A stretch of 64,000 bases of DNA from Anolis carolinensis (lineage: Eukaryota). A program made the translations under genes and the position numbers. Under the pieces are notes generated by a model that had not been told where the DNA came from, ran no database searches, and worked only from the letters and a program-made list of their open reading frames with translations. Positions within the stretch are counted from its first letter, which is position 1, and each line of letters opens with the position of its first letter. The DNA lies in contig NC_085842.1 of assembly GCF_035594765.1 (NCBI RefSeq), positions 141,435,036-141,499,035 of the forward strand. The letters are read 5' to 3'. Positions 1-64,000 of the stretch are shown in pieces.

Positions 1-2
1 TT

Positions 3-1502
3 TTTCAAGACCACATTCATCACTGACACCAACTGTGGTACTAGCTCTTCCTTAAACGTTTTATAGTATAGGGTCGAAAGTCCATCTGCCCCAGGGGACT
101 TATTTACTTTAGCCATATTTATTGTCCTGATTACTTCCTCTGGTGTAATTTGTTTGTCTAAGTCAGCTTTCATTGCTTCTGAAATTTGTTTTAAGTTTGT
201 CTCCTCCACATACTGGGAGATTGTCTTAATCTCCCCCTGAGTTTTTTTGTATAAGTTGGCATAATATTCTTCGAATAGTTTTTGTATCTGTTGTGAATCG
301 GTGACAGTTTCTCCTTTATTTTTTATCCTCATTATCAATGGTTTTTTCTTTGCATCTTTTATTTGCAAAGCTAATAATTTCCCTGGTTTGTTTGCATTTT
401 CAAAAAAGTTGTATCTATTATACATAACTTTCCTTTCTATTTCACTAGCAATTAGCTGTTCGTATTGTTGGTGCAATTTTTTTAGTTCACCTTGTAGTCT
501 TGTCTTTGTACCTTTTTCTTTTTCTATTTCTAATTCCTTTGTCCTGATTTTTGATAACAACTCCAGTTGGGCCTTATTTTTTCCTTTGTACCAGATCGAG
601 TTTTGTTGTATCAATAACCCTCTAATTACTGCTTTACCAGCATCCCAGACTATTCCCTCCTTCATTTCTTCTTTAGCATTGTCCTTAAAGTAATTATTAA
701 TCCCCATTCTAATTTTTTCCCTATGTGACTTGATTTTCAAAATATAATCATTCATTCTCCAGGCTCTGTTTCTTTTATATCCCACTCTTAATTTCATTAA
801 TATCGGATTATGGTCGGCTAATACTCTTGGTAATAATTCAATCTTCTCTGTTTTACCCACTAGTTCCTTAGTGCCAAATATCAGATCAATTCTTGAGGAT
901 GTGCCATGTCTATGTGAATAGTATGAATACTCTTTCCTTGTTGGATTGTGGACTCTCCAGATATCATAAAGTTCCCAATACTGAATTTCCCTTAGGAAGG
1001 ATCCTGGGAGTCGGCCTTCCTTCCTGTCCTTTTTAACTTTACTATCTCTGTCCTCTTTGGGCACCATGACTCCATTAAAATCCCCCATCCATAACATTTC
1101 CTTTTCCCCATATTCTGCTAATATACGTGTCAATTTTTTATAGAACAGTTTTTGTTTGTTGTTTGGTGCGTAGACTCCAACTAATAGTACAGGGGCTTTT
1201 TGTATATATACTTTAATTATTAATATTCTGCCATCCTCATCACAGAATATTTTCTCTGGTGCCAGATCTTTTTTTATATAGAAGAGTACTCCATTGGTCT
1301 TTTTACTGTTACATGCTGTGAATAAATGGCCCAGCCTTTCTCTTTTTAACAGGTGACTATCCTTGTATATCAGATGTGTCTCAACCAAACACACTATGTC
1401 TGATTTGATTTTCTGCAAGAAATGAACCACTTTCTTACGTTTATAGCCATTATTCAAACCGTTAATGTTACAAGACATGATTTTTAAATTTTGTACAGAC
1501 AT
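3..1502 (-). CDS. L1 ORF2p, partial: APE endonuclease domain and linker towards RT; open to the window edge
   Basis: Manual translation from ATG at 1502 gives MSVQNLKIMSCNINGLNNGYKRKKV...DIVCLVETH, MGDFNG, SSRIDLIF, ADHNPI and KSPGADGL. It is absent from the ORF track, consistent with no stop codon inside the window. Confidence 0.92.
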   Translation of the reverse strand, partial: MSVQNLKIMSCNINGLNNGYKRKKVVHFLQKIKSDIVCLVETHLIYKDSHLLKRERLGHLFTACNSKKTNGVLFYIKKDLAPEKIFCDEDGRILIIKVYIQKAPVLLVGVYAPNNKQKLFYKKLTRILAEYGEKEMLWMGDFNGVMVPKEDRDSKVKKDRKEGRLPGSFLREIQYWELYDIWRVHNPTRKEYSYYSHRHGTSSRIDLIFGTKELVGKTEKIELLPRVLADHNPILMKLRVGYKRNRAWRMNDYILKIKSHREKIRMGINNYFKDNAKEEMKEGIVWDAGKAVIRGLLIQQNSIWYKGKNKAQLELLSKIRTKELEIEKEKGTKTRLQGELKKLHQQYEQLIASEIERKVMYNRYNFFENANKPGKLLALQIKDAKKKPLIMRIKNKGETVTDSQQIQKLFEEYYANLYKKTQGEIKTISQYVEETNLKQISEAMKADLDKQITPEEVIRTINMAKVNKSPGADGLSTLYYKTFKEELVPQLVSVMNVVLK

Positions 1503-1611
1503 TTGAATCTACTCAATCCCATCCCCCCACCTTTTCCCCATCCCAGTCAGCAAAAGAAACATATTGTATTTCCCAATAATCAGTTCATTACTCTTAATGT
1601 CTCTTTATTTG

Positions 1612-2661
1612 TTAGTCTGTTCCCCCACTTTTTTCATCTTCTTCCACTTCTTCAACTTCATCTTCCTCTTCTTTTTCTTCATCTGTCTGGGTGCCCTCCT
1701 TCTCATTTTCATCCTGCTCCTTCTGCTTTCGCTCCTTCCTTTCCTGTGGCACCCCTTTACCCCTTCTGTGCCCCTGGCTCTCATCGCCTGCAAGCTGTTG
1801 TTCTCCCCCCGGAAAGTCCTGGGCATATTTCCTTAGGAACTGTTCAACCTTCCCTGCATCTGTAATATAGTGTCTCTTTGACTTATGGTAGAAGGAGACA
1901 CCCTTTGGGAAGAGCCAACGAAAGGGGGTGCCTTTGTTCTTCAGTTTAACCACCAGTGCATTGAATTCTTTCCTTTTTCTAAGAAGCCTTCCTGGGATCT
2001 CCTTCATCATTAATATTTTCTTTCCCTCAATCACAATTGGGGTTTCATATTGTTTTTTCAGCACTATCTCCTTAAATGTTTTGGCAACAAATTGTACTAT
2101 ACAGTCCCGAGGTACTTTTTTTTGTCTTGCGAAGGCTGAGTTGATTCTGAAACAAGACGAAATTGAAGCATGAATAATGTCCAGATCTTGCTCTTTCAGC
2201 AGCCCTGCCAACATATTAGCAATGAAAGAGATGAGACTTTCTCTTTCCAGGCCCTCCTTAAGACCTCGTATCCTCAAAGATCACTCACAGGCTTTCAATT
2301 CTTGCATCGCTATGGCATCTAAGACCTGTTCATGGTGGTCTTCATAGGTTTGACTCTGCTCTTCCAGTCTTTCCACTCTTTTTTTAACAGATTTTTGGTC
2401 TTTGTCCAGTTTTGCAAGTTTATTGTCCATTTGGTCTTGCCTATTAGCAATTTTTTGTAAGTCCTGCTGCACTGCTCCTATTGCTTGTGTCAGATTTTCA
2501 AACATTGATCTAATCTCCAGGAGGGTTTGGTCTGGTGCTGCTGCTGCTGCTGCTGTGGAGACTTGTTTTTTTATTTTTTCAGATGCTGCAGGGACTGTGG
2601 CATAAGATGATATCAGGCCTTTCATCCCCGGCCCCGTCACTTTGGGGGAGCGTTTATCCAT
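1612..2661 (-). pseudogene. L1 ORF1p (coiled coil, RRM-like and C-terminal domains) interrupted by one in-frame TGA at 2281-2283
   Basis: ORFs 2281-2673 and 1612-2277 share a frame. The junction reads ELKACE*SLRIRGLKEG, matching the L1 ORF1 'R.nlRI.GlpE' motif. It has an N-terminal heptad coiled coil and PRDCIVQF; the first ATG is at 2661. Confidence 0.88.
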
Positions 2662-3636
2662 TTTTTTCCCCACTCCTTTTTGTATCTAGATCTTGACTTT
2701 TTTTTCCCTTTTCCTCTCCTTCTCTCTCCTCCTTCTTGCTCAAGGCCGTTCAAGGCCGTTCAGTTCTGTAGACAAAACAACTATTCCGGAGAGTGCTGCT
2801 TATAGGAATCTGCCAAGATGGGTGGTGGTGGGGATAGGTATAGTTAAACCTCAAACATAAGAGGAAAACAGTGTCTTTTAATCCAATTATTATTCTTCTG
2901 AATCTTAGTTCAATTAAAGTCCTTGCAACTATACATCTTCTGGATTGGAGACATCTGGATCAAGCCTCCTATCAGGCATGGTCAGTAGCATGCATATTCA
3001 TAGTCTTTTGTTACGACCTGCCTCTTTCAGCACAGTATTACAGTGCAGCTTTTAAACTTTGGAATACAATACTTTTAGGCTCTTGTCTCTCAAGGAGTTA
3101 GCTTAGCAAATTATCTTATCTCCAGCAGGAAAAGTCCAAGCTTTTAATTGTCAAAGGAACTTATTTATAGCTTCAGTGCTCAGTGCTAAATCAAATAAAC
3201 GTAAATCATGTGCTTACTTAAGAGAAGAAGAGTTGGAGCCTTATGCGGAGAGATCGTGGAGACGGGAGGATTTCTCTGTGCCTTCGAGCTTTCCATTCGA
3301 GATGCTCTTTGCCGGCAGACACTCTCCTCTCTTTGTCTCGCCCAAAGATGAGGAATTTGAGGGGTGAAGATAACCTTTCCCCTCACCGTCTATCTCCAAT
3401 GCACGGAGCTGAGGTTCCATGCAGCTTTCTCTCCTCAGCTCCAACCGGAAGTCCCGATCATACTAATTTCTTAAATAGAGCCATGCACTTTAAATCTACT
3501 TATTATATTTATTTTCCTGCAGTGAGCTCAGTGTAGCATGATGACTCCTCTCTGACTCATAAACACAGGTACCCATTTTGCACTTGTAACAAATTTATGG
3601 TGTATTCTAGGCCAAGAGACAGTAATTGGTCTGGGA

Positions 3637-3771
3637 CAGTGATTCCCAACCTGTGGGTCCCCAAGTGTTTTGGCCTTCAACTCCCAGAAATCCCTGCCAG
3701 TTTACCTGTTGTTATGATTTTTGGGAGTTGAAGGCCAAAACATCTGGGGACCCACAGGTTGAGAACCACTG
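3637..3771. mobile_element. hAT (Charlie-type) MITE, near-palindromic
   Basis: Ends are CAGTGATTCCCAACCTGTGGGTCCCC and GGGGACCCACAGGTTGAGAACCACTG; 8-bp flanks gtctggga/gtctatga match at 6/8. Confidence 0.8.
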
Positions 3772-3879
3772 GTCTATGATAACTCAGTGAGGTCCATGGT
3801 CAAATGGAGATTCGAACTTGAGTCTCTCCAGCATGATACTTGCATTTCAGGAAATCTGATTTTGAGAAATTTGGGGAAA

Positions 3880-4865
3880 TATTAACTAGAGCTGCTAAAG
3901 GAAAAGGACAACAAACAAAGCTGAGAAGAAGGAGTTGCAAAAGCAGCTCAATATAGAAACATTTTCATGTCAGAAGAAAAATGGGAAGTTCGGAAAAAGT
4001 CAATTTTGCTGCACAGCAAACTTAATGAAGAAGTGAAAAGAAAAAGGAACATTGTGAAGAATGGAAGGAAGGAGGATTCACCAAGGAAGAGTCCAGATGT
4101 GTGGGCCAAACAAGCAGAAACAGTATAAAGAAAGCTAAAGTTTAGAATGATCTGAGATTTGTTAGGGAAGTAAAGGTGTTTCTCAGATACACTGGAGACA
4201 AAAGAATGACCATAGAAAAGAAAATGACTATAGAAACAGTGAGAATGGTAAAATACTGTATATTCACAATGATAAGGCATAATTACTCAATACCCATTTT
4301 GTTTAAATTTACTTTGAAAAAGAGAACTGTCAATTTTCATGCAGCAACAGAGATTTTGGCAACTGATCTCAATTGCAAATCATGATTGAGAGAGAGTCAG
4401 GAATTACTTAATTTGCTTAAAGGCGTTCAGCTCTGCAAGACCAAATGAATCACATTCCAAACTACTGAAGGAAGTTGCCAGTGTGCTCTAGAACCCTTAC
4501 CATCATTTTGAGAAATCTTGGAGAACAATTAATGTACATAAGGACTGGAAAATGGCAAACATCGTCCCTCAGGAAACTACAGACCAGTCAATCTGACCTC
4601 AATATCAGGGGAAATATTGGAATGTTTCAAATAGCAATCTGATTGCAAATATCTTAATAACAACGCAGAGATCACTAGGAGTCAAAATGGTTTTTGTCAA
4701 GAACAAATCTGGCCAAAGTAATCTTGTATCTTTTATCCAAATAGGTCACAAATTTAGTAAACCGTGGGACTGCTGTGTCTGTCATTTATCTGGATTTCAG
4801 CAAAACATATAACATCCCTCATAATATTCTGATTAGTGAACTGATTAACAGTGGAATAGATATGA
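3880..4865 (+). mobile_element. Degenerate CR1 LINE ORF2 fragment
   Basis: Remnants include gactggaaaatggcaaacatcgtccc (DWK.ANIVP), aactacagaccagtcaatctgacctc (NYRPV.LTS) and atttatctggatttcagcaaa (IYLDFSK), with many stops and frameshifts. Confidence 0.75.
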
Positions 4866-4885
4866 AGACATAAATCACCTCCATT

Positions 4886-5691
4886 CAGAGGCGGTCCAAC
4901 CATAAGGCGAAATAGGCATTTGTCTGTGGCGCCATTGTACCGGGGGCACCATCGTCCTGGGAGGAGGGCACCACTCTCCACCTCCTTCTCTTTCGGGCCT
5001 TCCAGCGACCGCGCTGGGCCTTCCGGCCGGCGCAGACCCACCTTCGCACCACGCAAGCCCACCTTTGGGGCCTTCAGAGATTGTGAGGTCTGTAGGAACT
5101 TGGAAGCTAGGTATGTGGGGTTTATATATCTGTAGAAGGTCCAGGGTGGGAGAAAGAACTTTTCTTTGAAGCAGGTGTGAATGTTGTAATTAATCACCTT
5201 GATTAGCATTTAATGGCCCTGTGGCTTCAAGGCCTGGCTTCTTCTTGCCTGGGAGAATCTTTTTTTGGGAGGAGTTAGCTGTCCCTGATTGTTTACTGTC
5301 TGGATTTCTTCTGTTTTCAGAGTGTTGTTCTTTATTTATTGTCCTGATTTTAGAGGGTTTTTTTTAATACTGAGGGCTATCTGGGTTATCTAAGTCCACA
5401 CTGCCCTATATCCCTGTTCAATGTTTAGTGCTAAATTTGCAAATATAGTAATTCCTACATAACATTGCCATGTATTGAACTGCTTTTTCTATTGATTTGT
5501 TGTAAAACATGATGTTTTGGTGCTTAATTTTTAAAATCATAATGTAATTTGATGTTTTATAGGCTTTTCCTTTATACTTCCTTATTATCCAACATTTTCG
5601 CTTATCCAACGCTTTTATTTTTCAGTGATTGGTTTGGGGGGCGCCAAAATTCTGTTCGCCTACACTTGAAAAACACCTAGGGCCGGCTCTG
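4886..5691. mobile_element. Non-autonomous composite hAT element carrying Penelope-like and Tc1/mariner-MITE fragments
   Basis: Exact 8-bp TSD cctccatt (4878-4885 and 5692-5699); imperfect TIRs CAGAGGCGGTCC / GGCCGGCTCTG; 5420-5610 is similar to the MITE at 24796-25486. Confidence 0.85.
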
Positions 5692-7491
5692 CCTCCATTA
5701 CACTGGTCACATGGACATAGTTAGCAAATGCACCTGCGGTGTCAAGGAGTTGGAGTTCACTGAGACTTCTGTGACCATCTAGCAGTACTGGCTGTAACAG
5801 GGAAATTGGGCAGAATTGATTTCGCCCTTGCTAGACCATGCAGACTCCTCTCCATATTTCTGTTTCGAACTAGCCCTGGAATAATTGGCAGGTGTAGATA
5901 AGCCCCTAATTACCTGAAGGTCAGTATTCTCTCATAAAAGCTGGTCTGGATTTTTGATCTTTGTAGGAGACCCTCCTTTTAGTCCCATCATACAGATGTA
6001 TGTCTAGTAGGAATGTGAAAGAGAATCTTCTTTGTGGTTGCTCCTGTAGGTGTTGTCAAGGGAATCTAGGATGTCTCCCTTCCTATTAACTTTCTGCCAG
6101 AAGGCTTAGGCCTTTTCATTCTTGTGACGCTTTCACATTTCAACTGGGTGATACTTCAGGAGTTTTATCTGCTTAGGTGATGCTGTTTCTTTCTTTTTAA
6201 AAATACAATCAATCTGTTTGTAATTGTACTTTTTATGTTCAGAATGTTTTTGATTTCATTTTTGTTATGGCTAGTCATTTTGAGATTCAATTTTATGACA
6301 GAAAGAAAGGTTCTAAATTTAAGAAATAAGTCAATATACAGAAAAACAAACAGATAACATTGCTCTATTGTTTTGAAAATGTGAATATGTGAATCTGGAG
6401 GTAAGAATTTGAAAGATGAAAAATCATTGTGGCAAATTTCACTATTGTTAGGGTCAGAAATCACTGGGACTCCGATGATCCTTGAAAATGACAGACTTCG
6501 GGACCGGTCCCTCCAGATATCCTCTGAAGACCTACCCATTTATGACAACCATCAAATCCAGCTTGTTTCCTTTCTGAAATTGGTCTCTCTTTCCCCTTGA
6601 GCTTGCTGATTTAAAAAAGTCTATTTTCGTGCGAGGTCAGTTTCCTCCTGGGCCCCAGTGTAGAATCTTTCAATTTCATCTTCTTCTGCCTCTACAGTTG
6701 AAATATAAACTTGGCTTATGTATATTGATGGGTTTTTCCTGGAGTGATATGATTCTATCAGACTGCGCAATGTATCATTTCACTGTTTTTGCTACATTTC
6801 CTCCCACTATTAATGCCATTCAATATCACTGTATTTATGTGACTCACAATTTCCTATTCCTGTTCACTTTACTTCCCTCACCCAAGTATTGCAATATAGT
6901 TTCCCCTGATTTATGCTTCTCACATTCTATGTTCCTATAACGTGTGTTGTGCAGCTTCAGACTTTCCTTTCACTTCTGAGAACGCCAACAACTGAACGTA
7001 CTTTTGGCTTGAATCCAGTTGCACCATTAGCCACAGCAATAGTATTCATAGTTGTCCTTTGCTCCCCCCCCCCCCCCCCCAATAGCATGTTGAATGCCTT
7101 CCAATCATTGGGTGTCCTCTCCTGGCACTATCTCTTGTTTCATTTTGACTGGTTTCATCCTATGGTATTCATGGTAAAAAGAGGGTTACCGTACTTCTTT
7201 CTGTGCAATACTAACAAATATTGGCTAAAGTTCCACTATCGTTTCTGAGAGATAATCTCCTAGCTAGTGATGCTGTCCAGTAACTGTTTGGCATATTTAG
7301 GCTGGCCTTCAGCAACAGCCTGTCTCACATGAAAGTTCCTACTACTCCTGTTTGGACTAATAATTGGGCTATGGCCAGAATTAAAATGAGATCATCTATA
7401 GAATGTGATAGAAGTTTTAAAAACCTTGTATTTTATTCAGTGTTCTTAAAGTATACCCAACTTTCTTTTACTCCACCTACTGCATCCAATA

Positions 7492-7825
7492 AGGCCCCTG
7501 GTGGTGGCGCACTGTGTTAAAACGCTGAGCTGCTGAACTTGCAGACCAAAAGGTCCCAGGTTCAAATCTCGGGAGCGGAATGAGCACCCGCTGTTAGCCC
7601 CAGCTCCTGCCAACCTAGCAGTTCGAAAACATGGAAATGTGAGTAGATCAATAGGTACTGTTCCAGCGAGAAGGTAACGGTGCTCCATGCAGTCGTGCCG
7701 GCCACATGACCTTGGAGGTGTCTACGGACAACGCCGGCTCTTCCGCTTAGAAATGGAGATGAGCACCAACCCCCAGAGTCGGTCACGACTGGACTTAACG
7801 TCAGGGGAAAACCTTTACCTTTACC
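7492..7825 (+). mobile_element. Sauria SINE, full length
   Basis: tRNA-like head with a box B-like ggttcaaat, a gcagttcgaaaacatg core, an (ACCTTT)n tail and an exact 10-bp TSD gcatccaata (7482-7491, 7826-7835). Confidence 0.92.
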
Positions 7826-7952
7826 GCATCCAATACTAGAGCTAAAAACAGATTTAAAAAACAGATGCAAATTGAAATAGAATATTGAAAATATTAAAAT
7901 AACATTAAAAAGATTGCTGTATGAAAACTTAATTTGAAACAATTTAAAATAC

Positions 7953-10326
7953 ATGAGGAGGCTTATGGACCCGGATGGATTCCTGATGTCTCTTGGGGAT
8001 TTTCCTGCCATACTTGTTGACGGTCCTGTTGGTGTCCTGATAGATCTCTATAACACGGAGGTCTCTAGGGCAATAGACACGATCGCCCCTGAGCATCCCC
8101 TCTTGTCGCATTGGTCCAAACCAGCCCCCTGGTTTACTGGGGAGCTGGCGGTGAGGCGGGGGCTAGAGAGCCGTTGTACAAGGCGGGGGCTAGAGAGCCA
8201 TTGGCAGAGGACTCGAAGTGTATCCGACTGAACACGGGCTAAAGCCTCTCTTAAGGCATACTCCGTGGCAATGCCCGCAGCCAGAAAGACTTTCTCGACT
8301 GCGCGCATTGCGTCTGCAACTAATAGACCAAGAGAGTTGTTTCAGGTGGTCAGGGTGCTCCTCTATCCCCCTGAGGGGGAGGGGCCTTCTGATCACCTGA
8401 CAACCCGATGTGGCCAGTTCGCACATCATTTTGCAGATGAAGTCGCTTGATTTCGCTCCAGCTTGGACGCTGACATTAGTGCAGAACCAGGGGATGTAAC
8501 CGAGGCACCTGTCTGTCAGAATTTATTGGATTCGTTCCAACTTGTTCAGCCTGATGACGTTGACAAGGTTCTTGGAGCGGTGAGGGCAACCACTTGTATC
8601 CTTGATCCTTGCCCATCTTGGCTTATCGAACTTGCCGATGGGAGGCTGGCTGATTGGTTTACTAGTATCATTAATGCCTCTTTACAGCAAGGGCATGTTC
8701 CATCTTGCCTTAAAAAGGCAATTGTAAGGCTCATATTAAAGAAGGTGACTTTAGATTCATTATTATTGAACAACTACTGGCCAATCTCTAACCTCCCATT
8801 TTTGGGCAAGGTCCTGGAGAGAGTGGTTGTTTCTCAGCTCCAGGAATTCTTGGATGAGACCGATTATCTGGATTTGTCACAGTCTGGCTTCAGGCCTGGT
8901 CATGGGACTGAAATGGCTTGGTGGATGACCTCCGCAGAGAACTAGATAGGGGGAGTGCATCTCTTCTGGTTCTCCTGGACATCTCAGCGGCGTTCGATAC
9001 CATCGACCATGGTATCATTCTGGGGCGGCTCTCGGGAATGGGTCTTGGGGGCATTGCTTTGCAGTGGCTCCGCTCCTTCCTGGAGGGTCGTTCCCAGATG
9101 GTGAAGCTGGGGGACACCTGCTCGGACCCCTGGCCTTTGACCTGTGGGGTCCCACAAGGTTCCATTCTCTCCCCCATGCTTTTCAACATCTACATGAAAC
9201 CGCTGGGAGAGGTCATCCGGGGTTTTGGAGTTCGGTGCCATCTTTACGCAGATGACACACAACTCTACTACTCTTTTCCACCAAACTCCAAGGAAGCCGC
9301 TCAGACCCTAAACCGGTGCCTGGCAGCTGTGTCGAACTGGATGAGGGCTAACAAGTTGAAGCTTAATCCAGACAAGGCAGAGGCCCTCCTGGTCAGTCGT
9401 GGGACCAATAGGGGTATTGGGTGGCAACCTGTGCTTGACGGGGTTGCACTCCCCCTGAAGGCGCAGGTCTGCAGTCTGGGGGTCCCCCTGGATTCATCTC
9501 TGGCGCTTGATGCCCAGGTGGGCCTTTGCACATTTAAAACTTGTGCGCCAGCTGCGACCATACCTTGAGAAGTCTGACTTGGCCATGGTGGTCCATTCCT
9601 TAGTTACATCCAGACTGGATTACTGCAATGCTCTCTACGTGGGGCTGCCCCTGAAGACGGCCCGGAAACTCCAACTGGTTCAAAGAGTGGCAGCCAGATT
9701 TCTAACTGGAGCCGGCTATAGGGAGCACACAATGCCCCTATTAAAGCAGCTCCACTGGCTGCCGATAAACTGCCGGGCCCAATTCAAGGTGCAGGTTTTG
9801 ACCTATAAAGCCCTACACGGCTCGGGCCCTACCTATCTCCATGATCGCATCTCCCCCTGTGAGCCAGTGCGGACCTTGAGATCATCCGGGGAGGCTCTTC
9901 CACGCTCCCACCACCATCTCAAGTGCGACTGGTGGGGACGAGGAAACGAGCCTTCTCAGCAGTGGCCCCCCGGCTCTGGAATGCATTGCCAAAAGAGATC
10001 AGGCAATCCCCTACATTATCCAATTTCCGTAAGGAACTAAAGACCTGGTGGTGTCGGCAGGTTTTTCAGTAATTGCATTAGAATACCGCCGATTTCTGGG
10101 CCTGAATATATTGCACAAGATTTCTCTAACTTAAAATGATACATTTTAATATATTGGGTTTATGGTTCCTGTCCCCTTGATCAGGTCATGTAAATGTTAT
10201 TTATTTCTATAATTGTATTTTTACTTTTCTTAATATGTTATGTTTGTTATGTAATGTTTGTGTTGTTTTTATGATTGGAAACCGCCCTGAGTCCCATCCG
10301 GGAGATAGGGCGGTATATAAATAAAG

Positions 10327-10372
<46 letters not shown>
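7953..10372 (+). mobile_element. 5'-truncated L2-clade LINE with a frameshifted RT ORF
   Basis: Motifs NYWPISNLPFLGKVLE, QSGFRPGHGTE, LLDISAAFDTIDH, GVPQGSILSP, YADDTQLY and SRLDYCNALY; 3' end gccctgagtccc...gggcggtatataaataaa plus a (TTA)n tail. Confidence 0.92.
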
Positions 10373-11825
10373 TAAAAACTATAATAAGTAATCTCTGTAT
10401 CAAAGGGTAATATGTTCCAGGACTTCACATGGATCCTTAAAATTGCAGGTGAAGTGGGCACCATTGAAATGAAGGATGTTTGGCCCAAGAATACAACAAC
10501 ATTGCCATGCGGAGGATCTCAAAAAAGCTAAGAGAGGATGTACTTTGTTGAATGAAACCACAGATACTAGATTTGCAGGTACAGGGGCTGTACTGTACAG
10601 GATCTACCAGTTTCAAGTTATACTTTGAATGTGAATCCAATGTCCAAACTCTTCTCTAATTTGTTAACATCGTATTCCATCCTTTCTCCCAGGAGCTTAG
10701 AGGGTTTTTTTTTCTTTTTATAGCTACTAGAGCAAAAGTTGCTGAGTGACCAAGAATGCTCTGTGAACTTGCGAGCTGTGTGGGGATTTGAAGCATGAAG
10801 TCCAATAACCAACCCCAGTGTTAAAACTACTGCCAACATCATACTCATACTATAACTGTATTTTCCAACTCAAATCCCAAGAAATCAGTATATTGGGCCT
10901 ATTAAAGCTTCTGTAGATTTGGCTGAATTGAATAAAGTTTCTAATGAGACTGAGAAGCAATGGGTCTCATTTTCATTAACATGTATAGCCTAATAACATG
11001 ATCAGGTGAAAATATAATGATTTAGGTTCATTTGATTGAAACAATTGCTTTCTCACTTGTATGCCAAAAAAAGGCTCCAAATGGAGAGGAACTCATCTTT
11101 GTGTGCATCTTTGCATGCATAATTCAGTTGTCATTTTCCCAAGCCCTTTTTTCCCTCTGGTTCTCCAGACAGTTTTGTCTGCATTTCTGTAGTGTTTTTA
11201 CAGCTGCTGAATTGGGGAAAAATCAGATTAAAACATCAATAACAATAGCTTGCTTAATTGTCTTTTCATGGTGCTTCTATTCATTTGAAGCAAGATGAGT
11301 CATTTTTGTTCAGGATATTTAACCATATTATATTTAACCCACTCAGGATTCATTCATTTTTGACCTAAACATTGTTCAGGTTGAATTGGAACATACTGAG
11401 ATGCTCAGATTGCATTTCAGTTGTTTGTACTGATGTAAATGTCCAAAATTCAAGGCAAGAAAACTGGATATGGACTGAGAACATAGTGTTTGGAAATGCT
11501 ATCTTCTAGACTACAATTTTTCCCAATCCCAGCCTCCTCTCTAAACACTGCATAAGATCCAGCTTCAAAATGCTACAGTGGCGTTCGTTGGGTAAGTGGA
11601 TATATGCCAACATACCCACAGGGTTGTTGTGAGAATAAAATGCCTGGATGAAGAACCATATTATGAGCTACACCCAGATAATATAAATGAAGTAAAATAG
11701 GCAAAAAAAGTATTTTGGAATGACCAATGCTTTAAATTTCTCCAACAATATTCTTACAATATACAATTCTATGTCCACAATTCTCTTGTAGCTGCATAAA
11801 ATTCATATGACAGCTTCAAGATAAT

Positions 11826-11978
11826 NNNNNNNNNNNNNNNNNNNNNNNNNNNNNNNNNNNNNNNNNNNNNNNNNNNNNNNNNNNNNNNNNNNNNNNNNNN
11901 NNNNNNNNNNNNNNNNNNNNNNNNNNNNNNNNNNNNNNNNNNNNNNNNNNNNNNNNNNNNNNNNNNNNNNNNNNNNNN
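11826..11978. other. Assembly gap (153 N)
   Basis: Run of N in the sequence. Confidence 1.
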
Positions 11979-12190
11979 CCCAATCCTACCATGTTTTGTA
12001 TATATCTTATTTCAGAGTGATGCCTACTGAACATTTTTGTTCAGGCTCAGATTCTTCTGCATCTTCTCTTTCTCAATTGATGTTATATTGACAGTTCTAT
12101 GCTTCAGTATTGTTTTTACTGTTATTATTGCCTTGCCTTTTCTGTCCTGCCCAGTGCCCACCCTTCAGGCATTACTAATATGAATGGAAA

Positions 12191-12495
12191 GGACCTCATC
12201 ACATTGATGAGGGGCAACTGGGAAATTCTCCAGCCTCCATGGTGAATCTGTGGGGCAGCAGGAAAATCCTGACGCCCCGTGCCCTGCCTCGCTCTCAGCG
12301 ACACTTCCCCATGACACATGGGGAAGCGTCACCACACGACTTTCCCTGCACTGGCCTCGTTTTCCCCTATGGAACATGGGATGCCTCCTGTGTTCTGGGT
12401 GAAGCGCCATAGGATGCTTGTGCTACAGTTCATCAATAGAGCCCAGCTGGAAGTGAGTGTGCATCGTGTGATGGGTGGTGTGGGGCTCCATGGAT
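12191..12495. repeat. Unclassified dispersed repeat, copy 1 (possibly a Harbinger-like non-autonomous element)
   Basis: Collinear similarity to 32083-32360 (gacctcatcacattgatgagg, ccatggtgaatc, taggatgcttg, cgtgtgatggg). Confidence 0.6.
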
Positions 12496-15267
12496 CTCAA
12501 GTCTGTTTTGGCTCCCAGCAGAAGGTGAGGAGGGGAAGTTGTTTTACCAAAGTGTATTCCATTTTTTTAGAAGTGTCTTCACCAAAACCAGAACTAAAAT
12601 CAAAGCCTAATTCTTTTATATCCTGAAATAAATTTCGGGACATTCCAATTCTATCAGGAGGGATAATATCTCCTCTGGACACATCCAGATCATCCATGGT
12701 TCAACTGATGTAATTTCTCCTGCCTCTTCTTCACTGACTAGGAACCCAGTGTGGATGATGGAAAGAAGGGAGGAAGGTCTTGTTTCCTCTTCTGCCTTTG
12801 TTTCTTCTTCCGATGTTTCTGTTCTCAGCATTTTGTTTGTTACTTGAGTAATTTAGTAAAAAATGCATGGGATCTCTGCAGAACTAAAAAATGGTTCACA
12901 CATTAAGGGGTTTCTGTGTTTCTGTTTCATTCTTTTGTATTTATTTATTTATTCATTCATTTCACTTCTATGTCCCCACTCCTAGATGAAGTCATTCATA
13001 GACAGAAGGTGGGTTTTATTTCAAACTGCTTGAGGAAGCCAACTATTTTAACCATCCTTGTCCCTGAGAGGTTTTGGACCACCCCTGTTTTGTAATATTA
13101 AGAGTTGTGCATCTTTTGTCAAACATCTATTTAAGATACAGTAAAAATACTAAGAAATATGTCGGTACCATTTTCTCTTTCTTTGAGACTTAAAACATAA
13201 AAGATCTCCTTTGTTGTCTAGCCACTGAATCCTGGCAGCTTTCTGTTATTTTGGTACTTACTAGAGGTAGATTAAGAAGAAAGTCAAAATTTAAGAAAGT
13301 AAAAGAATTTAGTCTGGAGCCACATTTTAGTCATGGTTGTTGACACTGATTTCTGTCTGCCCACACAGTGACACAAGTGTAGCCACTCACTTGGAAGTTC
13401 ATTTTCTCAATCCAGCTGCTTCTTCCTCTTTGAAAAATCAATGCATTGCAGGCATTTCTGCCTGCTGAGTCTCCTGTCTGACTAAACTGCAAGATAGTGA
13501 AGACAGGCAGCCCCACACCTGGGTGGCTTTAATAGTGTTTGCTTGGTACCATACATAAGACAAAAAGCTGTATGTCTTTAAACATCTGACAAGGGCCATG
13601 ATTGTGCCAGAGTGCTCAGCATGCGGTGCCTGGTTGTTGTAGTAAAATGGAATCGAGACACAAAAGTATGGCAAAGAGACATGGGCATCCGCTGGATGCT
13701 ACAGACATGACATCATTAGTTGGAAAGGTCTGGTTACAGGCAAGATTCTAGCACTTTATCCTAAGTAAAGAATAACAGATGCCCCTTTCCTTTTAGTAAA
13801 AGTACATGAAGAATGAGATGAAAAAGAATGTGCCAGGCTGTCTGCAATTTGCCTTGAAGAAAGAAAGACTTGGAAATCATATTCTTCTTTCAATTTTTTT
13901 AAAAATAGAATAGTATTTTTCAGGGCTGGTTTAGGATTGTAAAACCCCATCCATTCAGTAAAGCTTGTGTAAAGAAACTATAACAGCTAGTTCCATTTCT
14001 ACAATTCAGGGACTGAGACCTAGCACTAGCCATTGTTCTTATTTTTCAAATATGCATCTCACGTAAATAAAGGAGTGGATATTGTGCACTTTCAGATGCT
14101 GCTGTATTGCAGTTCCTAGCATTCCCCATGACTGATAATGCTGGTCAGTCCTGCTGGGAATTTATGTCCAACAGCAATCTCTGGAGGATTGCATGATTCC
14201 CTCCCCTGCTCCATTATTAGCTGAACAAGGCTCACACTTTGAAGGAAGCTGTAAAATATAGCATGAATTTCACCTAGGATGAAGGTGAGCCATCAAATGT
14301 GAGACTGAATAGCATTAAGGAAATGTCAGCTGGCCACAGAGTTCTGCATCTTTGTAAATTTCACAGCAGGTTGCCTTGTTCTTTTTCCTGTAATCTGTAT
14401 GATTTAAATAGGTTTAGCCATAAAATTTGACATCTAGCAAGAGATGACAGGTAGGTTACAAACAAACTGAGACCCCCTTGAATCAGTAATTCTTACAGCA
14501 ATGCTGGTATTTGAAGATACGCTTATGGAATGGAATGGGGGCCAGATTGAGCATGAATGACACGAGGCAACTATTTTAAGGCACCAAGGGCCAATTTAGA
14601 CATTACGGCTCCCTGCCACTGTAGTGGATGCCAAAAGGAGCTCCCATGCTGTGGGTATAATTGTTGGTTTAAAGACTCTTGCTGCATGTGGTGGCCTACT
14701 TGCCTTCAAAATCACCATGGTAACATTGTACATTATGAGTAGTAGCCAACACAGTGTAGGCTGAGGGCGTGGGATGTGACTTGAGCAGATCTGTATGTTA
14801 AGATACTTTCAAAAGTCACACCCGAAGCATAGAGCAATGCCACAGAGGAATGTGTTTCAAGGTCTTCACACCGGGACTGTAACATTGAAAATGACCCCAA
14901 ATTAGGCAGCTGCACTTAAGACTTACTTTCAAAATCCTTTAATCATTTTTAATATAGTCATTCCCTGGGAACTTTCTGTTTGGCAAGAAAAAGGTATTTT
15001 CCCTCATCCCATAGCCAAAGCCTCCTCAAGGCAGAAAAGCAATATGCTTAAAAGAGTAAAGTTAATAATGGCAATAACATTAAAGGCCAGAGAAGAGACC
15101 TGAAACGAATGCTGGATAATTCATTCAATAATGCAGGCTATTATGGAAGGACAATTACCTGTAAGTCAAATGACCTATATCTCTAAAGTAATGTAGATGT
15201 TCAGTTACTCCACTCGGTAATGAAGACATCTAAACAATAGTAGTTATGCCGTTGTGTAGTCAAACGG

Positions 15268-15497
15268 CAGTGGACCCTTGGTATCCACTGGGATTTGGTT
15301 CAAGGTCTCTCAGTGGATACCAAGATCTATGGATGCTCAAATCCCATTATCTACAACAATGCAGTAAAATGTTGTCCCTTTTATAAAATGGCTAAGTCAA
15401 GGTTTGCCTTTTAGATTTTTAAAGAAATGCAATATTTTCGAGCCATGAATGGTTGAATCTGTGGGTGCATGGATCCCTGGATACAAAGGGCCAATAG
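15268..15497. mobile_element. Degenerate Tigger/pogo-like MITE
   Basis: cagtggacccttggtatcca...ggatacaaagggccaatag form imperfect inverted ends; the interior resembles 40095-40275 (ggatgctcaa...gtaaaat). Confidence 0.55.
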
Positions 15498-16763
15498 TTT
15501 TGATATATAGGAGAAATATTATTTTATCGGGCAGTTGAAAAGGTTTCCTTGATTGCCTCCAATTTTCCTACAGAAGAACAAAAGAAAGAAGGGTAAGGAG
15601 GAGAAAGAGTCAGCGATCACAAGAGAACAAACTGTATTATTGCCTTATGTGCCATTTTCTGCACTGTCCTCTGATAAAGCAAAATTCAATTAAAAGCTAA
15701 TGATTACTGCACATTACTTCAGGACTCACTGGAGGATCATGGGAACTTTATGGAAGAGCGAGAGCTGCAATCAGTGGAGAAACAAATTAGAAAAGGGATG
15801 AAACAGAGAGCAAGCAAACGTGAGAGTATCAGAATTCAGAGGGGCCAGGCCAGTGCTGTATGCAAAAGGACATAAACTCAAAGATCCATAGATTCGACCC
15901 ATTCCACTGTTGAAGAGCTTGTCACAAGTTCCTTTTGATGTCTAAGGACTTCCAGCAAATTATCTGGGTTTGATCTCTCAGTTCTGGCTCCATGGCATAG
16001 CTAATGTTCCTCAGTTGTCGTGCCCCCCTCCCCCGACTGCTGTCAATGACAATAGACTGCGACATTATAATTAACTTTGCTGTATTAAGAGCTGCATTAA
16101 CACAGGCTTTTAGGTTTAAATGATACAGTAGTACGAATCATAGAATTAAAGATTTGGGAGAGACTACAAGGACCACCCAGTTCAACTCCATCATGCAGGA
16201 ACACCCAATCAAAGCACTCCTGGTGTATTATGAACAGAAAAGAAAAAACACAGGCTGTGCACTGCTTTCATGCAATGTGGAAAGTATATTTTAGTGTTCA
16301 CCATGGTGAAAAGTCTATGCCTGCAAAATGCGCAGTTAAATATTTGCTAGAGAGCTGGGTTAGACCTAAACGTTTGAAGAGGGGTGTAAGGGTGAATGGT
16401 TACAAAGATTTTTTCCATGCTGGGTACTATTATGAAGGGTTTTGCACATTTTTGGATGGTTTTTCACACTTCAGGTCTTTTCTGCAAACAAAATGTTAGT
16501 TAAACCCTCCCTGTTTTCTGTATAAGATGTAATTTTCTGTGCAAATAAATGATTCTTTATGAAATCTGAGAATGTGAAAAATATCACAGTGGTTGATCCT
16601 TTTCGTAACTAGGTATCTCGATATATCAAGAGACTCTTTCTTGTTAAGTATGAGAAAACTTGCAAGCATTCCATATTTCCCTATGTAAGAGTGACAATAA
16701 TTTCTGGTTGAAATTACATTCACCATGCCTGGCTCCCCTTCTGTCATAGGATTGACCTAGTTA

Positions 16764-16906
16764 GGCCCCATCTATACTGCCATATAATGTAACTTGAAAC
16801 TGCGTTCATATAATGCTATTTAACTGCATTGTACTGCATTATATGAATCTACACTGATTATATAATGCAGTTTCAAACTGCATTATATGGCAATGTAGAT
16901 GGGGTT
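16764..16906. mobile_element. Palindromic PIF/Harbinger-like MITE
   Basis: TIRs ggccccatctatactgccatataatg / cattatatggcaatgtagatggggtt, preceded by TTA. Confidence 0.65.
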
Positions 16907-17534
16907 TCAATGAGGTATAGCTGTTACATTTCTATGAGCTTCCCTACTGTGGAAGTACTTTATCCAAAGAGTTCATATTGTTTTAAAACTATGCCAGTGA
17001 AGTCATAATATAATAGATTCAGCAGTCAGCAAATTCCCCCCTCATGAGTCCTTAGTCCAAATGGCAAGTTTCTCAGTCACTTTAGAAAAGCCATATGCCC
17101 TGCTCTGTTAAGGTCCAAGAATGAGAGAGAGAGCAAGGCATTCTCAACTCACAGTTCCCACAAAGATTCTAAGTACTGAAACCCATGTAAGGATATAAAT
17201 ATTCACTTTGTTTGTTCTTGCATGCAAAAAAGTATAATTTCCCCTTTCCTGGAAGACTTTGTGAGAGTTTTTGTTCAAAATTTTCACCAAAAAATCATCT
17301 TTAATCCAAATTGTGTGTGTGTGTCTGTGATTAAATAAACCAAACTGAAAAAAAATTGAACTTGATTGTTTTCTAATTGTTATGTTCTAATGAATCAAGA
17401 TTCCTGTTCTCAGTGAAGATCCCCTGGTTTTCAGATGGAAGACTGGCTCGGTTGGAGTTGGCTTGCAGCACCTCCCTCTTGACACGTTTCTCCCTTTCGC
17501 CCTCCATTCCTGTCTCTTCGAATTCCATAGTACT

Positions 17535-17745
17535 GTTGGTCACAGATGACTTCCAGTTAGAGCGCTCAAGGGACAGGGCTTCCAGGTTCTTGGTGTCTGT
17601 GCCACAGTTGTTAAGGTTAGCTTCAAGCCCATCTTTAAATTTCTTTTCTGGTCCACCAGCATTCCATTTTCTGTTCTTGAGTTGGGCATTAGGACAACGT
17701 GGCCAGTCCAGCGAAGTTGATGGCAGAGAATCATCACTACAATGC
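17535..17745 (-). mobile_element. RTE-clade LINE 3' fragment
   Basis: Translation MILCHQLRWTGHVV.MP; homologous to the 3' part of the element at 21290-23110. Confidence 0.7.
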
Positions 17746-18247
17746 TAGTGGTTTTTCTTCTTGCTTATGCTATCCTAAGAGTGTGTGTGTGTGTGTATGT
17801 ATAGCTGGAGTAACACTTAAAATGTGCCTTTTCCAACTTGCATACAAATTCAACTTAAGAACAAACCTCCAGGACCTATTGTGTTTGCAACTTAGGGACT
17901 GCATAATGATGTCTTAATTCTTTAATTTAAAAGTGTTTGGCAATTATTTTAATAGGAAATTTTGCAGTGCTCTATATATGATTTAGGTTCCTAATACTTG
18001 AGATGACATATAATAATTCTTGAGATGTTTTTTTTTAAATAGTATGGGAAGGAATAATCCCATCCAATACTACATCACAGAGAATAAAAGAAATGTGATC
18101 ATTAATCAGTTCAATCAATCAAGACTTTATTACAGTCCATGACCAGAACAGAGAGAGGCACAAATGCCCTGGGGTAGAGAAACACAGTTCCCTAGGGAGG
18201 CAATCATAAAAGAGATTAGAAAACAGTTTTTTTTAAAAGAAAAAAAT

Positions 18248-18485
18248 GGATGTGAGGGTGATCTGGCTGCAACATCTGTCACCCCATTGGTCACCAGGGT
18301 TAATTTGCCTGATCTGGCTGGCTAGGCGGGTGTCCCCTCCCTCCCTCACCACTCCATGTGCGTCCTTCCTGAAGCTGCGTGCTCGGTGGAAGAGGACGAT
18401 GTCCCAGGTATAGAAGGAGTGTACCGAGGTCTCCAGTCTTCGGTCTCGGGTATGCGATAACTGCACTCCCCTGCTAGAACCTCCA
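18248..18485 (+). pseudogene. RN7SK: 7SK snRNA retropseudogene, 3'-truncated
   Basis: Starts at the 7SK 5' end (GGATGTGAGGGtGATCTGGCTGC), contains CTGATCTGGCTGGCTAGGCGGGTGTCCCC and ends at CCCCTGCTAGAACCTCCA. The 3' stem-loop and T-run terminator are missing and several CpG>TpG/CpA changes are present. Confidence 0.93.
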
Positions 18486-19659
18486 TTAGTCAGTTATTTA
18501 ATTAAATAGGCCTGCTCTCATAGACCTGCCCATTGCCCTCTCCCCTTCTTGGAAGTTTTTTTTTGCAAGTCATCATAATTATCTCTGGAGGCGTCTCATA
18601 TTTCTAGACCCCTGGAGGTAGTTGTAAATGTGCTTGAGGTGCAGCAGGAAAGAGGGAACAGGATCCTCTCCTTTTCCATTTCATAGCCAAAACGTGTACA
18701 ACAAACTGTGCAAATGTCTTTGCATGGATAGCCCCAATGATTTTCATTGTCTCACTCTCAGTAACACTAGGAAACTGAATAAAATTTGGTGGAGGTTGTG
18801 GGGAGTAGAAGTCTTCTTTGGGGACAATTTTGTACCCTTATAGCTACATTTCTACTTTTACCGTTCCTTGTATGTTTCACCATATCAATTTCATCTGTTG
18901 CAGCAGAAGCAACAACAACATCAATAGTAACAGTCAAGGATCTAAGAGGGAGAAAAATATATACAAAGAGAAAGGCAGAAAATTGAGCAAACAGTAAAGA
19001 GAGAATAAAAGACCAAAAGAAAAATCTACTTGAGTAAGCGCACTTAGCTCTGTTAGAGGATCAAAAAGCTCCACAAAAACCTTTCCAGTTTTTCAAGGCA
19101 GTCCCTTAGAAGCTACTGGTGTTGTGTGAAACAAAAAAGGAACTGAAGAGATTGGGAGAGTCATGCCCAAGAGAGCAGTAATACTCATGCCAAAGGGGGG
19201 CACACTGTTGTTCAGCTCTAAAAGATTCCAATCACATCCTATGAATGGCACAGGAGTTCACATACACGTGAGTTCACAGACAGCATAGTGACAAATGAGC
19301 TATGTGCTCACTGTGGTCACAGAGGGACTGAGCTAAAAGCAGTTCAGTGAGGGTGAAAATCAAGTCAGTTGAAACAGAGGCTTAATATGAGTTCTTAAAA
19401 GCTATTGAAAGATGTTTAAAGTTCTGTGGGAATAAGGAATAAACATTAATGGGGATCCTTGTCTGGTTGGCTTATCAAGGGAGATCATTCCATAGATGTG
19501 TGGGAGAGAGACCATCTAGAACAGGGGTCCCCAAACTACGGCCCGCGGGCCACATGCGGCCCGTCGGAGCTATTTATCCGGCCCGCGGGGCAGTAGCTCC
19601 CTCCTCCTCTGCCAAGAAAGATGTGTGTGGCAAGGAGAAAGAGGAAAAGGCCTTTCCCT

Positions 19660-20270
19660 TCTCCCTCGCCCCGCGTGCACCTTTTCTGCTGCCGCTGCCG
19701 CCGAAGAAGGAGCGCGCAGGGCGAGCGAGGAGGCAGGGAAAGTGAGTGGCTTTCTCGCCTCGCTCGCCCCGCACGCTCCTTTCCCGCCGCTGCTGTCGAG
19801 GAAGGAGTGCACGGGGCGAGCATGGAGAGAAAGCCACTCACCTTCCCTGCCTCCTCGCTCGCCCCGCGCGCTCCTTTCCCGCCGCTGCCGCCGAAGAAGG
19901 AGCGCGCAGGGCGAGCGAGGAGGCAGGGAAGGTGAGTGGCTTTCTCGCCTCGCTCGCCCCGCGCGCTCCTTTCCCGCCGCTGCCGCCGAAGAAGGAGCGC
20001 GCAGGGCGAGCGAGGAGGCAGGGAAGGTGAGTGGCTTTCTCGCCTCGCTCGCCCCGCGCGCTCCTTTCCTACCGCCGCTGTCGAGGAAGGAGTGCACGGG
20101 GCAAGGAGAGAAAGCCACTCGCCTTCCCTGCCTCCTCGCTCGCCCTGCGCGCTCCTTTCCCGCTGCCGCTGTTGCCAAGGAACATAAGCACTGGGCAAAC
20201 AAGAAGAGAAAGGCACTCACCTTTCCTGCCTCCTTGCCCGCCCCGTGCGCTCTTTTCCAGCCACCGCTGC
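19660..20270. repeat. GC-rich ~95-bp minisatellite with internally palindromic units
   Basis: tttctcgcctcgctcgcccc recurs at 19751, 19941 and 20036; each unit contains ctcgctcgccccgcgcgctcctt...aaggagcgcgcagggcgagcgag. Confidence 0.85.
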
Positions 20271-20559
20271 CACAGAGGAACTTAAGACCTTGCTTGAGGT
20301 ACCACATTAAATGTACATTGGGGAAAATGGCACACTTCGTTTTGTATTGCACAGAATGTATCCAGTGGCAGTTTCCAAAATGAATACAGAGGCACATCTT
20401 ATAGAAATAGGTTAACTGTGTTAGTAGGTGGTTGAATTATGTTGGTCAGGGATGCTTTGATTGTTTTGGTGCACAAAGGCAGAAGGGGGTTGGATTAGAT
20501 GGCCCAAGGGGTCTTTTCCAACCATTTTAATTATGGTATTATTATTATTATTATTATTG

Positions 20560-20738
20560 TTGACACAAAGACAGAGTATGGCACAACAAACGAGATATAT
20601 ATGATGGATTATTACTATCATTGTATGACACAGCAAACAAGATAGATATGCTGGATTTCGTATCACAAAATCACAAGTCGAACACTTCCCAAGTGTCTAG
20701 GACTGTGTGATGTATTTTCGGATGATGTCTGCAGATCC

Positions 20739-20740
<2 letters not shown>
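20560..20740 (-). mobile_element. R4/Dong-type LINE 3' end nested in the (TAA)n tract of the hAT element
   Basis: Reverse complement of the 3' end at 42990-43107 (GSA.IIRKYITQS* plus 3'UTR), flanked by (TTA)n. Confidence 0.8.
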
Positions 20741-20805
<65 letters not shown>

Positions 20806-21289
20806 GAGTGACTATCTGTCAGGGGTGCTTTGATTATGTTTTGTTGCACAAAAGCAAAAGGGGTTTGGACTAGATGGCCCAAGGGGTCTCTTCCAACCCT
20901 CTTTATTATTTTTATGATGATGATGATTATTATTAACATTGAGGCTGTATTTGTTCCCTTTTTGTTTGTTTTTTTACTTCATAATAAGATATGTGCAGTG
21001 TGCATAGGAATTTGTTCATAGTTCAAAATAAAAAACACTATAGTTCGGCCCTCCAACGGTCTGAGGGACCGTGAATTGGCCCCCTGTTTAAAAAGTTTGG
21101 GGACCCCTGATCTAGAATCTAGAATCATAAAATCATAGGGTTTAAAGGGACCATAAGGTTCATCCAGGCCAACCCCCTGCCGTGATGGAATCCACCATCA
21201 AAGTAATCCCAACAGATATCCTCCCCTGCTTCTGAAGCATTTGTCTGAAGCACTCATTGCATTAATGAATGACTCTTATCCCTCTAAAT

Positions 21290-23110
21290 TAATCATGTCA
21301 AAAACTAGCAGGCAAGTTTTCATAAGTGCCTATGTACCAACACAAGATTCTGATGAAGATACCTAAAGAGGACAAAAGTACACTCCGTGGTAATTTTAAT
21401 AAAAGAATTCAGTGAGATTTCAACCTGTGGCCAGGGACTATAGGGAAGGAAGGGGTTGAAAATATCAATGTGAATGGCACCCTACTCCTGACCAAATGTG
21501 CAGAACACAATCTTGTCATCACCAGCACACTCTTCTGCCATTGAAGCTCCCCAGGTCAAAGCATTGGCACCTCTTAGACTATGTAATTATATGTGCCAAA
21601 GACCACTGTGATGTTCTTTTCCCAAAAGCCATGAGAACTGCTGATGACTGTTGGACAGACCAGCAATTAATTCAATCCATGATAGCCATCAAGATTGTTC
21701 CCAAACACAGACTCCAAGGAAGAAAGGTAAGACATAAAATGAACACCCAAACTCTTCAAGAGGCCTCTAAATGAGCTCTTTTCCAAATAACACTTAAGGA
21801 TCATCTACCCACAGGACATCCTAAAAATGTTGAGGAACATTGGGATAAATCGAAGATCTCTATAATTACAGCCTGTGAACAAATCATTTGACATCAAGCT
21901 AAGAAACATCAAGACTGGTTTGATGGTATTGATATCAAGATCTAACATTTAATTGATAAGAAAAGGAAAGTCTTCCAAATATGGCTAAAAGACATCAATT
22001 GTGTTGCTAAGAAAAATATCTATGCTAGAGCAAAAGCTGAGGTCCAAAGGTGGGATCCGGTGTCAACACAGAGGTGCATTATTGTCCCAACCTTATGTTC
22101 TGTCCTCATAACTATGATGCTATACTTTCTTGAAGGGAAGCTTCCCATTGGTGTGGAAATCACATATTGGACAAATGGCAAGCTGTATAACTTCAGTATA
22201 ACTGAAAGCCAAATTTAAACACTTTCACAGAAGCATATGAAATACTTGGCCTCTCACTTAACATTAGAAAAACCAAAGTGCTCTACCAGCAGGCACCAAC
22301 CAATCCCTCTGCGATGCCAGCAATAAAGCTTAATGGTGTAATGCTAGGAAATGTTGTCCATTTCCGCTACCTAGGCAGCCACTTCTCCACAAAAGTCAGC
22401 ACTGATGCCGAAATGCAACATCATCTGAGCTCTGCAAGTGCAGCATTTTTTCAAATGAAGCAGAGTGTGTTCAAGGATCACAACATTCTTAGGAATACCA
22501 AGATGCTTGTTGCTAAAGCTATCATCCTTCCAACTCTATTGTACACCTAAGAAACATGGACCATCTACAAATGTCACTCTCAACTTCTGTAAAGATTCCA
22601 TCAGAAGTGCCTTTGAAAAATCCTGAAAATCTCTTGGGAAGACAGGCAGGCAAACATCAGTATTCTGGAAGAATCAAAGACCACAGCATTGAAGTGATGA
22701 TTCTCTGCCATCAACTTTGCTGGATTGGCCACATTGTTTGAATGCCAGATCACCATTTCCTCAGCTCAAGAATGGAAAACAGAATGTTGCTGAACAACAA
22801 AAGATATGAAAAGATAGACTGAAAGATAACCTAAAAAAAAAAACTGGAATAAACACAGAAACTTGGGAAGCCTTGGCCCTTGAGTGTTCTAACCGAAGGT
22901 CGGCTGTTACAACAGTGCTATGGATTTTGAAGAGGCACAAATAAAGAGAAATATGCCAAGACAAAGATGCTATAGGGACCGCTTTCCATTTGTTCTTATT
23001 GTGAAAGACGATGTGGATCCAGAATAGTTTCCTACAGTCACCTTGGAGGACCCACCTCCAAGACTCTACCCTTGGAAAACAATGATACTTGGCCATGAGT
23101 GATCACCTTT
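21290..23110 (+). mobile_element. Degenerate, internally deleted RTE-clade LINE
   Basis: Motifs ISAY.PT, PRSKHWHLLDYVI, DCWTD, FRYLGS, AIILPTLLY and WIGHIV, with many stops. Confidence 0.8.
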
Positions 23111-24795
23111 GATGTTGACTGCCAGTTATGACTTTTGCAACTGCAACTGAAATTTTCCAGCTGTCTTCAATGGCAGGGTATTTGAAATGCATTACAATAA
23201 TCAAAAGTGGATTTTGCCAGAGCAAGAATACAGTATATTTTTGTGTTCCTGCTCAAGCTCCAAAGGTATGTCCTTTTTATATCTTATGGCTAGAACAGAG
23301 AAATGCTTTTGTGTCATCTTGAGCCTGAATTTCTGGAGCATATGTCCACATAAACCACTTAGAAATATGAAGGGAAAAGCTTTGGCTGATTGGAAAATAT
23401 ATATATTTATCCAGAACTTATTGTATCTTTCTAAATCAAGAACATACTGGGCCCAGCAAGGCAACTTTTCACCTGCCGCTTTTAATGATTTGTTCATTTG
23501 TGACATATCTGGCTGCTTTCAGCCTGATGTCTGGCAGCAATTGACGGAGCAGCAGAGGAGTTCAGAAGCCTTTGTCTTTCTGTGTGTGCTGACAAATTTC
23601 AGCAAGCTGCCACACAAAATGCAAACATCAAAGGGCTGGCATGTGTGTGCTTTTCTGAGGCAGCTTTCTAGGTTTTTTTTTACCCAGCTATAAAATACAC
23701 CAAGGAGGATATAAAAACAAAGCTGTGATGAACTTAGCAGAAAGCCAAAGCAAGCAAAGAGAAGGATGGTTTAAAAAAGAAGGAAAGGTATATACCGACA
23801 AGGATGGATTGGTTCCATAGCAGGGGAGAAAGAAACAATTTCTCAGCAACTGTGAAAAGCATAAAAATGATTTACCCATCCAAAGGAGGGGCAAGGGGGG
23901 AGGAAGCTGATAATGCCTAACAAAAGGGAAACTTCAAAGCCTAAAATGTCCCAACTGTGTGACACTGATGTCTTGAACAGTTGTTCTCTGTGAGATAGTG
24001 ACAGAGATTTTTAATGAACTTTAAAGAATAGCATTATAAGAGTTAAACAATGAAAGGCAGAGGACATTAAGGCAGAGTTTATGTGGAGATGAAGACTAAT
24101 GGCTAGAATGGGATTGCAGCGCTGGGCCTTGGATATTTCTATGCAGGGAGAATGACTTTCCACTTCTTTTTCTTTTCTTTATTCATATAGATAGAATGAC
24201 ACTCCTTCCAGGTTTTTCTACTGAGCTGATCTGATGCTTTATTTATGAGAAGCTGTGTGGAAAGCACCTGGGATGCTGAGCTGAGAGGCCCAGAAATGGC
24301 AGAGGTAGAAAACCATAAAGATTATTTAATTGATCTTTAAAGAGTTTATTCTCTTACATTGTTAAAAAGTCTTCCTTGATGTAGCTGGGGTATTTGTTTC
24401 AGATCAGAATGAAGGGCAGGGCTGTAAATATGATTTTGTAGGCAGCATCAGCTTGACTGGATAGGAGACTATGGAAACCTGAATTTTTTTACTTAGCAAG
24501 GCCACCATAAATGTGATGTCAGGTGGGCTAGGGTTGCTACAATGATCCAAATGCAGAATTCTGTTGCTCCCATTGTTGTTACTATTGCAGCATTCATTCA
24601 CATTTTGAATGGCTCAGTTTGGCTCAGAGGGCCTGGTTCACATTCACTGGATGTGGCCAGATGACACACAAGCAGGATTTTATGGAAAACATTCTGCTCA
24701 AGCTACATCTGGAATTGCAAGCTCTTTCCCATGTCTAAAACATGTCACACATTAGCAGACAATTTTATAATCTTAAAGTGAATATTCAAAGCATA

Positions 24796-25486
24796 CAGTA
24801 GAGTCTCACTTATCCAACATTTGCTTATCCAACGTTCTGGATTATCCAACACAGTGCCTCCCGCTCGGATCCACAGCTGTTTCTCTAGGCAGCAAGGACT
24901 GAACTTTTTATGGATTTAATTAGAATCATAGAATCATAGAGTTGGAAGAGACCTCATAGGCCATCCAGTCCAACCCCCTGCCAAGAAGCAGGAATCAACC
25001 TCCCTTGCTTAGTTTTCCAATATACCTCACAACCTCTGAGGATGCCTGCCATAGATGTGGGCGAAACGTCTGGACAGAATGCTTCTGCATAATTTATTCT
25101 TCTTCTGCTTTTTATTTTAAGGAACAACATTAGGTAAAATAGTGTTAGAGACAATATTGTTACTGTAAGTTCATTTTAGGCCATTCTATCTTTATTTATA
25201 GTCAATTTGTTAGTAGCCAATGTTTTTGTAGTCAATGTTTTCAATACATTGCGATGTTTTGGTGCTCAATTCATTAATACAGTAATTACTACATAATGTT
25301 ACTGTGTATTGAACTGCCTTTTCTGTTGATTTGTTATAAAGCATGATGTTTTGGTGCCTAATTTGTAAAATCATAACCTAATTTGACGTTTAATAGGCTT
25401 TTCCTTAATCCCTCCTTATTATCCAACATTTTCACTTATCCAACATTCTGCCGGCCCGTTTATGTTGGATAAGTGGGACTCTACTG
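24796..25486. mobile_element. Tc1/mariner (pogo/Tigger-like) non-autonomous element with nested CR1 and Penelope fragments
   Basis: TIR CAGTAGAGTCTCACTTATCCAACAT / ATGTTGGATAAGTGGGACTCTACTG, with TA on the left; internal (tagaatca)n CR1-tail piece at ~24921-24995 and Penelope piece at ~24997-25090. Confidence 0.85.
25031..25075 (+). ncRNA. Minimal hammerhead ribozyme motif of Penelope-like origin, probably degenerate
   Basis: CTGAGGA (25036-25042), stem II gcctgc/gtgggc, GAAAC (25063-25067), then GTC; stem I has a mismatch. Confidence 0.6.
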
Positions 25487-25984
25487 AATTATATATTTTA
25501 ATAATCTGAACAGTGACTGCAAGTATTTGCCTGCAGAAATTCTTTCTATTAATTCTGCAAGATCATACTTATGGCTGTGGTTACATTAAAAATACGGTTA
25601 ATCCAGTGAGTCTTTGAAACATGTCCTTCTCACTCATCTTTTCTCTTCATGTGTGATGTGGAAGAAAACTTCAACAGTGAAACAAGCAAATGCTGCCCAG
25701 CTCTTTAGATGAGAGTCTATGCATGTTTAAGGGAGCCCTTTTAGTCCAGAAATCCACACAGGTCTCACCTATAATTCTAGGAATTATTTATGAATACATG
25801 TCCTTAATAGTGTTATGCACTCCTCCAAAATATGGTATGCTAGTACTATTGATAATGGATAGTAGGTGGAATAGTAAGGAAAAATTCATGAGGTGAATCT
25901 CTCTGTGTACTTGCATACACACAAACACAATTCTATGTTTATTCGGATAAAACAATACATACCTGGAACAATGGAAAATTTAGG

Positions 25985-26125
25985 GTGTTGGTGGTTTCTG
26001 GGCTGTATGGCCGTAATCTAGCAACATTTTCTCCTGAACGTTTCTCCTGCATCTGTAGCTGGCCATGCAACCCAGAAACCACTTAACTTCTCAGTGATTC
26101 CAGCCATGAAAGCCTTCAAAAATAA
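25985..26125. mobile_element. Short inverted Penelope-like remnant
   Basis: ggtttctgggctgtatggcc...ggccatgcaacccagaaacc inverted arms, plus a gtgattccagccatgaaagccttc terminus. Confidence 0.55.
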
Positions 26126-26654
26126 ATGGAAGATGTATTTGAGTAGGGAATTTTAAAAGAAAATTATGATAACCTACAAACAAAAGTATAATGATGCCTT
26201 ATGCTTGCACATGTCTTTTTAAAGGTAATCTTGTAGTTCAGATGGTTGGCTGAGAGCAGTCAGTGCATCGGCACCGGTGCTCTGTCTTCCTGGGGGTCAC
26301 TATTGCTATTTCACTACCCAAAAGCGGCTCTCTTGCAGAACTTTGCTCATGTTGTCAGCTCTGGTGAGGATACAATAGAGCACGCAGCCATATGATTACC
26401 AAAAGTGACATTACCAGTAAGGCTCAACTGAGAAGCTACTTCTGGCCAGTGAAACAGCAGTTGATCTTTTTTGAAGTGTGGGCACTGGATCATCCTGAAT
26501 CCAGCCTGATCCAGCTATCCACATGTCAAAAACACTGGGGGTTCCTCTGGAATTTCCTAAAAGCTCTGGAGTAACCTACAACTCTTCTTATGCTGGATTA
26601 ATGACTGGAAGTGGTGCTTTTGCTGAGAATCAAGCAGTATGTCATGCGGACTGT

Positions 26655-26980
26655 TTGCATCAGAGTTAAGATGAGATCTTGCCATGGTAGTCCATGCCTT
26701 GGTCAAATCCCGCCTGAATTACTGCAATGTAATAAAGATTTGGCTTTTAATCTTTCACACTCTAAAATTTAAAATCTGTTAAATGTGAAATTGTCATAAT
26801 GTGAATTTTTGGTCTGTGTTTAATTGTCTGAATGTCCTTGCTTCTTGTGTAGATGTAAATTGGGTTTACCTTTTGACTTATTTTGTATTGTTATATGGCA
26901 TTAAATGTTTGCTTTTCTATTTGTTGTAAGCTGCCCTGAGTCCCCTCCGGGGAGATAGGGCAGGATAGAAATACAGTTTT
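26655..26980 (+). mobile_element. L2 3' fragment, internally deleted
   Basis: gccatggtagtccatgccttgg...tactgcaatg and gccctgagtcccctccggggagatagggc are shared with the L2 at 7953-10372. Confidence 0.7.
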
Positions 26981-27379
26981 CACTAATTACATTCATTCAA
27001 CATTTTACTTGGCCCATGTAGACTTGGGATAGACCTGGGATAAATTTTAATTTAAGTTTCAGCTAATGCAGGGCTTCACTAGGCAGCCAAAAGCAGTCCA
27101 CCAATTGCAATGTAGGGATGACACAATGGAACATCTTTCAGGAATATAGTAAAAATGTTTAAATAATTTATAGGATAAATGCAAAGCAGCTAAACTTAAG
27201 CATTTTAGCATCTCATTATGTTTGGTGTAACAAGGTTGAAAACGTGTTTAATTTTCACCTATTGGAGTAGAAATTCAAAGTGATAACATTTTGCCAACAT
27301 GTTGGTTTGAGAAGTAAGCATAAGATAAAGTCTTCCCTAAACCTTTTACCTAATTAGAAATAAAATTCAAATTAAAAGC

Positions 27380-27900
27380 AAAGAAGTCACAAGATCTAGA
27401 TGGTATCCACTGGAAAGTTCTGAAAGAACTCTAAGTGTAAAAAGTACCTTCTATCAGAAATATGTAATAAGTCCCTGAGATCAGACTCTCTATCAGAGGA
27501 TTGGAGAATAGCCAATGCAACATTAATTTTAAAAACTGTACAGGGACAGTATTACAGGAGATTATATGTTTAACATCTGTTTTGAGTAATACATGCTGGA
27601 ATGCATTTTTAAAGATAAAGTTATCAAATGCCTAGAAGCAAGCTCTGATGAAACAGAAATCAATATGGCTTGCACAGGGGAAGTTCTGTCTTACTAACCG
27701 TTTTGAATTCTTTGAGAATGTCAGTTCATGCATAGATAGGGATGAACTAATGGACATTGTTTATTTCCACAAAGCCTTTGACAAAATCTTTTTAAAATAA
27801 ATGAACAGATGCAACAATTATGGGGAAACAGGAAAAATCTTCTTATGGATTGCTGAATGGATTGGACATTTAGGATGGTTAGAGCAATATATGATAAGTC
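27380..27900 (+). mobile_element. Old CR1 ORF2 fragment
   Basis: ctagatggtatccac (DGIH), caatatggcttgcacagggaagttctgtcttactaacc (Q.GF...SCLTN-like) and aaagcctttgacaaa (KAFDK). Confidence 0.6.
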
Positions 27901-27927
27901 TAATACTCTACCATCATCAATAACAGT

Positions 27928-28168
27928 GGGAGCCACGGTGGCACCATCTGAACTGATAACCTGAAGGCCGATGGTTCAAATCCGTGAGATGGGGTGAGCT
28001 CCCGTCTGTCAGCTCCAGCTTCTCATGCGGGGACATGAAAGAAGCCTCACACAGGATGGTAACATATCCGGGTGTCCCCTGGATAATGTCTTTGTAGACA
28101 TCCAATTCTCTCACACCAGAAGTGACTTGCAGTATGTTCTCAATTCACTTCTGACACCATAAAAAAAA
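27928..28168 (+). mobile_element. tRNA-derived SINE (second lizard SINE family) with a poly-A end
   Basis: The head gggagccacggtggc...ggttcaaatcc...ggggtgagctccc resembles the Sauria head; the body differs; A8 tail; ataaca on both flanks. Confidence 0.7.
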
Positions 28169-30338
28169 CCATAACAATGTTTTCACTTGCTGGCAAAAAA
28201 GGAGTAGGAAGGTGCCAACTGGACCTCTTGTTAAAGAAACTTCCACAGCCTGGAGGCAGCCATGAAGAAGGCTCTCTTTCCCCTGAGTCTTCAACTATAT
28301 CTGTAAAGGACTGAGAGAAAATTATCTCATACAGATCTTAAAGTGTGTGTCCATTTATATGAAGAGCTACTATATTTCAGATAGTCTGAACCTAAGATGA
28401 GTAGGGCTTTAAACGTCAAAACAAGAACTTTGATTTGTGGCTAGAAATGTGTCAGTAGCCAGTGCAGCTGTTTTGCTGGGTTGTGGTCGTGGTGTGACCT
28501 AATCCCTGTTCCCTGCCCTGATCAACAGCATGACCCCATCGTGTGGTGAAGTCCTTGACACATGTTAGCATGGATGGTCATATGTAATCCCAAGGCCACT
28601 TTTGCAGCCCCACAGAGTTCTTTGTCCTCTCAAAGTTGGAGTGTTGAATCCATCACCATAGTGAATTTGAGGCTTGAATATGGCTATGGGCCATTTTGCA
28701 ACATTTTCAGGTATTTTTAAGGCACTTTCCAGGCTTGAGTGAATTGTACCTCACAAACTAACAGATTTATCTGGGGTGTTATAAATAAAATACATCTGTG
28801 GCTACACTTCATCTATCTAACAAAGGAGGCTCTAGTCCAGGTTATGCCACAATTAATATGAAATTCTTTGATGTGCCCCCAAATTCCCCTTTTCTTTTGG
28901 TTATAATCAATGAAAACAACTACTATGCTGGAATCAGAATATATTATGCAAATTAAGCTACTTTAAGCCAAACATATGTTCTCCATGGGCCTAAAAGAAA
29001 TGCCCGTTATCACACCATGCATCAAGGTCAAGGTTTCATATCACTTTCCCCCATGCTCGAGGGAAGGTATTTGCAAGCCGTAACTTGAAGTCATGACACA
29101 GCATGCAGAATGGGCCTTTTGTAACCCAGTCAGCTCAGCCCTTGGCATTTCCTTTTTCCCTAGGGGTGAATTTGTTGTTGAGCCCGTCTCCGAGTTGTAA
29201 TCTGATCCCACTGAGCTTTACCGATTATGTGCACCCTTGCAGAGTAACATGGCAGTGATGCAAAACATCTTCATTGGTGGGACAGCAACAACCAATCATG
29301 GGAAGGGATCAGAATCCTAACATATAAATAAAGCTTATATTTCAGGTCAGGATAGTAGAAGTTTGCCCTGGACAAAATCCAAACCCTTTCATTCAGCTAT
29401 TTTAACTGCCTTCCGTCATCGCCATTATTCATTCATTTACAGTGCAGGTTCAACTCCATATAAACAGAGAGAAACCAAAAATAATAACCAGCTTTCATAT
29501 TCATTTCAGTGGGAAAAGATATTAATCACAAACTTGACACCGTATTTGTTTTAAATTAAAACTGCTGCTTTCAAGCATATGCTTCTGCTCAGTTCCTATT
29601 GCATGTTTATTCTTCCTTACTTGAAAAAGTAGGCAGGCTAGCGATAAAGACACCCCACGAGCTACTTAGCTGGCGGCGTATTGGCACCATCACAGTTTAA
29701 TCTGTGCTTTGATCAAGATTTTAGACCAAGGAATGCAAGTCAGAACCAGGTGGACAAAGGACACGGGCATTAAAGGAAATCCTAAGTGGCACTTTCCTCT
29801 CTGACATGGGACAATTTTAGCATTTTAAATCTAAAATGTCACAATGAAAGATTAGCTTTTCCACATTACTTAGCAAGTGGTATACAATACTCATTCTTTA
29901 TTGAAGGAAAACCAATGTTTTTTTATTGTATGCATTTTCAGAAAAAACTGTGTGTTCATGTAGATTTCCAGACTGCTGCAATAAGAAAAGACTGGTAGGA
30001 AGAGAAAGCAAGCAGGTAAGGGACACATTTGTGTATACAATAATGTTTGCTTGTTTTGATGTCAATGGGTAATGAATCTAATTTGACTTTTCAAATTGTA
30101 AAGGATGTTGAACATATTTTGAGGATAGAGAAGCCATCAGCCATCACCACACAAGAACTAGGAGCAGGTAGAGTAGGTGGAGTAACAAGTAAGTGATACA
30201 CAAGAACTGAAGGCCAATAGCTTCAAGATGGACTAAAGGGGAATGTTATGCAGAAACGCAGAGGGAACAGCAATATTATATGCAAAGCAGGGAAGAACAG
30301 CACAAGGAAAGGCAGCTGTTAAATAGCCAAACTAAGGT

Positions 30339-30665
30339 GGAGCCCCCGGTGGAGCAGCGAGTTAAACCACTGAGTTGCTGAACTTGCTGACTGAAAGGTT
30401 GGCAGTTTGAATCTGGGGAGCAGGGTGAGCTCTCACTGTTAGCCCCAACTTCTCTCAACTTAGCAGTTCAAAAACATGCAAATGTGAGTAGATCAATAGG
30501 TAAAGCTCTGGTGGGAAGGCAACAGTGCTCCATGCAGTCATGCCGGCCACATGACCTTGGAGGTGTCTACAGAGAACGCCGGCTCTTCAGCTTAGAAATG
30601 GAAATGAGCATCAACCTCCAGAATCGGACATGACATGACTTAATGTCAGGGGAAAACCTTTACCT
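30339..30665 (+). mobile_element. Sauria SINE, full length
   Basis: Collinear with 7492-7825; ACCTTTACCT tail; TSD taaggt (30333-30338, 30666-30671). Confidence 0.92.
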
Positions 30666-32082
30666 TAAGGTGGATCATGGATGTAAGTCAGCTTGATTGT
30701 AAAATGGTAAGAGTCAGGCAGAAGCTGAACCTGTAATAACAAACACAGGAAGTGCAGGCACATCTTAGAGATTTCTCAGATTGAAATGAAGTTTCATCCT
30801 GGACATCAGCAAGGGATCCTTGTAACCAGGTTATAATTACATTGGTCAGTGAGTGCTTCACTGTATGGAATATTATAGTTCATGAACTCCAAAATAAATT
30901 TATAGATAATTCTCCAATCAAAAACATGAAACCAAATTTAGTAACAGAAATTACTTATGTGAGAGTTGGAATTCTACTGCTGGTTTACAGATATTTGTAT
31001 TGAAATTCAAAATTCCTTTAAACAACTAGATTCCTTTTTTGAGAAGAGCAGAGCTTCTGCATGCATTCACAGATTCTGTCATAAAAACACTACACCAGCT
31101 TCCTTTCCCACTTCTATGTATGTGTTGTGTTTTCAAAAATCCAGTGCTTGCTGACTGCTTCTACTGAGCACAGTAAAATTAGTATCTTATTGCCATGGAC
31201 CATCAGGATGGCTGGTGATATATTTTACCTCAATGGCATTCTCATGTTGTGCTAGGAAAGAATCCTGCTTAAAACCCTAGGGAAAGACTGTCAGTCAAGG
31301 CAGCAGTATTGGACCCAATGGGTCAATGATCTGATACTGCATAAGTCAGGCCCTTTCCTGTCCTCCTCGATGAATGAACCAAACAAATAGTCTGACAATG
31401 ATATTCCTGCCTCCCCCTACCATTTATTCAGATATTCTCAACCTGGCTTCCAGGATTTATTTGTTTATTTGTTCCAAATATCCAAATAATATTTGGTTTC
31501 TCTGACAATTTCTGGGGTCTGATGCAATATTTAATTCTTACTTGGGTGGGGTTTCTTTAATTCTGATATTTTTATCTCTCTCTTTCTCTCACACCATTTA
31601 TGTGCCTTCAAGTTGTTTTGACTTATGGCAACACTAAGGTGATCCTCTCACTGGGTTTTCTTGATTAGATTTCTTGAGAGATTTGCTGTTTCCTTCACTT
31701 AAGGTTGAAAAACAATGCAAATTGCCTAAGGCCACCCAATAGGTCCCTAGGCTGATTGTGGATTTGAAACCTGGACTTCTACTGTCCTAGTCCAACATTC
31801 AATCACATGACTATGCTGATGGTCAGATATCAGAACAAATATGTAGTTACATAGCTAAGTAGTGTCTGATACCATCCTAGTCCTCACTTGCCAGGCAGCA
31901 AGTGACAAGCGCCTGTCTCCTATTGACAGACATTTGCACCATTTCCCATTCATAACATTATGTAAAAAAATTAGAAATAACAAAATTTTGAAAGTGACAT
32001 TTCCTGTTTAATTGTGCAGTACTTACTTTGAAAGTAGTTGTTAAACTCCAGAAATGTCATTTTTGTGGCTGCCACACACTGT

Positions 32083-32360
32083 AGACCTCATCACATTGAT
32101 GAGGTCCCCCAGACTGATTTGCCAGTTTCCATGGTGAATCGGTGGGGTAATCCCAATGCTTTGCGCCCCACCTCATCAGCAGTGACATTTCCCCATCACG
32201 TGTGGCTACCCCTTGCACTGGCACCATCATTGCTTATGCAACACAGGAAGTCTCCTGTGTACTGGGCCAAGCATCCTAGGATGCTTGCACTCCAGTTCAC
32301 TGATGGAGCCCTGCCTGAAGTCAGCCTGCGTCGTGTGATGGGCGATGTGGAGCTCTCTCG
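32083..32360. repeat. Unclassified dispersed repeat, copy 2
   Basis: Similar to 12191-12495. Confidence 0.6.
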
Positions 32361-34264
32361 ATCAGCTGTGCTGTAAGAGTTCTAGAAAGCCCACAGCCCA
32401 TGGTTTGGTGAGATCCTATGTTGAATTGGTTGAGACTCTATGAGATATTCATTGAAAAACTATAGCAAAATGTGAGTAGGATGTCCTACTTTCCCCATGT
32501 TTTTGTGATAGAACTAATTAGGGAATGACATTTATAGCCTAGGAACAATAATTGTGTTACATACGACATTTCTTGTGTAAGTCAGAAGTAGGACACCTGT
32601 CACAAATATCCCTTACATCTGAGATCTCTCATATGAAGAGGGTAGAAACATCAATCAGCTGCCTCTCAAATGACAAGTTAGGAGACCCCTGTTGCTCAAA
32701 GTGGCTGCTACCCATTAAGTAGGGATTGGGGGATTTTCACAGTCCTTGTGTATTTCTTAAACTAGTGAATACTTAGAGATCATGAATATTAACTAGTCAT
32801 GGATTCAGAACCGTCCTAGTGGTTTCCAGATTTCTTTTCTTAGAATGATAGTGATAAAGTACATTTATGAAATTGCACTTTTGCATAGCAACATTATACT
32901 GTTGAAAAAAAGAAAGGAGATAATTTCCCCTATTTCCCTAGAGAAGACCTAATAAATTAATGCAAACCACAACCTCCCAAATGGAACAAGTGGACAGGGA
33001 GGTGTCAAAAGCTGGAAAGCCCTAAGAAACCTCAAAGGTTTGAAAGAAGTTTAATAAAGAGATCTGTATTGCTTGTAGCGCGAGACAGAAGAGAAGCTTA
33101 AGAATTAGTGCCCTCCTTTTTTAGTCACATGAAAGGTTCATAAAGGATGGCTGTAACTGCACTTTGGCCCAAACTGGAGAGAGAGGAAATGTTGCAGTCT
33201 AGCAAAAGGTTAAAATAATGGTTACAATAAAAGTCTGCATTTTACAGAGCAGTAAGCGGGAGGATGGATGAGCTAGCCAAAATCCTGAAATTTTTGAGTA
33301 GGATTATTCTCAGTGAAATTAAAATGACATTAAACATGATGCTGAATAATAAGAGGGAACATAGTTAATCATCTTTGCAAAATCCTTGCAGCTATGTTTG
33401 TTAATAAGGAACCATGCAAGGTCGCTGTTATGGTATTTTTTAAAACAGAGCCTGCAGGCTTTAGACCAGTTCTCCAGGAGATGTAAATAAGATGAATTCA
33501 ATTAAGTTATGATTTTTTACACCCAGTTAGAATGTGGATCCTTTTATTTCATTTTATTCCCTGCCTTTCCTAAATCCCTTTATCCCTCCAAAAGTCTTAC
33601 ATCAGGAAAGGAAAGGCGATTTTCGGAAATCTGATTCATTTCAATTAAAATCCTGAGCATTAATCACATGCTTGACACTCTAAACATTTGCAATTAATGC
33701 CTAGCCTAAAACCATATGTGCTACAGATTCTAGCTGAAAGATCTAACAGGAAAACATGCACACATACACACATTAACATAGGACTGGACACCAGGCAAAC
33801 CAGGAGTCATGTGCTGATTAGATGCCAGGGCAAAAATTAAAATAAAATGAAAGTTGGAGTATCATTTTTCAATAAGAGGAAACTTAAGTTGTTTGTTATA
33901 AAATTCAAGTACCTAAAGTATTATCTATGCATTTGTTCATTAATCATATTTATGGGCTACCACATTCTAAAGTCCTGAGGAAGGCAGCAGTGTTTTTAAT
34001 AATAGCAACCTGAACATTTTTTTAAAAAGTTTATAAATGAGTCCAGATTCAATTGAGAGTCTGCATGATGTAGTGTTTTGAGTGCTGGACTAGGGTTCTA
34101 AAGAACAGAGATTGAATTCCTACTCAGCCACAGAACATTACTGAGTGATCTTAGACAAGTTACACTCTCTCAATCTCAAAGGAAATCTTCTGAATGAACC
34201 TTACCAGAAAAATGTGATAGGATCATTTTAGGGTTGCTATTGGACAGAAATACCTTGAAGGCAA

Positions 34265-34265
34265 A

Positions 34266-34307
<42 letters not shown>

Positions 34308-34308
34308 C
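34265..34308. repeat. (AAC)n microsatellite, probably the tail of an old SINE at ~34060-34265
   Basis: About 14 AAC units. Confidence 0.9.
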
Positions 34309-37300
34309 GAGATTAAATTGCAAAACACAAGAAATGTAAAAAGTCTCAAAAGTTCAGGTATTAAACGTATGCTCTCCAGTTCTGTAACAGTTAAGCAGTC
34401 ATAGAATTATAGATTTTTAGTGAAGTGCCAAAAGAGCCACTCAACCTCCTCCTATGTTAGAATATACAACTACGGCACTCTAGAAAGATGTCCATCTGAC
34501 CTCTTTTTAAAGATCTTCAAAAGATGGAGAAACTACACCTGCCTTGCAAGGCAGTCGATCCAATTTACAGTAAAGATATTCTTCCTAATGTTGAGGTGGA
34601 ATCACTTTTCCTATGATGAATTCATTGGTAAGCCTTCTAGTCTTTGGAGCCAGAAAATGCATACTTGTTCAATCTTCACATGACAATCCTTCAGATAGTT
34701 AAAAATGGCTGTTGTGCTACTTCTCAGACTTCTCTAAGGTAAACATACTGAAGTCCTGAAGCTGTTCCTCAGAAGATTTGATTTCCAAACCTTTAGTTGG
34801 TTTCTTGAGCTACTCAAAGTGCCAGGCCAATCATCTGGATAAAATCCAAAGGGCCTGATCATTGCCGTGTGTGTGTGTGTGTATAGCAAATGATAGTGTG
34901 AATACAATCTCCATCTCTGGCAAAGCAACATCCTGATCCAAAAAGTAACAGTACAGAGAGGAGCATTTGTGCATAACAACTACACTTTAGCACCTGAGTA
35001 TTGTAGTTTGCCTTCATTTGTGTATCAATTCAGCCATCCCACCTCCGCCCCACTTTTATCCCATGGCTCCTTGGGTCATTGTAAATAATACTTGCTTTTT
35101 ACCCTGGTTAGTACCATCTCTGCTCCTGTACTTTCCACTTCATGCCAGTCTGACATCAGCAATGAAAAAGATTAAAGGTTGTAAGAAGTCTCCCTGACCT
35201 TCTCAAGTGACCCTTTTGATCAAGATGGAGACCTCAAAGCATGGAAAGAGGAATGACAGAGATTTTCTGACTATCCACCCCATTAAAAATAACCTATAGT
35301 GAAGAGAGCTGGGGTGTACAGACAGCTGGTTTTTACAATGGTGCTGATGACAGCTGAAACAATAAGCCAGCCACTGAATAGTATTGCTAACAGTGAGGTA
35401 TTCTAGAGTTCAGAAGGAATGCCTTTGGGGAAAGCAACTGTCATTATCCTTCAGCCTACATGGCCAAGTTGGCTGTGGCCATAATGGCTGGGAAATTCTA
35501 GGGAGTTAAAGCCACCCAAGTAACTATTTTGATAGTCTGAAGAGCAATAGAATGGGAAAGGGATTTGCTAATTCTTGGTTCCTCTGTCAACAGCATAGCA
35601 GTAAAGAGAATAGCAACTTTCTTCATCCTTGCTCTTGTGTGCTGTTAAGAATGGCTGCCTAGGAATCAGCTTTCTAAGGCAAAGAGCTCTGTAAAAATGA
35701 AAAGTTGACAACTTCATACATAAAGCATGTAGAACTGTACTGATCACTGCAGGAATCCTTTACTCTTTATGGTATAAATCTACACAAGTCAGCATGCATA
35801 TAACATGACTGCTGTTCCAGATCCAACTAGAATCAGTTGTCATTAGCTCTTGCTAATTAAGTCTTTATTATGTAACTAATAACTGGCCTCATTTATTTCA
35901 ACTGTGTCCCAAGCCAGTTGATTCAGTCATGGACCAACCAAGTGAACTTATTGAATTCTGAGAGTGTCCACTATATATTTATCCTCTATATTGCATCAAG
36001 TTTACAGAATGTTTTGTTGCTAGGAGTGAGATGGGTTGCGACAGCCAAAGCTTCAGATGAAGCAAACAACTCTGAAGTGCATGCAGGAAATCATAACATG
36101 ATTTTATACAGTTGAAATAAATCTAAAATGAAATAACAGTGTAATCCAGATAATCAAATGGATAATCAGTGGATAACACTGTGCAGTCTAAAAACCTTCC
36201 TAAAAATAAAGTTTCAATGGAGGATTAAGTTTTTTTTAATCCTAGGAAATCAGTGTGAAAAAGGAACAGGTATCAAAGGAAAAAGTGTTTCATTCCCACC
36301 TTCCATATTTCCTGTACAAAATGTCGATCTAGGGCCAGGAGAGCTTGCTGGTTCCCTTCCTGTTAAATACCGAGTGAGTGAATAAGTGAGTGAAAGGCTA
36401 TACATTGACAGCAGAAGGGTGTTGGATATACACAGTACTCTGTGCAGATGGCTGGAGGTTGAGTTGGGGTGATGGCTTGTTTGGAGGCACAGAGTGATGT
36501 CTGACAAATGACAAACCCAATCAGGTGTATGAATTGCACAGGTGGTTGGGAGACTGAGGTGACAGCTATATGTTGTGGAGAGTAATTGCTTTCCAGGGAA
36601 ATTCAAAGGGGAAGAAAATTTCAGTGAAATGCTTCTGGGTGGCCCTTGCATTTACCTTATTTAGAAGGTGGATTAACTCTGTATGTGTGTGTGTGTGTGT
36701 GTGTGTGTAGGGTGTATCTCCACTGTAGAATTAATGCACATTGACACCATTTTAATTGCCATGGACTTTTGGCAGTTGTAACTTTACAAAGCATTTGCCT
36801 TCTCTGCCAAAGAATGCTGATGTCTCACCAAATTAGGAATCCCATGATTCCATAGTAGGCAGTAGGTACCTGGTGCAATGAATATATATAGACCCTCATC
36901 TTCTTTCTTTGCACAGATCAACCACTGGGAAGGAACAAATTTTGGATTGAGCTGAGACTAAGGTTGAGACACTTTTAATGCAGTGTAAATGTATACACCG
37001 GAATAACGTGTCCTGATCCCACTGTTCTGCAGCTAATTACAGAGTTTACAGTATTTGTAAGGGTAGAATATGCATAAGTGAAGCACTCTGTGTAGGGCTT
37101 GGGTGAATAAATCCAATAGGATGTGCTCTAACTAGAGTATACATACTGAATCAAGACCTTAGTAAATCAACCTTATGTAGATTCCTTAACATCAGCCAGG
37201 CACTGTTTCCCCTGTAACATCTCATGTTGGTAGTATTGTGTACATTCTTCATAATGTTTAAACGGAGTACTTTTGGTGTCTAATTTCCACTAATCTCATA

Positions 37301-38329
37301 ACTGCATGCTAGGCACACAATCATACACACACACACACATATAGCTGACCCAGCAGAAAAAGTGCTATTTCTGTAACTATAATTAACATCATTATGTGGT
37401 GATTGTGGTGAGTGTGTATGTGTGTGTGGGAACAGGGTGAATGCATCTGTTGTGCATTTCATATTGTGAGACAATGTTGGTATGTTTCTAGAAATTGCTT
37501 TAGGATCACTGCTTACTGCATTCTTGATAGGAGCCATGTTCCTAGAAGACAAAGAGAACATATATGAAAATCTATTTTAAGATTAACGCCTTATTTGGAT
37601 TTCTTGTCATCCTTTTGATAGAGCAGAGAAACTGCTTCCATTACTTGTTTTCTATTCTAACTGAATAACAAGTCAACAGAGTCTTTCAGATGAAATAAAT
37701 TATCCAAATCCTTTCTTTTTGACTCCCATCCAAGAAAGGATACTGTAAGAGTAGCCCCCTTAATTTAGCACAACATCCACAACTTTTATCTGGAGTTAAG
37801 TCTTTAGCTCTCCTAAATCCCTGCCTATAAAAACTGATGATCTGCAAAGAGACAATTCCAAGAAGCAGAGAAAATTCAGCAGCCCTAACTTGGCTGTTTG
37901 TTTATGATTTATGCCAAGTCTTCACCTGGTATTAGTTTTGTAAAGCTTTTCAAAAGGAAAAGGTCTATGCGCACCATAAAAAGATACCCTGTTGAAATGT
38001 TGGCAAATCCCTGCTTTGGGGAACTGTGGAATCTAAGTGCCTTCCAATCTTATCCCCATTTTAAAGGTGGTAAGCAGTAAAATTGTGTGCCCAGAATTCC
38101 AATGGAGAATCCATGAAATGTAGCTCCACCTAAAGAACCAAGGAATCATCTGCAGGGAGTTTGGAGAGAAGAGGCAGCCTTTGTTTGCTCTGCTGCCTCT
38201 GACTCAGCTCCTTGTGACTGACTCTTTGCAGAACTAACACCCTGACTGAAGGAAACAAGATCCAGCAGAGACACCTGCTTGCCCCCAGCCCCTGGGATAA
38301 AAGGACAATACTTGCGGAGGCAGGGTCAC

Positions 38330-39425
38330 CACTGGTGGAGTCGCCACCAAAGGGGAGAGGCATTTTACAAATAAAGATCTGTTCCGACTTGGATGCTGTT
38401 ATTGATTCAGTCCCAATGGATGGAACTTTGGCTCCTGATTTTCCAGTGTTGATGGATACTTTTCAATTTGTGCAGCCTGAGTATGTGGACAGAATCCTTG
38501 GAGAGGTGATAGCTACCACGTGTATTCTAGATCCTTGCCCTTTCTGGCTGATCAAACAGGCCAGAGCGAGACTGGCAGCGTGGGTGAAGGTTGTGGTCAA
38601 TGCCTCCTTAGAACAAGGCAAAGTTTCAGCTTGCCTAAAGAAGGCAGTTGTGAGACATATATTTAAAAAGCCATCCCTTAATCCCTTGATAATGGACAAC
38701 TATCAGTCAGTGTCCAACCTCCCCTTTTTGGGCAAGGTTTTGGAACTTGTGGTGGCCTCCCAACTCTATGGATTTCTGGATGAAATGGATTATCTAGATT
38801 CATTTCAATCTTGTTTCAGGCCTGGCTATGGAACAGAGACAGCTTTGGTTGCCTTGATAGATGACCGACAAAGAGAGCTAAACAAAAGTAGTGTGTTTCT
38901 GTTGCTTCTCCTGGATTTCTCAGTGGCTTTCAATACCATTGACCATGGTATCCTTCTGGGTCATCTTGCTGGGGTGGGACTAAGAGACACTGTCTTACAG
39001 TGCTCTGGTCCTTCCTGGAGGGCTGTACCCAGAAGGTGGTGATGGGGGACTCCTGTTCGAACCCCTGGCCATTGACCTGTGGGATTCCTCAGTGTTCCAT
39101 TTTGTCCCCCATGCTGTTGAACATATACATGAAACCACTGGGAGAGGTCATCACGAGCTTTGGAGTACGGTGCCACCTATATGCAGATAACACCCAACTC
39201 TACTACTCCTTTCTATCTAATATCAAGGAAGCTGTCCTGACCCTAAATCTGTGTCTGTCATCAGTAATGGACTGCATGAGGGCAAACAAATTAAAACTCG
39301 ATCCATACAAGACAGAGGTACTCCTGGTCAGTCAGAAGGTAGATCAGGGAATAGGGATTCAGCCTGAGCTGGATGGTGTTATACTCCCCCTAAAAACATA
39401 GGCCTGCGGTTTGTTGGTCCTCTAC
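38330..39425 (+). mobile_element. L2 LINE RT fragment, truncated at both ends
   Basis: Motifs TTCILDPCP, NLPFLGKVLE, FRPGYGTETALV, TIDHGIL and YADNTQLY; frameshift near 39000. Confidence 0.9.
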
Positions 39426-42400
39426 TTGCAATGAGAATTTTCTCTCCCCTCATGATGTACTGTCTTCATGCTCAAGGCATGGTCCATGTATTTTTGCACA
39501 ATACGCATCGGGTAGGTTGCTATGATATTCACTGATAATTTAAGAACATTGCAATAAATAAACTGGTCTAATTTGTTGTAAGAGCAGGTGATTGTGAGGC
39601 CTGTGAAATGTCCACAAGACAGAATTACCTAAGCTCCTTATCTACTTTATATATACCGTATGCCAAGTCAAGATAAAGAAACTGGGAAGGTAAAGAACTC
39701 CTGGCAGCATATCACATACTGTTTAAATGAATGTTCCCATTCTTCTTTTTAGATTTTTTTTTAAAAAATCTACTCAGGTGCTTTCAAGCAGAAAGAAGTC
39801 ATTTAATTTTATTGTTTCTCTTCTTTCCATTTTATTTATTTTATATTATGACAGTTGTAAGCCATGGGAGCTTACCGTATAGGAACTCAGCCAGTTCCTA
39901 ATATATAGACAAATTTTATACCAACAGGAGATGAAGCATTATTTGCTGGCATGCAGTGGAGGGAATGTGCATTTTTGAAATTACCTTAATTAATAAACTC
40001 TTTCTGACTTTTGATTTTCCAGATCTAGCCAGACTGCCTCAATGAGATAAGGAATATTTTAGCCAGCCCTTGTTATTCTCATGAGTTTAGTCTCAGGGCC
40101 CTTTGTGGATAGCAAAATCTGTGGATGCTCAAGTCCAATTACATACAATGGCATAGTAAAATTATGTCCACTATATACAATGGCAGGACCAAAGATTTTT
40201 TAAAAATAAAAAACCATTTTCAAGCTAATGTTGGTTGAGTCTGTGAATACAGAAACCATAATATGAAGGGCTGGCTATTTCTGAGATGAATATGCAGATG
40301 TGGCAGCCAATGAACAGCATACCAGTCCGGAAGACTTGACATAGTACCTCTGTGCTTGAAACACCAATGGGGTGTCAATTCAGAATTCCACAGGTCAACA
40401 GAAAAAGAAGTGTGTGCTTCATCGCTCCCTACCCACTTTGTTAGGCAGCCAACTTTGCATACCTTCCATTTACCATAATACTCTGACTTGGTTCCTTTCA
40501 TTTGGGTTGAAAGGTGAAAAAAGTGGCAACTAGCTCTTATTACTTACTTGGCATATGTGGGAATTATGCTTCCAGAAGCGGAAGAAAACAGGTGGTTTTG
40601 TCTGCAACCTAGCACCAATCTGCAATGTGAAATGTGTTTCACTAAACAATTACTTTACTTTTCAGAGGTTGGTTCAGCAGTAAAGTGGAGATTGAACTCC
40701 CTCTGAGAGTCCAAGATAGCCAAAGCCTCCCAATAAATACAGACTGAAGGGAAAGTCTATGGAGAGCCATTCCTTTTCCTTTGAGCCAATTTCCTCCTGC
40801 TGCCAAGTACTACCCAAAGAAAATACATTAAAATCAGTACTCCTGAAAAAAGAAAGGAAGAAAAAGACAAGGTCTTGAATAATAGGTCTTGCAGACAGAA
40901 ATGCGCAGTCTGAAGCTGCTTACAACAGACTGCTAGCTTGTCACAACACTTGCCCACAGATTTTCCTGTTGTAAAATATTATGCACTTCCTGGAAGCCAG
41001 CACTGTGTTGTTTTTGCTAATGCCATGCTGTGGCAGTATAAGAAAGGGCTATTCCTTCCACAATGTGCTTCTCTGGTTTAGATGGAGCTGTTTGCTCTGG
41101 GAAAATTACAGCTCTGGAAAAACTGGGTGTAGTGGCCTTGGCAGTTCTGTGCTGATGGCATTTCTTCTCTCCGTTTCCATGAATACAGTCAGAGATGCCT
41201 TGTTCCCTTCTTTACAGAAGAGGGCTGTCTCTCAGAGAACAGTCCTCTGTTTGAATTAATAAAAAGATCCATCAGAAGGGAGAGGAGAAAGACATACAGC
41301 TAACAGGATCTGGCGACTAACACAACTCACCTGATCACACTGTAGTGTAACACATGACAGTGAAATGTATTGTTCTTTTATTTAAATGTCAATGTAATTG
41401 CTGCTGCTTCTCCTGCTGCTGTTGTGTGCCCTCAAACAAATTCCAATGTAGGACAACTATTTGTAGGGTTGCTCTTTTTTTTTGGAGGGGGGGGGGGAGA
41501 TTTATTCATGGGAAGTTGAATCATAGAATCACAGACTTGGAAGATACCACCAAGGACATCCAGTATAGGAGGTTTACCAGTGCTTTCCTCTTATGTGTGG
41601 CTTGCCAGGAATTCAAACCATGGTTTCCCATAGTGTAGTTTAACACTGAGACAACAGCATAAGTCAGATTACCACTGACATGATCCTTTAGGACCACACC
41701 AGATCAGCCTCAGATATGTGCCACATGAGCACCCCTTCAGCTGTTGTGAAGGCAGAAGGGAGCTTCCCTTCCTGTCACCATACACCTTTCATGTCATGGT
41801 GATCTCCAGTGTGTCTCAGGTCTTACCTGTCTGCCGTTGCATGCAGTGACATTGACCGGGGTGAAAGGATGCTGAGGATGGAAAGGGGGGGGGGGGGAGT
41901 GGATTAATTTCCCCAACTCTCCCCCATCCTTCCCAGAGTGCCTGAGCCCAGGAAACTGTGGGGACAGTTGTGGCCACTTCTGTTTTGGAACCAGCCCTAT
42001 TGTTCCCACAAACCCAAAGTTGAGAGATAGTCTGAATTCTGCCCCAGAATTCAGACTATACACTGATTTTGGATAACACAGGGCAAAGCCATATTAAGGT
42101 GGCCTTGACCTATGTTACCCTGGATCAGCACTGTTTGGTATTTGACTGCAATGGGACTGATCCAGCACTACAACAACCTAAGTGGTCAGTGTAGATATGG
42201 CCATTATGCTGTAAAATTTATGCAAATCTGAGTCTTTTTGTTCTCTCCTTTGGAGTAGTGCATTGTATCTTATATTCATGCTGATCCTGGCAAATGCAGA
42301 TAAACAAACAATGAATAACAGCAGTACATTTTTAGAAATCCCAGTTTATCAATTTGTTTGGGTTATTTTTGGTGTTACCACCTGTTCACTTCATGTAAAC

Positions 42401-42577
42401 ACAAGAATAAATGATAGTGCAACTAAAGTTCCAATATTTTATTGCTTGTGTCAGTCATACTTAATGTTTTTGTAAAATGCTCCTTTAAAACACAATATAA
42501 AATACAAAATAGTAATAATAATAATAATAACAATAATAATAATTAATAACAATAATATAATATGATATGATAATAAT

Positions 42578-43120
42578 CCAAATGATTCATTGGAACTTAT
42601 GCCTCAAGTACCACCTGCCAGCAGCAAAGAACTGGTGGGATCACAAACCGGCAAAAGTATTGGAAAATTAACACGCAAAGATACTGTGGAACTTCCGAAT
42701 CCAGACTGACAAAGTTCTGGAACACAACACACCAGACATCACAGTTCAGGAAAAGAAAAAGGTTTCGATCATTGATGTCGCCATACCAGGTGACAGTCGG
42801 ATTGACAAAAAACAACAGGAAAAACTCAGCCGCTATCAGTATCTCAAGATTGAACTTCAAAGACTCTGGCAGAAACCAGTGCAGGTGGTGATGGGCACAT
42901 TGGGTGCCATACCAAAAGACCTCAGCCGGCATTTGGAAACAATAGACTTTGACAAAATTACTATCTGCCAATTGCAAAAGGCCACCCTACTGGGATCTGC
43001 GCACATCATCCGAAAATACATCACACAGTCCTAGACACTTGGGAAGTGTTTGACTTGTGATTTTGTGATATGAAATCCAGCATATCTATCTTGTTTCCTG
43101 TGTCATAAAATAATAATAAT
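42578..43120 (+). mobile_element. R4/Dong-clade LINE 3' fragment (restriction-like endonuclease region) in an (AAT)n tract
   Basis: Translates as IHWNLC.KY, KILW.FRIQTDKVLEHNTPDITV, IDVAIPGD, EKLSRYQ.LK and LQKATLLGSAHIIRKYITQS*; (TAA)n on both sides. Confidence 0.82.
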
Positions 43121-43890
43121 ACAAAATTTATTTCTTACCCACCTCTCCTCATGACTCGAGGCAGGTCACAAACACCGTCAAAAACACACAAATACTATAT
43201 ATATATATTTTCAAACAAACATATTAAAATGCAGTTCTAGAAAAGATACATATTAAAGCATTTCTATAAAATACACACTGATCACACATGACAGAGACCA
43301 AAACACAGGACATTAATTTAAAATTCATGCTTTAAACTGCCTGGGAAGGCCTGCCAGAAGAAATAGATTTTTAGATAGTTTTTAAATTCCGATGGCTGCT
43401 CTAACTGCTGGAGCTCTTTCGTCAGGTCATTCCATAGTCATGGGGCTGCAGATGAAAAGGTCCTCTGATTGACCATTGCTAGTTGAGTTCTGGCTGGTTG
43501 GAGCAGTTATCCCCCACAAGATCTAAGTGTGTGGGGCAGATTGCATGATGAAGGTGATCTTTTAGGTAACCTGGATCCAAACCATGTTGGGCTTTAAAGG
43601 TCAAAACCGTCACCATGTACTTTGCCAGGAATCTAACTGGCAGCCAGTGGAGTGACTTTAGAATAGGTGTAATATGCTCACTCCTAGATGTCCCTGTAAC
43701 CAATCTGGCTGCCATATTTTGACCCAAGTGGAGTTTCCAAACTTGGTATAAGGGTAGCCCAAATGTAAGGCACATTGCAGAAGTCCAACCTTAAGGTTAC
43801 CAGTGCATGCACTACCAACTTCAGGCCCTCCAAACCTAGGAAGGGGCACAGCAGGAGGGTCAGACGAAGCTAATAGTAAGCACTTCTAGC
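43121..43890 (-). mobile_element. Old L2 3' fragment
   Basis: QNMAARLVTG...EHITPILKSLHWLPV on the minus strand, with an L2-like 3' end near 43130-43170. Confidence 0.8.
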
Positions 43891-46187
43891 CATATGATCC
43901 ATATAATTAAATAAATAACAGAATCAAATAGATAAGAACAATTTTTTAAATTAATAATACAGGTTAACACTGAGAGAAGCTGAGAAAAACAAATCCATCC
44001 AAAAAACCAAATACCTTTTCAGAATAATAAAAAGCCTATTTCTTTGTTCATTTGTCCTGGGACACTGTTTCTGGTCTCTTGCAAAGTTGTTTTTATGTGC
44101 ATCTGTGAACTAAGTTCTTTCCCCCGTGTGTCAGGGAAATAATAGCTTGATGCATGCATCTGGGACAATGTATTGCCATATTTTACAGGCAATACATAAA
44201 GGGAGAGAGAAGGTTACAGGTAGTGTAGATTCTATATGACCTATAGTATAAACCTCTCTTTCTCTAGAACAGTAACTAGTCTGATAGACTATTTATTTAT
44301 TTATTTATTTATTATTATATCACTTCTACCCCGCCCTTCTCACCCATCAGGGGACTCAGGGTGGCTTACAAAATAAACATATACATCAGAAACAGTTTAC
44401 ATCAAATTTAAAAATCTATTACAATTAAAAATTACAAAAAAATCAGAATTAAGAATTAAAATGTCATGGCATTTATGTTTACATTTTTAGGGAGGTAAAT
44501 ATTTTAAACATTAAACAGAACCCCTCCCCCTACAAAAAAAAAAGTTATTCTGTCTTCCTTCTCTCTCCTCCCATCTCTCTTTTATGATAAATCCACTCCA
44601 CTATCAATGCTGCAGGAAAAGTCCTATTTTCATAAGTTTTTGGAACACTCCCTCCACCAACACAGATTGATGAAATAATATTTGGAATAGTGCTGAGTGC
44701 GAAGAAAAGAAAGAGTCTTCACAGAGATGCTTAGAGAGAAATGGAGTCTTGCTGTGATAATGAAAATGCCATCTTAAATCCTGTTTTTCCTGAACCTCCC
44801 TGTGTGAGGTGCCAAAATTTAAAGAAGAAAGTCCAATTTTCCTTATTCCTATCCTTTAGCTCTTTGGCTGCTCAGTTATGTATTCTGCTTTCTGCAGAAT
44901 CAAATCAAATCAAAAGGCTTGAGGAAGATGTGTTTTTTTCCAAATGGTTTATCTTTTTGTAGGTGGATATTCCACAGAATGTTGAGTTTATTTCCTTCAA
45001 GGTTTTATCCTGGCTGCGGTGATGATATTTGTAAGTGATGGTGGCATTTTTGGCTCTGCTGGTGGCTAATGCCAGAAGCACACAAGAACCTTGGCCATCT
45101 ATCATTAAGTGTGGAGCTCCTTCTTGGTTTATGCACTCATATTTCATTCAACTGGAGCGGGTGAGACTCACATAACAGCAAGTGAACTTCACTTGAATGA
45201 GGATGATTTGAGGATGAGCTAATAAAACAGCAAGAGCTGGCAAACATGAGTCTTTTCTGTGTGAGCTCCAGACATCTGGAAGCAGGGCATTACTACATCT
45301 ATCTTCTTCACTGGCAAATGACTGATTAAACTGGAGGGCTACCTCACAGGGCATTGTGCCAAGGAAGAGAGCAGCAGCATTCTGGAGAGAATAAAGGTAT
45401 GATTCATACTGGTAAACATCCATTAGTCAACTGAGAGAAGCCCTAATATAGAAGCAGAAGGTCAAGAAGGGATAATATATATGACTATCTCACTCAGAAC
45501 AACCTAAAGATTAGAAACATCTGCTCCAAGGCAAAACAGCATCTTTCTGCCTATAGCAACATTGCACAAAACACCTTCAGAATTGAGATAACCCATCTGT
45601 GATTGTAGTGGTGTGTTGGAGGAGTGACTTTCTGCAGCCATTTTGGGGACATGAAGGATCTCAGTTGTAAATGCTGCATCCCAGTGATATTGCAAATCTT
45701 TCCCTTCTGATTTCTTGTATAGCTGTAGACTAGTACACTTTACAGACTGCCAGAAAAGGTCTACTAAATATTAAAGTCTGGGAGAAAGTTGCTTTGTTTA
45801 CTTTCTATGTGTATGGCTTTAATTCACACTCCCTGAATCAATATGCAGATTGTGATAAGGTTGTCCTTCAGATTGTAAACTTTCTCTAATGATGCAGTTC
45901 AGATCTTGACTCAAAACCTTATGCAGAAGATATGCATGTTAGGAAAGAATGCATACAAAAATCACATATTAGGAAGCATTGTATACAATCATAAATGTGA
46001 CTTTTCACACTTTAAAAATGCAGCCCTGTGCAGAGTCTATACAGAATGGAATTATGTTTCACTATATATGAAACTAGGCCCCTACTGAGGCCACTACCAG
46101 GCCCCTACTGAGGTATTCTTAAAGTGTGTCTATTCAACATGTGACAGTAGAAAACATAATAGCCCCACCCACTCAGTCATCCACTTA

Positions 46188-46335
46188 GGCCCCTTCTACA
46201 CAGCTGTATAAAATCCACATTATCTGCTTTGAACTGGATTATATGGCAGTGTAGACTTAGATAATCCAGTTCTTAGCAGATAATGTGGAATATCTGCCTT
46301 GATATTCTGGATTATATGGCAGTGTAGAAGAGCTC
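46188..46335. mobile_element. PIF/Harbinger MITE
   Basis: TTA TSD (46185-46187, 46336-46338); TIR ggccccttctacac / gtgtagaagagctc; a half copy lies at ~46480-46552. Confidence 0.75.
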
Positions 46336-46554
46336 TTAGTTCATTACTCTTTGTCTAAAGCAGCAGACAGTTTAAAGAAGAGGGACTCTCCTTTCCGTTG
46401 TGGCAACTCTGTGTATGATTTGGAAACATCTTTGTACAAGGAGTGTCTTCTGAACTGGAGTGCCTCTACATAGACTCATACATCCCATCTACACTGCCAT
46501 ATAAAATCCAGATTATCTGCTTTGAACTGGATTATATAGCAGAGTAGACTCATA

Positions 46555-46909
46555 TGGAACTTAGTCAGCCTTGGCCGCCTTAGTAGATGATTTCCAGAGA
46601 GAGCTCGACAGGGGGAGTATGGCTCTGTTGGTTCTCTTGGACCTCGCAGCAGTTTTTGATACCATAGACCAGGGGTCCCCAAACTTTTTAAACAGGGGGC
46701 CAGTTCACAATTCTTCGGACCATTGGAGGGCCGGACTATAGTTGGCCAACGAGCATAAATAATAATAATAACAACAATAATAATAATAACAGCAATAATA
46801 ATAATAAAGAGGGTTGGAAGAGACCCCTTGGGCCATTGAGTCCAATCCCCTTCTGCTTTTGTGTACTGAAAGCACAAGCAAAGCACCCCTGACAGATGGT
46901 CACCCAGCC

Positions 46910-46941
<32 letters not shown>

Positions 46942-47059
46942 AATAATAATAAATAGGGTTGGAAGAGACTCCTTGGGCCATTGAATCCAATCCCCTTCTG
47001 CCTTTGTGCATTGAAAACACAAGCAAAGCACCCTTGACAGATGGCCACCCAGCCTCAAT

Positions 47060-47112
<53 letters not shown>

Positions 47113-47230
47113 GGGTTGGAAGAGACTCCTTGGGCCATTGAGTCCAATCCCCTTCTGCCTTTGTGCACCGAAAACACAAGAAAAGCACCCTTGATGGCCA
47201 CCCAGCCTCAGATGGCCACCCAGCCTCAAT

Positions 47231-47278
<48 letters not shown>

Positions 47279-47362
47279 GAGGGTTGGAAGAGACCTCTTG
47301 GGCCATTGAGTCCAACCCCCTTCTGCACACACAAAGCACCCCTGAGAGATGGCCACCCAGCC

Positions 47363-47414
<52 letters not shown>

Positions 47415-48485
47415 TGGTTGTAAGAGAAGAAGAGACCCCTTGGGTCATTTAGCCCAACCCCCTTATGCCCTTGTGCCTTGGGGGCCGGATAAATGGCTCC
47501 GATGGGCCGCATCCGGCCCCCGGGCCTTAGTTTGGGGATCCCTGCCATAGACCATAGTATCCTTCTGGGTCAGCTCGCAAGGATGGGTCTTGGAGGTGCT
47601 GTTTTCCAGTGGCTCCAGTCCTTCCTGGAGGATCGTACCTAAAAGGTGTTGTTAGGCGACTCATGCTCGGCCCTACAGCCATTATTCTGTGGTGTCCCGC
47701 AGGGTTCAGTATTGTCCCCCATGTTGTTTAACATCTACAGGAAGCTGCTGGGTGAGATAATCCAGAGTTTTGGAGTTTGATGTCATCTGCTCGAAGATGA
47801 CTACTCCTTTTCACCAGATGCTAAGGAAGCTGTCCAGTCTGTGAACCAGTCTGTGAACAGCCTGGATGCTGTGATAGTCTGGATGAGGGCGAACAAATTG
47901 AAATTGAATCCAGACAAGACAGCATCCTCCTGGTCAGTCTTAAGGCCAAACAGGGTATAGGGTTACAGCCTGTGCTAGATGGGGTCACACTCCCTTGAAA
48001 GCGCAGATTCACAGCTTGGGAGTCCTCCTTAACTGATCACTGAGCCTGGAACCTCAGGTTTCAGGGGTGGCTAGGGGGGCTTTCACACAATTAAAACTCG
48101 TGCACCAGTTGCGCCCGTACCTTGGGAAGTCAGTGTTGACCACAGTGGTCCACGCTCTCGTTACACCTAGGATAGACTACTGCAATGCGCTCTACGTGGG
48201 GTTGCTTTTGAAGACTGTTTGGATGCTTCATATAGTCCAGTGAGAGGCAGTCAGGTTAATAACTAGGGCAGCGTACAGGAGCACAAAACTCCCATGTTGC
48301 GTCAGCTCCATTGGCTGCCAGTTAGCTACTGAGCACAATTCAAAGTGCTGGCTTTGGCCTATAAAGCCTTAAACGGCCCTGGTGCAGTTTACCTGTCTGA
48401 ATGCCTCTCCCTCTATGAACCACTACAGAGATTAAGTTCTTCCGGGGAGGCCCTGTTCTCAATCCCACACTGTCACAGGCAAGAT
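46555..48485 (+). mobile_element. L2 LINE fragment split by a hAT insertion
   Basis: LLDL.AVFDTID[hAT]HSILL, GVPQGSVLSP, tagactactgcaatgcgctctacgtggg and cagctccattggctgcc. Confidence 0.88.
46670..47544 (-). mobile_element. Non-autonomous Charlie-group hAT element, related to 19522-21109 and in the opposite orientation
   Basis: TIR CAGGGGTCCCCAAACT / AGTTTGGGGATCCCTG; exact 8-bp TSD ccatagac (46662-46669, 47545-47552); 4-5 internal ~150-bp modules separated by (AAT)n. Confidence 0.93.
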
Positions 48486-50737
48486 TAGATCAGCCCCCCC
48501 CCACACACTTTAGAAAGATACTTAGAACCTGATCCAAAAACCACTGCTCCCCATGTGAGCAATTCTGTGGGAGGATCATATCAAAGATGTGATCACTCCC
48601 ACCATCCTTTTTCTAAAACGATTCAACCTTGCAGAAACTGCTTTTCTTATCATGGTGTTATATGCATCTGCATGTAGTGCAGGGTTAGAGAAAATGTAGT
48701 CCTTCAAATTTTTCTCTCTCTTTTTGGCCATCACATCCCATCACTTTGCCCAGCAGGGATTATAGAAAAAGACTGTGGGAATAGTAGCACAAACATCGGG
48801 AGGGCTGAAGAGTCCCCACTCCTGATGTAATGTCTAGTTTGGGTACGGAAGTCATTTATGTTAGAAAATAGGTCTGCCTTATAGCCTGAGTAGCGAAATA
48901 ATCAGTGTGCTCCTTTTATCCTACAATACTTTTCATCTTCTTTTAGAGCCTTTCTTGAAGCTAGAATCATATTTACTATTCCTTCTAACATCCATTGGAT
49001 CTTCTTTTGAAACATTAGTGCACAGTAATGGTACTTTCATTGTTATCAGACAGATAACAATACAATACAGAGAAGGGGAGCGTTACCGATGCCCATTTGT
49101 GACGTTTTCTCATATACTGCTTCTTTTAACTATCCATGGATACTTAAATAATGCATAAATCTGTCTTATTAAATGTGTGTAGAATATTAATGGAAATATG
49201 ACTTGGAAGTTAAAAGGTAGCCTTCATTTTCAATTCCCTTTGGGTTAATCAGTTAATTGAGTATCATCTCTGTCTAGTGCTGAAAGCTGATTTTAGGTTC
49301 TGCTTGAGAGTCATCTTCAATGGGCGTATGCAGAAATATGTCGGCATGCAAAGTACCAGATGAAGAATACTAGCAAGAGGCTCAAAGAAAACAATCAAGG
49401 GGCTTATCTTTACTCACCACTATTTTTTATTATTGCTAATGGGGTTATGCTTGCCAAAAATTGGTAAACAGCAACTGTCTAGAGCATTGTGGAAAGCTCT
49501 GCAGACGCTAGCCCTTGTAAGTCTTTTTCAATATTGATTTTTATTATATGTAATATATATAAATTGGGCAAATTAGTAATGTAAATCTTTCATCCTCAGT
49601 GCAAAGATGAGTACTCTCCATATTTTTCATCTCCTGAAGGAGAACACAAATATTTCTGTGCAGTATTCTTCCTGATTTTTGCATACCCTGAACTGATCTA
49701 GGGAATTACTTTGCTCAGTAATATAACTGACTTTTCTATGCAAATTACTGGTGCGGATTTATTGTTTTGCACAGAAAATGTTTTATGTGAAAAAGTTATT
49801 TTGTGCAGAAAACCCACATGCAGAATGATTACTAGAACATTTCAGGTTACATAGATGCCAGAACAAAACCATGAAAAGGTTTTTCTGTTGTCTTAGTCTA
49901 TTCAACATGGTTTCTCAAGTGTCAAAAAACTCCTATTTTTAGGTCTGGAGATAAAAAATAAACATTATTCCTGTTCCCGAGACTAAAGTGAGGACAGGGT
50001 TATGCTGAGATGATGGAGACCACAGATATAACAACCAAATGCAAAGGTGGAGAGAACTGCTGCATTCTTTTTTGTGTGAATATGAGGGCTCATCTACACC
50101 AGGCAGATTAGTCCAGAGCAAATTTGCCCAGGAGCAGCTCTGGATTTGCCATATTTGTGTCAAACCCAGGGTGGTTGCCCAGAGTCTGGGACCGCATCCA
50201 ATCGGGACTTTTATGTTCCTGCTACTGCCACTCGCAGTCAGTCACAGAACTCTGTCCAAGATCCTGGACATCATGGATGATTCTACTGATGTCAGAACAG
50301 GGTCTCCACAGAATCAGTATGAAGAAGGGGACCATCTCATGAGGGCAGGGAAAGAATCAGGCCAAATCAGCTGTCTAGACAATCCTGAAGCCCCAATATA
50401 CTCTGAGTTTTTAGTAAAGTTGGTTTGAAGCAAAAAACTTAGGGATACTCATCAGAAGCCACTGGGCATTATGGCAACAGCCAGTAGTCTTTTCTCAGTG
50501 AGTACAGGTTTTTTGCCAATATACATTTGCTCTGCAGGTTGTGAAGCAAACCACGTATTTTCTTGCAAAATTCTTCCTCTCTCTCGTTGCAATGTGGAAA
50601 AAGGTCTGTCAGCATATTTGGACTCATTTTCAAAAATGAAGTCTATGGAAGATTTAGGGATGCCATAGAAATGCTAAATTCAGTTCTGGACAACTTTACT
50701 TGCTCCTGTGTTGTATCTCCCCATATTCCTCCCTGAG

Positions 50738-51007
50738 CAGTGCCAGATTTACCACTGTGCTTAGGTGTGCCTAAGCACAGGGCCCCGTTGGCCAGGAGGG
50801 CCCATCTTCCTTCCAATTTTTTTCCTATGGATTTTGCTTATGTGGGGCAATTCTAAATTTGAAAATGATTTGTTTCTGAACAATTCCAGACAATATCATT
50901 ATGTGTATGGGAGTGTGCCGCAAAGCAGGCCTCCCTCCTTCAGGGCCCAAGGAAGGGTCTCATAATCTAACTAGCATGGGGCCTCATTTATCCTAAATCT
51001 GACACTG
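50738..51007. mobile_element. hAT-type MITE
   Basis: TIR CAGTGCCAGATTTA / TAAATCTGACACTG (13/14); flanks tccctgag/tccctgta. Confidence 0.7.
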
Positions 51008-52864
51008 TCCCTGTACTTTGAGATCAGCTACTAAAAATCTATTTGAATTTTTTTGCTCCTTTATACACAAGGCTTGAGATGAAGGAAGTCCATATAAGGG
51101 TACTTTCAGTAAAAGGAATGCCAATTGTTAGTGTATTTTCAGGAGCATCTGTATTTTTAGTCACACCAAGCTTGATTCTACTCAGAAGGAACACATATTT
51201 GTTTTAGGCTTGCACTTTGTACTCCAACTTAGTGTGAAAAAACTTTCCTCTGTTTCTTGCTGGGTCTGCACTGGCCATTGAAGCAACCTTATTATTATAG
51301 CTGAAGTCTACTATGCCAGGGGAATGTTTGCACACAATGTCTCCCTTATTTCTCTTCCCATTTCTCTAATCAATGATAGAAACGGTTTAGTTTTCACAGC
51401 TTATCTGACACTACAGTGTCTACACAGAGATTAAACTCCTCTTTCCACATTTTCACGCCAGTTTTGAATTTGAAGCTTGCAGGTTCAATATGTCAAATGG
51501 ATCCAAGCCTTCTATTCTCTCTCTCACACTCACTCAACCCCCCCCCCCCTCTCATTCTCCCTTATCCCTACAAAGACAAGTTTCTTATTCTTCTACCACC
51601 ATGACTCGGCTTTGTGGGAGTGCATCTTACATTCTCTTAAGTGTTTTATAAGGCCTTTTCAGGTGGAAGCAGGGATGTAGAAATGGGTGGGGAAATGTCC
51701 TGATTAGGAACTGTCCTGGTTTAATACACAGTTTTAGTTAGCGTAACCCTCTCTTATCTTACTTTTCAGCATTTTAAAAAATATTCTATTTGCCTTCTCC
51801 CCATCTCATTTTTCCTCTTATTTCATTTGCTTCAAACCGTGCTAAAAGGTTTGAAGCAAAAGTAGTTCAGCTTAGTAAGAGTGAAAGGAGAAGACAGAGC
51901 AGAATCTTGCCCTTCCCTGTAGGCTATGACAGTCTCTTCTTTCCTATCTTTAGGAAACCATATTGTTGTTTTGTCACATGAGTCCCAGTTCTCATTTATG
52001 AAATGTTGTATAGTTTGTTTCTGGTGTGTTTTCATTAGGTTTCTTGGATGACAACACCTTAGTTGAAATAAGATGTTGGTTTTAAAATGTGCTTGCTGTT
52101 ACTAACATTTAAAATTTGTGTGTTGCTTGCCAAATGTTTAGTCTTTCCTTTAGCGTTGCATCTTGACCTTTTGCATGACAATAAGAATCATTCATGAATA
52201 CTCAAAAGACAATGAAAGATGTCTAAATATATCCTTGGGGCATATAATTAACTGACTTTCAGTAGAATTCCCCTTGCAGAATTGTGGGATCAGGACATTA
52301 AGTTGGGAGGCTGCTTTGAAACCCAGACCTTTCTGGCAAATTCTTCTCCTAACACCCTACAGTGCTTGACAACTTGACATTGAAGAAAACACTATCTGCT
52401 ACTGTAACTGTCTGATGCTGGCCGGCACTTGGTAAAGACACTGTGGACTGAACAGAAAGAATATGTTCCCTCCCTTTCTATCTTTTATTATGCATATATA
52501 GTATTAATGTACTGCATAATAAAATGTTGCAGCCTGTGCCAGACATGGCCAGAAGATAATCTGTGACAATAGAAAGAGATATTTGGATTTTTTTAAAACA
52601 AATTAAAAAAACCCCTACAGAAACAAAAACTGGAACTTCAAGGCAAAATAAGTTTTTCTCAGCCTGGCTGTTGAAGATTCCTTTAACTGGACAGTACCTA
52701 TCAGCCTGTGTATACAATGCACATGGTACATAATAACCTATGCTCCACCTCAGCATCCCACATTTATGCCTCACCAGAGAAGCTCAAAGATGGAATCTAC
52801 AGGGGTTTTTTTCTACAGCAGATATCTTCTTCCACTGATATTTTTCACATGACCTGGGGGTGTG

Positions 52865-53580
52865 TGTTCCGTCCCCCAGGACGATGGTTTGCCTTACCTA
52901 TTGGTCGTTTGTTTGTTTTCCCTCCTTTGCATTCTGTTTCAGCCTCTGGCTGCAAAAGCCTAGGAAAAGTGACTTGGAATCTGCAAGAGCTGGCTGCAGT
53001 TTTCTTTGCAGTGATTGGTCAAAGAATGCAACATCTTAGGACCGCCCTTTTTACCAGGGTCTAGTCTCCATTTTGGAGCTTCATTCTGGCTATAGTCTTA
53101 CAACGTGCTGGAGCTGTGCAAGGCTAACTGGGACAAATCATCCTCAAAACCAGGCCAATCTAAGCCTATCCAAATTAGATAAGTATTGAATTATATTGAT
53201 CTGGAATAGGAACTCTAGTTAGAGGAGCAGGGTTATTCTGTCGCTTCTAGAACTAATCTTTGCTGTAAAGATAGGGAAGGAAAGAGTTTCTCCTTCTAAT
53301 ATAGGCAGCGTGATTAGGGTATAGTGGTTTTATAATCACCTTTGCTTTCTGGAACCAGGGATAATTCTGTACCTAAAACCTATAGAAATTTGTTTCATTT
53401 TCTGCAACTTTAAGATCTGTGCCAGGTTTACAACCTTGTATGAATAAACATCCTTTTTTGAAGTTATCCAGACTCAGTCGTTCAATATCTATAGGACAGC
53501 TTATAGGGATTTGCAGTTCGCCCGGATAAAGGACAGCACGTTTCAGTTTTATAGTTTTTTATTGTCCGGCGGACGGCACA
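52865..53580 (+). repeat. 5' LTR
   Basis: TGTTCCGTCC...GGACGGCACA with inverted termini; contains AATAAA (~53443); identical by eye to 58830-59545. Confidence 0.97.
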
Positions 53581-54007
53581 GTTTTGAGGTAGATCAGCGG
53601 TTTTTCCGCTTGAGCTAGCTTGCACGGCTTATAGTTTTTTATAGTTTAGGAAGTTTAGTTTAGGCCGCGGCTTTTCCGCCTGAGCTCAGTCTGCATACCT
53701 AAAGACTCAACCAGCGTCTGAGGCAGTGGAGCCCGCTCTCAGACCTGAAGGAGTCAAATAGTGGGGCTCTATTTCCTTGCTATTTGGCTCGCGTGTGCGC
53801 ACGTGGCCCAGTGGCTTTCTGGGTTTGCACAGGCTGTGCAGTTCCCAGCAACGTCCAGGGCTCCCTCGGCGGTAGACCTCGAGCCGCGGAGCACCAGCGA
53901 CAGTTCTTTGGCTGGCTCTGAGGCGTGAAGCCCACCAGAACCAGGCTAGAACCTGGACAGGCCTGGCAACGCTGCTGCGAGTTCGGCCGGAGCACTCGGC
54001 CGGCTTC

Positions 54008-54402
54008 GACCTGCCTCATGGTCCGGCGGTGGTGACCTGCCTCATCGTCCTGCGGTGGTGACCTGCCTCATGGTCCGGCGGTGGTGACCTGCCTCATCGT
54101 CCTGCGGTGGTGACCTGCCTCATCGTCCTGCGGTGGTGACCTGCCTCATCGTCCTGCGGTGGTGACCTGCTTCATCGTCCTGCGGTGGTGACCTGCCTCA
54201 TTGTCCGGCGGTGGTGACCTGCCTCATCGTCCTGCGGTGGTGACCTGCTTCATTGACCTGCGGCGGTGACCTGTCTCATCATCCTGCGGTGGTGACCTGC
54301 CTCATCGTCCTGCGGTGGTGACCTGCTTCATCGTCCTGCGGTGGTGACCTGCCTCATCGTCCTGCGGTGGTGACCTGTTTCATCGACCTGCGGTGGTGAC
54401 CT
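54008..54402 (+). repeat. 26-bp minisatellite, 15 copies, in the BEL leader
   Basis: Unit gacctgcctcatcgtcctgcggtggt, with starts every 26 nt from 54008 to 54398. Confidence 0.95.
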
Positions 54403-54782
54403 CCCTTCACAGCGGGGAGGAGGCGTCTTTTCTCTCCTCCTTTCCAAAGCCAGCCTCGGTGCTCCTTCGGCGGCAGGCCTCGAGCCGCAGAGCGCGAGGT
54501 GCTTGAAAATTTGGCGAAGTCGCCATTTTGGCAGTTTACGTCACTCGGGCAAGGGAGGTATCAAGTGGCAAGTTGCTGTCAGTTGGCATTTTGCAGCTTG
54601 CCCACTAAAATCTGGCGCCAAAGGTCACTATCTTTGTAAAGTATAGTTACTTAGTGATATATATTGCTATGGTTAAGTGTTGTGCATTGTATTATATATT
54701 GCATTTGCTTTTATTGTAAATTTACTTGCTGGTATGTTGTATTTGCTTTTGTTGTAAATTTACTTGCTATTAAGAATACATA

Positions 54783-57700
54783 ATGTCTATGCAATTTCAA
54801 GATGATACAGATGGTATACCTCCTTCTGAGGCTGAAAGTAGGAATGAAAGGCCCCAAAGGATAAAGCACCCTTCAGCCAAGATGCTAGCCCATCTAATAG
54901 ATGAAAAGGAGCTCCTCCATGTGAGGTTAGGTTCGGCATGGGAGCGAATTGTAACATTGATGGGCAGAATTGAGAGCTTGGGTATTACAAGGGTGCCATC
55001 CATATTACAGACCGACCTTGAAGAGACCTTCGGTCTCTGGAGGGGTTTGGTGTCTAAGATAGTCCAGGTCCTCGAGCGCATTAACGCCAAGGATTCAGAG
55101 TTAGAAATAGTGAGTGTCTTAGCTGACACTAATGAGAAAGAAAATAAGGTGAGGGCAATTCTAGATGCCTTGGAATTTAGTTCTCCACCTGTTAATCTAA
55201 GGTCTGAGCCAAAAGGAAATCAGTCTTCCTTATGCAGCCATGAGACCAATCTTTTAAAATCACCTGCTGTGGCACTTAGTCTTAAGTCCAACCGCTCTAG
55301 CCAGGTATCTAAGCTAAGGGAGTGTGCATCATCTAAACATAGCCACTCTAGCAAGTCTTCTGCTGCTGGGAGTGCCATCTCTTCCCTAGCTGCCTTGCAC
55401 ATTAGGGAGGCTGCACGTCTGGAGCTAAAGAGCAAGGTAGCAGGGGCGGAAGCTGATGCTAAGGCAGCTGATCTCACCCTTCCCTTTAAAGAAGAAGAGC
55501 AACGAATGCAAATAGAACAGGCCCGTAGACAAAGCGAAATGCAAATGGAACAGGCCCAAAGGCAAGGTGAAATAGAAATGCTTAGAATAAGGATGGACGC
55601 TACTGCCAAAAAGGTAAGGGCTGAGACTTTGGCCAAGGCCCTAATTGAGCCACTCACAGAAGAAAATGTAAGTCAGTTGCCGAAGCAGGACCCTTCTTCC
55701 AAGGTGCTTGTGCATCTTAATAGCTTAAACAGCCAGTTTTCGGATGAGGAACAGGAAGACTTCTCTCCTTACCCAGAGCAGGGCCCCAAAGTCACTTTTG
55801 AGTTTCCTGCAGAGCAGAGCGTCATAGCGGGGAGCTCACCCTTGCCCGAGCTACCTGTGCCTCCTGCTAAATCCCTAGGTCAGTCAATCAGGGCCTCAAG
55901 GCCAAGTGCTAGTTGGCCCTTACAGACAGCTGCACAGGGAGCCACCGATTCGTCAGTGGTCGATGTCATCCCTCCAAGAGGCCAAAGGTTGACGCAAGGT
56001 GCACGGTGGGAGTCCACTCCACAACAGCAAACTCCTCAATTGTTCCCTTCGACGCCAGAGTCCCAGCTTGTCTCCATCATCAGAAGCCCCAGAAGAGATC
56101 TTAAGGACAAGGGTGTCGAAAAGTTTTCGGACAAGCCTGAGGAATTTCTTCTCTGGAAGGCCACCTTCCAGAGAGCAATCAGAGACTTAAAGTTATTGCC
56201 TGAGGAAGAACTGACTCTTCTGGCTGCATGGTTGGGCCCAGCCTCATCCTCACAAGTTAAGAAGATCTACGCAGCCCACGTAGCCGATCCCGACAAAGCC
56301 CTGGAAAAGGCCTGGGCCAGGTTGCAGCAGAGGTATGGGGCCAGCACAGAGATTGAAGCATCTCTTATGGACAAGCTCCAAAGGTTCCCAGCTTTGAAAC
56401 TCAAAGACTTCAAACTCTTGTGGGACCTCAGCGATCTCCTTACGGAATTAGAGTCGGCCAAGGAGAATCCAGAACTGCCCGGTTTGAAGTGCCTCGATCA
56501 GCACCTGTCCCAGAGGCAGATCTTGACCAAGCTGCCCTTCACTTTGCAAGAACGCTGGGGACAGGAGGTCTTCAACTACAAGGAGGCCCACTCCCAGGCA
56601 TACCCTCCATTTTCTCATTTGGTCCAGTTCATCACCAGGGCGGCCAGAGAAAGGAATGATCCGCAGACGGGCCTCCCCACCTTATACCAAGGGACCCAGC
56701 CAGAGAAGGCACCTAAAGTGGACAAGAAACCATCTAGAGAGGCCAATAGACCTGTCAGCGTAAAGGCAGTCGAAACTCAACTCAAGACTGACGAACCCAG
56801 GTCGGAGGTAAAAGAGTTGCTTTGCCCTATTCACCAAAAGCCTCACAGCTTGGCCAACTGCAGGGAGTTTAGTAGAAAGACATACAAAGAAAGGCAACAG
56901 CTAGTTCAAAAGCAGGGAATCTGCTTTAGATGCTGTGGAGCAACTCCACACTTTGCATCCAACTGCAAAGAAAACATCAAGTGTGAGAAATGCAACAGCC
57001 TCAAGCATTGCACCGCAATGCACAACTCCAATATCATCTCCCACCCCAAAGAGAACGCTTCACCAAAAGAAAAGTCAGCAGTCGAAGACACCGACAAGCC
57101 AGCCGCACCAGAGATGCAGGTGGAAGTTTCAGCAGTCGCCTGTACAGAGCTGTGTTCTGACTCGCACCAGTACAGAGTTTGTCATCCTATCTGCCTAGCG
57201 GATGTATATCCAGCCAAGAGCCCTTGGCTTAGAAAGAGACTCTATGTGGCCCTGGATTCACAGAGCGACGCCTCCCTGGCTACTCCAGAGTTCTTCCGCA
57301 TGTTTGACCTTAAAACCAAGATGGTCGACTACACTATGACTACGTGTGCAGGAAAAAAGAAGTTGCAGGGTCGCATAGCATCTGGCTTCGTTGTCTCCTC
57401 TTGCGACCAGAAGAGACAGTTCAAGTTGCCAGACCTGATTGAGTGTTCCTCTATTCCCCGGAACAAAAGGCAGATTGTCACTAGAGAAGTTGTGGAGGCT
57501 CATCCACATTTGCGACGGTTAAAGAATGCTATACCAGCCTTTCGGCCAGATGTGGACATTGCCCTTTTGCTTGGCTCGGACTGCCCGAGCTTGTTCTGTG
57601 TGAACGACCAAGTTAAAGGACCTCCAGGTGCACCTATCGCACAACAATTGCCATTAGGCTGGACAGTCATAGGCCCAGTGTGCATAAACAAGATGCACCC

Positions 57701-58637
57701 ACCATCGTCGTTGGACTCCAATCAAGCACAGGTGCTTAAAGGTGGACGTCCTACACTTGTGCGCAGTTGCCTAAGTCACATCTCAGTCTACTGCCAAGGA
57801 ATAACTCCAGAGTATTCCTCCACCTTCAAAGTCTCTGAGAGAGACGAAGCCATAGCGCTCTTGAAAGATGAGCAAAGGTTCTTGGACAGTATGAATGCTC
57901 AAGTCTCACGAAGTACAGAGGGAAATTGGGTAGCTCCTTTGCCCTTTAAGTCAGATAAGCCCACTTCGCCAAACAATAGACACATGGCAGGGAAAAGACT
58001 CTGGTCCCTAAAGAAAAGAATCCATCATCAGGGTAGAACTCTAACTGAGGCAGCCCTTAGAAACGAAGGTCTGTGGGTAGTTAATGCCAAAAGGTTGGTC
58101 AACAGTTGTATTTTCAAATGTGTTAAATGCAGGTGCCTTAGGCGAAACTGTCAAAATCGGTTAATAGCAGAACTACCTCAGGATAGGACTTTGACAGACC
58201 CACCCTTTTCCCACGTGGGAATTAATGTGTTTGGTCCTTGGGAAATTGTTACCAGAAAAACCAGGGGTGGTGTTGTAAATAATAAAAGATGGGCGGTTTT
58301 GTTTACTTGTTTGTCAAAACGAACTGTCTATATTGAGGATGTAGAGGGAATGGACACTTCATCATTTTTAAATGCATTGAAAAGGTTCATAGCCCTCAGA
58401 GGGCCAATTAAGTCAATTCGATCGGACTGTGGCACCAATTTTGCATGTGCAGACCTTAGCCAACCACTTCTGGAAGAGGTGGAAGGCCGAATACTTAAGC
58501 CAGCTTTCAACCAGAAGACTCTGGCAAACCCCAGAGGACAATTTCAAGGTGGGAAACCTTGTGTTGCTAAAGGACAAAGACTTGCCCCGCTATGCCTGGC
58601 CTATGGGCATTACACTAAAGACCTTTCCTTGCCCTGA
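54783..58637 (+). CDS. BEL/Pao Gag-protease polyprotein fused to a defective integrase remnant (1284 aa)
   Basis: Coiled-coil N-terminus; capsid-like region EKFSDKPEEFLLWKATF; knuckles CPIHQKPHSLANC, CFRCCGATPHFASNC and CEKCNSLKHCTAMH; protease YVALDSQSDAS...IALLLGSD...PLGW; then HHQG...CVKC and SDCGTNF. No YVDD-type RT motif. Confidence 0.93.
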   Translation: MSMQFQDDTDGIPPSEAESRNERPQRIKHPSAKMLAHLIDEKELLHVRLGSAWERIVTLMGRIESLGITRVPSILQTDLEETFGLWRGLVSKIVQVLERINAKDSELEIVSVLADTNEKENKVRAILDALEFSSPPVNLRSEPKGNQSSLCSHETNLLKSPAVALSLKSNRSSQVSKLRECASSKHSHSSKSSAAGSAISSLAALHIREAARLELKSKVAGAEADAKAADLTLPFKEEEQRMQIEQARRQSEMQMEQAQRQGEIEMLRIRMDATAKKVRAETLAKALIEPLTEENVSQLPKQDPSSKVLVHLNSLNSQFSDEEQEDFSPYPEQGPKVTFEFPAEQSVIAGSSPLPELPVPPAKSLGQSIRASRPSASWPLQTAAQGATDSSVVDVIPPRGQRLTQGARWESTPQQQTPQLFPSTPESQLVSIIRSPRRDLKDKGVEKFSDKPEEFLLWKATFQRAIRDLKLLPEEELTLLAAWLGPASSSQVKKIYAAHVADPDKALEKAWARLQQRYGASTEIEASLMDKLQRFPALKLKDFKLLWDLSDLLTELESAKENPELPGLKCLDQHLSQRQILTKLPFTLQERWGQEVFNYKEAHSQAYPPFSHLVQFITRAARERNDPQTGLPTLYQGTQPEKAPKVDKKPSREANRPVSVKAVETQLKTDEPRSEVKELLCPIHQKPHSLANCREFSRKTYKERQQLVQKQGICFRCCGATPHFASNCKENIKCEKCNSLKHCTAMHNSNIISHPKENASPKEKSAVEDTDKPAAPEMQVEVSAVACTELCSDSHQYRVCHPICLADVYPAKSPWLRKRLYVALDSQSDASLATPEFFRMFDLKTKMVDYTMTTCAGKKKLQGRIASGFVVSSCDQKRQFKLPDLIECSSIPRNKRQIVTREVVEAHPHLRRLKNAIPAFRPDVDIALLLGSDCPSLFCVNDQVKGPPGAPIAQQLPLGWTVIGPVCINKMHPPSSLDSNQAQVLKGGRPTLVRSCLSHISVYCQGITPEYSSTFKVSERDEAIALLKDEQRFLDSMNAQVSRSTEGNWVAPLPFKSDKPTSPNNRHMAGKRLWSLKKRIHHQGRTLTEAALRNEGLWVVNAKRLVNSCIFKCVKCRCLRRNCQNRLIAELPQDRTLTDPPFSHVGINVFGPWEIVTRKTRGGVVNNKRWAVLFTCLSKRTVYIEDVEGMDTSSFLNALKRFIALRGPIKSIRSDCGTNFACADLSQPLLEEVEGRILKPAFNQKTLANPRGQFQGGKPCVAKGQRLAPLCLAYGHYTKDLSLP

Positions 58638-58740
58638 CGGTAAGGTTAGAAAAGTTCAAGTAAAGACTCATAGTAAGGACAAAATGTCTGTCCTGGACAG
58701 ACCAATTAGTGACCTCGTGTTGCTTATTGGAGATGTTTAA
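58443..58740 (+). pseudogene. Out-of-frame C-terminal domain of the BEL integrase (DUF5641-like)
   Basis: VQTLANHFWKRWKAEYL...VGNLVLLKD...WPMG...DGKVRKVQVKT...RPISDLVLL, in a different frame from the main ORF. Confidence 0.85.
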
Positions 58741-58819
58741 AGTTTTATACTGTTGTATTGTTGTGTATACAAAGGTGTTTGTATGTTTTTGATTGGTAAA
58801 TTCCCACATCCTGGGAATT

Positions 58820-58829
58820 TAGCGGGGAG
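58820..58829 (+). promoter_or_regulatory. Polypurine tract
   Basis: agcggggag directly abuts the TG of the 3' LTR. Confidence 0.8.
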
Positions 58830-59545
58830 TGTTCCGTCCCCCAGGACGATGGTTTGCCTTACCTATTGGTCGTTTGTTTGTTTTCCCTCCTTTGCATTCT
58901 GTTTCAGCCTCTGGCTGCAAAAGCCTAGGAAAAGTGACTTGGAATCTGCAAGAGCTGGCTGCAGTTTTCTTTGCAGTGATTGGTCAAAGAATGCAACATC
59001 TTAGGACCGCCCTTTTTACCAGGGTCTAGTCTCCATTTTGGAGCTTCATTCTGGCTATAGTCTTACAACGTGCTGGAGCTGTGCAAGGCTAACTGGGACA
59101 AATCATCCTCAAAACCAGGCCAATCTAAGCCTATCCAAATTAGATAAGTATTGAATTATATTGATCTGGAATAGGAACTCTAGTTAGAGGAGCAGGGTTA
59201 TTCTGTCGCTTCTAGAACTAATCTTTGCTGTAAAGATAGGGAAGGAAAGAGTTTCTCCTTCTAATATAGGCAGCGTGATTAGGGTATAGTGGTTTTATAA
59301 TCACCTTTGCTTTCTGGAACCAGGGATAATTCTGTACCTAAAACCTATAGAAATTTGTTTCATTTTCTGCAACTTTAAGATCTGTGCCAGGTTTACAACC
59401 TTGTATGAATAAACATCCTTTTTTGAAGTTATCCAGACTCAGTCGTTCAATATCTATAGGACAGCTTATAGGGATTTGCAGTTCGCCCGGATAAAGGACA
59501 GCACGTTTCAGTTTTATAGTTTTTTATTGTCCGGCGGACGGCACA
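58830..59545 (+). repeat. 3' LTR
   Basis: 716 bp, same sequence as the 5' LTR, followed by the TSD gtgtg. Confidence 0.97.
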
Positions 59546-61910
59546 GTGTGAGCAAAACATGTACTTTGTGAGTCCCAGTCCATGGCACCTTTAGGCAAGG
59601 CAGAATCCTGCATGAATACATCTCCAGCATCTTAGGCAAAAAATCTTTCTTAATCTGACTACTGAAGATCCTTTCACTGCAGAGTACCTATCAGCGTCTA
59701 TCTCTGCCATGAGCTCCACCCCATCATTTTCTTCAACCACACCCCTGTTTTCCATACAATCCTTTTCCTTATCCCAAGTCTTCTTCTTTAGATAGTAGGC
59801 TTTCTTTCTTTTAGGCAGCAGAACAGTCGACAACCACTTCAGATATAAAATTTCAGCAGATTGACTGTGTGAGAGAGACAACTACAGTATCAAGGGAAGG
59901 GGAGGGCAATCCTCCAGATTAATTATGGCACTGCGAATGTGAAAAATAAATTCCCCCAAAAGAGACATTTTTCAGGAGATCCGGTGATGGACATACTCTT
60001 GAGGTTGAGTTAGAGCTTCCTAGTACCTCATTTAATTAACTCAATCTGACTTTTATAGGGCTTTATGTTATGTGTTTCCTTGTTCAGTAAACAAACAGCA
60101 GAAAATTAAAACAGGGCAGCTGCCAGCGAACAGTAAATTTAATTGAAAAATAATGAATTGCCATGGGGTGCCACCAGGGGTTTTGTCAAGATAAAGTTAT
60201 TTATCCTGGAAAGCTTCCACACGCATTTGTCAGTACTTGATATATACAGAAGTAAAAGGAGAGAAGCAAGCTGTGAGACATGCCGGGGCTGGATGCTGAT
60301 GGCATAGCCTTCTAAGCTCTGCTACTGAACAGCTTCCATTTATTTCCATGGCTCTGGGACTAAGCAACAGTTCTTTGAGAGTATTGCTGAAAGTTGTGCA
60401 ACTAGGCAGCAGTGCTTCCTGGATGGCTCCCTAACTCTCAGTCCTCTGTAAGAGCTGTGCAAGGCAAAGGCAGCCACAGCTAAGCTCTAAAGTGCAAGTT
60501 CATGCCGCTCCAGTAGGGTGGGACTAGGAATGGGACATGTTCCTTTCAGTCACTTTTGGACTGCATTCAACTAATCTTGCAAATGTCTCAACCTGTATTT
60601 CAATTGTGTTGGGAATACCATCACCCATTCCTGACAATGATTGAAAAGGAGGCAAGAAAACATGAGGCATGATAATACATTTATCTTTTCTCCAAACAAA
60701 TCAAAATGCAGCTTCAAGGGGCAGCAGCAGTGTTCACTCTCTCTGTGTCTGGAGAGAAGGCACATGGGCAACATTCAGCTGTAATTCTGCAGCTGAGAAA
60801 AGAGAGCTGGCATCACCTGCTTGGATCTCTAGGAATTTCTTGCAGGAGGTCCCTAGATATGGGGACCCTGGCTTTTTCTGGCCCTTGGAGTGCATGCTCC
60901 AGCCTTCTGGATGAGGTGGGAATGTCCTCAAATGTCTTCAAAAGGGCAAACTATATATAACTTCAGGTTATATGAGTGTATCTCACCAATAAAATTACTG
61001 TTCATGATAGCTTATTGGACTGTGATTGACTGAGGTTGCTAAAGAAACTAATGCACAGTGAATTCTGATGTCAATTTGAGCTGGACTAATGCACAGAGTG
61101 CAATTTCATTATTCATTGGCTTTTGTACTTCCTGAATGTTTAAAAACACACATTTTGGGAGAAAACACATCTTTAAAAATAATACAGCTTTAAAAATAAT
61201 TTGTGCACTTTTAATGCTACCTGAAGAGAAAATTTGAAATAGGGTGGAATGGATTGATATGTAAAACACACATAGAAGTGACCAAGATGAGAAATAGACT
61301 CATTCACTTATGCTCTTAAAATGGGGTGATCATTTCAGTCTCCAGATGCCTTGGGTTATCAACTCCACAGTGCTGCAGATCACATATGAGAGTTGTGGTG
61401 CCAAAGATTAGGAGGCTCAGAAGTTTTTCCCTCATGGCTTAAGAACGGCAACTGTGTACCAAAAACCACACCTGTGGGTGCCATAGTGTCGTTGCTGTGT
61501 CTGCATGAATTGGGCCTTATATTTCCCTTTGTAACTTGCTTTTGCTTGTTGGCTACAAAGTCTTTCCAGCTATGCGCTTAAAGCAAAAATTCCTAAGTAT
61601 TTTGCAGAATAAGCAAGACTTTCACTATAGAAACTTGAATATTTCCACTGTGGTACTGGCAGGGATTTTGTGCCTGTTTTCCATTTTGCTTTTATATTTA
61701 GCATTTTATAAAATGATATACACTTCTCCTTTAATTGGAGATGAGGTATCTGCTACTTAATTCAATCACTTGTTAATATGATCAACACTACTTGGGATTT
61801 TATTCCTCCTTCTGTCTTTCTCTTCCTCTTTATCTTATAAAAAGAGCAGCCAGGAACTCTGTAAGATATGAGTTTATCTCATTAATGATTTCTGCATGCA
61901 CTTAACAGGA

Positions 61911-62172
61911 ATAGAATCATAGAATCACAGAGCTGGAAGAGACAACAGTGGCCATCCAGTCCAACTCTATTATTCCCTGAAGGAACACACAATCGAAACA
62001 CTCCTGGCAGATTAAAAACACACCTCTGTTTAAAAACCTCCAGAGAAGGAGATTCCACCACACTTTGAGGCAGCATATTCTACTGCCAACAGTTCTTACC
62101 ATCAAAAAGTTCTTCCTAATGTTTAGATGGATTTTTTTTTACTGCAATTTGAATTCATTGATCTGTGTCCTA
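61911..62172 (-). mobile_element. CR1 LINE 3' end
   Basis: (tagaatca)n tail; minus-strand LPQSVVESPSLEVFKQR; a similar older piece lies at ~34400-34790. Confidence 0.8.
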
Positions 62173-62894
62173 GTAATAATTGAGATCCTATTTGGCAGAG
62201 CTGGGCATCATGGTAGCAGAGCTGCTGGACACTGAAAATGGTCAGAAAGGTGGTTTCAAAGAAGGGCCCAGTGGATAGCAAACAAGAAAGGAGAAAAAAT
62301 GACTAGGAAAATGCAACATATCAAGAAGAAAAAGAACCCATAAAAAGGCTGTTCCATAATAGCCAAACTTTAAATTATCCAGTTTAAGTAGAGGCCTTAG
62401 TTCTGTTGCAGAATCCAAAGTCCCCCCTCCTTGCACTTTAAGAGTGTGATTACTCCATTATTCACACACACAACATGTGGAGAAATTTGAAGAAGGCATC
62501 AAACACTTAAGGCAGTCCCTGCCTAAGATAAAGGCTAAAATTTAACATATTCACAAAAAGGGTATTTTACTCTGGCCACTAGATTAAACTTTGATAAAAG
62601 TTTCATTCAGTGCTGTGTCATCTCTCTGAATATCTTTTGTTTAGATTCATACCTTTTCTTTATTCTTTATGAGAAGAGAAAACATTTTATTTAATGAAAA
62701 ACACTATAGCCGAAATCCTGTTTCTTAGTCCCAATCAGAGTGATGAATTAACACAGAAGAAAATCGATTGAAAATTATTCAATTGGTGCATCATTGTCAA
62801 ACTAACAATAAGATTAAGGTCCATTGTATAAATAAAACTGGTGTAATTTTTAAAAGCAACATATATTTTAGACAGATTAAAACATATTAAACCT

Positions 62895-64000
62895 TAGGCT
62901 TGTCTGATCGATGGAAAAAATGTTTCAATTCTCGTTTCTAAAGTAGGGGGTGCCGGCGCTTCGATATGGAAAGTATTTCCGAATTTTTCACCCAAAAATT
63001 TTGGATATTTCCGAAAATTTGTAATGATTCTTAATGTTTCTAAAATAGCGGACGCGCATGCGCAATCGTCCCCCAAAAAAAGGAAACCGGGGGGACTTTT
63101 ACAGGGCTCTCCCGCCCTCATTTCTTGAGCTATCCTCATCAAATTTGGTACAGTGGGAAATCACATTCAACACTCTTTGCTCAACAAATTGCAGAAAGTT
63201 TCCTGTCTCCTATGATTTTTGGTGAATTTTAATAACTTTTTATAATACACTATTTTTCAATATTTGAAGAAACCTGTTCCTGGTTTGAAAGTCTTATTTC
63301 CTGTTCAATTGGGTTCTTATTACTGTGAAAGTCCCTCTTCTACTTGTGTAGACTTGGGATTAGAAACGCAGCACACGCCAAGCAATGCCTTGGCAGGAGT
63401 GCCACTGTCCTTTGAAAACTATAAATTGCCTTTGAACTTTTTGATCTATGGTGCCACTGGCTGACCTTGTGATTGCCAAAATGAAACTCTGGCTGAGGAC
63501 TTTGGATTAGAAACACAGCACACGCCAAGCAATGCCTTGACAGGATTCGCAATGTCCTTTGGAAACTATTTCTTCCAATGTACCCTTTTAGGTTTGAAAA
63601 CAATGTGTGTCTTTGTGATTGATGCAATAACACTCAGCCCGGGGGCTTGGGATTACAAACGGAGCGTGAGGGAAGCAATGCCCTCGCAGGAATGCACACG
63701 TCCTTTGGAAACTCTAACTTCCAATGTCCCCCCCTTTTAGGATTGCTAAGAAGGGCTGATCTAGTGATTGCTAAATTCAAAAAAAAAAGGCAGAGGTCTT
63801 TAGAAATGGAGCATCAGGAAAGCAATGCCTTGGCACCCACATCCTTTTAAAAATAAAAATTCAATTGCCTAAAGCCACAGCAAGGACTCTGCCAGATCCC
63901 ACAAGCCCCAAGCCAATTTCCCCAAAAAAAACCCCACACAATATCCAGTCAGCAACAACAGCCAGCCCTTAACAGACCCAACCCCCAGAACACTTAGCCC
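62895..64000. mobile_element. Probable non-autonomous DNA transposon (TAGG-terminus hAT-like), running off the window, with ~147-bp internal tandem repeats
   Basis: Abrupt change to CpG-containing sequence at taggcttg; the unit gacttgggattagaaacgcagcacacgccaagcaatgccttgg recurs at ~63351, 63498, 63645 and ~63800. The second end is not visible. Confidence 0.55.

What the first reader, a model, noticed from the sequence alone, without database searches (positions are those of the whole stretch)
52865..59545. Recently mobile BEL/Pao element that keeps Gag and protease but lacks RT/RNase H and a working integrase
Seen: the LTRs are both 716 bp and identical by eye with a perfect TSD, so the insertion is very recent. 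The ORF passes in frame from the pre-RT segment (NNRHMAGKRLWSLKKR, ~58019) straight into the integrase zinc-binding region (IHHQG...CVKC). The integrase reads GINVFGP where the first catalytic Asp is expected, and a second, frameshifting deletion after SDCGTNF (~58442) removes the catalytic Glu region. About 1080 codons of Gag-PR carry no stop or frameshift. Known: autonomous BEL/Pao elements have the order Gag-PR-RT-RH-IN. Inference: several independent pol lesions with no LTR divergence mean the damage predates the latest transposition. This would be a propagating non-autonomous lineage that makes its own capsid and protease and borrows RT/IN in trans, analogous to plant Gag-only (TR-GAG) elements. 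I know of no such description for a reptile BEL family.
Basis: partly seen in the sequence, partly recalled or inferred. Interest (0 to 1): 0.85.

Follow-up and report, generated by a model that had tools for sequence, protein, structure and literature searches.

The report
Anole retrotransposon family lacking reverse transcriptase
This is a very young copy of a green-anole BEL/Pao retrotransposon family whose known members all lack reverse transcriptase, keep their capsid and protease genes under selection and still spread, so they must be copied by an enzyme from another element that I could not find.

Summary
Window 52865-59545 is a 6,681-bp LTR element with two identical 716-bp LTRs, a perfect 5-bp target duplication (GTGTG) and one 1,284-codon ORF. 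The ORF runs Gag, zinc knuckles and a retropepsin-fold domain, then passes in frame into a damaged integrase. RT and RNase H are absent.

The nearest relatives are 16 Anolis carolinensis gene models. I read eight of their loci. Each is a complete element with its own 5-bp TSD, LTR pairs differing by 0-2 nt, one long ORF and no RT core.

Five different in-frame junctions replace RT. One is shared by five loci; the window's is private among the copies examined. The frameshifting integrase deletion is base-for-base identical in four loci. Copies sharing a junction differ by up to 9-10% within 150 nt of it, so the deletions are far older than the insertions.

Gag-PR is under purifying selection (pN/pS 0.13-0.28). 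Synonymous divergence for one pair of copies ranges from 0.01 to 0.8 by region, which marks recombinant mosaics.

- many relatives keep an intact integrase;
- the Asp-to-Asn change is private to the window;
- the "DSQS" protease motif is typical of the clade;
- no helper was found.

This is a new variant of a known kind.

The parts
52860..52864 (+). 5' target-site duplication GTGTG
   Evidence: Identical to 59546-59550.
52865..53580 (+). 5' LTR, 716 bp, TG...CA
   Evidence: 716 of 716 positions identical to the 3' LTR. It is 95.7-98.7% identical to the LTRs of eight Anolis carolinensis paralogs.
53581..54782 (+). Leader / 5' UTR. The region just after the LTR is where a primer-binding site is expected, but no canonical TGG site is seen.
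   Evidence: The sequence after the LTR is conserved among the nine copies, except for a variable dinucleotide at positions 10-11.
54008..54406 (+). 26-bp tandem array, 15.3 copies, inside the leader
   Evidence: Tandem Repeats Finder, 91% matches. Alignment gaps of 26-208 nt in this region show that the array length varies among copies.
54783..58637 (+). Single ORF of 1,284 codons: Gag, PR, pre-RT linker, truncated integrase, frameshifted tail
   Evidence: The same ATG and the same architecture occur in all eight paralog loci.
56124..56447 (+). Gag core, DUF1759-like (residues 448-555)
   Evidence: Pfam PF03564, E 7e-5, just below the curated cut-off. It aligns with the Gag of full-length relatives.
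56823..57023 (+). Cys/His zinc-knuckle cluster of the nucleocapsid (residues 681-747)
   Evidence: The Cys and His residues are invariant in alignments A1 and A2.
57135..57698 (+). Retropepsin-fold protease-like domain (residues 785-972), with motif L-D-S-Q-S
   Evidence: AlphaFold2 pLDDT 88, pTM 0.83. The best Foldseek PDB hits are the HIV-1, HTLV and XMRV proteases and the Rickettsia retropepsin, at probability 1.00 and E about 2e-3. D, Q and S are invariant in 61 sequences. pN/pS is 0.04-0.25.
57699..58019 (+). Pre-RT linker, ending at the RT/RH deletion junction (...RLWSLKKR)
   Evidence: It aligns with the segment that precedes RT in full-length relatives.
58015..58024 (+). RT/RH deletion junction, in frame. 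About 679 residues of a full-length relative are missing; about 5 nt of microhomology.
   Evidence: The junction was found in none of the eight paralog loci or the 16 Anolis models.
58020..58442 (+). Integrase remnant: an incomplete HHCC zinc motif plus the first half of the catalytic core (residues 1080-1220)
   Evidence: Partial Pfam rve match and alignments A1 and A2. pN/pS is 0.15-0.40 among integrase-deleted copies.
58224..58226 (+). Codon 1148, AAT (Asn), where the first catalytic Asp is expected
   Evidence: Asp is invariant in alignment A2 and present in all eight paralogs.
58441..58456 (+). Frameshifting integrase deletion junction (about 386 nt missing, GGTGC-type microhomology)
   Evidence: The junction sequence is identical in L005 and L006 and differs at one base in L001.
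58429..58740 (+). DUF5641-like integrase C-terminal tail, still open but out of frame with the main ORF
   Evidence: ORF listed. Translation aligned with the intact tails of L002, L003, L007 and L008.
58818..58829 (+). Purine-rich tract abutting the 3' LTR (putative polypurine tract)
   Evidence: Conserved in all nine copies.
58830..59545 (+). 3' LTR, 716 bp
59546..59550 (+). 3' target-site duplication GTGTG

Best explanation
The element is a very recent insertion from a swarm of BEL/Pao-type LTR retrotransposons in Anolis carolinensis that have lost the reverse transcriptase core and most of RNase H.

Shown:
- Family members still carry LTRs, a polypurine tract and one long ORF for Gag, nucleocapsid knuckles and a retropepsin-fold protease. 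In some sublineages the integrase is intact as well.
- The window copy belongs to a sublineage that also lost the catalytic half of integrase.

Inferred:
- The RNA is transcribed from the 5' LTR and packaged into particles built at least partly from the element's own Gag.
- It is reverse-transcribed by RT/RNase H supplied in trans, and in this sublineage integrated by integrase supplied in trans. The supplier would be a co-expressed autonomous element whose Gag-Pol can co-assemble with this Gag.
- Co-packaging of different variant RNAs, with template switching by the borrowed RT, would produce both the mosaic genomes and the series of microhomology-flanked internal deletions.
- The window's private RT/RH junction is probably the latest of those deletions.
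- Purifying selection on Gag-PR arises because only copies that make working particle proteins get copied efficiently.
For: - All nine elements read (the window plus L001-L008) have distinct perfect 5-bp TSDs, 0-2 mismatches per LTR pair of about 716 nt, and one uninterrupted ORF of 1,284-1,780 codons from the same ATG.
- None of them, and none of the 16 annotated Anolis models, has an RT core or a YxDD motif. L002 keeps only the first roughly 70 RT residues, joined to the RNase H tail.
- The same junction occurs at different loci. The B-type RT junction is in five loci and the integrase deletion in four.
- Copies with the same junction differ by up to 14-15 nt within 150 nt of it.
- Gag-PR pN/pS is 0.13-0.28, with P below 1e-8, among copies that share the deletions. 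NG86 dN/dS is 0.04-0.25 in PR.
- For a single pair of copies, dS ranges from 0.013 to 0.79 by region. This marks recombinant mosaics.
- The PR-like domain has a retropepsin fold.
- A published population study reports BEL elements among the most recently active anole LTR families, and lists polymorphic 718-bp BEL insertions (PMC7561263).
Against: - No autonomous partner was found. The closest RT-bearing proteins are from fish, frogs, ticks and molluscs, at 44-49% identity.
- The window's own RT/RH junction and its Asp-to-Asn change are private, so this exact structure is not shown to have been copied more than once.
- Part of the purifying selection could have acted in unseen autonomous lineages and reached these copies by recombination.
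- No primer-binding site of the usual TGG type was recognised.
- Only annotated gene models and their loci could be sampled, not the whole genome.
Confidence: 0.8

Rival explanations
1. The window copy is a dead end. Its private RT/RH junction, and possibly the Asp-to-Asn change, arose by template switching in the single reverse-transcription event that produced this insertion, or afterwards. The parent was already RT-less and integrase-dead. On this reading the family propagates but this exact structure does not.
For: The SLKKR|IHHQG junction is absent from the eight paralog loci and the 16 Anolis models. It has short microhomology, like the other junctions. The window is a mosaic: it resembles L002 in the N-terminal part (dS 0.013) and L001/L005 further 3'.
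Against: Only annotated copies were sampled, and the window copy itself is not annotated. Unannotated sisters with the same junction may therefore exist. This reading is compatible with the best explanation at the level of the family.
Confidence: 0.45
2. There are no propagating defective lineages. Every deleted copy is an independent, dead-on-arrival by-product of an unseen autonomous master element, and recurrent deletions happen at the same microhomologies.
For: All junctions have short microhomology. Template-switch deletions are common in retroelement replication (general knowledge). A helper must exist somewhere.
Against: Identical junctions are linked to sublineage-specific substitutions; for example, the window and P0001 share SKRTVYIEDVEG. 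Nine of nine elements and 16 of 16 models are RT-less, and no full-length relative was detected. The integrase junction includes extra base changes that are shared by the four copies. Flanks of shared junctions have diverged by up to 10%.
Confidence: 0.05
3. The structure is an assembly artefact, or the identical LTRs result from gene conversion or assembly collapse. The insertion would then be neither young nor truly deleted.
For: Young repeats are hard to assemble, and the source assembly of the window is not known to me.
Against: The same architecture, with intact TSDs and near-identical LTR pairs, recurs at eight other loci on five chromosome records and one further scaffold of GCA_035594765.1. 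The ORF stays open across both junctions. There is no N run within or near the element; the only one is at 11826-11978.
Confidence: 0.03
4. The Gag-PR ORFs are host-domesticated genes that happen to keep LTRs. They would be neither mobile nor parasitic.
For: Strong purifying selection and long open ORFs. NCBI annotates them as protein-coding genes.
Against: There are many dispersed copies, each with its own TSD and near-identical LTRs. Several sit inside the ranges of unrelated host genes. The family is mosaic and variable in structure. Polymorphic BEL insertions are reported in populations (PMC7561263).
Confidence: 0.03

Closest known systems
Autonomous BEL/Pao (Belpaoviridae) LTR retrotransposons, e.g. 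the full-length fish, frog, tick and mollusc polyproteins P0005-P0012 and P0040
   Same: LTRs with TG...CA ends and a 5-bp TSD. One ORF in the order Gag (DUF1759-like), zinc knuckles, PR, pre-RT linker, integrase zinc motif, DDE core, DUF5641 tail. Identity is 34-49%.
   Different: The RT core and RNase H (the Pfam 'Peptidase_A17' region) are missing from every Anolis copy seen. The window copy also lacks the first zinc-motif His, the first catalytic Asp and the catalytic Glu region.
Plant TR-GAG elements (non-autonomous LTR retrotransposons that keep only a gag ORF)
   Same: LTR elements without RT that keep a capsid gene. They are presumed to be mobilised in trans (papers listed).
   Different: TR-GAG elements carry no pol domains at all and are plant Ty1/Ty3-type elements. 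Here PR is kept under strong selection, and integrase is kept whole or in part, in an animal BEL/Pao element.
Mouse IAP I-delta-1 and ETn/MusD pairs (recalled from memory, not checked here)
   Same: Internally deleted vertebrate LTR elements that are highly active through proteins of full-length relatives. The deleted form can outnumber its master.
   Different: Those are betaretrovirus-like ERVs with known helpers. ETn has no ORFs, and the I-delta-1 deletion fuses gag to pol but keeps RT.
BARE-2/BARE-1, Dasheng/RIRE2 and LARD/TRIM elements of plants (recalled from memory)
   Same: Non-autonomous LTR lineages that persist and amplify as parasites of an autonomous partner with matching LTR, PBS and PPT.
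   Different: They have defective or absent coding capacity. The anole elements keep a polyprotein of 1,284-1,780 codons under purifying selection.

Membership tests
BEL/Pao LTR retrotransposon | Direct LTRs with TG...CA termini, flanked by a short (4-6 bp) target duplication | tested here: met
   716-bp LTRs with TG...CA ends and a 5-bp TSD. The same holds at eight paralog loci.
BEL/Pao LTR retrotransposon | Gag with a DUF1759-type core and Cys/His knuckles | tested here: inconclusive
   PF03564 scores E 7e-5 at 23.3 bits, below the curated cut-off of 25.4. The region aligns with the Gag of full-length relatives, and the knuckle Cys and His residues are invariant.
BEL/Pao LTR retrotransposon | Aspartic (retropepsin) protease between Gag and RT | tested here: met
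   Retropepsin fold by AlphaFold and Foldseek, with an invariant Asp. The motif is D-S-Q-S rather than D-S/T-G. There is no Pfam hit even in full-length relatives. Catalysis was not tested.
BEL/Pao LTR retrotransposon | RT and RNase H of the BEL/Pao type (RVT_1 plus Pfam PF05380) | tested here: not met
   Absent from the window ORF and from all Anolis copies. Present in relatives. L002 keeps an RT stub and an RNase H tail, which shows descent from a complete element.
BEL/Pao LTR retrotransposon | Integrase with HHCC, DDE and the DUF5641 C-terminal domain | tested here: not met
   In the window only remnants survive: the first His is missing, Asp is replaced by Asn, the Glu region is deleted and the tail is out of frame. 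The feature is met in paralogs L002, L003, L007 and L008.
Non-autonomous, trans-mobilised LTR retrotransposon | Lacks at least one enzyme needed for its own replication but keeps the cis-acting ends | tested here: met
   RT/RH are absent. The LTRs and a purine tract are present. The primer-binding site was not identified.
Non-autonomous, trans-mobilised LTR retrotransposon | The same defect is found in several copies at different loci with different TSDs | tested here: met
   The integrase deletion is in four loci and the B-type RT junction in five, all with different TSDs. This is not met for the window's own RT junction, which is private.
Non-autonomous, trans-mobilised LTR retrotransposon | An autonomous partner with matching LTR, PBS and PPT exists in the same genome | tested here: not met
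   Three protein searches found no RT-bearing relative above about 50% identity. Only annotated or collected proteins could be searched, not the genome itself.
Non-autonomous, trans-mobilised LTR retrotransposon | Mobilisation depends on helper proteins | not testable with these tools
   This needs a bench assay or genetics.
TR-GAG | Gag is the only coding domain, with no pol-derived sequence | tested here: not met
   The PR domain and integrase remnants are present.
LARD / TRIM | No protein-coding capacity | tested here: not met
   A 1,284-codon ORF under purifying selection.

The most novel reading that the evidence does not exclude
The anole family may be a long-lived obligate parasite with no autonomous member of its own family left in the genome.

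On this reading:
- A swarm of RT-less lineages, with dS up to about 1 between them, has persisted by borrowing RT/RNase H from a distinct retroelement family.
- Selection maintains an in-frame Gag-PR-(integrase) polyprotein, and even the N-terminal remnant of a dead integrase.
- The related Anolis sagrei element, in which a PHF10 cDNA piece replaces RT, would show that the same template-switching process also captures host genes.
Probability: 0.15. Interest if true: 0.8.

Novelty: new variant of a known kind. Interest (0 to 1): 0.55.

Why it matters
Non-autonomous LTR retrotransposons are well described in plants and in a few mouse ERV families. I found no description of a vertebrate BEL/Pao family that is RT-less throughout, recently active, and keeps Gag-PR (and often integrase) under selection.

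- It offers a natural system for asking which retroelement proteins must be made by the element itself and which can be borrowed.
- It shows how recombination among co-packaged defective genomes shapes a family.
- It may account for part of the many private BEL insertions seen in green anole populations.
- It has a practical side. At least 16 NCBI gene models are copies of this element. Some carry false introns, and two carry host-gene names.

Tried and rejected
- Other copies or solo LTRs in the window: none.
- Exact look-up of the window ORF in the assembly collection: not on record.
- Pfam on the ORF found only a weak DUF1759 match and a partial rve match. No protease family matched, even in full-length relatives. 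A profile search of PDB sequences with the PR alignment found nothing, so the fold had to be predicted.
- I first read 'DSQS' as a broken D-S-G active site. I rejected that because full-length relatives have D-[D/E]-Q-S with D, Q and S invariant.
- I first took the Gnomon protein models at face value. The DNA shows that the models of L002, L003, L004, L007 and L008 splice out in-frame pieces. The true ORFs are longer, and L004 has its own junction type.
- Helper search: three protein searches found none. The best lead, P0156 from Anolis sagrei, turned out to be another RT-less element.
- Self-priming or a tRNA primer: no tRNA gene in the window, and only a 9-nt complement of the post-LTR region.
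- Literature: no paper on non-autonomous BEL/Pao elements in reptiles was found. One search failed on syntax.
Full report
**1. Anatomy of the window element**

At an offset of 5,965 nt the window matches itself without a mismatch from 52864 to 53582. Trimming to the TG...CA ends gives two LTRs, 52865-53580 and 58830-59545. They are identical at 716 of 716 positions and are flanked by the 5-bp direct repeat GTGTG. The element is 6,681 bp. No other copy or solo LTR lies in the 64-kb window. The only N run is far away, at 11826-11978.

Between the LTRs are three features:
- a 1.2-kb leader holding a 26-bp tandem array of 15 units at 54008-54406;
- one ORF of 1,284 codons at 54783-58637;
- a purine-rich tract abutting the 3' LTR.

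Pfam recognises only a weak DUF1759 Gag match (residues 448-555) and a partial integrase core (residues 1164-1226). It finds no RT and no RNase H.

**2. Checking the lesions against relatives**

The nearest proteins in the collection are Anolis carolinensis gene models at 83-96% identity. Full-length BEL/Pao polyproteins come next, at only 34-37% identity. Alignments A1 and A2 place the window's lesions as follows.

- RT/RH deletion. After '...RLWSLKKR' (codon 1079, ends 58019) the ORF continues in frame with 'IHHQG...', inside the integrase zinc motif. About 679 residues of a full-length relative are skipped. The first invariant His of that motif is among them.
- Asp to Asn. Codon 1148 (58224-58226) is Asn where every other sequence has the first catalytic Asp.
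- Integrase deletion. After SDCGTNF (ends 58442) about 386 nt are missing. This removes the catalytic Glu region and shifts the frame. The DUF5641-type tail survives as a separate open frame at 58429-58740.

**3. The protease**

No protease family matches in Pfam, even in full-length relatives. In them the family called 'Peptidase_A17' maps after RT. A profile search of PDB sequences found nothing.

I aligned residues 785-972 with 60 homologous segments (A3). The AlphaFold2 model has pLDDT 88 and pTM 0.83. Its best Foldseek matches in the PDB are all retropepsins: the HIV-1, HTLV-1 and XMRV proteases and the Rickettsia retropepsin-like enzyme. The scores are probability 1.00, E about 2e-3, and TM up to 0.64 on the target.

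The motif L-D-S-Q-S looked at first like a broken D-S-G. In fact the whole clade has D-[D/E/S]-Q-S, with D, Q and S invariant. The domain thus has the fold and the conserved Asp of the clade's protease. Its activity is untested.

**4. Other copies**

Listing the four 90%-identity clusters gave 16 distinct Anolis carolinensis proteins. Two of them carry host-gene names. None has a YxDD RT motif.

I fetched the DNA of eight of these, L001-L008. All lie in GCA_035594765.1, on five chromosome records and one further scaffold. Each locus is a complete element of 6,936-7,782 bp. Each has its own perfect 5-bp TSD: AATAT, ATACA, GCCCC, AGAAT, AGTTG, GGCAG, GTTCA and TGGAC. LTR pairs differ by 0, 1, 0, 1, 0, 0, 0 and 2 nt. 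Each has one uninterrupted ORF of 1,380-1,780 codons from the same ATG.

The apparent introns in several Gnomon models are artefacts, because the genomic ORFs are continuous.

**5. All copies lack RT, in five different ways**

- Type A (L002) is the least deleted. It keeps the pre-RT linker and about the first 70 RT residues, then jumps ('...GPDLLNN|YVYFHTDS...') into the end of RNase H. About 357 residues, including the RT core, are lost.
- Type A' (L007) has the same structure minus 12 more codons.
- Type B (L001, L003, L005, L006, L008) shares one junction, 'VSRS|AEVK', that is identical at the DNA level.
- Type C (L004) joins the same left side to the RNase H tail.
- Type D (the window) keeps the pre-RT linker and jumps to the integrase. 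It was found nowhere else.

All five junctions have short microhomology and all five preserve the reading frame.

The integrase deletion junction in the window is identical in L005 and L006 and differs at one base in L001, including several linked base changes. L002, L003, L007 and L008 keep D, D and E and the in-frame DUF5641 tail. L004 has a frameshift (2 nt missing in the alignment) in the tail.

**6. Age of the deletions relative to the insertions**

LTR pairs show 4 differences in about 6,450 compared positions across the nine elements. Copies that share an identical junction nevertheless differ by up to 14/150 nt (integrase deletion) and 15/150 nt (type B) right next to it. The deletions are therefore far older than the individual insertions. 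The deleted genomes have gone on being copied.

With zero differences in 716 nt, the window insertion is at most roughly a million years old if the neutral rate is about 2e-9 per site per year. That rate is my assumption, not a tool result.

**7. Selection and recombination**

- Nei-Gojobori dN/dS for Gag-PR is 0.14-0.22 for whole-region pairs and 0.04-0.25 in PR.
- Among the four copies that are both RT-less and integrase-dead, Gag-PR pN/pS is 0.13-0.28. Binomial P values against neutrality run from 7e-9 to 7e-18.
- For one pair of copies, dS changes drastically along the element. The window and L002 show 0.013, 0.28 and 0.79 in the N-terminal part, Gag core and PR. L008 and L002 show 0.018 in the Gag core and 0.86 in PR. 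The elements are therefore mosaics of deeply diverged lineages.
- The window's LTR is closest to L003/L004, its N-terminal part to L002, and its Gag and PR to L001/L005. Its integrase remnant is closest to L001.

The most economical reading is that RNAs of different variants are co-packaged and recombined by template switching. The same process would generate the microhomology-flanked deletions. This step is inference.

**8. The helper**

Three searches of the protein collection found no RT-bearing protein more than about 50% identical. The searches used the whole window ORF, the pol part of L002, and the PR-to-RT-stub segment. Together they covered candidate lengths from about 200 to 3,100 residues. 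The best RT-bearing hits are from fish, frogs, ticks and molluscs at 44-49% identity.

This does not prove absence. Only annotated or collected proteins are visible, and the window copy itself is not annotated. Because BEL/Pao RT is made as part of Gag-Pol, I expect the helper to be a close relative whose Gag co-assembles with this one. It may be a low-copy or polymorphic element. That expectation is also inference.

**9. What is known**

A population study of green anoles reports BEL among the LTR clades with many private insertions, which it reads as recent activity. It lists polymorphic BEL insertions of 718 bp, the size of this family's LTR (PMC7561263). I did not verify that those insertions belong to this family.

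I found no paper on a non-autonomous BEL/Pao family in reptiles. TR-GAG and other non-autonomous LTR elements are documented in plants.

The anole family works like those elements. It is not a member of TR-GAG, LARD or TRIM, because it keeps PR and integrase sequence under selection. I rate it a new variant of a known kind.

**10.

Supported:
- The insertion is recent.
- RT/RH are missing.
- Integrase damage predates the insertion, since the junction is shared.
- Defective lineages propagate.
- Gag-PR is under constraint.

Not supported or not shown:
- that the window's own RT junction and the Asp-to-Asn change predate its insertion;
- that the family as a whole lacks integrase;
- the identity of any helper;
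- trans-mobilisation itself.

**11. Unexplained**

- The N-terminal integrase remnant still shows pN/pS of 0.15-0.40 among integrase-dead copies.
- All five RT-region junctions are in frame.
- L006 has a 1-bp deletion that restores the DUF5641 frame.
- No canonical primer-binding site follows the LTR, and two positions there vary among copies.

**12. Limits of what I did**

The copies were only compared. A bench mobilisation assay is listed under referred steps.

Noticed in passing
L009:3970-10161 (Anolis sagrei, GCA_037176765.1 CM073873.1): A related LTR element, 61% identical in the PR and pre-RT region, with direct repeats 99% identical. Its RT core is replaced by about 250 residues of host PHF10 (E 1e-117 to the PHF10 chains of PDB entries 7vdv and 7y8r). 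The PHF10 piece is joined at an 'FCD' microhomology to an RNase H fragment. There is no integrase. It looks like a retrotransposon that captured a host cDNA piece, and it is annotated as protein P0156.
   Followed up: partly
window 58020-58442 and the same region of L001, L005, L006: The N-terminal remnant of the dead integrase still evolves with pN/pS of 0.15-0.40 (P from 2e-6 to 0.016) among the four copies that share the frameshifting deletion. Either it has a residual role, or its divergence was imported by recombination.
   Followed up: partly
window 58019/58020; L002 about 9513; L007; L001/L003/L005/L006/L008; L004: All five structurally different RT-region deletions keep the reading frame. 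If they were independent events, the chance of this is about (1/3)^5. It suggests selection for read-through into the downstream part.
   Followed up: no
L006, about 70 nt after the integrase deletion junction: A 1-bp deletion puts the DUF5641 tail back in frame, so this copy's ORF ends at the normal stop codon.
   Followed up: partly
window 54008-54406 and the leaders of L001-L008: The 26-bp tandem array in the 5' leader varies in length among copies, with alignment gaps of 26-208 nt. Its function is unknown.
   Followed up: no
window 53581-53610 and the same site in L001-L008: No TGG-type primer-binding site follows the 5' LTR. The sequence is conserved except for positions 10-11, which read TA, AC, AT or TC in different copies.
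   Followed up: partly
P0145, P0015; models P0002, P0003, P0004, P0149, P0154: There are annotation problems. A copy of this element is named 'teashirt homolog 2 isoform X1'. A UniRef ERC2 model contains a roughly 70-residue piece of the element's N-terminal region. Several Gnomon models remove in-frame stretches of continuous ORFs as introns.
   Followed up: partly
L001, L004, L005, L007, L008: These insertions lie inside the annotated ranges of host genes (products with bHLH-PAS, Raftlin, PDEase_I and CN_hydrolase/Vanin domains, and one product without a Pfam hit). They presumably sit in introns.
   Followed up: no
window 19661-20286 and 46776-47210: A GC-rich tandem repeat with units of 95-98 bp, and a 145-bp tandem repeat. 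Both overlap spurious long ORFs on both strands and are unrelated to the element.
   Followed up: no

What the first reader, a model, noticed from the sequence alone, without database searches (positions are those of the whole stretch)
53137..53594. No tRNA primer-binding site; post-LTR bases pair with a site inside the LTR (candidate self-priming BEL)
Seen: the internal region starts GTTTTGAGGTAGAT (53581-53594) and has no TGG to pair with a tRNA CCA end. Its first 9 nt are the exact reverse complement of CCTCAAAAC at 53142-53150 in the LTR. The pairing extends to 12/14 against ATCATCCTCAAAAC (53137-53150) and begins precisely at the first base after the LTR. The chance of a given 9-mer in 716 bp is about 0.3% at uniform base composition. 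Known: fission yeast Tf1 primes reverse transcription with the first 11 nt of its own transcript annealed to the PBS. Inference: if transcription starts near 53137-53142, this BEL lineage may use a tRNA-independent self-priming mechanism, which I know only from Ty3/gypsy-group elements.
Basis: partly seen in the sequence, partly recalled or inferred. Interest (0 to 1): 0.8.

Follow-up and report, generated by a model that had tools for sequence, protein, structure and literature searches.

The report
Self-primed BEL/Pao retrotransposon, anole lizard
A very young BEL/Pao retrotransposon of the green anole has no tRNA primer site; instead the nine bases right after its 5' LTR pair with a spot inside the LTR, and related elements keep that pairing with different sequences, so this branch of BEL/Pao probably starts reverse transcription with a piece of its own RNA.

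Summary
The element is 52865-59545, with two identical 716-bp LTRs and a 5-bp target duplication. The first 9 bases after the 5' LTR (53581-53589) are the exact reverse complement of 53142-53150. No TGG follows the LTR. A flush match this long arises at 0.9% of other start positions in the element, not 0.3%.

The reading is supported by comparison.
- Four young copies of this family keep the 9-bp duplex. Bases 10-11 differ in every copy, so the "12/14" extension is not conserved.
- Two other anole families and many fish, frog, mollusc and metagenome relatives show the same flush pairing with different sequences. Fisher p is 1.4e-13 over 17 families. Own primer site against own LTR beats shuffled assignment at p<=1e-5.
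- Outside anole, the LTR site follows an initiator-like YAG and lies upstream of AATAAA, where a transcript would start.
- An insect BEL element has a normal TGG-type site.

The best explanation is Tf1-like self-priming (about 0.7). This is a new variant of a known mechanism. It is published for Ty3/gypsy and predicted for some Ty1/copia, while BEL/Pao is described as tRNA-primed. The scan had already noted the same thing on other DNA of this genome (s1-528321).

The parts
52860..52864 (+). 5' copy of the 5-bp target-site duplication (GTGTG)
   Evidence: The same 5 bases lie at 59546-59550.
52865..53580 (+). 5' LTR, 716 bp, TG..CA ends
   Evidence: Direct repeat with 58830-59545, 100% identical.
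53138..53143 (+). Initiator-like TCATCC. The candidate transcription start is A at 53140. This is inferred, not shown.
   Evidence: It resembles the TCAKTY initiator described for LTRs (PMC3601003). In related families an A of a YA or YAG motif sits 1-2 nt 5' of the complementary run in 16 of 17.
53142..53150 (+). Candidate self-primer inside the LTR (CCTCAAAAC), followed by C at 53151
   Evidence: Exact reverse complement of 53581-53589. Invariant in all 8 LTRs of four copies.
53443..53448 (+). AATAAA polyadenylation signal of the LTR, the only one
   Evidence: Motif scan. It lies downstream of the candidate primer, as needed if the primer marks the start of R.
53581..53589 (+). Primer-binding site (GTTTTGAGG), starting at the first base after the LTR
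   Evidence: Flush 9-nt complement, empirical p 0.009. Invariant in four copies. The helix forms in the predicted fold with mean pair probability 0.98.
53590..53591 (+). Variable dinucleotide at the inner edge of the duplex (TA here; AT, AC and TC in L001, L011 and L092)
   Evidence: 53591 is the only three-allele column among 1041 aligned columns of four copies. Caveat: in two copies it is the C of a CpG.
53597..53609 (+). Small GC stem with a T5 loop just after the primer site
   Evidence: Read from the sequence and present in the predicted fold. Function not tested.
53904..54484 (+). 26-bp tandem array in the leader
   Evidence: Repeat family D1.
54783..58637 (+). Single ORF of 1284 aa: Gag (DUF1759), zinc knuckles, the protease region and the N-terminal part of integrase. 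RT and RNase H are missing.
   Evidence: Pfam. It aligns to residues 187-846 and 1509-1673 of the 1898-aa fish relative P0011, skipping about 847-1508.
58821..58829 (+). Polypurine tract next to the 3' LTR
   Evidence: The purine run ending in GGGGAG before the TGT of the LTR is conserved in all relatives.
58830..59545 (+). 3' LTR, with the second copy of the candidate primer at 59107-59115
59546..59550 (+). 3' copy of the target-site duplication

Best explanation
The element is a very young, non-autonomous BEL/Pao retrotransposon of Anolis carolinensis. It most likely starts minus-strand DNA synthesis without a tRNA. A short stretch of its own RNA, encoded at 53142-53150 near the start of R, folds back and pairs with the nine bases that directly follow U5 (53581-53589). 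A cut after the C at 53150 would then leave a 3'-OH that reverse transcriptase extends into U5. RNase H makes this cut in fission-yeast Tf1, which is my assumption here. The enzymes must come from an autonomous relative, because this copy has lost RT and RNase H. What is shown: the flush complementarity, its conservation within the family, its covariation across families, and its position upstream of the polyadenylation signal. What is inferred: that the transcript starts at or just before the site (my guess is A 53140), that the RNA is cleaved there, and that the 3' end is used as primer.
For: (1) The 9-nt complement is exact, begins at base +1 after the LTR, and no TGG follows. (2) The window, L001, L011 and L092 are four copies of the family, each with identical or nearly identical LTR pairs. 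All keep site and primer-site bases 1-9 unchanged, and L001 pairs over 14 nt. (3) Two other anole families have different sequences that are again flush-complementary: L002 10 nt (p 0.0006-0.002) and L003 11 nt (p<0.0006). (4) More distant relatives show 7-11 nt, each with its own sequence: Pecten, Xenopus, Eleutherodactylus and metagenome contigs L013, L014, L021, L036, L038, L052 and L054. Fisher combined p is 1.4e-13 over 17 families, and 10 of 17 have p<0.05. (5) Pairing each primer site with its own LTR beats random reassignment in all 100,000 permutations. (6) The helix always starts at +1 and stops at the LTR border. (7) Outside anole the site lies 44-190 nt from the LTR end (98-190 in all but Pecten) and always upstream of AATAAA where one is present. 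It sits just 3' of an initiator-like YAG, which is where a transcript should begin (initiator motif per PMC3601003). (8) The insect outgroup L010 has a TGG-type site and no complement (p 0.44). (9) In the predicted fold of 53140-53615 the 9-bp helix closes the structure, with z -4.7. (10) The same kind of sequence evidence is the accepted basis for calling self-priming in Tj1, sushi, Tcn1 and TAR elements (PMC4600332, PMC6317226).
Against: In this copy the duplex is only 9 bp, one short of the 10-bp criterion used by PMC6317226. There is no TATA box at -30. In the anole families the site lies 404-475 nt from the LTR end, which implies an unusually long R of about 330 nt. In four fish and metagenome families the flush run is only 5-6 nt and not significant on its own. 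I could not search host tRNAs or tRNA fragments. The primer-site start GTAAAA or GTGAAA is shared by many families, which could also point to a conserved host RNA. ICTV describes Belpaoviridae as tRNA-primed (PMC8742986).
Confidence: 0.7

Rival explanations
1. A host RNA is the primer, for example a tRNA half, an internal tRNA fragment as in copia, or another small RNA. The match to the LTR would then be a separate long-range RNA stem used for packaging, dimerisation or presenting the primer site.
For: The first 6-7 bases after the LTR are similar in many fish, frog and mollusc families. Retroviruses do have U5-leader stems around the primer site (my own knowledge). Host tRNAs could not be searched: ARAGORN found none in the window or the anole loci.
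Against: There is no TGG. Three anole families in one host carry three unrelated post-LTR sequences, each matched by its own LTR. Own-versus-foreign pairing has permutation p<=1e-5. The duplex covers the primer site itself and begins exactly at +1, which is what a primer does and is not the pattern of the flanking stems known from retroviruses.
Confidence: 0.13
2. Self-priming occurs, but not from the 5' end. The site would lie in U3, upstream of the true start. Priming would then use the copy near the 3' end of the RNA (59107-59115), in cis or from the second RNA of a dimer.
For: The genomic RNA carries the 3' LTR copy whatever the start site is. T-rich, TATA-like stretches sit only 5-15 nt before the site in several relatives, which would place a TATA-driven start downstream of it. 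In anole the site is far (430 nt) from the LTR end.
Against: It needs more steps than the Tf1 scheme and has no precedent that I know of. In most families an initiator-like YAG abuts the site, and the distance to the LTR end is typical of R plus U5.
Confidence: 0.1
3. Chance match in this copy, with an unknown primer.
For: For this copy alone the empirical p is only 0.009. A 14-nt complement to the LTR also exists deep inside the ORF, 56962-56975 against 52999-53012.
Against: The same flush pairing recurs with other sequences in independent families (Fisher p 1.4e-13), and it is kept in all four copies of this family.
Confidence: 0.03

Closest known systems
Tf1/Tf2 (S. pombe), Tj1 (S. japonicus), sushi-ichi and other Tf1/sushi-group Ty3/gypsy elements
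   Same: No tRNA-type primer site. The bases directly after the 5' LTR are complementary to a short stretch (11 nt in Tf1) inside the LTR that is, or is taken to be, the 5' end of the transcript (PMC4600332, PMC5445492, PMC6934838).
   Different: A different superfamily: BEL/Pao proteins (DUF1759 Gag; relatives carry Peptidase_A17 and DUF5641) rather than Ty3/gypsy. The duplex is 9 bp here. The start site, the RNase H cut and the extra U5-IR-like structure shown for Tf1 are untested. This copy has no RT or RNase H of its own.
Plant Ty1/copia TAR lineage (Houba, Osr-1) and the Tcn1 chromoviruses, predicted self-primers
   Same: Called from sequence alone, by a complement in the 5' LTR to the bases 0-5 bp after the LTR (PMC6317226).
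   Different: Their criterion is at least 10 bp. The window copy has 9, while L001, L011, L002, L003 and L038 meet it. The superfamily and the hosts differ.
Canonical BEL/Pao (Belpaoviridae, Semotivirus), e.g. Achilles of the olive fly
   Same: Gag and integrase families, TG..CA LTRs, 5-bp target duplication, and a polypurine tract next to the 3' LTR.
   Different: These are described as primed by a host tRNA: Arg or Gly (PMC8742986), or Tyr for Achilles (PMC4580426). The insect relative L010 has a TGG-type site. The clade studied here has none.
copia-type priming by an internal tRNA fragment
   Same: A primer site without TGG next to the LTR.
   Different: copia matches a host tRNA-iMet fragment (my own knowledge). 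Here the match is to the element's own LTR and covaries with it.

Membership tests
BEL/Pao LTR retrotransposons (Belpaoviridae) | Gag of the DUF1759 type | tested here: inconclusive
   PF03564 matches residues 448-555 at E 7e-5 and 23.3 bits, just under the 25.4-bit cut-off. The same region aligns at 39% identity with fish BEL polyproteins.
BEL/Pao LTR retrotransposons (Belpaoviridae) | Pol with the Pao-type domain (PF05380), RT/RNase H, integrase and DUF5641 | tested here: not met
   This copy skips residues about 847-1508 of P0011 (RT, RNase H, PF05380) and ends inside the integrase core. Its relatives at 30-58% identity carry PF05380, rve and PF18701. It is therefore a deleted derivative of a BEL/Pao element, not an autonomous member.
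BEL/Pao LTR retrotransposons (Belpaoviridae) | LTRs with TG..CA, short target duplication, polypurine tract | tested here: met
BEL/Pao LTR retrotransposons (Belpaoviridae) | 18-nt primer site complementary to the 3' end of a host tRNA (ICTV profile) | tested here: not met
   No TGG within 60 nt of the LTR in this family. None lies next to the LTR in the related vertebrate, mollusc and metagenome families. Host tRNA sequences themselves were not available.
Tf1-type self-primed elements (mechanism) | Bases adjoining the 5' LTR are complementary to a stretch inside the same LTR | tested here: met
   9 nt here and 10-14 nt in sister copies. It covaries across families.
Tf1-type self-primed elements (mechanism) | That stretch is the 5' end of the transcript | not testable with these tools
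No RNA-derived contigs were recognisable among the fetched loci. The only indirect support is an initiator-like motif and a position upstream of AATAAA.
Tf1-type self-primed elements (mechanism) | RNase H cleaves the RNA duplex to free the primer, and a U5-IR-like structure is required | not tested
   This needs biochemistry. The fold only shows that the helix is favoured.
Tf1/sushi clade of Ty3/gypsy (phylogenetic membership) | Ty3/gypsy-type Gag-Pol | tested here: not met
   All relatives are BEL/Pao polyproteins.

The most novel reading that the evidence does not exclude
A whole branch of BEL/Pao elements (lizard, frog, fish, mollusc and unidentified marine hosts) has given up tRNA priming for self-priming. 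That would make BEL/Pao the third LTR-retrotransposon superfamily with this mechanism. In addition, the dinucleotide that differs in every copy at the inner edge of the duplex (53590-53591) may mark where plus-strand strong-stop DNA runs off the 5' end of the RNA primer. If so, genomic copies alone would reveal the primer length and the transcription start.
Probability: 0.55. Interest if true: 0.72.

Novelty: new variant of a known kind. Interest (0 to 1): 0.6.

Why it matters
BEL/Pao is the least studied LTR superfamily, and its official description says replication is primed by host tRNA. If a large vertebrate and invertebrate branch primes itself, three things follow. First, tRNA-based primer-site detectors will mis-score these elements. 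Second, self-priming arose repeatedly or is ancestral, which bears on the proposal that hairpin or self-priming came before tRNA priming (PMC3601003). Third, host defences that act through tRNA-fragment mimicry of primer sites would not touch these elements. It also gives a cheap prediction of the transcription start in hundreds of unannotated LTR families. Finally, non-autonomous copies such as this one need only a helper's enzymes, not a matching tRNA.

Tried and rejected
- RNA-derived contigs among the 80 metagenome loci: I looked for poly(A) tails and for contig 5' ends complementary to a downstream site. None was convincing.
- Host tRNA test: ARAGORN found no tRNA in the window or the anole loci, and only one tRNA-Thr in the Littorina locus. 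My recalled tRNA sequences are not reliable enough to use.
- G:U pairs: allowing them in the scan gave no gain and raised the background.
- Littorina element L008: its 13-nt flush match is part of a 157-nt, 99% inverted repeat that runs from the LTR into the leader. I left it out of the statistics.
- LTR ends of circularly assembled contigs: I guessed them from terminal inverted repeats. This worked for L023, L025 and L038 and failed for L019. L012, L015, L037 and L053 were left out as unclear.
- Primary Tf1 papers (Levin 1995, 1996; Lin and Levin 1997, 1998; Atwood-Moore 2006) are not held, so the Tf1 features come from secondary sources and my own knowledge.
- Literature searches found no report of self-priming in BEL/Pao.
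- I did not determine which named BEL/Pao clade (Sinbad, Suzu and so on) this is.

Full report
**What is there**

The finding lies in an LTR retrotransposon at 52865-59545. Its LTRs (52865-53580 and 58830-59545) are 716 bp, start with TG, end with CA, and are 100% identical. A 5-bp target duplication (GTGTG) flanks them, and a purine run ending in GGGGAG abuts the 3' LTR. The leader holds a 26-bp tandem array at 53904-54484.

A single ORF (54783-58637, 1284 aa) carries a BEL/Pao-type Gag (DUF1759, just under the Pfam cut-off) and the start of an integrase. Against a full-length fish relative (P0011, 1898 aa) it aligns to residues 187-846 and 1509-1673, and it skips the RT/RNase H part. Its closest database proteins are uncharacterised Anolis carolinensis proteins at 84-98% identity. 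The element is therefore a very recent, non-autonomous BEL/Pao derivative of the green anole. An earlier first-reader note on this window (s1-603482) says the same.

**The observation**

The internal region begins at 53581 with GTTTTGAGG, the exact reverse complement of 53142-53150 in the LTR. The 12/14 extension to 53137 is arithmetically right, and no TGG follows the LTR. I used every internal start position of the element as a control. A flush perfect complement of at least 9 nt occurs at 0.9% of them. Taken alone, this copy is suggestive only.

**Within the family**

I fetched three more copies from the anole assembly: L001, L011 and L092. Each has identical or nearly identical LTR pairs, so all are young.
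- The LTR site and its surroundings are identical in all eight LTRs.
- Bases 1-9 after the LTR, and bases 12 onward, are identical in all four copies.
- Bases 10-11 differ in every copy: TA in the window, AT in L001 (which gives a 14-nt perfect match), AC in L011 and TC in L092.
- In a 1041-column alignment of LTR plus leader, 53591 is the only column with three alleles.

The variable dinucleotide sits exactly at the inner edge of the duplex. That is where plus-strand strong-stop DNA would run off the 5' end of a short RNA primer. This is an inference. Part of the variation may simply be CpG decay, because base 11 is a C followed by G in two copies.

**Across families**

Two other anole BEL families, at 56-58% protein identity, have unrelated post-LTR sequences.
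- L002: 9359-9368 pairs with 8874-8883 (10 nt).
- L003: 9171-9181 pairs with 8756-8766 (11 nt).

Both pairings start at the first base after the LTR, with empirical p of 0.002 or less.

More distant relatives, at 30-39% identity:

| Source | Flush run | Empirical p |
|---|---|---|
| Pecten | 9 nt | 0.003 |
| Xenopus, Eleutherodactylus | 7 nt each | about 0.05 |
| Corythoichthys, Gadus | 6 nt each | not significant |

A scan of metagenome contigs added ten families whose 5' LTR end could be fixed, eight of them through direct-repeat or assembly borders.
- L038 has 11 nt (p 0.0005).
- L013, L014 and L021 have 8 nt each.
- L036, L052 and L054 have 7 nt each, every one with its own sequence.
- L022, L023 and L025 have 5-6 nt.

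Combined statistics:
- Fisher's p over 17 families is 1.4e-13, and 10 of the 17 have p<0.05.
- Each primer site paired with its own LTR beats random reassignment in all 100,000 permutations. So the signal is covariation, not only a shared motif.
- The helix is always longest when started at base +1. It stops at the LTR border, where a C in the site usually faces the terminal A of the LTR (13 of 17 families).
- An insect BEL element (L010) has a TGG-type site one base after its LTR and no complement.

**Where the site sits**

Outside anole the site is 44-190 nt from the LTR end (98-190 in all but Pecten). It lies 12-90 nt upstream of the AATAAA, in the families that have one. It comes immediately after a T-rich stretch ending in YAG.
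- The A of that motif lies 1-2 nt before the run in 16 of 17 families.
- CAGT and TAGT resemble the TCAKTY initiator that is common in LTRs (PMC3601003). This is the layout expected if the transcript starts there and its first 8-13 bases are the primer.
- The same motif also looks like a 3' splice site. I note that and cannot exclude it.

In the three anole families the site is further in, 404-475 nt from the LTR end. The context in this family is TCATCC (53138-53143), and the only AATAAA is at 53443-53448. A start at A 53140 would give an 11-base primer candidate and an R of about 330 nt. That is my guess, not a result. Folding 53140-53615 as RNA gives a 9-bp closing helix between the two partners, with mean pair probability 0.98. 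The fold is more stable than shuffles, at z -4.7.

**Mechanism proposed**

Transcription from the 5' LTR starts at or just before 53142. The 5' bases fold back on 53581-53589. A cut after 53150 leaves a 3'-OH, made by the helper element's RNase H if the process works as in Tf1. Reverse transcriptase then extends it into U5. The pairing is shown. The start site, the cut and the use as primer are inferred.

**What is known**

Self-priming was demonstrated for Tf1. It is inferred from sequence for Tf2, Tj1, sushi, Maggy, Skippy, Cft-1 and others of the Ty3/gypsy Tf1/sushi group (PMC4600332, PMC6934838).

For BEL/Pao, the ICTV profile states tRNA priming by tRNA-Arg or tRNA-Gly (PMC8742986), and Achilles uses tRNA-Tyr (PMC4580426). 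The BEL/Pao survey and the Sinbad paper do not discuss primer sites. I found no paper proposing self-priming in BEL/Pao.

Within this scan the same idea was already raised on other anole loci: s1-528321, followed up with the same conclusion, and also s1-535995, s1-607817 and s1-568249. My data were gathered independently and agree.

**Limits**

- No RNA data could be used.
- No host tRNA set was available.
- The hosts of the metagenome contigs are unknown.
- Three LTR ends (L023, L025, L038) rest on terminal-inverted-repeat matching.
- The Littorina element was excluded, because its match belongs to a 157-nt inverted repeat.

**Verdict**

The reading is supported by covariation, but the transcription start is untested. 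This is a new variant of a known mechanism, of moderate to high interest.

Noticed in passing
window 54783-58637: All four fetched copies of this family give ORFs without RT/RNase H or PF05380 hits (window ORF, P0001 and P0004 scanned with Pfam; P0002 judged from precomputed annotation only), yet their LTR pairs are identical. A non-autonomous family seems to be amplifying now, presumably on the enzymes of another anole BEL family such as the one in L002.
   Followed up: partly
window 53904-54484: A 26-bp tandem array of at least 16 units lies in the leader between the primer site and the ORF. Its origin and role are unknown.
   Followed up: no
window 53590-53591: The dinucleotide right after the 9-bp duplex differs in each of four young copies (TA, AT, AC, TC). 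53591 is the only three-allele column in 1041. It may mark the 5' end of the primer, or it may be partly CpG decay.
   Followed up: partly
window 56962-56975 and 52999-53012: A 14-nt perfect complement links the ORF and the U3 part of the LTR. About 0.01 such matches are expected by chance for this element. No meaning is known.
   Followed up: no
L008:9542-9698 and 9716-9872: The Littorina BEL element carries a 157-nt, 99% inverted repeat. One arm is the end of the LTR plus the first 13 bases of the leader, and the other arm lies in the middle of the LTR. It is present in both LTRs. It looks like a fold-back (snap-back) product of reverse transcription that was then propagated.
   Followed up: partly
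L002:8807-8927 versus L002:14676: The 3' LTR of this anole element lacks 122 bp that the 5' LTR has, between short repeats. The missing piece includes the candidate self-primer, so the 3' LTR of this insertion has lost it.
   Followed up: no
L004-L007, L009, L013, L014, L021, L023, L025, L036, L052, L054 (LTRs, 44-190 nt from their 3' ends): The candidate primer is preceded by a pyrimidine-rich stretch ending in YAG and followed by C. The motif fits an initiator but also looks like a 3' splice acceptor.
   Followed up: partly
window, whole: The window holds 153 N. I did not locate them and did not touch them.
   Followed up: no
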